A stretch of 36,670 nucleotides of DNA from Octopus bimaculoides (lineage: Eukaryota): NCBI RefSeq assembly GCF_001194135.2, contig NC_068995.1, positions 5,464,957 through 5,501,626 of the forward strand. The letters run 5' to 3'. The notes beneath the pieces were generated by a model. It was not told the DNA's origin and ran no database searches. It was given only the letters and a program-made list of their open reading frames with translations. This document shows positions 1 to 36,670 of this stretch, in pieces. A program made the position numbers and the translations under genes. Positions within the stretch are counted from its first letter, which is position 1; each line of letters opens with the position of its first letter.

Positions 1-655
1 TATATATATATATGTATGTGTATTCATATAATGTTGATGGTTTTTGTTTTATCATTCCGTCATTTGATTGAATTATGTTTCTCGAGACCCATGTTTTTTT
101 GTTTCAAGTGTTATGGTTAGTTCTTGTTTTTATGTGTTTATTTATTTGCTTGTACGTGCGTGTGAGTATGTGTATATGCGTGTGCCTATGCGTGTGTATT
201 TGTGCGTTTATGTGTGTGTAAACTTGTCAGTGCATATACATGCGCCCACACACATATCTAAACATGTATAATACAAACATGTGCAACGATATATATGCGT
301 ATATTGATATACACACACAGACGCAAAGACACAGACACACACACGTATGCACATGCATAGAGATGAAATTCAAATTCGCAGACAAAACCAACTTAATCTA
401 GCTGTTATTGGAATAACCCCTGTCGTCGTTGTCTGAAATAGTAAGTTCCATTCCAGAAGGAAAAGAAAATATGCCACAATTCTTTCCAGAGAATCGTGAT
501 TGAATACAGAAACAAACAAAAATAAACAAACAGAAAAATATAGCAAAAATATTAGTAAATTGATGGAAATTTTATTTCAAATTATAACATATAGATTTTT
601 TTTATGTAGTTTCCTCCAAATACCAAAACAAAATTTTAAATAAATATTAAGAAAA

Positions 656-847
656 TCAATACAAAACAACTACGACAATAAATATAACAATGAGAACAAC
701 AATTACAAAAATAATAACAAGGAGAACAATAAATAATTTTAAACAACTACAATAAGACGCAGCAATGACATCAGCAATAATACAATACACACGGCGACGA
801 TAATAATAAGAACAACAACAACAGCAACAATAATAACAATGATAATG

Positions 848-904
<57 letters not shown>

Positions 905-1215
905 GTAGTAGTAGGAATAGAAATAATAAGAAAAAGAAGAAAGAAAGAAAGAAAGAAAGGGGAAAATAAGAACGGAAAGCTGAAGAACACAAAGAGGCGG
1001 AATAGCAAGGTGAAGAAGGAGTAGGAGGAAAGTTGAAAGAGGAAGAGGAGGAGGGAAAGGAAAGAGTACAAGGAGGAGAAAAGAAGCGGAAGAGCAAGCT
1101 GAAGAAATAGATAATGCGGAGGAGGAAAAGGGTGGAAGAAAATGGGGGTAAAAGAACATGAAGTAGAACAACCACCACTACCACCACCACCACCACAACT
1201 ACAACAACAACAAGA
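656..1215. repeat. Compound trinucleotide/low-complexity tract: (AAC/AAT)n, purine-rich AAG/GAG, (ACC)n
   Basis: Pure (AAT)n at about 848-903. It explains the poly-Y/I/L ORFs. Confidence 0.95.
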
Positions 1216-1940
1216 AAAAGAAATCTTTTTTCACTGGCAAATCTAATACATAGATGAAATATCGTTCAATTGGCCACCGGGGAGTGAAAATATAACAAAA
1301 TGGAAGAAGAAATATTAGAGACAAAAAGAAAACCAAAAAAAAAAAATAATTACAATAAAAAAATAAAACCAAAAAAATGACAATGAGGCAGGAATGAACT
1401 AAGTTTAAAAAATTCACCTTGCGGCATATAATGGTATTTTTTNNNNNNNNNNAGAAGAAATACATTTCAAGACTTATCCTCTGGCTTTATACTGAGTGTT
1501 CCAAAAATATAGCGTCACACCATCACCGTTAACACCAACCACTGACTACTAATGCTGCAACCATCAGAACCATCGCCTCCTTCGCAATATCACCCCCCCA
1601 CGCTCCCATTGTTACCAAAACCGCACCAGTACTATCATCAATACAATGATCTGTAGCTTCACCACGATCACCAACGCCGTCTTCACCACAACAACCAACG
1701 CACCCACAAATATAACTCGCCACCGTCAAGAGCAAAAAATAAAAAAAAATAAAAAATAAATTTCTTTAATACAACAACAAAAACGACAAAGTTCCAATTT
1801 TAGCAAGAAAAACAGTATTAAGACAAAATACACACACACATATATTTACATAAATATATGAATACATATATTTATGTAGATATGAATACCTATATATGTA
1901 TCCATACATACACATATGCATATATATATATATATATATA

Positions 1941-2255
1941 CAGGGTGCGGAAAGTATTTGAGGACATTGTGTCATTGCTGCAGTCTTTTTGCTAACTGTA
2001 TAATCTTTGTTTCAGAAAATGATAATGGCGGACACTCGGTTTACTCAAGAAATGAAGATGCATGCTGTTTTTGTGGTTATAAAGGCTGAGCAGAGTGATT
2101 TAGAAATATCTCGAGTTTTTGAAAGTTGTCAGATCTTCCGTCTCCAAAGTTTGTAAGGAGCTAGAGACTGAAGACGTATCACCAGCATAAAAAGCATTCT
2201 AAAGGCTCTGAAATCATCAGAACACCTGAATTTATCCAGGAAGTTTAACAGATAG
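1941..2255 (+). mobile_element. Tc1/mariner-superfamily transposon 5' fragment (maT/DD37D-like), pseudogenised
   Basis: Begins TA|CAGGGTG after a (TA)n run. From ATG 2025 with frameshifts it gives MADTRFTQEMKMHAVFVVIKAEQSDLEISR / FLKVVRSSVSKVCKELETEDVSPA* / KKHSKGSEIIRTPEFIQEV*, resembling an N-terminal HTH region. No catalytic domain or right end. The subfamily call is from recall. Confidence 0.7.
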
Positions 2256-2417
2256 CAGTTTAGCAGTTTATGTTTTATAATTTCACATTATTGAGCTGTG
2301 GAGTCAGTGTTGCTCATTCAAAATGGTTTTGTGGTGTGTTGTACATCTATATGCATTGATATACCCTTTTACACGCCATTATCGAACCAAGAGTTTAACT
2401 ACGTTCTGTCCATAGCA

Positions 2418-2452
<35 letters not shown>

Positions 2453-2455
<3 letters not shown>

Positions 2456-2609
2456 CTTTAAATAGAGCTCAAAATTGATCCGTTGAAAATACTTTATTGC
2501 AACAACAATAACAATAATAATAACAAATAAATAAACCTATGTACATTTCGATAGAACATCCAGAATAAAGTATTTTCAACGGATCAATTTTGAGCTCTAT
2601 TTAAAGTTG
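2453..2609. mobile_element. Foldback/MITE-like element with 46-bp terminal inverted repeats
   Basis: 2453-2498 and 2564-2609 are reverse complements at 45 of 46 positions, with a 65-nt A-rich spacer and (TA)n flanks. Confidence 0.75.
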
Positions 2610-3072
2610 ATATATATTCAAAAACTCAACTGTGAGTTTTTTGCTAAGATTGTTAACAGATACTATATTTTTTACCAAATATTTTGGTTAAAAAAAAATA
2701 TATTTAATATATATATATATATATAGCTCCAAAATCAAATACATTCTGAGGATAAACACATATGCACAAGCATATAAATATTTATATATATTGATAAATA
2801 AACATATTTTTAAACGGAGTAAAAGAGATAGACAAAACCAAAGGAAGAATGTATAGTTTTAACTCTGCAGCTGTTTCTGGAAATCTGAATTACGTAATAT
2901 TTTAATGTTCATAATAAGCAAAGCAACCAGTAAAATTATGCGAAGAGACTCATTCTAACACCTATACTTCATAGATGAGATGCTGTGCAGTTATTATTTT
3001 ACATCCCAGATGTAGAAAAATTGTAGATGATCTTTGCACAGCATTCTACAAGGTTTTCACCCGAATCTCAAT

Positions 3073-3073
<1 letters not shown>

Positions 3074-3156
<83 letters not shown>

Positions 3157-3161
3157 CACAA

Positions 3162-3192
<31 letters not shown>

Positions 3193-3245
3193 TACATATA
3201 CCCCCCTCTCTCGCTCTCTCTCTCTCTCACAGACACACACATATA
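3074..3245. repeat. (CA)n-(TA)n-(CA)n-(CT)n microsatellite
   Basis: Direct reading. Confidence 0.95.
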
Positions 3246-3571
3246 TAAGCACGCACACGAATCCACGCATTTAAACACGCCTTAACTGCGTATGTATCAC
3301 TGCACGACGTTGCCATTTAGTAAACATGCGTCCACATACGCCTGCATACCTTTGTGTGTGTTTGTGTGCATGTGAGTGAATGTGTGTGGATGTGAAAGTG
3401 TATGCTTATGTGTTTGGACTGCCTTGCTAATTGGTGTGTTAATTGGAAGGAAATGCTCTTAAGACATAGTCGTTGGTGTCTAGTTAGCAAAATAATTCTA
3501 ATTATTTAATACAATTAATCCTCGAATCACAGAAATTCCAAACGGGAACGGTTTTCCGTGCCAAAAGTGCT

Positions 3572-3581
3572 CGCGCGCGCG

Positions 3582-3623
<42 letters not shown>
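3572..3623. repeat. (CG)n(CA)n alternating purine-pyrimidine tract
   Basis: cgcgcgcgcgcacgcacacaca...; Z-DNA-prone composition. Confidence 0.9.
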
Positions 3624-3627
<4 letters not shown>

Positions 3628-3863
3628 TTCATATTGTGGATGTACATCTCCATATATGAAGGTACAAGTGTGTTTGTGTATGTTTGTGTTTATATTATAA
3701 GGTGGTCCTTAATTTCCCATCTTGTTGCTTTCATTGATAAACGTGCGTTGTTTTTTTTTTCTTGAAGTATTTCCCAATAATGAGCATCTTTAATGAGGCG
3801 TTTATAAACAAAAAAACATCTCTCCTACTTTGCTGATTCCAGTGAAGTTCGTGTATTCACACG

Positions 3864-3864
<1 letters not shown>

Positions 3865-3900
<36 letters not shown>
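3865..3900. repeat. (CAT)n
   Basis: Direct reading. Confidence 0.95.
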
Positions 3901-4104
3901 TAACGTCATCTTTAATGTTGCTATTATTTGAAATTTTATTCCTGCTTATATTATTTCTATTAGTTTAATTAATGTTGATTTTGTTGCTCTTGTTAATGTT
4001 GTAATTGCTTCGGTGGTTGTTTTAAATACCAAGTAGACAGTGGAGTGGAAGAAATGCTGTTGGTGAATGTGTTCCGCAGGAAATTACCTTGAAAGATTTT
4101 AATT

Positions 4105-4175
4105 GCCTATATTTAACGTCCTGATTTCAAATCTCACCGGTCTCAACGAATGTCTTTTTGTCTTTGGGAATTTGC
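4105..4175 (+). mobile_element. SINE family A-like ancient fragment
   Basis: tttaacgtcctgatttcaaatctcaccggtctcaac resembles the B-box region of family A. Confidence 0.35.
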
Positions 4176-5360
4176 CTGATTTGCTGTTTACTTCTTTCCT
4201 TCAATTCTTAAAATGCGTTTCCTCCTTACCATTCAATCGACTATTTTGTTTTGTATAAAGAGATGTACGAGAACCACCTGTCTACACATGAAGATGAAGA
4301 ATTTCAATCATTATCCTTGTCCACAGCCAGCTCAGAGTTTTTTTTTCTTTTATCCTTTTGCATAACTCGGACATATGAACCAGTGCGTGTGTCTAACTTC
4401 ACAACTGAGCGTGATTTTATTCTTCTTTTACAGATTTCAGCTTCAATATTATCATAGTTAAACGATAACGATTTTGCACAGAACTTTTTCTTCAAGTCGA
4501 TCGTATTTTCTTTAAATATTAAAAGCCATCTTAAATTAGTATGTCCCGAAAGTATTTTGACACGTTCCAGTAGTAACCTGACACCGTTTTGATCTCCTGA
4601 CAGTGTTCATATCCTGTATTTCAATATTGGTTCCCATGTTATTTCTATGGTATTTTACAAGATTCTACTGTTTGTTTAGATTCCGTTTACTTGCAAATAA
4701 AATATTTACAAGGAATATCTAAATGTTTATGTTTATAGCATTTATTATTTGAAACTGTGGTTCTGTCTAAAGTATCAAGCGCGTGTGAGTGTGTTTGTGT
4801 GTTAGGGTAGTGTTTGTTGGTGAATGCCGGCGCACTTTAGTAGAAGAATAGTTAGAAGTGTCACTTTGCAACTCTTAGTTTCCAGATTCGGTCTCACAAT
4901 CTAAGATATTGAATAAATGCATTTGTACAATAGTGTATGAGAAACTTTCTAACTTATATTGAGACAACGTAAACGATACTGAAGCTCTTCAAAATGACTG
5001 CAGATGTTGCATTGTCCATGAGGAATACACTAAACGTACAGAGGTCTAGTATATAACTGAATTAGCTAACCACTTAACAGAGTAAACTACGTTCAAATTT
5101 CGTTGAGATCAACTTTGTTTATACATGTAAGATTACCTACTCATTTACATAACACACATTGATTATCGATTACACACATCCTAGCCTAGTTGTTGAGTAT
5201 CTAAAAGAAAAATCTCAAGAAAGACATAAGTTGTAATACATGTATAGGGACTGTGTTGCTGCTCCATACGCAATTATTTTATATTACATCCAACTTATTA
5301 CCATTATTTCACATAACAATTCGTTAAAACTACTGGTTCTTAGACATGACCCAAACTCAC

Positions 5361-5384
5361 CTTGCTGCCTCTTCTCATTGCAGA
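5361..5384 (-). CDS. Candidate 24-nt micro-exon
   Basis: gatattctctgtag|TCTGCAATGAGAAGAGGCAGCAAG|gtgagt. The donor is strong, the acceptor moderate, and the exon is open in phase 0 and phase 1. Confidence 0.2.
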
Positions 5385-5922
5385 CTACAGAGAATATCAG
5401 CCTCCTTTATATTTATGTAAAAGGCCACCACCATTCAAATCAAGTTCAATGACTTACCGAAAACAGAAATTTATTTTTTAAAGAGAAGTAAAATGGCGCA
5501 TGTGTGACACTGAGTTCTTCAACACATCTTCCGATGAAAACAGCCTTTCACGGCGAGTAATGCGAGATGTTTGATGATACTGTGATAATTTTAAACATCT
5601 TGACAATATTTTCGCGTTAACAAGTCAAGTCAATGTCTTTACGGTTGAAATTCTAAATTTGCTAAATGCGCGCCTTCTAGATACTTATAAATCAGTCTGC
5701 GTTTTCTCTGCCCTTTAACTCCAAAATGAAAACTAACCTGAATGCCAGCACTAATGCATTTCCCAGGCTAACAGCACATTTAACCCTTGGGTGGTTTTGT
5801 TTTAGTAAATTCCTTGAGAAATATTCCAGCCAATGTCCATTTTTATCACTGTCAAGGGTGTTTGCTTTGCAAAGATTGAGTTGTAGAAGTTCAGGAAGGC
5901 CATCGACTGTATTGATGTAAAT

Positions 5923-6223
5923 CAGCTGTTCTCAACCAATTTTCTTTTTTACTTATGGAAACTCTTTGATTACAATTTTTCTCTGGTGGACACTCATGGC
6001 TTCTCGATGTATAAAGGATATAGTTTTCTCGATACTACAGTGAAAATTCCCATTTTGTTTTTCAAGCATTAACTTGTGCATGTTGAACGTTAGCAAAAGA
6101 AATCTGGCTGGTTCTTCCGATAAATACATCTAAAACAAATTTTTTTTTCATGAAACCTTAATATACTGTTTGGATTGTCTGGACCCCAAAAAATCTAATA
6201 TGGACACCGGTTGAAAAGCACTG
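5923..6223. mobile_element. Old non-autonomous hAT-like element (MITE)
   Basis: Ends cagctgttctcaacc / ggttgaaaagcactg (11 of 15 complementary) match the CAG...CTCAACC hAT-type terminus. Subterminal ggaccc/ggacac words are present. The 8-bp flanks match at only 4 of 8. Confidence 0.55.
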
Positions 6224-6451
6224 ATCTCAGCAGACGGTAAAGAAGGGGCTACGTATGTGGCTGATGAACTCTGTCCCTTATATGTTGGAAAGCTTAAAAC
6301 CTACGTAAAAAAAAAAAGAAACAATCTTCCTGTGAACAGTTTGAAATCAGAACTGCTAGTTTTATGCTTATATTACAGGTTACGTTCTATGGTTGCGGGA
6401 AGGCACACCACCCAACATTAAATATATCATGCATGGATAAGAGAAACCAGT

Positions 6452-6481
6452 GGTGTGTGTGTGTGTGTGTGTGTGTGTGTT

Positions 6482-6521
<40 letters not shown>

Positions 6522-6535
6522 TGTGTATGTGTGTG
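6452..6535. repeat. (GT)n
   Basis: Direct reading. Confidence 0.95.
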
Positions 6536-7384
6536 TTTCTAAAGTGTTTCCACTATAATAAAATATTAACAGTTTGAAGAATTTGAAACAAAAATACCTT
6601 AATCACACTATAAATCGACAAGAAAATGTTTTAATATTTCAAATGTATATGTATATACATAGCATACACACACATACATACATACATACATAATGTACAT
6701 ACTATATATATGTCTACATATGCAAACATTCATTTATGTATCTGTGAATGAATACATCTGTATATACTGTACGGCAAACGAAACATATGCACGAATGAAC
6801 GCATATACATACATACACACACATATAACTATATATATATATATATATAACTATATATATATATATATATATATATGCACTCTTATATTCAATAACATCT
6901 TCTGTGAGAGATCGAAGTTATTCTAGCTTGAAATGGAAATCTTGGAATGGAACAGTTGAGAAAGCAAATGAGTATTCAATTACACACATTTACACACACT
7001 GATCTACAAAGATTCTCGCACATACCCTGATACGCATACACCCACGTACAGACACATACACACATTGATGTACACACACATACATTCAGAAGCATATTCA
7101 GTGGTCTCTACACAAACGCACACACTGGCCTACCCAGCCTTACGCATTTGCACAGACGCATACACGCGCAAGCACACTTATCTACACCCACTCCAGCATA
7201 TACATTGGTATGTACACACCAGAATACAAGTACACAGACATTCACACATACTCAGATACAGTGAGCTACGCCTCCTCCTCACATATACAGTCATCTGTGC
7301 GCACACAAGCTCTCGCTCTCTCTCTCACACGTATATACCTATATAGAAAGATGCTCCCTTATTAAAAAATATTCTTTTTTTAAT

Positions 7385-7576
7385 CTAGGCACAAGGCCCG
7401 AAATTTTGGGGGAGGGGCCAGTCGATTAGAAAGACCCAGTACGCAACTGGTACTTAGTTTATCGAGCTCGAAAGGATGAAAGGCAAAGTCGACCTCGGCG
7501 GAATTTGAACTCAGAGCGTAGCGACGAGCGAAATACAGCTAAGCATTTCACCCGGCGTGCTGCCAGCTCGCCGCCT
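7385..7576 (-). mobile_element. tRNA-derived SINE, family A, near full length
   Basis: Matches the other copies in the window (ggcacaaggcc...gaaaggatgaaaggcaaagtcgacctcggcggaatttgaactcag...ccagctcgccgcc). A B-box-like GAGTTCAAATTCC lies on the minus strand. Confidence 0.9.
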
Positions 7577-7714
7577 GAGACCCACATTTATATACATAAT
7601 CACATGGTCATATATTAATCACGTGAACCAGCATACCCGTATAACTTTTGAAGAGACACACCTCACAAATGTATATACAGAAAAATCTTCATGAACCAGT
7701 GTGGGAATCCCTAT

Positions 7715-7880
7715 GTGGCTTTTCGTTCTACAAGAAATTGTAGTCAATACTCCTTCATATCACATCATACCATCTTAGGATGCAAGACATGATGGATAGT
7801 ACGGTCCTGGGCTTCCTGCATATGACAAAAGATGGGATGGGCACGGTTGGAAAGCTATCTATGACTAAACAGTAATAGAT
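7715..7880 (+). repeat. Dispersed repeat family C (probably SINE-like), degenerate
   Basis: Shares agaaat(a/t)g, gatgggatgg(t/g)ca and spacing with the copies at about 10.9, 21.4 and 29.1 kb. Orientation is arbitrary. Confidence 0.55.
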
Positions 7881-8069
7881 CAATAATGTTGGATTGGATT
7901 GGATTGCCCATGTTCAGTACTCTGCAGTAACGAGGACCTGAGCGTGCTTTCGCTGAGTCTGATGTGGAAACTGAACTTCAGCTTCAGATCATACTGGTCT
8001 GATGAACCTATTCTGCCATATTGGCTCGACATAGCATGGCAGAGGATTGAATTTTTTTTATACTCAGAC

Positions 8070-8288
8070 CCTGAAGTAGTTAACTCGATTACCTCGACCC
8101 CAATACTTAACGGGCACTTTTTTTATCGACCCCGAAATGATGAAAGTGAAAGACTGATTTTGAACTCAGAACGTAACGGCAGACGAAATACCGCTAAGCA
8201 TTTCGCCCGGCGTGCTAACGATTCTGCCAGGCGAAATACCGCTAAGCATTTTGTATGACCTGCTAACGGTTCTACCAGCTCACCGCCT
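8070..8288 (-). mobile_element. SINE family A with duplicated head segment
   Basis: Family A body plus two 48-nt head units starting at 8184 and 8232. Confidence 0.85.
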
Positions 8289-8311
8289 ATACAGATATTG
8301 GTTTAAAATTT

Positions 8312-8425
8312 TAGCACAAGACCAGCAATTTAAAGAGGTTTAGGTTTGGATTAACACCAGTTGAACACTGGTACGTATTTTATCGAGACCGAAAGCGATG
8401 AAAAACGAAGTCGACCTCGGCGGAA
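8312..8425 (-). mobile_element. SINE family A, 5'-truncated
   Basis: gcacaagacc...actggtacgtattttatcgagaccgaaag...gtcgacctcggcgga. Confidence 0.8.
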
Positions 8426-8440
8426 TAATAAAAAAGAATA

Positions 8441-8675
8441 ATAATAATAATAATCCTTTCTACTAAAGGAACAAGGCCTGAAATTTTGGGGGAAGTGTCT
8501 AGTAGATTAAATCGACCCCTCCCCAGTGTTTCACTGGTACTTAATTTTGTTTACCTCGAAAGGTTGAATGGCAAAGTCGATCTTGGCGGAATTTGAACTC
8601 GGAATGTAAGGACGGATGAAATATACCACAAAGCATTTTGCCTGACCTGCTAACGGTTCTGCTAGCTCAACGCCT
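8441..8675 (-). mobile_element. SINE family A, full length with (AAT)n tail
   Basis: (aat)n cctttctactaaaggaacaaggcctgaaattttggggg ... gctagctcaacgcct. Confidence 0.9.
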
Positions 8676-9241
8676 TTACAAATATTAGAAAGGGAAATTT
8701 CTCCTCTCGAGTTGTTATCCCTTTTTCCAACAATTAAAACTTAACCTATATTTATTCCTTTTAAAATGGAATGGTAATTAGATGTTACATTACTTAACGG
8801 ATAAACCACTTAATCCATTTAAACTGGTTTAAGATGTGCTATATCGATCAATTTGCTCTTCATATTTCAATCATCTCCAGACGCCTTCAGTAGTAATCAT
8901 TGGTGTTGGTCAGCTAGATTCAGAGTGGGGTATAATATAATGAACACATCGGTTTTAGAACACAAAGTTACTGTCACAGATAGACGGACGCCATTTTGAC
9001 ACACGATCGGAATGATACAGCGAAAATTGATTTGATTTTATGAGTATGAGACAAAAATCATTAATCATTAATCACATTAGTAACATTGGAAGGAATGGGA
9101 GGTGGAAAGTGGAAGTTTAAAGATTCGGACAAAGTGGCTTTGACAAAGTAGTCTCGAAATATAATAATGATCGTCGCAAGTGAAAATCAAGCGAATAGGT
9201 TAAAGTTGGAGATAGGAAGTCTGTGTGGCTGCACACGTTTA

Positions 9242-9287
<46 letters not shown>

Positions 9288-10750
9288 TGGATGCATGTAC
9301 ATATATCTTTTCCTTTATCGGTTACATTCTCTACCTTTCTCTTTGATCTTACCATTCATTTCTCTGTCTCCGGCTTTCCTTCTCTCTCTATTTACCTCTC
9401 CATCGATTCACTTCTATTTACCTCTGTATCAACTTACCTCTATCTATCTATCTATTTTCCTCTGACCTCTCCCATTGACTATCAGTTCCCGTCTCACATT
9501 TTTTATTCAATTTCCTCCCTNNNNNNNNNNNNNNNNNNNNNNNNNNNNNNNNNNNNNNNNNNNNNNNNNNNNNNNNNNNNNNNNNNNNNNNNNNNNNNNN
9601 NNNNNNNNNNNNNNNNNNNNNNNNNNNNNNNNNNNNNNNNNNNNNNNNNNNNNNNNNNNNNNNNNNNNNNNNNNNNNNNNNNNNNNNNNNNNNNNNNNNN
9701 NNNNNNNNNNNNNCCTTCCTTCCTTCCTTCCTTCCTTCCTTCCTTCCTTCCTTCCTCACCAATTCTGTTAATTTCCTTCCATTTTACAAACAAAATTTTC
9801 TCCAAATAACAGAGTACTTTTTCTGGTTCTAGATTTTATATATGTGTGTGTGTGCCTGTGTACGCTCATGCACACATACATTACATATCTACATACACAC
9901 AGTCACAGGATATAAGATTAATTACTAAAAGGAACTCTACTCGAAAAGTACTCAATATATGTCATAACCTAGAGTTTTTAATGAATATATTTTTATGTTT
10001 ATCTGAAAACTGCTCCCAAGTTAGTAATCAAATACATAAAACACACATAGATATGTGTGTGCATGTGAATGTATACGTGCTTGTGTATAATCTGTGTAGT
10101 GTGTTTGTCTGTGTATGTTTATATACATGTATATACATACACACATGCATATATATATATATATATATANNNNNNNNNNNNNNNNNNNNNNNNNNNNNNN
10201 NNNNNNNNNNNNNNNNNNNNNNNNNNNNNNNNNNNNNNNNNNNNNNNNNNNNNNNNNNNNNNNNNNNNNNNNNNNNNNNNNNNNNNNNNNNNNNNNNNNN
10301 NNNNNNNNNNNNNNNNNNNNNNNNNNNNNNNNNNNNNNNNNNNNNNNNNNNNNNNNNNNNNNNNNNNNNNNNNNNNNNNNNNNNNNNNNNNNNNNNNNNN
10401 NNNNNNNNNNNNNNNNNNNNNNNNNNNNNNNNNNNNNNNNNNNNNNNNNNNNNNNNNNNNNNNNNNNNNNNNNNNNNNNNNNNNNNNNNNNNNNNNNNNN
10501 NNNNNNNNNNNNNNNNNNNNNNNNNNNNNNNNNNNNNNNNNNNNNNNNNNNNNNNNNNNNNNNNNNNNNNNNNNNNNNNNNNNNNNNNNNNNNNNNNNNN
10601 NNNNNNNNNNNNNNNNNNNNNNNNNNNNNNNNNNNNNNNNNNNNNNNATATATATATTTCACAGTAGTTGTTTTTCAACTACTCCCTTCACTGTGTTTGT
10701 GTCTATGCATATAAGTGTCTGTGTGCATGTATATATATATGTATATATAA

Positions 10751-10797
<47 letters not shown>

Positions 10798-10894
10798 TCA
10801 TAGTAAGTGGTTACCAATCGTCGTTCTCCTGCTGAGTTGAGTAGCAGTATGTGTATTTTATTTTATCTTGTTTAGTAAAACTCTGCCACAAGTT

Positions 10895-11065
10895 ATAGTT
10901 TTGTTGTTTAAAGTTAAATTCTCTTGATTAGAGCAGATTGTGATAAAAAAAATTCCAGGTATGACCATCCCGTCGTTTTCTTATAACCGCATTAGACGGC
11001 AAGTTTTGACGTATGAGAAATTTTGTTGCTATTTCTATAAGGTCAAGCGACCACTTGAAGACTCA
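10895..11065 (-). repeat. Dispersed repeat family C
   Basis: Reverse complement reads gtggtcgcttgaccttatagaaatagcaac...gacgggatggtcatacctggaa. Confidence 0.55.
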
Positions 11066-12783
11066 TTCATTGGTGCGTCCTTCGTTTTATAAAACCTGGG
11101 CTGTGAGTTGGCTGGTATGTCTACCAAGTCAACCAATTACACAAAGATTCTTCAGTCTGCAAACTGTTGTCGTTGGTGCTGTGGTTTAACTCCAGGTCAT
11201 CTTTTATTCATCCATCCTGTCATTGAAAGTATTCCACGTATGACATTCCCATCTATTTCAGGTTTGGGATTACATTTTCCAAAGTATATTTCTATATGTT
11301 CAGATGTAATTTATTATTTGAGGGAGATTAGACTGCTATTTTTAGCAGGTGGGACATCCATACAAAGTCTCCCTCGTTAGACCGGTGGAACCGAACAATA
11401 TGCGAGGTACAATTGATCATCACCCGACTTAACATATTTATTTAGAATGGGCGCACACATTTTAGAAGTTACAGGGTACAGAGAGGTTTATTCTGTGACA
11501 GCGTACTCTTGCATATGCAGAAAATAAGAAATAAAATAATAAAAAAATCGATTTATTGATAGAACTAGATTTACCAATTCTACACCACTAAATTCCTCCG
11601 ATTTTCCCTCTGCCGAAGAAATTGCTTCTTGATTCAAATAACTGATATAACGACATTTTATCTATGCAGGAATTATATAATTTCTTTCTCTGTAGAAACA
11701 TTCCTGTTTTTTTTTTTTTTGGAAGGAAGGGTTCTATATATATTTTTTGCATAGTCATAACGGAATTACATTCTTCTGTTGATAAAAAAACCCCCCAGCA
11801 AAACAAAAACATGCATAGTCAGCATTTCTGTATATTGGTGCATACCTATCTATGTGCGTGTATATACACACACTCACGTACACGTTATCAAGTAAAATAT
11901 TCTAACATGACATGAAAAATATTTTTTTTGAAATAAAACAGAAAGAAAAAAAAGCTTAAATACTAGGATATACTAAAATGCAATTATATCTTGAATTGCA
12001 ATTTTATTTTTATGGATTCAACGTTGCAATGCGCATATTTGACCCACCTCCTTAACACACACAAAAAATATTTATAACAGTCTTTAAACTTACAAAACGC
12101 ACCATCATTCTTATAACAATATCCATACTATTTTCTACAGCCTTGGTCTTCAAATGTCTGCTGTTTCAATATCGATATGAAATCAATTCAAATCTATTTG
12201 CTGTACTCGCGATGGTTCATTTTGATGTTTTATTTGCTATTCTGAATCTTTATCATCACCTAAGTATATTCTACCAATCGTAGCCATATTATCCCTCACA
12301 TAATTCACATACTTCTCAGTTATTCACTTCCTGTTGTTGCGTTTTTGGCAATCTGTTTTCTTTTTCTACCCAGTGTCCCAATGACTTTTCTTCTAACCAT
12401 TAGCCAAACTATAACAACTTTTTACCCATTATGCTCAGTACAGATCTGAAGCCGATCGAATTAATGTGACGGGTTGGAAAATATCCTGTTGTGTCTTTGA
12501 GTAAACGAAACAAAGAACGCGGTGGCCCAGATTGCTTGGATATATGTAGAATTCTTATCACATAATGTTTTAGAAGACTTGTTTTGTTAATGGAGTCAAT
12601 GATTATATTTTAATCATAAATTATAATAAATTATATAAAAGACGTGAGCAGACCAATGGAGTTGTGTGTGTGTGTGTGTATTTGTGCGCGCGTATGTATG
12701 ACTGTATGTATAGAATCCTATTTCGATTTTGATTGTCATACTTTACGAATGTTATACACACCCATCCATCAATACGAAACTAA

Positions 12784-12819
<36 letters not shown>

Positions 12820-13547
12820 TAGGGTGTTTGGGCTAAACTTTATATATATGTATATATTACGCACAAGTACATATACAAGGATAGTTACATACATAAATAA
12901 ACATGAAGTCTTGTACCAAATGAATCTGGTTATAAGGTGAAATTGATTATCTTCGTATAGGGTGTTAGAAACTGATATTTGAACGAAGATTGTTAGTTCC
13001 TCACTATAAAAATAATGTTTATTAACTTTCATATGATAGATTAGTCGATAAATACTAAAATATTTCGAGGAAATGATATTATTTATNNNNNNNNNNNNNN
13101 NNNNNNNNNNNNNNNNNNNNNNNNNNNNNNNNNNNNNNNNNNNNNNNNNNNNNNNNNNNNNNNNNNNNNNNNNNNNNNNNNNNNNNNNNNNNNNNNNNNN
13201 NNNNNNNNNNNNNNNNNNNNNNNNNNNNNNNNNNNNNNNNNNNNNNNNNNNNNNNNNNNNNNNNNNNNNAAGAATGAGACAGAGATACATAAGTAGAATG
13301 CGAGTAGGAAAGACTAATTAATACAGAAAGTGGATTCACCTAAACCTCTGTCATTAATCTAGCACATTTACAGCTGTTTTCTGTTCTCAATTTCATGTAA
13401 TTATTATTCCTTCTATAATAAGCTCAACTCTATCTTCGACTTACACTTCAGCCAATATTCCCTCCTCTATTTTTCTCTTTCATACATACTACGTTTCCAT
13501 AATATGTTGCATATTCAGATTCCATAATTTTGACGGGTAATACGCTA

Positions 13548-13582
<35 letters not shown>

Positions 13583-14288
13583 GCCATACGCATGAAGACA
13601 ATACTATGAATACAACAAACCATAGTAGCAGAAGAATTAAAAGCTTTTACACAGCATTGATCAAAGATATTGTTGGATGTCTGAACGTGTGAATGCCATA
13701 GCAATATTCAGAAATCGTACAAAGGTTGAAATAACAATACATTAACAACAAAGCAGATTATTTTTTCCAACTATTGGAAAACGAAACGATACGAAACGAA
13801 AGGAAACCGTACGAAACGAAAGGAAAAAAAGTAAAATATTCTTTCTGATTTTCGAAATTTTCTTCAATTATTTTGAAAGCAACATACAACAATAACAACA
13901 GCAATATCTATAATATTCATATTAACACATCAGTAAGAAGAAGTTACAGGAACTTATCGAAGGCATCTGTATTAATGTCACCATTTTTTGATACGTAAAC
14001 AATGCGCAGGAAACAACATAATACAAAAAATATGACCATTTATTTACATCACGTGTTACTTCGTTTTTAATCTTAGATGTAAGGTAACGAAAGATAATTA
14101 TATATATATGTAAGACTGGAGTTGTGTGTGCATATTTGAATGTGGTATGTATTTGTGTGGGTATATATGTGTGTGTGTGTATATATATGTGTGTGTGTGT
14201 ATGTAGGTATTTGTGTGTACATAAGTCTGCGCGTGTGTATAGGTGTGTGTGTGTCCAGTTCTGTCTACATGTCTGTATATATAATGCA

Positions 14289-14331
<43 letters not shown>

Positions 14332-14416
14332 GATTTTCATTTACTTGACCATTTTTTCAAAGGAAACTCAAAACCAATTTTTTTTCTTTCAAAGAGACAA
14401 TTATTAAAGTACGTAC

Positions 14417-14485
14417 CAGTGGATACATTTAATCCTTTCCCAGGTGCGAGATTAGTAAATCCAGAAGCGATGTTAGTAAATCCGA
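14417..14485 (-). CDS. Probable internal coding exon (69 nt, phase 1-1) of an unidentified minus-strand gene: xGFTNIASGFTNLAPGKGLNVSTx
   Basis: Acceptor ttttctgttttcctattctacag, donor ACTG|gtacgt, length divisible by 3. An internal 21-nt duplication differs mostly at synonymous sites in this frame, and the other two frames contain stops. Confidence 0.55.
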
Positions 14486-14700
14486 CTGTAGAATAGGAAA
14501 ACAGAAAATATCCAGTACTCACCTGCAAACAGAATAAAAAGAAAGATATTAAAAAATATTTTAGAGGCTTCTGAAATTTGTTTTCGATATGTTATTTCAT
14601 GCGCGTACGCACACATACACATTGTTAAATTTAGAATAATTTATTATGTGAAAATTTTTTTTTATAAAAACGCAAATAAACACAAATCCGACGGAAGGAA

Positions 14701-14736
<36 letters not shown>

Positions 14737-15047
14737 TTATTTATATAGTATGAATAACATAGGAGATGGCATGTGTAATAAACTTCATATACATTTAATA
14801 CGCATTACATAAGAATTACTGATAGTTTCACGCATTTACGATACTTTAAATAGGCATATTTATGAAATACACCATGTTCGCTAAGCAATTTTTTAAGCTC
14901 TGTTTATGCGTTAGAAAACTAGAACGCTGGACAGTGAGAAAATGGAAAGAAACGCGAAGAAGTACGTGAAGAAGAACGATGCCGAAATGGTGCGAGAAGA
15001 AACAAACAAAAGCAAGAAAATCAAGAATCTACCTATATTAGATCTAC

Positions 15048-15080
<33 letters not shown>

Positions 15081-15083
<3 letters not shown>

Positions 15084-15430
15084 TATAGGAGTGGGTGTGT
15101 GGTAAGTAGCTTGCTTACCAACGACATGGTTCGAGGTTCAGTTCCACTGCGTGGCACCTTGGGTAAGTGTCTTCTACTATAGCCTCGGGTCGACCAAAGC
15201 CCGTCGTATATAGATATATATATATATCTGTGTGGATATTTGTGTTTCTCCCTCCTCCATCACTTGACAACCGATGTTGGTGTGTTCACGTCCCCGTAAC
15301 TTAGCGGTTCGGCAAAATAGACGGATAGAATAAGTAATAGGCTTACAAAGAAGAAGTCCTGGGGTCGATTTGTTTGACTAAAGGCGGTGCTCCAGCATGG
15401 CCGCAGTTAAATGACTGAAAAGAACAAAAG
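15081..15430 (+). mobile_element. tRNA-derived SINE, family B (internal microsatellite spacer)
   Basis: Head ggagtgggtgtgtggtaagtagc...ggttcagttccactgcgtggcaccttggg, TA/TG spacer, 3' end aaggcggtgctccagcatggccgcagttaaatgactgaaa. Aligns to the 31114-31556 copy. Confidence 0.9.
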
Positions 15431-17050
15431 CATATGCTTCGAGAAAGCACAACGTGAACCTGTTGCTGTTGACTCTCAGGCTGAAGAGCGTCTACAACTG
15501 TGTCTGCAGATCTTCGAGAGTATACAACAGTCATCCTCTGTAAACGCTTTTTTTTTTACAGATTGAATAATACAGAAGACTCCAAATGGTGGTAATATAC
15601 ATTTGATATATCACTATAACCAGTTCAATAAATCAATAATTGCCAAAAAAGAAAAAAGCAAACATAAAAAGCAGTGAGAGAACTCCGAATTTTTTCCTCT
15701 TCTTTCTTAATTCCTTTTTCTAGCTGATACAGCAAAAGCTAAACTGTCTGCTCAAATCAGTGACAAGTAAAGCCTGCCTTCTTTTATGTCTGCTGTCAAT
15801 AAAATCCTCCCCACCACCACCACCACAAACATACACTAAGTGAGCCATTGAATTACGAATTACACAGCTTTGTTGTGACTTACCAACGAACATTACATTT
15901 AGTATATCACCTCCTCACCTAACTTCAAGTTACCACCGGTAGAGATGTACTTCACCGTTTGGAACAGCAGGAGTACTGAAAACTTAACGAGTGTATCTTT
16001 ATTGTGTCGTATTGTGTTCTTGAGCACTTCATGTCATTGCTATATTTTAGAAAACGTTTATGTTCAGCATGGATGACCAGAATTTTTATTACATAACAAC
16101 AAGGTGACGATCACACCGTTTTCTCACAAACACACAGGCCACTACATCTTTCGTAGCTGATATACCTTCTTTCAATACATTCTCATGGATTACTTAACAC
16201 TTTATGAGGAAAGGTATCCGAAAATGGATGAACAAACGTATAGATACGACCCAATGGTTTTTAATAAGTTTCCCAAACAGACTCGATGGAGGGAAGCGAA
16301 TATTTCATATTAAGCAAACTCAGGGTTCATATCCAGTATATTTGCTTTATATATAATGACCGTGTGAAGGAGGTCGATAAAGCAAGCATAAATTGTATTA
16401 ATCGGATGATCTTTGACACACCTCTACAAATACTTGAGCCACCAAAAAAACCTTTAGATGGCGTCTCGAGTTTATAGAAATAGCAGCAAAGTCTTACTTT
16501 AACACATCCCATGTTGTAATCTAGATGATCTGAAGTAGATCCTAGAGTCGAATGTTTGAGTTTCATTTATGACACACTGAAGAGATGCCGTTGGAAGACA
16601 CAAACCATCGATCTCTGGGATATCTTTCTGCTAATCTCTTCATTTAGCTGGTGTAAGATTCTTTATACACACACAAACACGCACGCACAACAAAATTGAA
16701 GTCAACGACGTATCTAGACATAATCACTAGACTTGCTAGAAATCGTAGCCAAGACTTCCTCAAATTATGTTTCACTGTCTTAATAAAGAATGCACTTTAC
16801 GTAATATTGGACCAGTGTATACTATGTTTGAAATTATATGGTGGGGTGGTCACGTCTCCTGACAGGCTCAATAAAAACTTACTCGCGGTTAAAAAATATA
16901 GACATGCACATATTTAAACGATCTCAAACACACATTAAATACACATACATATTTATACAACAAACGTCCACCCATTTTTATTCAAATCACTTCCAAGAAA
17001 AATCTCATTTCGTAGAATATCGATAACTTAAATTGCCGAGAGGTGAAGAA

Positions 17051-17091
17051 AGTCTATCGTTTCAGATATTTCGTTTTCTTCGTCAGAGATT
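17051..17091 (-). ncRNA. Degenerate type I hammerhead-like motif
   Basis: AAUCU-CUGACGA-AGA-(10 nt)-UCU-GAAACGAU/AGACU. Helix I pairs at 4 of 5 positions, helix II is 3 bp, both cores are intact, but U16.1 is replaced by A. Confidence 0.45.
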
Positions 17092-17237
17092 AGAGACAGG
17101 ATAAAAGAGCAGTATAAGGTGGCTATAAGCATAGATTTTGTACTTTAGATTATCTACTGGACTACACATTACAACGGTGGAGTCTTTACAGTCTTTATTC
17201 TGTGCTATTAAGATTAGCAAATGATTATATCTAATTT

Positions 17238-17241
<4 letters not shown>

Positions 17242-17302
<61 letters not shown>

Positions 17303-17545
17303 TTTCTTTATGGTGTTTATCGCTTCTTGATATGATTTTAGTAATATTAACGTTTCGTCTGTATTGCAGAAGCGAGCAAAATTTTATTACTCTATCTACG
17401 TGTGATGATAATGGTGATGGTGAGAAGAGATGATGATTACGACCATGGTGGTGATTGTACTGATGATGACAGTGATGATGCTGGAGGAGGAGGAGGAGGA
17501 GCGATGATGCCATTGAGGAGAATGTTGTTGTTGTTGTTGTTGTTA
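17242..17545. repeat. (TA)n followed by degenerate (GAT)/(GAG)/(GTT) arrays
   Basis: Direct reading. Confidence 0.9.
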
Positions 17546-17673
17546 TATAAGTATTGATATAGAGAAAAGCCTGCATGGATCAAACAAAGTCACAGAACGC
17601 TGTAAAGTTGTGATAAAGTTATACTTATATGTCATTAGCGCCAGCCTGATGTTTAATTATGAAGTCGGTTATT

Positions 17674-17715
<42 letters not shown>

Positions 17716-17725
17716 NNNNNNNNNN

Positions 17726-17766
<41 letters not shown>

Positions 17767-19639
17767 TATGCTTCCCAATAGTGTTGACGGAGGGAACTGA
17801 CTGGAATTGTGTTACATAATAGGGTCTTTAGAATTCTGTAATTAACTGTACTTGATTTTGTGAAACACATGTGAATTATATTTATATAAAGCTGAAACAC
17901 CATTTTCGTTTTCTGTGTTCCTTTTCTGTATATGTCTTTATGTATAGATATATATAGCTGCAGTCAAACATTAGACTGATGGACCACTCAATATCTTTTG
18001 GTAGAATGAGACATATCAACTTTAAAAGAAAGTCGTTGACAGTGACATCGAAGCTTGGATTATGTAAATATCATACGCTACACAGCCTTCAGTCCAATGA
18101 AGGGATATATACCAAATTGCACTTGAGAAATATAAGTCAGTCCCCGTTTGAACTCCTTTGATTATTGATGTTTGGAATTATGGCTGACCAAAAGAGAAGA
18201 AGAGGAAAAAAATGCTCCGACAAAGATATTCCCCGCCACTAGTCCCACTGCCTCAGCTGCAGTTGTGACCAGTCAGGAAGCAGAACTCGAGCAAAATGTT
18301 AATTTTCAATTTTGATGAAATATGCATTATATTTGTACCCAGTCTTTTGTATATACAGTTCTGTTTCAGATGCTTGCACCCTGCATTTTAACATACACCA
18401 GAGTATGTTTTAACAATTCCTACATTGTTATATATATCACGTAAATAGAATTTATTATGTCTCTGGTACCCAACGTTTCTTGCTGACAAAGATCAACAAT
18501 TTATAAATGTAAAAATACGAATAATATACCACCATGAACAGATGGTATTGTAGAATGTTTTGGTCATGATATCATACATTATAGAGACTACTACCCGGAT
18601 GATATTTTTGGCCAAGTCCATATTACTAACTGATAGTATGGGAGACATTGTCAGTGCTAACTCAGTAGATTTTTGTTTTGTATGTTTGTATGTATGTGTG
18701 TGTATATAAGAATAGTTTAATTCTGCCTCATTGAATACGTGTACGAATACGTGCATTTGCGTAGCTAGAGTGAGAGTGGAATGTCTGTGGGTGGGTGTAG
18801 CTATGCGCATGTGCGGGAAATATTTTCACTTAATGTTATTAATTATTACATAGAAATCAAGTGCCTACAGGTTTCAGAAGCTTTTTTTTTATATATCGAG
18901 AAAGAGAGAGAACGAGAGGGATACAAAGTGAGACAGATGCATGGATGTAGAGATGTATAGGTGAAGAGGCGGCAAGGCAAGTGATGAGCAAGGTTGGAAA
19001 AGTTGAGGAGAAAGTGAGGGTTAAGTGTAAGTGCGAGTGTGCGCGCATGTGTGAGTGTGTGTGTGCACGTTGTGAGAGTTTGTGTGTGTGTTTCAGAATA
19101 ATACGTTAAAGCAAGCCCACACACACACACAAAAAAAAAAAAATAGAAATCAAAGAAACATCTACTGATGGGGTGGGGGGTTCAGTATGAAAGATAAAGT
19201 CACACCTCATGAAAATCCAATCCCGAGATTATTGGAGCCATCAGGCGAACAAAGTCATAACGAATATATATATATATATATATACATGCATATGCTCNNN
19301 NNNNNNNNNNNNNNNNNNNNNNNNNNNNNNNNNNNNNNNNNNNNNNNNNNNNNNNNNNNNNNNNNNNNNNNNNNNNNNATATATATATATATATATACAC
19401 ACACATACACACACACCTCTTTCTGCACTCACGTAGAATTTCCCTTAAAAATGTATACCTGAGGTATTTTGAGAAATGTGTGTGTGTGTGTACATACACA
19501 TATATGTGCGTGTGTGTTTGTGTATATTGGTTTCTGCATCTATATGTATATAAGTGAGAAGAGACAGAGTTGAAGACAGTGAGAGCGTGAGATAAAGATG
19601 GAGATAAAATATATGTAAGGGAAAAAAAACTTTGAGAAG

Positions 19640-20025
19640 AAAGAGAGTCATGGAAAAGCAACAAGAGACAGCAGAAAGTCGGATAAAGAGAAAGAGGGAA
19701 GAGAGAGAGAGAAAGAGAGAGAGAGAAAGAGAGAGAGGCGGGGGTTAGACCTGTAGATAAGAAGGAACTTATAGGAGAAGATACTAGAAATAGGAGGAAG
19801 TGAGGTGGAGGATGAGATGAAAATGTGAAAAAAATAAAAAAAGAAATAGTGGTGTACAGACAGAGCGAAAGATAGATAAAGAGTGATAAAGGGAAAGGAA
19901 AGAAGAAGGTAGACTCTGCTTGTTCTCCAAAGAATCTTCGTCAGTGCCCAAAGACAGGACAATGGACCAATCTGAGAGTAGTGGAAGAAGGGAGAAGATG
20001 AAGAAAAAGAAGAAGAAGAAAAAGA
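19640..20025. repeat. Purine-rich (GA/GAA) low-complexity tract
   Basis: Strong strand asymmetry. The 19907-19949 motif is embedded in it. Confidence 0.85.
19907..19949 (-). ncRNA. Degenerate type I hammerhead-like motif
   Basis: GGGCA-CUGACGA-AGA-UUCU-uugg-AGAA-CAAGC-AGA-GUC/UACCU. Helix I pairs at 4 of 5 positions and a GUC triplet is present, but the GAAA core is eroded. It shares tcctgtct-N7-CTGACGAAGA with the 17.07 kb motif. Confidence 0.35.
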
Positions 20026-20259
20026 CATCTCGTTATTTGATTAAGTCAATTTTCTGACAGCAACACGGTTAACCGTGTGTAGAATATTGCTTTGGTTGTT
20101 GTTGATGCATCGCTAACATTAAATAATTTAATTAAATAAACACGAGTTCGAGTTTTTCTACATCTCAAGGTGTGCCAACATGCGTTTCTGCTCATTGTTT
20201 TTTGGGGGTTTTTTTTGCCTTTCGTTTAGTTCGCCATATTTCTCTCAGCGCAATATGGA

Positions 20260-20506
20260 GGAATAATAATAATAATAATAATATCAACAACAACAACAAA
20301 AATAATAATAATAATTCCTATCATTATTACTATTATTATATTTCCTATATGAATCTTATTAGCGCTATATCATCATCATCATCATTATTATTATTATTAC
20401 TATTTCTCATTCTCATCCCATCATTATTAACATTATCATGATAAAAGTCAACAACATCAGAATCATCATTAGGAATAGTAATGATGATGATGATGATGAC
20501 AATGAC

Positions 20507-20541
<35 letters not shown>

Positions 20542-20570
20542 CCAGCACCACCCCCACCACTACCATCCTT
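20260..20570. repeat. Compound (AAT)/(AAC)/(TAT)/(CAT)/(GAT) arrays
   Basis: Direct reading. Confidence 0.95.
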
Positions 20571-20951
20571 CAATGATCAGGTGCTACGTCTTCACATTCG
20601 TTATGTTTCTGCTCGACGCTGCTTTTTTCTTCGTTCGAATTTCTTTCTTCTAATATCTTTGAGTAGCTGTCCTGTCGCTGTATCTTTGCTTTTGTTACAT
20701 TTTTCATTTATTCACGTAGTTGTTTATAATTCTCTCCAATGTTTTATTTTGTGTGTATTTCCATTACTGATTCTCTGGTGTCAGGTGTGTAAGTTGTACT
20801 AATAGTCTGAGACTCTCGTCTATACAACATCTTCTATTTTTGCTCAAGTTACCATTTATAATAAAAGGTATTTTAACCCTTTGTAAAATATTCCTTCACT
20901 ACAATAACAAAACAAATGTTATCTCTCACTGAAATAATGGTTTCAGATTTT

Positions 20952-21116
20952 TGCACAAGGCCAGCGAGTTCGGGGGTGGGGGTAAGTCGATTACATCGAC
21001 CCCAGTGCTCAACTGGTATTTATTTTATCGACCCCGAAAGAATGAAAGGCAAAGTCGACCTCGGCAGGAATTTGAACTCAGAACGTCTAGATAGACGAAG
21101 TGCCGCTAAGAAATTT
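20952..21116 (-). mobile_element. SINE family A
   Basis: Clear match to the other copies, 5'-truncated. Confidence 0.9.
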
Positions 21117-21184
21117 GAACGAAGAACAAAGCAGCGTGAAGCAGAAACATAACGAATGTGAAGACATGGCACCTGATTATTGAA

Positions 21185-21214
21185 GGATGGTAGCGGTAGT
21201 GGTGGTGGTGCTGG

Positions 21215-21272
<58 letters not shown>
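21185..21272. repeat. (GGT)n(GAT)n
   Basis: Direct reading. Confidence 0.95.
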
Positions 21273-21273
<1 letters not shown>

Positions 21274-21384
21274 ATTGCCCAATGTCCTGACGATTTTGTC
21301 CGCTCACCACTTTTCTCTCACTGAAATTGTGACTCGTGCCGCTGCGTTGATAATCACCACAAATAATATGAGCCAACGAAAGAA

Positions 21385-21565
21385 CCGCCACTTCGTCGTT
21401 CAATCTGGTAGAAATAGCTGCGAAATATCCCTTGAATGAAACCCTATTTTTTAGAGGAAGGAATCTTGATACATTATATCTGAAACTTGTAGTCGTGGTT
21501 ATGTCTGGAAACACTAATCATATGTCTTCTCGATCAGGGCTTACTTGGAGTTAATCAATAGCAAG
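21385..21565 (+). repeat. Dispersed repeat family C
   Basis: gttcaatctggtagaaatagctgcgaaatatccc...ggttatgtctggaa...gatcagggct. Confidence 0.5.
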
Positions 21566-22339
21566 AATCACAATGAAGTGGTCCAAGCAATCAAATATAT
21601 TCTATGAGAAAATTGTTTTGTTTTAAAGGGAAAACAGAAACTGTTCGTTAAAGAAAGTGTTGCGTGGAGGGAAGTAGGATGTTGTGATGTTGTGTAGGAC
21701 TAGAATGGAATGGAAAACTGGAATTGTTGGAAGTGAGAATCATAAACGGATTGTGGGATTAAATGAACCAGCAACAATTTGTCTCTACTTGTTCGATACG
21801 AGACCTACTTTTATCCATACAACAAAAGAAGTTGTATGGAACTTACAAGATTTTTCTATCATGCTAGCGAGGAACCTCTTATCAACTAGATGAAATAACT
21901 CATTCCCATTCACATTCTATCACCTTAAAAATATGAAAGGCACACATGAAATCAAAAACATATACCTGAGAAACCGAAGAGTGATATTATTTTCACATTT
22001 TAGAGGTATGTATAATCAATGGAGATAATCTCTGATTGTGTTTTCAGTTTCAGATGAATTAAGGCCAACGCTGACCTCATTGGCATTTGAACTGATGCCA
22101 TAAACGAACGTTAGGAAATGTCGTAGGTCGTGTAAAACGATGTTGCGCCTATTCTTCCAATTATTCAGTGTTAGTTTATAAGCAACCAAGGAGACAAGAA
22201 GACAACCCACGTATATTTCATTTAATGAGAAAATCTGTTACCTGTTACAACTGTATGAAGTAGATGAGATATTCTAAAAGATTCTCTTGGAATCATAGAA
22301 GTTAGAAGACCTTTGATTATATCGACCTTTGAAATTGAC

Positions 22340-22445
22340 ACACGACTGTACAGTTTGGCGGATGGTATAATCTATTTACCGACACTGGAAAAAAACTAAA
22401 AGGCAAATTGACTCCAGCAGCGATTGAACTCCGTAAATAAAGGGA
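22340..22445 (-). mobile_element. SINE family A, highly degenerate
   Basis: tatttaccgacactgg...aaaaggcaaattgactccagcagcgattgaactc. Confidence 0.45.
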
Positions 22446-22584
22446 CATAACAAAGATATCCCCATCTGCTTCTGTCAACGTCCAGCTTCATACCCAACCA
22501 AACCTTTTGTATATGTGTACCTGTGTTTGTAAGAAGTAGGACTGTTTCTAATGTAGGCACAGCACCAGCTGTTTGAAAGAGTTT

Positions 22585-22745
22585 GCTTAATCGATGCCAT
22601 CGTCCCCGTTACTAGATTGTACTGTACTTTATCATCCTCAAAAGGATGAAAGGCAGAGTTGACCAGCATGGGATTTGAACTCAGTATTTAAAAAATCGAA
22701 ACAATTATTGCAGCACAAAATCTGTGACGCTCTAACGATTCCGCT
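22585..22745 (-). mobile_element. SINE family A, degenerate
   Basis: aaaggatgaaaggcagagttgaccagcatgggatttgaactcag...ctaacgattccgc. Confidence 0.7.
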
Positions 22746-23858
22746 ATACTCATATAAGTACAAATATTAGCAAGTGTATATATTAGCAAATGTATATATA
22801 TTTATACAGACGGATTTATTTATTCTGCCCAGAATATAGAATTCAGACTAGACTGTTCTGGAAAAACTATGAATTAATATTTCGTAAATTGATATTAAAC
22901 ATATAAACAGATTTAACATCACACATACACACAATCCTGCATATACGTACTCAACTCCAAGAACATAGATGTACGTATGTTCACATATAATCATACACAC
23001 ACAACACATATTTACATTGCTTTCCAGTTTGGAAAAGAAACATGCAAAACGTACACATAAATCACACATACAGATAAACATTTAAAGATACACAAACTCG
23101 GCCAGATTATATACACAGCAAACACACAATCATATAAACCATATCTTTCATACACACAAACGGAAATAGAAGTGCTCTTTGGTGAAGAATACAGCACCAT
23201 GTCCAATAAGTATATGTAACTTAAGACACAATGCCACACACACACACACAAACACACGCACACACACACACACACACACACAGTCACACGCATATGTATA
23301 TGTGTGTGTAGATATAAGCAAATGTGGCTTCCTTTTTTCGATTTTATTTTCTTTTAAACTGCTTCGGGAAACAAAACACCGTCCATAAAAAGGAGATAAA
23401 ATAGCTGAAAAGGAAAAAAAATGCAAATTGACGTAAGTACCGAAATAAATAGTATTTCAGCTTCCCGCCTCATCCCTCACACTTCAGCGGACCATTCTTC
23501 GGTTTTATGATTTGGTGTTTCCTACATCCATATCTCATATTTTTCTATTTTCCCCCTAAGAAACAAAGCATAATATAATTTCTACTACCCTGGAATTTTT
23601 TTTTTGCAGTAAAAAAGAGAATGAAATATATATAAAAAAAATGTTTTGGTAATAAATAAATACTTGAATATGTGTAGTTTTGTGGTAATTTGAAGAGAAC
23701 TGAAAATTGAAATAAAAATTCGGTGTTAGAAGTATGTTTTACAACAAATAAAAGAAACAGTGGAGGTGAAGAGACGAATTTGTTCTTCTGTTGGAGGTGT
23801 ATAGAGGCAGATGTAAGTTTATCATACAAAAGGTAATCAAGATATAGCCATATAAAAT

Positions 23859-23893
<35 letters not shown>

Positions 23894-23898
<5 letters not shown>

Positions 23899-24390
23899 GA
23901 TCAATAAGTATCCGGACTGTTGCCATAGTTACGAAGCTAAACCACGCAGACTGACGCCACTTGGTAAGGACTGACTTTGAACTCTGCTGTGCATGCGCAG
24001 TAAGTTTTAACGTTCTAGCTCACTTTCACTGTTTACACCAGTTCTTGGAAGGAAGGTGTGTAGCGTGTGATCGTCCCATTGAACATGACAGAAAGTTAAG
24101 CAGAGAATCTGCGTCAATTTTTTCCAAATGCTTGGTGATACCTGCTAAGAGGCCAATGCAAAGTTTTCAAAAAGTTTTCATCGTTCTCGACACATTCAAG
24201 GATATCTTGTGTAACTGCAGGCGAGTGTCCTTTTGGTCAGCTGAAAGCAGTTTTGGCACAAACTTGGCCGACGCGCGTCTCATACTCAAATCTTCAATGA
24301 CAATGAACTCAAATGAACCGTAACTAATCTGCACACCCTCTGATGGTGATTCTCTGAACCACTCGTACACTTGTACGCGTCCCCCTGGCA
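23894..24390 (-). mobile_element. Mariner-like transposon, internally deleted remnant
   Basis: Minus translation RVQVYEWF...ISYGSFEFIVIEDLSMRRASAKFVPKLLSADQKDTR, then +1 frame LECVENDENFLK. This includes the mariner linker equivalent to WVPHEL. It jumps almost directly to the 3' end and a TIR-like gtctgatcaataagtatccggactg next to (TA)n. Confidence 0.85.
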
Positions 24391-25121
24391 GAGTATTGAG
24401 CACACATAGATACACACTCACGCACTCGCCCCCACACACACACTTCTCTCTACTGAAATCATTCTGTCGAAATTATGTTTCCACATAAACCATTTCATCA
24501 CTCTACCACGATAGTTGTTATTTCATAGTAACTGACTTGAAGCACCAGAATATAGTTACTCGTAAATCTCGTAACTTACAGTTTCTGCCTTCTGAGTCAC
24601 TATACGAACTGTGTTATTTATACTCAAATTCAGATAAAGAGTACACTTTCTCCCTTTTGTTATCACTACTATATAAAAATGTGTACGTACACACTCACAC
24701 AAACACTCAGGTATGTATGTTCAGATGTACGCACATATGTTATGTGCTATAAATTTTAAAAATATGCTTTAACATTCTGAAGACTAAGTATATTTATAAC
24801 AGAGAGCTTTTTTGTGACTGAAATATTTTGGTATAATAATAGAAAAGAGTAGAGAATTTATAGTCCAATTCCAATTCGAGAGAAAATTATTGAGGAAAAA
24901 AATCGAAATTTTATAACTATTGGAAAATGCTGAGATTAAATAGTTGAAACCCAGAGGAAAATCAAAGGAAAATTTCTGCATTTTATAACTATGTCGAACA
25001 CTTTGACTCGTATATCTGATTGAAAAATGTTTTTATTTTTGACATCACGGGTGTGTTGGTATAGGAGGTTTAATTTTTTTTACATTATACATAAATTTAT
25101 ACACACACACACACACACATT

Positions 25122-25172
<51 letters not shown>

Positions 25173-26121
25173 TTATATATATGTGTGTATGTATATATAT
25201 GTGTATATATACGTATGTGTGTGTAAAAATGTATATATATGTGTGTGTGTGTGTAGAAAGATATATGCCTGTGGATATATAGATATATGTTGTGCGTGTT
25301 TTTGTGTGTGAATATAGATATAAATATATATATATGTATATATGTATTTATGTAGGTACCTATCTATCGAAATATGTCTGTGTGTATGTACATATCTATC
25401 TTCTTCTATTTGTTTTCCTATCTATATACACAGACATATGTGTACGTATGCATATATTTATTAGTTTTACAGAAACAAAAGAATATGTATGAAAACTTTT
25501 TCATTTAATTTACTCAGACGCGAAAAAAAGACGAAAACGAAGAAAACTAGAAAAGAAAAATAGGAAAGAGAAAATTATATTTCTGACTGTATAATTAGAA
25601 TCTGGAAATATAGAATATTAGATTTCCAAATTTGGTAATATTCAAGAATGTATGTAAGTCAGATAACTTCCTTGGTTCCAATGTCAAGACATTTAACTGT
25701 TTGGCAAATTTCGACTATTTTCGTAATTTTATGTTTGAAGTATGTTATAAAATTCTATAATTGTTATACAATTTGCCACCAATAATTCTGCTGTTTCGAA
25801 TAATTGGAATAACAGGCTGTTTTAAATTTTTACCGCTAAACCACTAAAATATGATGCCTTCGTCTAATTTGATACTATTATTAATTCCATACTGGACTGT
25901 CTATAACAGAGTGCCTTCTGTTGCAAGCAACAGAACTGAACTCTGTTCCGTTCCTTCTCTAACTCATATATATTTCCCCTGTCGAAATCAACAGGATATC
26001 AGTCACATCTGATCTTATCCACATGGTCTGGAGTATAGTGCCTTGTAGTCTGATATACCTACTTAAAAACTCAAACCCGATGTATATTTTGTGAAAATAT
26101 TTCCCCAATGTTGATTTCCAG

Positions 26122-26218
26122 TTTGACACAACTTTCTGTATATTAGATGACGTTCATGCCTTTCCAAATGGCAGTTGTTACGCTGGTGGGATGAGCCTGA
26201 TCGATTGGGATGGACAAG
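26122..26218 (+). CDS. Candidate plus-strand exon FDTTFCILDDVHAFPNGSCYAGGMSLIDWDGQ
   Basis: Acceptor tttccccaatgttgatttccag and donor AAG|gtaaaa around one open frame in non-repetitive sequence. No homology recognised. Confidence 0.18.
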
Positions 26219-26490
26219 GTAAAACCATCGAATAGAAATAACCGCGAATGAACTTTTATCATTGCAAGATCTGTCCAAGAATGAAATACTGGGCAGGTGA
26301 TATTGTTATTAATGTTTCGATAGAACCGATGATCGCAGTCAGCAAGAAACGTTCAAACCTGCAGTGGTTAGCCACAGTGTTTAGTTATACCATTCTGTTG
26401 TAGGTGGTTAAGAATCAATTAAACCATGGCCAGTCAACCAGCACATAGTTTAATGCTTTTAATTATCTCTCCAAATATAGGAGTTAAATA

Positions 26491-26671
26491 CCTTTTAGTC
26501 TCTACACTGGACTGTAACCATGTTAGGGCACCATCTTAAACAAATCGAACCGAGTAACATTTTTACGTTTTGTATCTATTTTCTCGCGCTCTTTTATTGA
26601 ATCGCGGATTTACGGGAACGTAAAAATAACAGGTGGGGGTGGAATGTGACAAACACACACTCACATATTTA

Positions 26672-26724
<53 letters not shown>

Positions 26725-26755
26725 ATATGCATATATGCATGTATATATGTATACG

Positions 26756-26810
<55 letters not shown>

Positions 26811-26970
26811 ATATATGTATATATGTATGTGTGCCGTCTACCAAGTTCACTCACTACGCCTGTAGGAGAATAGAAGAAGATACTTGCCTAAGGTACCACG
26901 CAGTGGGACTGAACCCGAAACTTCACAACTGTAGAAAGAGCTCCTTATCCAGAAGACCATGCCTACGCCT
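26491..26970 (-). mobile_element. SINE family B, old copy with expanded TA/CT/TG spacer
   Basis: Head at 26831-26970 (cttgcctaaggtaccacgcagtgggactgaacccg) and degenerate 3' part at 26491-26660. Confidence 0.75.
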
Positions 26971-27969
26971 ATTTAGTTAACCATAGATAATATAGACATC
27001 CCTACAAGATAATGTCCCAATGCAAATCGTTGGCTATCAGTGCGGTGATCATCTTGTTACGTGCTAAATGTATCGCAAAAACACTGGCATCATTCCAAAA
27101 AGAGGATACTATACACATGTTTCCGCCTCTGACAACCAATGTCAATAGTTGCTTTGACGTTCTGGAAATGATTAACTTGGACTGTATTATCTGAGGGACT
27201 AATTATCTTAACCGTCCGTTTAGAGCCGTGAATTATACGAATTGTTTAGTTTAGATTTTCACAGCTACACAGTTTGGATTCGATTAAATAGGAAAAATCA
27301 GCTATAGTTTATATAATCTCTGTCTGTCTGATTGTCTGTCTCTCTCATAATATCTTTATATATCTTATTCCTACTTTCATTCTTATTTCTACTTTCATGT
27401 TGTCGCTATTGTAGCAGAGTGGATATTTATAAAGTAAGGGTAGTGTTGTTGGACACTCTACCGACTATCAATCTGCTGCCCGCTATTTTCATGAACAATA
27501 AAATATGAATTTATTATACGGTCATGGGACCAAAATTGATTGTGGTGAGTATTTATTGGATTACTAACCGAACCAGCTTTTCAATGGCATTTTCTCAGTA
27601 ACTAAGTCTTATGAATATCAAGTACTGAATCATGAACTAAATTTGGCTTAAGTTTCTTCCATTTCTACCCAACCCTCAAGCAAAGATAAAAAAGAAACTA
27701 AAAAATAAAGTAAGAAAGAACACAAAAGAAAATTCAATAAAATTCCAACACCACACCTAAATGAAAGAAGGAGACAACAATAAACATGTGAGAAGACTTA
27801 ATGAGATAAGAAGAAGACACCTGATAGTTTCGTCACCTGCTTGAAGACAATTTGGGTATCGTCTGTAACTTTTAATAGTCATAACATCAAGTTTTTCTCT
27901 TCCTATCACTACTCCTTCGCCTTCCATCTTCGTTGTTACTTCTGGCCAGATGTATCAACACTAATAACT

Positions 27970-27972
27970 TGT

Positions 27973-28035
<63 letters not shown>
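27970..28035. repeat. (GT)n
   Basis: Direct reading. Confidence 0.95.
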
Positions 28036-28036
<1 letters not shown>

Positions 28037-28204
28037 TTAAAAAAAATGTTTTTCTGCCAGACTCGCGATGTTCAAACATCCCCCGGTGAAATGTTTTCAC
28101 TTTTGTTTTCCTAATCCTCCTATAAGCTCTTAAGTACAACAAAATTTTACACCAATTCAACTGCCTTCAGGAAGAAAACAACAACAACAACAACAACAAC
28201 AACA

Positions 28205-28398
28205 ATAATAATAATAATCCTATCTATTATAGGCACAAGGTCTGAAATTTTGGTGGAGGAGACTAGTCGTTTACATCGACCTCAGTGTTTCACTGGTACT
28301 TATTTTATCGACCCCGAAAGGATGAAAGGCAAAGTCACCTTCGGCAGTAATTTAACTCAGAAAATAATGAAGGACGAAATGTCACTAAGCATGTCACT
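28205..28398 (-). mobile_element. SINE family A, 5'-truncated
   Basis: (aat)n tail, ggcacaaggtctgaaattttgg... through ctaagcat. Confidence 0.9.
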
Positions 28399-28399
28399 A

Positions 28400-28600
28400 G
28401 GCGGTGAGCTGGCAGAATCATTAGCGCGCTGGCCGAAATGCTTAGCGGTCTTTCGCCCGTCGCTGCGTTCTGAGTTCAAATTACGCCGAGGTCGACTTTG
28501 ACTGTTTTTCTTTCGGGGTCGATAAATTAAGTATACTGGGGTTGATGTAATCGACTCGTCCCCTTAGTAGAAAGGATTATTATTAATAATAATAATTATT
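28400..28600 (+). mobile_element. SINE family A, with intact head
   Basis: ggcggtgagctggcagaatc (A-box-like), gagttcaaatt (B-box-like), body with a short deletion, gtagaaagg(att)n tail. Confidence 0.9.
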
Positions 28601-28629
28601 ATTTTTAAGAAAGGTAAGAAATATGTGAA

Positions 28630-28710
28630 GTCGTGAGTGATATTTCACGTTATTGACCCCACGAGGATCAAAGGCAAAATTGTCCTCAGCAGAATTTGAT
28701 CTCAGAACAA
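28630..28710 (-). mobile_element. SINE family A fragment
   Basis: tattgaccccacgaggatcaaaggcaaaattgtcctcagcagaatttgatctcagaac. Confidence 0.65.
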
Positions 28711-29099
28711 ATACATATACGGCTCCTTACAGTTTGCTTCATCGAGCACAGCCGTCAACCAGAGCTACAGTTTTATGGCTAAAATCAGATCAGTCCTTTT
28801 TTTAAAATTCGGTATGATTTGAATTCGGTATAAAACCATTACTGTATACCGAAATCGCATTTTATCGACCACGTCACCGATATTGTTACTCACACAATTA
28901 TTACACCGTACTTATTAGTATTACACCATTACCTTACACCATACTATAAATTTGTGTCATACACCAACCTGTATATTGTACCATGCACTATACTACAACA
29001 TTATCTTTACACTGTCGCTCAAGTTACTAGTAATAACAGTCAAATATCTCTCAATAAAGTTTCTGCTCACCAATTTTGTATATTGACATACACCACTCA

Positions 29100-29250
29100 A
29101 CAGAAAATGTTATACAAAGCAATACATTATCTCTTAAAAGAAAAAAACCCGACACTTCGTATTGTGTGACTTTAGACAGCACATCATGCCTGAAAACAGA
29201 AGACAGGATGGTCACGGCTAGTATGTTCACTATCATAGGCTTACTGGTTG
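29100..29250 (+). repeat. Dispersed repeat family C
   Basis: tgaaaacagaagacaggatggtcacggctagtatg...tatcatagg. Confidence 0.5.
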
Positions 29251-29346
29251 AGCAACGAATAAAAAGAAATACAGTCGTAAATACAGTATAGCAGAAGAGA
29301 AATGTGAAGTCTGCCAGAACTGCAATGGTTTCTGGATGACCATAGG
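29245..29346 (-). CDS. Candidate exon (102 nt), hydrophobic; frame unresolved
   Basis: Strong acceptor attatttttcttcttgttctttag and donor CCA|gtaagc. All three frames are open; phase 1 gives YGHPETIAVLADFTFLFCYTVFTTVFLFIRCST. No family recognised. Confidence 0.28.
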
Positions 29347-30323
29347 CTAAAGAACAAGAAGAAAAATAATTCTCTACTGAAATCTGATAGTATCACGATA
29401 AAGGTATTAACTTAATCCGTATAATATCCTGGGTAATATTGTCCACAGGATTAAGGGAACAAGATAATCCTCCTTTTGTGTCGTGTGTGTCTGGAATTTT
29501 AATTTTCTACATTGTTTTAGATATGAAAAAAAAAAAAAATAAACGATATTCGTTCTTTTTTAATAACAGCAGCAACCTTGAACAGGATTGAATTATTTAA
29601 TACAGAAGAAGGGGTTATATGACTGTAAGGGTACTTCGTTGACTTAGTAGTTAAGAGAAGTATCAAATTACGGACCGGAGAAGACACCGTTTCGTGTCCA
29701 GTGGAGAACAAATAAATGAAGAGAAGAGTATTTATTCTGACTCAGCCTTGATATTTGAAAATAGCTAACACCAGGTTCACAACTATTTTAGTGTCAATAT
29801 ATTAATTACTGTTATAACAGATTGGACATAGGTCCACATTACATAANNNNNNNNNNNNNNNNNNNNNNNNNNNNNNNNNNNNNNNNNNNNNNNNNNNNNN
29901 NNNNNNNNNNNNNNNNNNNNNNNNNNNNNNNNNNNNNNNNNNNNNNNNNNNNNNNNNNNNNNNNNNNNNNNNNNNNNNNNNNNNNNNNNNNNNNNNNNNN
30001 NNNNNNNNNNNNNNNNNNNNNNNNNNNNNNNNNNNNNNNNNNNNNNNNNNNNNNNNNNNNNNNNNNNNNNNNNNNNNNNNNNNNNNNNNNNNNNNNNNNN
30101 NNNNNNNNNNNNNNNNNNNNNNNNNNNNNNNNNNNNNNNNNNNNNNNNNNNNNNNNNNNNNNNNNNNNNNNNNNNNNNNNNNNNNNNNNNNNNNNNNNNN
30201 NNNNNNNNNNNNNNNNNNNNNNNNNNNNNNNNNNNNNNNNNNNNNNNNNNNNNNNNNNNNNNNNNNNNNNNNNNNNNNNNNNNNNNNNNNNNNNNNNNNN
30301 NNNNNNNNNNNNNNNNNNNNNNN

Positions 30324-30370
<47 letters not shown>

Positions 30371-31113
30371 TATGCATATATACATATTTTTATATAACTG
30401 TATAAATGCAGCCTCCTCTCATCAGTCATCTGTTGCGTTCTTGTCCCATATTTGGGATTTATGTATACATACAGCGGCGTACGTGCACTTTTGCTCATGT
30501 ATATATATATATACACACATAATGTATGTACTTATATGTGTGTTAAGTTGATGTGAAAGCCGCAGCTACTACTTCTATTGCTTAGTTCACTTGTGACTGT
30601 ACACACGGTTAAAGCAACATGTGTTCAAGTGGTTAGTAATATTTCCCTGTGATCTTGTCGCGTATTTCTTGTACGCATGCGAACTGTTATACATTCCTAC
30701 ATTATACACCTGTTTAAATATAAATATATTATGTAAATCTGCCTATTTATGGGAATGGCTTCTCTCCCTCACAACGTATTACCTTACTTTTGTTTATTTG
30801 ATCGTTTCAAAGGTAACCTTTTCTATGCATTTAAATGGTTTCTGAAATAAACACACACGGCACTTTATAGCCTCCGAGGATGCTATAAGATGATGTATAA
30901 GCACTCGGCTCTGAAGACAGTAAGAGCTGTACACCAACGAAGCTGATTATATAATTCTCTTGTCATTCTATCAATCCAGATTACGCTCTTGACTCGTCCA
31001 ACATTTTATTCTGAAGCATATGTATTTCGAGTTTAACAACTGGTTATTAGAATCGCACTGTGTATATGAGTATATATACATACAATATGTATACATATAT
31101 GTACGTACATAAA

Positions 31114-31337
31114 TATTCCTTTATTCCTTTGTTTCAGTCATTTGACTGCAGCCATGCTGGAGCACCGCCTTTAGTCGAGCAAATCGACCCCCAGGACTAT
31201 TCTTTGTAAGCCTAGTACTTATCCAATCGTTTAGTTTTGGTGAATCCACTAAGTTACGGAAGCATAAACACACCAACAACGGTTGTCAAGCGACGGTGCG
31301 GGGACGAATACAGACACACAAACATACACACACACAC

Positions 31338-31396
<59 letters not shown>

Positions 31397-31556
31397 GAGC
31401 TTCATTCAGTTTCTGTCTACCAAATCCAGTGACAAGGCTTTGGTTGGGCTGAGGCTATAGTAGAAGTCACTTGCCCAAGGTGCCACGCTGTGGGCCTGAA
31501 CTCAGAATCATATTCTTGAGAAGCAAGCTACTTACCTCACGGCCGCTCCTGTGCCT
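31114..31556 (-). mobile_element. SINE family B, full length
   Basis: tttcagtcatttgactgcagccatgctggagcaccgcctttagtcg...(TA)n...cttgcccaaggtgccacgc...ctcctgtgcct. Confidence 0.92.
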
Positions 31557-31813
31557 ATCTATCTATCTATCTATCTATGAATAATATACAAACACACACA
31601 CACCTATTCACATATTTAGGAGCATTTATAATACGTGTATACTGCAATGCAAACATACACACACATATACATATGCGAAAACACATATATGTGGCAATTG
31701 AAATTCCTGTTTGTGGTATTTAGTTTTGTGCTATAAAATAAAACACTAAGCTCTTATCTCTTACATTAAATGTCACAATTTCTCATTCTCCATGGATATA
31801 AACACCTAAACTA

Positions 31814-31866
<53 letters not shown>

Positions 31867-32007
31867 TATGTACGTATGACAGATAAGTAACTAGTTTATT
31901 CAATGCATTCAAAAGTATCATGCAGATAATACAAAGAAAAGAAGGGTAACAAACACCTACCAAGTCACGTACGTAAACCTAGTGAATATGTTTTACAATT
32001 AAAGAAT

Positions 32008-32009
<2 letters not shown>

Positions 32010-32058
<49 letters not shown>
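32010..32058. repeat. (CT)n
   Basis: Direct reading. Confidence 0.95.
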
Positions 32059-32061
<3 letters not shown>

Positions 32062-32133
32062 GCTCCTTTGAATGAGAATCACACACAGAGGCACACACAC
32101 AGACATCATTGGCGTTCATGATATAATTAAAAA

Positions 32134-32280
32134 GGCGAGCGAGCCGTGGGGAATGCTTAGCGGTATTTCGTCTGTCTTTATGTTCTGAGTTGAAATTCCG
32201 GCGAGGTCGACTTTGCCTTTCATCCTTTCGGGGTCGATAAATTAAGTACCAGTTGCATACTGGGATCAATTCAATCGACT
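32134..32280 (+). mobile_element. SINE family A
   Basis: aatgcttagcggtatttcgtctgtc...gaggtcgactttgcctttcatcctttcggggtcgataaattaagtaccag. Confidence 0.9.
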
Positions 32281-32329
32281 ATTTATATATAGAAATGTAT
32301 AATAAATATAGATTTCTATATATAATACA

Positions 32330-32365
32330 TACATATAGATATATATTCACATATATGTACATACG

Positions 32366-32455
<90 letters not shown>

Positions 32456-32510
32456 CATATACAAACATACATATATACATATATATAGATGCATATATAC
32501 ATATATATAC
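32330..32510. repeat. (CA)n(TA)n and degenerate flanks
   Basis: Direct reading. Confidence 0.95.
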
Positions 32511-32558
32511 AAATAAATAAATTGTAAATCCAAAAAATAACAACAAAACTACAAAGGA

Positions 32559-32645
32559 TTCCGCGGTACACGTGTTTCAAGCTTTACATGTGTATAATAT
32601 AATATGTGTATAATTTACAATGTAAAGCTATCCTCAGCCGCAAAA
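32559..32645 (-). ncRNA. Type I hammerhead ribozyme, minimal helix III form
   Basis: Minus strand reads UUUUGCGG-CUGAGGA-U-AGCUUUACAU-(30 nt)-AUGUAAAGCU-U-GAAA-CACGU-GUA/CCGCGGAA. Helix I is 8 bp (6 Watson-Crick, 2 G-U). CUGANGA and GAAA cores are intact. Helix II is 10 perfect bp behind a U-U pair. Helix III is the palindrome ACACGUGU. The GUA triplet predicts cleavage between 32567 and 32566. Confidence 0.85.
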
Positions 32646-32889
32646 TTATTTCTCTCCCAGGAAATTATACCACCTCGGCGTTGAAGTAGGAAGAAAGGTG
32701 TGATGTAAGAGGTGAAGATCCTTTCGGTATTCTGTATAGTACTATACCTCGTATAATTCTCCACCCACACATAATCTCTCCGGTCCTCCGAAAACCTTCC
32801 ATACCTTGCCACGATTCAGTGTGTAGTGTTAAGTTGGTGGTTAAGAACAATACAATACAATAAAAAGACATACACAGATATTCATGTAA

Positions 32890-33873
32890 NNNNNNNNNNN
32901 NNNNNNNNNNNNNNNNNNNNNNNNNNNNNNNNNNNNNNNNNNNNNNNNNNNNNNNNNNNNNNNNNNNNNNNNNNNNNNNNNNNNNNNNNNNNNNNNNNNN
33001 NNNNNNNNNNNNNNNNNNNNNNNNNNNNNNNNNNNNNNNNNNNNNNNNNNNNNNNNNNNNNNNNNNNNNNNNNNNNNNNNNNNNNNNNNNNNNNNNNNNN
33101 NNNNNNNNNNNNNNNNNNNNNNNNNNNNNNNNNNNNNNNNNNNNNNNNNNNNNNNNNNNNNNNNNNNNNNNNNNNNNNNNNNNNNNNNNNNNNNNNNNNN
33201 NNNNNNNNNNNNNNNNNNNNNNNNNNNNNNNNNNNNNNNNNNNNNNNNNNNNNNNNNNNNNNNNNNNNNNNNNNNNNNNNNNNNNNNNNNNNNNNNNNNN
33301 NNNNNNNNNNNNNNNNNNNNNNNNNNNNNNNNNNNNNNNNNNNNNNNNNNNNNNNNNNNNNNNNNNNNNNNNNNNNNNNNNNNNNNNNNNNNNNNNNNNN
33401 NNNNNNNNNNNNNNNNNNNNNNNNNNNNNNNNNNNNNNNNNNNNNNNNNNNNNNNNNNNNNNNNNNNNNNNNNNNNNNNNNNNNNNNNNNNNNNNNNNNN
33501 NNNNNNNNNNNNNNNNNNNNNNNNNNNNNNNNNNNNNNNNNNNNNNNNNNNNNNNNNNNNNNNNNNNNNNNNNNNNNNNNNNNNNNNNNNNNNNNNNNNN
33601 NNNNNNNNNNNNNNNNNNNNNNNNNNNNNNNNNNNNNNNNNNNNNNNNNNNNNNNNNNNNNNNNNNNNNNNNNNNNNNNNNNNNNNNNNNNNNNNNNNNN
33701 NNNNNNNNNNNNNNNNNNNNNNNNNNNNNNNNNNNNNNNNNNNNNNNNNNNNNNNNNNNNNNNNNNNNNNNNNNNNNNNNNNNNNNNNNNNNNNNNNNNN
33801 NNNNNNNNNNNNNNNNNNNNNNNNNNNNNNNNNNNNNNNNNNNNNNNNNNNNNNNNNNNNNNNNNNNNNNNNN
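32890..33873. other. Largest assembly gap. Others: 1443-1452, 9521-9713, 10170-10647, 13087-13269, 17716-17725, 19298-19378, 29847-30323
   Basis: Runs of N, most abutting microsatellites. Confidence 1.
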
Positions 33874-33879
33874 TATACA

Positions 33880-34085
33880 TAAAATATGTGTTTATGTGTG
33901 TCTGTGTTTGTCCCCCCCCACCATCGATTGACAACTGATGCTAGTTTGTTTACGTCCTCGTAAAAGAGACCGATAAAATAAGTGCTAGGCTTACAAAGAA
34001 TAAGTCCTGGGGTCGATTTATTCGACTAAAGGCGGTGCTCCAGCATGGCCGCAGTCTAACGACTGAAACAAGTAAAGGAATAAAA

Positions 34086-34090
<5 letters not shown>
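33880..34090 (+). mobile_element. SINE family B, 3' half (head probably inside the preceding gap)
   Basis: Emerges from the N gap in the microsatellite spacer and continues to aaggcggtgctccagcatggccgcag...gactgaaacaagtaaa. Confidence 0.9.
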
Positions 34091-34119
<29 letters not shown>

Positions 34120-34434
34120 TAATGAAGTGAGACCAAGTAGTGATATTTCAAAATCATTTAACATGTGCGTTTCAGTTTTGCTTGATATATATAATAGGAA
34201 ATGAATTCATTACGTAAGATCGTTCTCAGTTAAAACATTTCAAAAGATGTAGAAATTAATGGAAAAACTATCAATATGTTTAGAGCAATAAATTGGTCAT
34301 AATTTAAGAGGACAGATATGTGTTTAGATGGGAAGAACGAATACGAGTAGGAGAGAAAGAGAGAGCAGGAGAGACAGAAAACGGGAGATAAAAAGAGAAT
34401 TAAGTAAGACACCGCGGATAGGAAGTATTGAAAG

Positions 34435-34438
<4 letters not shown>

Positions 34439-34505
<67 letters not shown>
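34439..34505. repeat. (TA)n(GA)n
   Basis: Direct reading. Confidence 0.95.
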
Positions 34506-34509
<4 letters not shown>

Positions 34510-34866
34510 TCATGTAGTGCGTGCGCACTTATATAATACATATGCATATGTGTGTCTAGACATATAGTTAAGGCGACAATATATTATATTATAAATTATG
34601 TATATACATGTACATTCACATTTTATATTGACAGACTAATGAAACAATATCGATATAGCAATTGGTTAGACACGAAACAACCTCCCACCTTTGATACGAA
34701 TGAAACATTGTCCATTTGTGATAACCTGCAATATATAATCAGGCTGCGTATATTCCGAAAATTTAAGGCATTGAGCTCTGTAATATGATACAACATTATG
34801 CATGCCCTGAAGAAGATGCAATTCATGAAGAGAACAACGACAAAAAAACAACAACAATAATAACAC

Positions 34867-34996
34867 TAATAATAATCCTTTCTACTGAAGGCAGAAGGCC
34901 TTCAAATTTTGGGAGAGGGGAGGGGCAGTCGATTAGATCGACCTCAGTATACAACTGGTACTTCATTTATCGACCCCCGAAAGGATGAAAGGCAAA
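34867..34996 (-). mobile_element. SINE family A, 3' half
   Basis: (aat)n cctttctactgaaggcagaaggcc...gaaaggatgaaaggcaaa. Confidence 0.85.
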
Positions 34997-35015
34997 CGAT
35001 TCTGTCAGCTTATAA

Positions 35016-35054
<39 letters not shown>

Positions 35055-35120
35055 TCTGCCGTTTTATAATGAAAACAACAACAACAACAACAATAATAAT
35101 AATGATAATAACAACAACAA
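35016..35120. repeat. (AAT)n/(AAC)n
   Basis: Direct reading. Confidence 0.95.
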
Positions 35121-35731
35121 TCTATTTATGCATCTATGTGATATTTTAATTGATTCTTCTCGCTACCAACTTCGTAAGTTTCCAAATGCGTCTGATATAT
35201 TCCCTATAGTAAGTAAATATATATGCATAGTCTGTCTCCCCCTCTCTCTCTCACACACACACGCACATATATATAGTTAACCATTCACACTTATATATGT
35301 ATACAATCATACATATATATATAAATAAATAAATATATATGTACACACACACACACATATATATATATGCACTATATATATTATCTTTCATAAAATTTTA
35401 CGACTTCATATGAATTTTAATTTCATATAAATTTTCACTTGATATGAAATGAACTTAAAAAACACTTCATACATATTAAAAGTTATTTAGAACCATATTC
35501 CTGCTACTATATCACTTCAAATATTCTTTTGGTCTTCGGAATTTTTGGTTTGTTTTTACAACTTTTGATATTCTGTGTTGCAAAGAAATTAAACAATATA
35601 AAAACAATATTTAAAATGGCTACATCTGTAATGGCTGAATTTTTGTTTTAGATATGACACTAAACCTAGCGTGTGTTGTTGTTGCTGCTATTTTTAGTTT
35701 TATTATCATTATTATCATCAACATGTGCAAA

Positions 35732-35890
35732 GCGGTGAACTGGCTAAATTCGTAAGTCTTTATGTTGTGGGTTCAAATTCCGCTGAGGTCGACTTTGCCT
35801 TTTACCCTTTCGGGATCAATGAAATAAATACCAGTTGAGCACAGGGGGCAATGTGAGTGACTAGCTCCCTCCCCACAAAGGATTATTAAT
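35732..35890 (+). mobile_element. SINE family A with internal deletions
   Basis: gcggtgaactggc...ggttcaaattccgctgaggtcgactttgcc...aaaggattatt. Confidence 0.85.
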
Positions 35891-36156
35891 GTAATAAACT
35901 CCTTAAACTCACATCCGTGTCTGCGCTCAACTTGATCAGCAATCCTACAGTCGTGTGTAGGTTTGTGTGACGACGTTTTGTCAACTCGCACGAACACATT
36001 CCTGTGTATGTATACAAACTGAAATAAATACCTATACGTCCATAGAGATACATAAACACGTATCTATTTAGAAGATTATTATAGTTGGCTTCAAGCATTG
36101 TGATATGGAATTTGAATAATAAGCAAAAAAAAAAAAAAAAGAAAAAGAAAAGCAGA

Positions 36157-36358
36157 AGAACTTCTTACAGTGCAAAGAGGAAAGCTGAAAATCTTTATAT
36201 GGTTAAGGCACAAAAGCTCAACAGCAGAAAAGTACGGTTAAGAAATATGAATCTCCACTCAGCCTGCCATTTGGATAACCGCGCAGGATCTACCGTATTC
36301 TACTGATGATGGGCTTTTCAGCCTGAAACTGATTCATGTTTGCACTGTAAGAAGCTCT
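36157..36358. repeat. Inverted repeat pair (16 bp perfect, 19 of 20 extended) enclosing about 160 bp
   Basis: cttcttacagtgcaaa (36161-36176) and tttgcactgtaagaag (36339-36354). Confidence 0.8.
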
Positions 36359-36670
36359 CCTCTTTTTCTTTTTTGGTTGTTATTTTACATATTGGTCTAC
36401 ATATACGCATTCATACCTATCCACATATATAAATGGCTAGACAATATTTCTGTAAATATACATATGTTTATGTTGGGTAGGTGAAAAAAAAAAAAAAAAA
36501 TTAAGGATAAATGTGTGTATAAATGAATAAATAAAAACTATAATTTCGAAAGAAAATACCTTCATCTCCCCATCCCTTTAATTCCTCCACCCCCATCTCC
36601 CTAATTCCTCTAGTCCCACCATATTCTCAGTGCCGTCCATAAACAACTATCTCCAATACATTTACCAATC

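What the first reader, a model, noticed from the sequence alone, without database searches (positions are those of the whole stretch)
32559..32645. Near-canonical type I hammerhead ribozyme with palindromic, dimer-type helix III
Seen: every hammerhead element is present in order on the minus strand. Helix I is UUUUGCGG/CCGCGGAA, the cores are CUGAGGA and GAAA, helix II is AGCUUUACAU/AUGUAAAGCU (10 bp), and the triplet is GUA. Helix III is the self-complementary ACACGUGU, which as a monomer gives only about 2 bp plus a tetraloop. Known: minimal type I hammerheads with palindromic helix III typify Penelope-like elements and retrozyme-type non-autonomous retroelements, and they cleave best as dimers. 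Atypical here are the U-U pair at 10.1/11.1 and a long AU-rich loop II with a duplicated 11-mer (atgtgtataat twice on plus). No reverse transcriptase ORF is visible nearby. Inference: this is the mark of a ribozyme-bearing mobile RNA family, or a retained intronic ribozyme, in a cephalopod-like genome.
Basis: partly seen in the sequence, partly recalled or inferred. Interest (0 to 1): 0.88.

Follow-up and report, generated by a model that had tools for sequence, protein, structure and literature searches.

The report
Hammerhead ribozyme motif in repeat family
The motif is real: a minimal self-cleaving "hammerhead" RNA motif carried by a short repeat present about a thousand times in this genome, of a kind already known from Penelope-like retroelements and retrozymes in many animals, with no sign yet that this copy cuts itself.

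Summary
These are helix I (8 bp), CUGAGGA, a U.U mismatch, a 10-bp helix II with a 30-nt loop, GAAA, the palindromic helix III ACACGUGU, and the GUA triplet. A descriptor scan finds only this site in the window. Extrapolated from random sequence, about 0.07 motifs of this quality are expected per 2.7-Gb genome.

It is not a single-copy or intronic ribozyme. The stretch 32516-~32860 belongs to a repeat family of roughly 10^3 copies in organism A. Across the family, no variant reaches 3% at any catalytic-core position. N7 varies in 20-45% of copies. Stem changes are pair-preserving or compensated. One subfamily carries a C-G to U-A double change, a shorter loop II and a 3-bp helix III.

Against activity: Rfam gives no hammerhead hit even at E<=10. 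The G10.1-C11.1 pair is replaced by U.U. RNA-seq coverage is low and equal in both read orientations, with no read-end pile-up at the predicted cut. No tandem array or RT ORF is visible, though a 984-N gap abuts the element. A 36-nt 3' half is 2-7 times more abundant than the full motif.

Verdict: a new member of a known kind. Activity is untested.

The parts
32516..32889 (-). Copy (fragment) of the repeat family that carries the motif. Family-level similarity runs from about 32516 to about 32860. The copy is cut off at its 5' side by an assembly gap and abuts a microsatellite at its 3' side.
   Evidence: Hundreds of contigs and reads at 80-99% identity were laid on it from DNA and RNA runs. 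Depth falls off beyond about 32850. Other copies continue past 32516 with a consistent sequence. GC is 36%.
32638..32645 (-). Helix I, 5' strand: UUUUGCGG
   Evidence: Sequence and descriptor. No substitution >=3% at 32638-32644; U32645>C is rare. A 1-nt U insertion occurs in about 5% of copies.
32631..32637 (-). Catalytic core C3-A9: CUGAGGA
   Evidence: Only N7 (32633, G>A) varies, at 20-45% of copies. The other six positions show no variant >=3%.
32630..32630 (-). U at position 10.1. It lies opposite U11.1 (32579), giving a U.U mismatch where G10.1-C11.1 is expected.
   Evidence: It is kept in the family (U>C in about 3% of RNA reads only; 32579 is invariant). Precedent in HHR_Amex2 (PMC7229834).
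32620..32629 (-). Helix II, 5' strand: AGCUUUACAU
   Evidence: Variable only at 32623 (A>G) and 32622 (C>U).
32590..32619 (-). Loop II, 30 nt and AU-rich. It contains the 11-mer duplication (plus strand 32588-32598 and 32604-32614).
   Evidence: Other subfamilies have loops of 12-16 nt without the duplication. Depth drops here because of indel heterogeneity.
32580..32589 (-). Helix II, 3' strand: AUGUAAAGCU
   Evidence: Variants are 32584 A>G (U-A to U.G) and 32587 G>A (the partner of 32622 C>U).
32575..32578 (-). G12 A13 A14 A15.1 (GAAA)
   Evidence: No variant >=3% in four runs.
32568..32575 (-). Helix III, the palindrome ACACGUGU. As a monomer it gives 2 bp plus the tetraloop ACGU. As a dimer it gives an 8-bp intermolecular duplex.
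   Evidence: Cofold of two copies gives -58.1 kcal/mol against 2 x -22.6, with an intermolecular helix III. Subfamily B has ACACACGUGU, which is 3 bp plus CACG.
32566..32567 (-). Predicted cleavage site, 3' of A17 (32567) and 5' of C1.1 (32566). The triplet is GUA.
   Evidence: The position follows from the hammerhead numbering. There is no excess of read ends here in raw RNA reads.
32559..32566 (-). Helix I, 3' strand: CCGCGGAA
   Evidence: At 32562, G>A (35-55%) turns U.G into U-A, and 32561 G>A does the same. 32560 A>U (about 3%) breaks a distal pair.
32551..32586 (-). 36-nt module UAAAGCUUGAAACACGUGUACCGCGGAAUCCUUUGU, the 3' half of the motif. It is 2-7 times more abundant than the rest and is shared with a second, more diverged repeat group.
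   Evidence: Depth peaks at this stretch, and loose ends sit at 32551 and 32586.
32890..33873 (.). Assembly gap of 984 N directly 5' of the element. It hides the upstream continuation.
32315..32515 (.). (TA)n/(TG)n microsatellite abutting the 3' side of the copy
   Evidence: The sub-threshold Rfam mir-297 and mir-3149 matches here are low-complexity artefacts.

Best explanation
The site is one inserted copy, probably a fragment, of a lineage-specific interspersed repeat of roughly 10^3 copies. The repeat carries a minimal type I hammerhead ribozyme of the kind found in Penelope-like-element pLTRs and in non-LTR retrozymes.

Inferred mechanism. On the element's sense (minus-strand) transcript, helices I and II form within one motif. 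The weak palindromic helix III pairs with that of a second motif, either in a multimeric transcript or between two RNAs. The resulting double hammerhead would cut 3' of A17 (32567/32566) and trim the retroelement RNA to unit length.

Shown here: the motif, its statistical unlikelihood, the multi-copy family, and conservation of core and pairing among subfamilies.

Inferred only: catalysis, dimer use, and mobilisation by a Penelope-like reverse transcriptase.

This particular copy is most likely a passive insertion that is transcribed only as part of longer host transcripts.
For: - All parts of the motif are present in order. It is the only descriptor hit in the window.
- About 0.07 such motifs are expected by chance per 2.7-Gb genome.
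- The family is multi-copy. 584-747 DNA contigs per run were laid, with summed word depth of about 1e5 against about 55 for apparently single-copy variants. Raw DNA read depth was about 400-530 from about 1.9 Gb read.
- At a >=3% share in four runs, the 13 conserved core positions (C3-A6, G8, A9, G12-A14, A15.1, U16.1) plus the 15.2-16.2 pair, A17 and C1.1-C1.4 show no variant.
- The free position N7 varies at 20-45%.
- The frequent stem variants are G.U to A-U, U-A to U.G, A-U to G.U, or the paired change C32622U with G32587A.
- Subfamily B was reconstructed identically from contigs of two independent studies. It keeps the whole motif with bp8 C-G changed to U-A, loop II of 12-16 nt and a 3-bp helix III.
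- The dimer is favoured by about 13 kcal/mol through an 8-bp helix III.
- The architecture matches published classes. Long helix II and palindromic helix III occur in PLE min-HHRs (PMC4209133). U.U at the base of helix II with a 2-bp helix III plus tetraloop occurs in axolotl HHR_Amex2, which is active mainly as a dimer (PMC7229834).
- GC is low at 36%, and the copy abuts a microsatellite, a preferred target of Penelope-like elements (PMC8557442).
Against: - No Rfam hammerhead match, even at E<=10 on 116 nt.
- G10.1-C11.1, highly conserved in canonical and PLE hammerheads, is replaced by U.U.
- No loop-loop tertiary contacts are evident.
- Raw RNA-seq (X38) covers the family at only about 100-240x summed over all copies. 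Coverage is equal in both read orientations. Reads span the site, and there is no pile-up of ends at 32567/32566.
- No tandem copy, no second motif and no RT or GIY-YIG ORF is present in the window. No head-to-tail joint was seen.
- About half (raw reads) to six sevenths (contig depth) of the copies of the 36-nt 3' half lack a recognisable 5' half within about 80 nt.
- Conservation among copies of a fairly young family (mostly 90-99% alike) is weak evidence of selection. The stem-change pattern alone has p of about 0.1.
Confidence: 0.7

Rival explanations
1. The 36-nt module 32551-32586 is the selected unit. It holds three palindromes (AAGCUU, ACACGUGU, CCGCGG). It could be, for example, a 3' recognition or priming module for the mobilising reverse transcriptase, or a protein-binding or dimerisation site shared by several non-autonomous families. 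On this reading the complete hammerhead in this family is a secondary or vestigial by-product, with no cleavage role today.
For: The module is 2-7 times more abundant than the 5' half and the body. A second repeat group shares only this module and diverges on both sides, and the 30 nt upstream of the module in that group show no CUGANGA. There is no RNA evidence of cleavage.
Against: It does not explain why the 5' half (core CUGANGA plus both complementary strands) is kept invariant in this family apart from N7. It also does not explain why helix II shows a compensated C-G to U-A change. Only 30 nt of the other group's upstream sequence could be seen, so a more distant 5' half is not excluded.
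Confidence: 0.13
2. The match is a chance resemblance. A hairpin-containing repeat happens to match the hammerhead consensus, and the apparent conservation simply reflects recent amplification from one master copy.
For: Real genomes contain more hairpins than random models. The first stage scanned many windows. Copies are mostly 90-99% alike, so little time has passed for decay. There is no Rfam hit and no G10.1-C11.1 pair.
Against: Expectation is about 0.07 per genome for this quality. The match extends to features not needed for a chance hit but typical of retroelement hammerheads, namely the palindromic helix III, the long helix II and residence in a retroelement-like repeat. Diverged subfamilies keep the motif through an indel-rich loop and a double-sided stem change.
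Confidence: 0.13
3. It is a single-copy, host-retained intronic or regulatory hammerhead.
For: None beyond the presence of the motif.
Against: The sequence is present in hundreds to thousands of copies with subfamilies. No copy at >=80% identity was found in RNA contigs of organisms B, C and D.
Confidence: 0.02

Closest known systems
Non-LTR retrozymes of animals, especially axolotl HHR_Amex2 (Cervera and de la Pena 2020, PMC7229834)
   Same: Type I topology. Helix III of 2 bp capped by a palindromic tetraloop. U.U mismatch at the base of helix II. Predicted dependence on a dimer. Carrier repeat a few hundred bp long, of low GC, multi-copy and transcribed.
   Different: No tandem array was seen here. 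Helix II is much longer (10 bp, with a 12-30-nt loop). No loop 1/loop 2 contacts are evident. RNA level is low and equal in both read orientations rather than abundant. The sequence is unrelated. The host is a different phylum.
[quoted passage not shown]
   Same: Long helix II. Palindromic 15.2-16.2 and loop 3. An extra U after A9. High copy number, with most motifs as solitary copies away from full elements. The copy is adjacent to a microsatellite.
   Different: The conserved G10.1-C11.1 pair is absent. Helix I is longer (8-9 bp against 4-5). No RT-EN ORF or second pLTR could be found, because a gap lies next to the element.
Rfam Hammerhead_1 (RF00163): satellite and SINE hammerheads of newts, Schistosoma and cave crickets. 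235 such loci are annotated in the giant squid genome (PMC6962438).
   Same: Same catalytic core, type I topology and residence in repeats. Cephalopod genomes are already known to hold type I hammerheads.
   Different: This motif does not reach even E<=10 against any Rfam hammerhead model. I infer, without a test, that the 50-nt helix II/loop II insertion, the U.U mismatch and the minimal helix III are the cause.

Membership tests
Hammerhead ribozyme, type I | Conserved core C3 U4 G5 A6 N7 G8 A9 ... G12 A13 A14, with A15.1-U16.1 and H17 | tested here: met
   CUGAGGA at 32637-31, GAAA at 32578-75, U16.1 at 32568 and A17 at 32567. These positions are invariant in the family at >=3%.
Hammerhead ribozyme, type I | Three helices around the core, with helix I open-ended | tested here: met
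   Helix I is 8-9 bp, helix II 10 bp, and helix III 2 bp as a monomer or 8 bp as a dimer.
Hammerhead ribozyme, type I | G10.1-C11.1 closing pair of helix II | tested here: not met
   U32630 lies opposite U32579, and this is kept across the family. A U.U mismatch is documented in the weakly active HHR_Amex2 (PMC7229834).
Hammerhead ribozyme, type I | Match to a curated covariance model (Rfam RF00163, RF00008, RF02275-7) | tested here: not met
   No hit at gathering threshold or at E<=10 on 601 nt and 116 nt.
Hammerhead ribozyme, type I | Site-specific self-cleavage 3' of H17 | tested here: inconclusive
   There is no pile-up of read ends at 32567/32566 in raw RNA reads, and reads span the site. 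The library type is unknown and the reads pool about 10^3 loci. Biochemistry is not possible with these tools.
Hammerhead ribozyme, type I | Covariation supporting the helices among homologues | tested here: inconclusive
   There is one double-sided change (bp8 of helix II, C-G to U-A) and several wobble-preserving changes. Individual copies could not be retrieved, so no formal test was possible.
Penelope-like element pLTR min-HHR | Located in direct repeats that flank an RT plus GIY-YIG ORF | tested here: inconclusive
   No RT or EN domain was found in any window ORF. A 984-N gap lies directly upstream. The 74-codon open frame upstream has no homologue.
Penelope-like element pLTR min-HHR | Long helix II, an extra nucleotide after A9, and palindromic 15.2-16.2 / loop 3 | tested here: met
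   Helix II is 10 bp. U follows A9, though opposite another U. Helix III is the palindrome ACACGUGU (criteria from PMC4209133).
Non-LTR retrozyme | Head-to-tail tandem repeats (about 50-970 bp units), each with a type I hammerhead | tested here: inconclusive
   The window holds a single copy. No head-to-tail joint appears in contigs or 150-nt reads. The unit ends lie outside the readable stretch. Solitary monomers are common in known families (bioRxiv 10.64898/2026.07.22.740005).
Non-LTR retrozyme | Abundant unit-length linear and circular RNA | tested here: not met
   527 of 12.9 million RNA reads were laid on the 375-nt stretch, in both orientations equally, with no unit-length ends. Circular RNA would be lost from a poly(A)-selected library, and the library type is unknown.
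Non-LTR retrozyme | Multi-copy, low GC (<45-50%), a few hundred bp | tested here: met
   About 10^3 copies, GC 36%, and a shared stretch of about 335-375 bp.

The most novel reading that the evidence does not exclude
The family could be a currently active, lineage-specific retrozyme-like element whose hammerhead works only in trans or as a dimer. On this reading the abundant 36-nt 'half-hammerhead' modules in a second repeat group act as substrate strands, cut by the enzyme halves of full copies. Ribozyme-bearing repeats would then process transcripts of another repeat family, or host transcripts that contain it.
Probability: 0.07. Interest if true: 0.6.

Novelty: new member of a known kind. 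Interest (0 to 1): 0.3.

Why it matters
If active, the motif would add a cephalopod lineage to the animals whose genomes carry hammerhead-processed retroelements. It would also provide a natural variant with U.U at 10.1/11.1, a 10-12-bp helix II and a palindromic helix III that curated covariance models miss. That would mean Rfam-based counts undercount such ribozymes; the giant squid genome paper, for example, reports 235 Hammerhead_1 loci. The surplus of 3' half-motifs is a small puzzle about how these elements recombine or decay. None of this changes the general picture set out for Penelope-like elements and retrozymes since 2014-2020.

Tried and rejected
- Rfam at three search sizes gave no hammerhead hit. 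The only matches were low-complexity miRNA-like hits in the adjacent microsatellite, which I dismissed.
- I searched for further copies in the window and found none.
- I scanned the metagenome and viral collections for the 22-mer core and found none.
- I tried to reach family copies through ORF products. The 74-aa open frame has no Pfam match and no homologue. The 65-aa ORF through the 5' half is not on record. Individual genomic copies therefore could not be fetched, and no alignment-based covariation test or custom covariance model was worthwhile.
- RNA contigs of organisms B, C and D hold no copy at >=80% identity. Their relatedness to organism A is unknown.
- A literature search for the core sequence string found nothing. 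No paper describes an octopus hammerhead family, and the supplement of PMC7229834 does not mention cephalopods.
- I tested whether the sequence that follows the element's 3' end in other copies is a diverged repeat of 32693-32665, which would hint at a tandem unit of about 178 nt. The score only just exceeded the 95th percentile of the shuffles (22 against 21; the best shuffle scored 28), so I did not rely on it.
- A type II permutation for the 'core-only' group is unlikely, because the 30 nt downstream of the module hold no CUGANGA.
- One read-laying run failed on the microsatellite filter.
- Copy-number estimates disagree. Contig depth gives about 1,800 copies of the body and about 13,000 of the core. 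Raw reads give about 600 and about 1,400. The raw DNA runs are linker and HindIII libraries, and the core contains an AAGCTT site, so they are biased.

Full report
**1. Observation**

On the minus strand the stretch reads 5'-UUUUGCGG CUGAGGA U AGCUUUACAU [30-nt loop] AUGUAAAGCU U GAAA CACGUG UA CCGCGGAA-3'. In hammerhead numbering the parts are:
- helix I 5' strand, 32645-32638;
- C3-A9, 32637-32631;
- U10.1, 32630;
- helix II, 32629-32620 paired with 32589-32580;
- U11.1, 32579;
- G12-A15.1, 32578-32575;
- helix III palindrome ACACGUGU, 32575-32568;
- A17, 32567, with the predicted cut between 32567 and 32566;
- helix I 3' strand, 32566-32559.

The 11-mer duplication in loop II is real.

**2. 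More than chance?**

I wrote a descriptor requiring exact CUGANGA and GAAA, helix I >=4 bp, helix II >=4 bp with one optional 1x1 mismatch at its base, an A15.1-U16.1 pair, a 15.2-16.2 pair and H17. It finds only this site on either strand of the window.

Forty megabases of Markov-1 sequence with the window's composition gave 6 hits at >=4/4 bp, 2 at >=5/5 and none at >=6/6. Extrapolated to the observed 8 and 10 bp, that is about 1e-6 per window and about 0.07 per 2.7-Gb genome.

The RNA folds with z = -3.45, and the minimum-free-energy structure holds helices I and II. Two copies cofold at -58.1 kcal/mol against 2 x -22.6, through an 8-bp intermolecular helix III.

**3. Curated models**

Rfam 15 gives no hammerhead match at gathering threshold. 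It also gives none at E<=10 on 601 nt or 116 nt. I attribute the miss to the roughly 50-nt helix II/loop II, the U.U mismatch and the minimal helix III. That attribution is inference, because edited sequences cannot be submitted to the Rfam tool.

**4. What the locus is**

The window holds no second copy, no tRNA, and no ORF with a Pfam domain.

Public runs of one organism ('organism A') hold the sequence many times over.
- 584-747 DNA contigs per run at 80-100% identity. Summed word depth is about 1e5 over the body, against about 55 for what look like single-copy variants.
- About 2,000 raw 150-nt DNA reads out of 1.9 Gb sampled. Depth is about 400-530 over the body and the 5' half of the motif.
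- Depending on the method, this means about 600 to 1,800 copies.
- 14% of reads are >=99% alike, about 35% are 95-99%, about 37% are 90-95% and 14% are lower.
- Similarity between copies runs from about 32516 to about 32860. Some copies continue past 32516 with a consistent sequence.
- The window copy is therefore a fragment. A (TA)n/(TG)n microsatellite bounds one side and a 984-N assembly gap bounds the other.
- RNA contigs of three other organisms from the same studies hold nothing at >=80%.

The 'retained intronic ribozyme' reading is thus excluded. The 'mobile family' reading stands.

**5. Is the motif kept in the family?**

Variant tables at a >=3% share were taken for two DNA-contig runs, one raw RNA run and one RNA-contig run. 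Tables at >=5% were taken for two raw DNA runs (22 rows of that table were not shown).

No variant was seen at C3, U4, G5, A6, G8, A9, G12, A13, A14, A15.1, C15.2, G16.2, U16.1, A17 or C1.1-C1.4.

N7 (32633, G>A) varies in 20-45% of copies.

The frequent stem variants are:
- 32562 and 32561 G>A (U.G to U-A in helix I);
- 32584 A>G (U-A to U.G);
- 32623 A>G (A-U to G.U);
- 32622 C>U together with 32587 G>A (C-G to U-A).

Only rare variants break distal pairs (32560 and 32645, about 3%). U10.1 and U11.1 are themselves conserved.

A diverged subfamily B was reconstructed from the listed differences of a 269-nt contig (2020 study) and a 339-nt contig (2015 study). The two reconstructions are identical. 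B reads UUUUGCGG CUGAAGA U AGCUUUGUAUUG...UGAUAUAAAGCU U GAAA CACACGUG UA CCGCAGAA. It passes the descriptor with helix I of 8 bp, helix II of 12 bp, loop II of 12 nt and a 3-bp helix III. A third variant with a 14-nt loop and C32622U also appears in RNA reads.

This is the pattern expected if source copies were selected for a hammerhead fold. The family is young, however, and haplotypes could not be retrieved. The evidence is therefore supportive, not decisive: the stem pattern alone has p of about 0.1.

**6. Evidence on activity**

In raw paired RNA reads (X38) the family is covered at about 100-240x summed over all copies, equally in both read orientations. Reads cross the predicted cut, and no position shows an excess of molecule ends.

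This looks like passive transcription of dispersed copies within longer RNAs. It does not look like the abundant unit-length linear or circular RNA of mussel or coral retrozymes (PMC7229834). The library type is unknown, so circular or non-polyadenylated RNA could have been lost.

No head-to-tail joints were seen. A few opposite-strand joints may be ligation artefacts of the linker library.

**7. An unexplained feature**

The 36-nt stretch 32551-32586 is the 3' half of the motif. It contains the palindromes AAGCUU, ACACGUGU and CCGCGG. It is 2-2.5 times (raw reads) to about 7 times (contig depth) more abundant than the 5' half.

The surplus copies diverge on both sides into their own loosely conserved consensus. 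Upstream this is ...AUAAUGAUGYAAYGAC...UUGUGUA. Downstream it is GUUCUGUUUU.... No CUGANGA appears in the 30 nt visible on either side.

In the RNA-abundant variant the upstream sequence is homologous to subfamily B's loop II with a 9-nt insertion. At least some of these copies may therefore be full motifs that the aligner could not bridge.

The raw DNA libraries are HindIII/linker libraries, and the core carries an AAGCTT site, so depth there is biased.

**8. Comparison with known systems**

- Long helix II, an extra nucleotide after A9, palindromic helix III, thousands of mostly solitary copies and low in vitro activity as monomers describe the min-HHRs of Penelope-like elements. Those elements, however, keep G10.1-C11.1 (PMC4209133).
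- A 2-bp helix III with a tetraloop plus a U.U mismatch at the base of helix II describes axolotl retrozyme HHR_Amex2. It cleaved 22% in one hour as a monomer and much better as a dimer (PMC7229834).
- Retrozymes are now argued to derive from PLE pLTRs, and solitary monomers are common (bioRxiv 10.64898/2026.07.22.740005).
- Penelope-like elements prefer microsatellite targets and cause assembly problems (PMC8557442). Both are consistent with this locus.
- Penelope-like elements are abundant in octopus genomes (PMC13282606). The giant squid genome paper lists 235 Rfam Hammerhead_1 loci (PMC6962438).
- No paper describes this family or its sequence.

**9. Verdict**

This is a genuine hammerhead-type motif embedded in a mobile repeat family, and a new member of a known kind. 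Its atypical features have precedent.

Catalysis, dimer use, tandem or pLTR organisation and the mobilising element remain inferred. The one RNA data set examined gives no sign of cleavage.

- Confidence that the motif is a true, evolutionarily derived retroelement hammerhead: about 0.7.
- Confidence that this copy cleaves appreciably in vivo: lower, about 0.3-0.4 (my judgement).
- Interest: 0.3.

Noticed in passing
window 32551-32586 (minus strand): A 36-nt module, the 3' half of the motif, has three palindromes (AAGCUU, ACACGUGU, CCGCGG). It is 2-7 times more abundant than the rest of the element. A second, more diverged repeat group shares it, and its visible flanks lack a CUGANGA half.
   Followed up: partly
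window 32665-32889 (minus strand): A stop-free frame of 74 codons runs from the gap edge to just upstream of the motif. It has no Pfam match and no homologue in the protein collection. It is probably non-coding.
   Followed up: yes
window 31085-31238 and 33962-34115; 32167-32281 and 35749-35863: Two pairs of SINE-like repeats bracket the locus. One pair is inverted (154 nt, 77% complementary). The other is direct (115 nt, 78% identical). From memory they resemble abundant octopus SINEs, which I did not verify.
   Followed up: no
window 1443-1452, 9521-9713, 10170-10647, 13087-13269, 17716-17725, 19298-19378, 29847-30323, 32890-33873: The window has eight runs of N (assembly gaps). Long 'ORFs' that span them are artefacts. 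The 984-N gap abuts the hammerhead element.
   Followed up: yes
window 32315-32515: The (TG)n/(TA)n microsatellite gives sub-threshold Rfam matches to mir-297, mir-3149 and RUF21. These are low-complexity artefacts.
   Followed up: yes
window 32583-32584, 32729, 32841 (runs X42, X43): Raw 'GENOMIC OTHER' reads break at these places and continue into the palindromic linker AGGTTCGTCCATCGATCGATGGACGAACCT. At 32583/32584 the break falls in the AAGCTT site. This points to a proximity-ligation-type library, so depth near such sites is not a clean copy-number measure.
   Followed up: partly
window 32638-32821, 32639-32815, 32682-32818, 32683-32785, 32741-32763: A few DNA reads and RNA contigs join opposite strands of the element, giving inverted junctions. 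These could be inverted partial copies, as described for Penelope-like insertions, or ligation or assembly artefacts.
   Followed up: no
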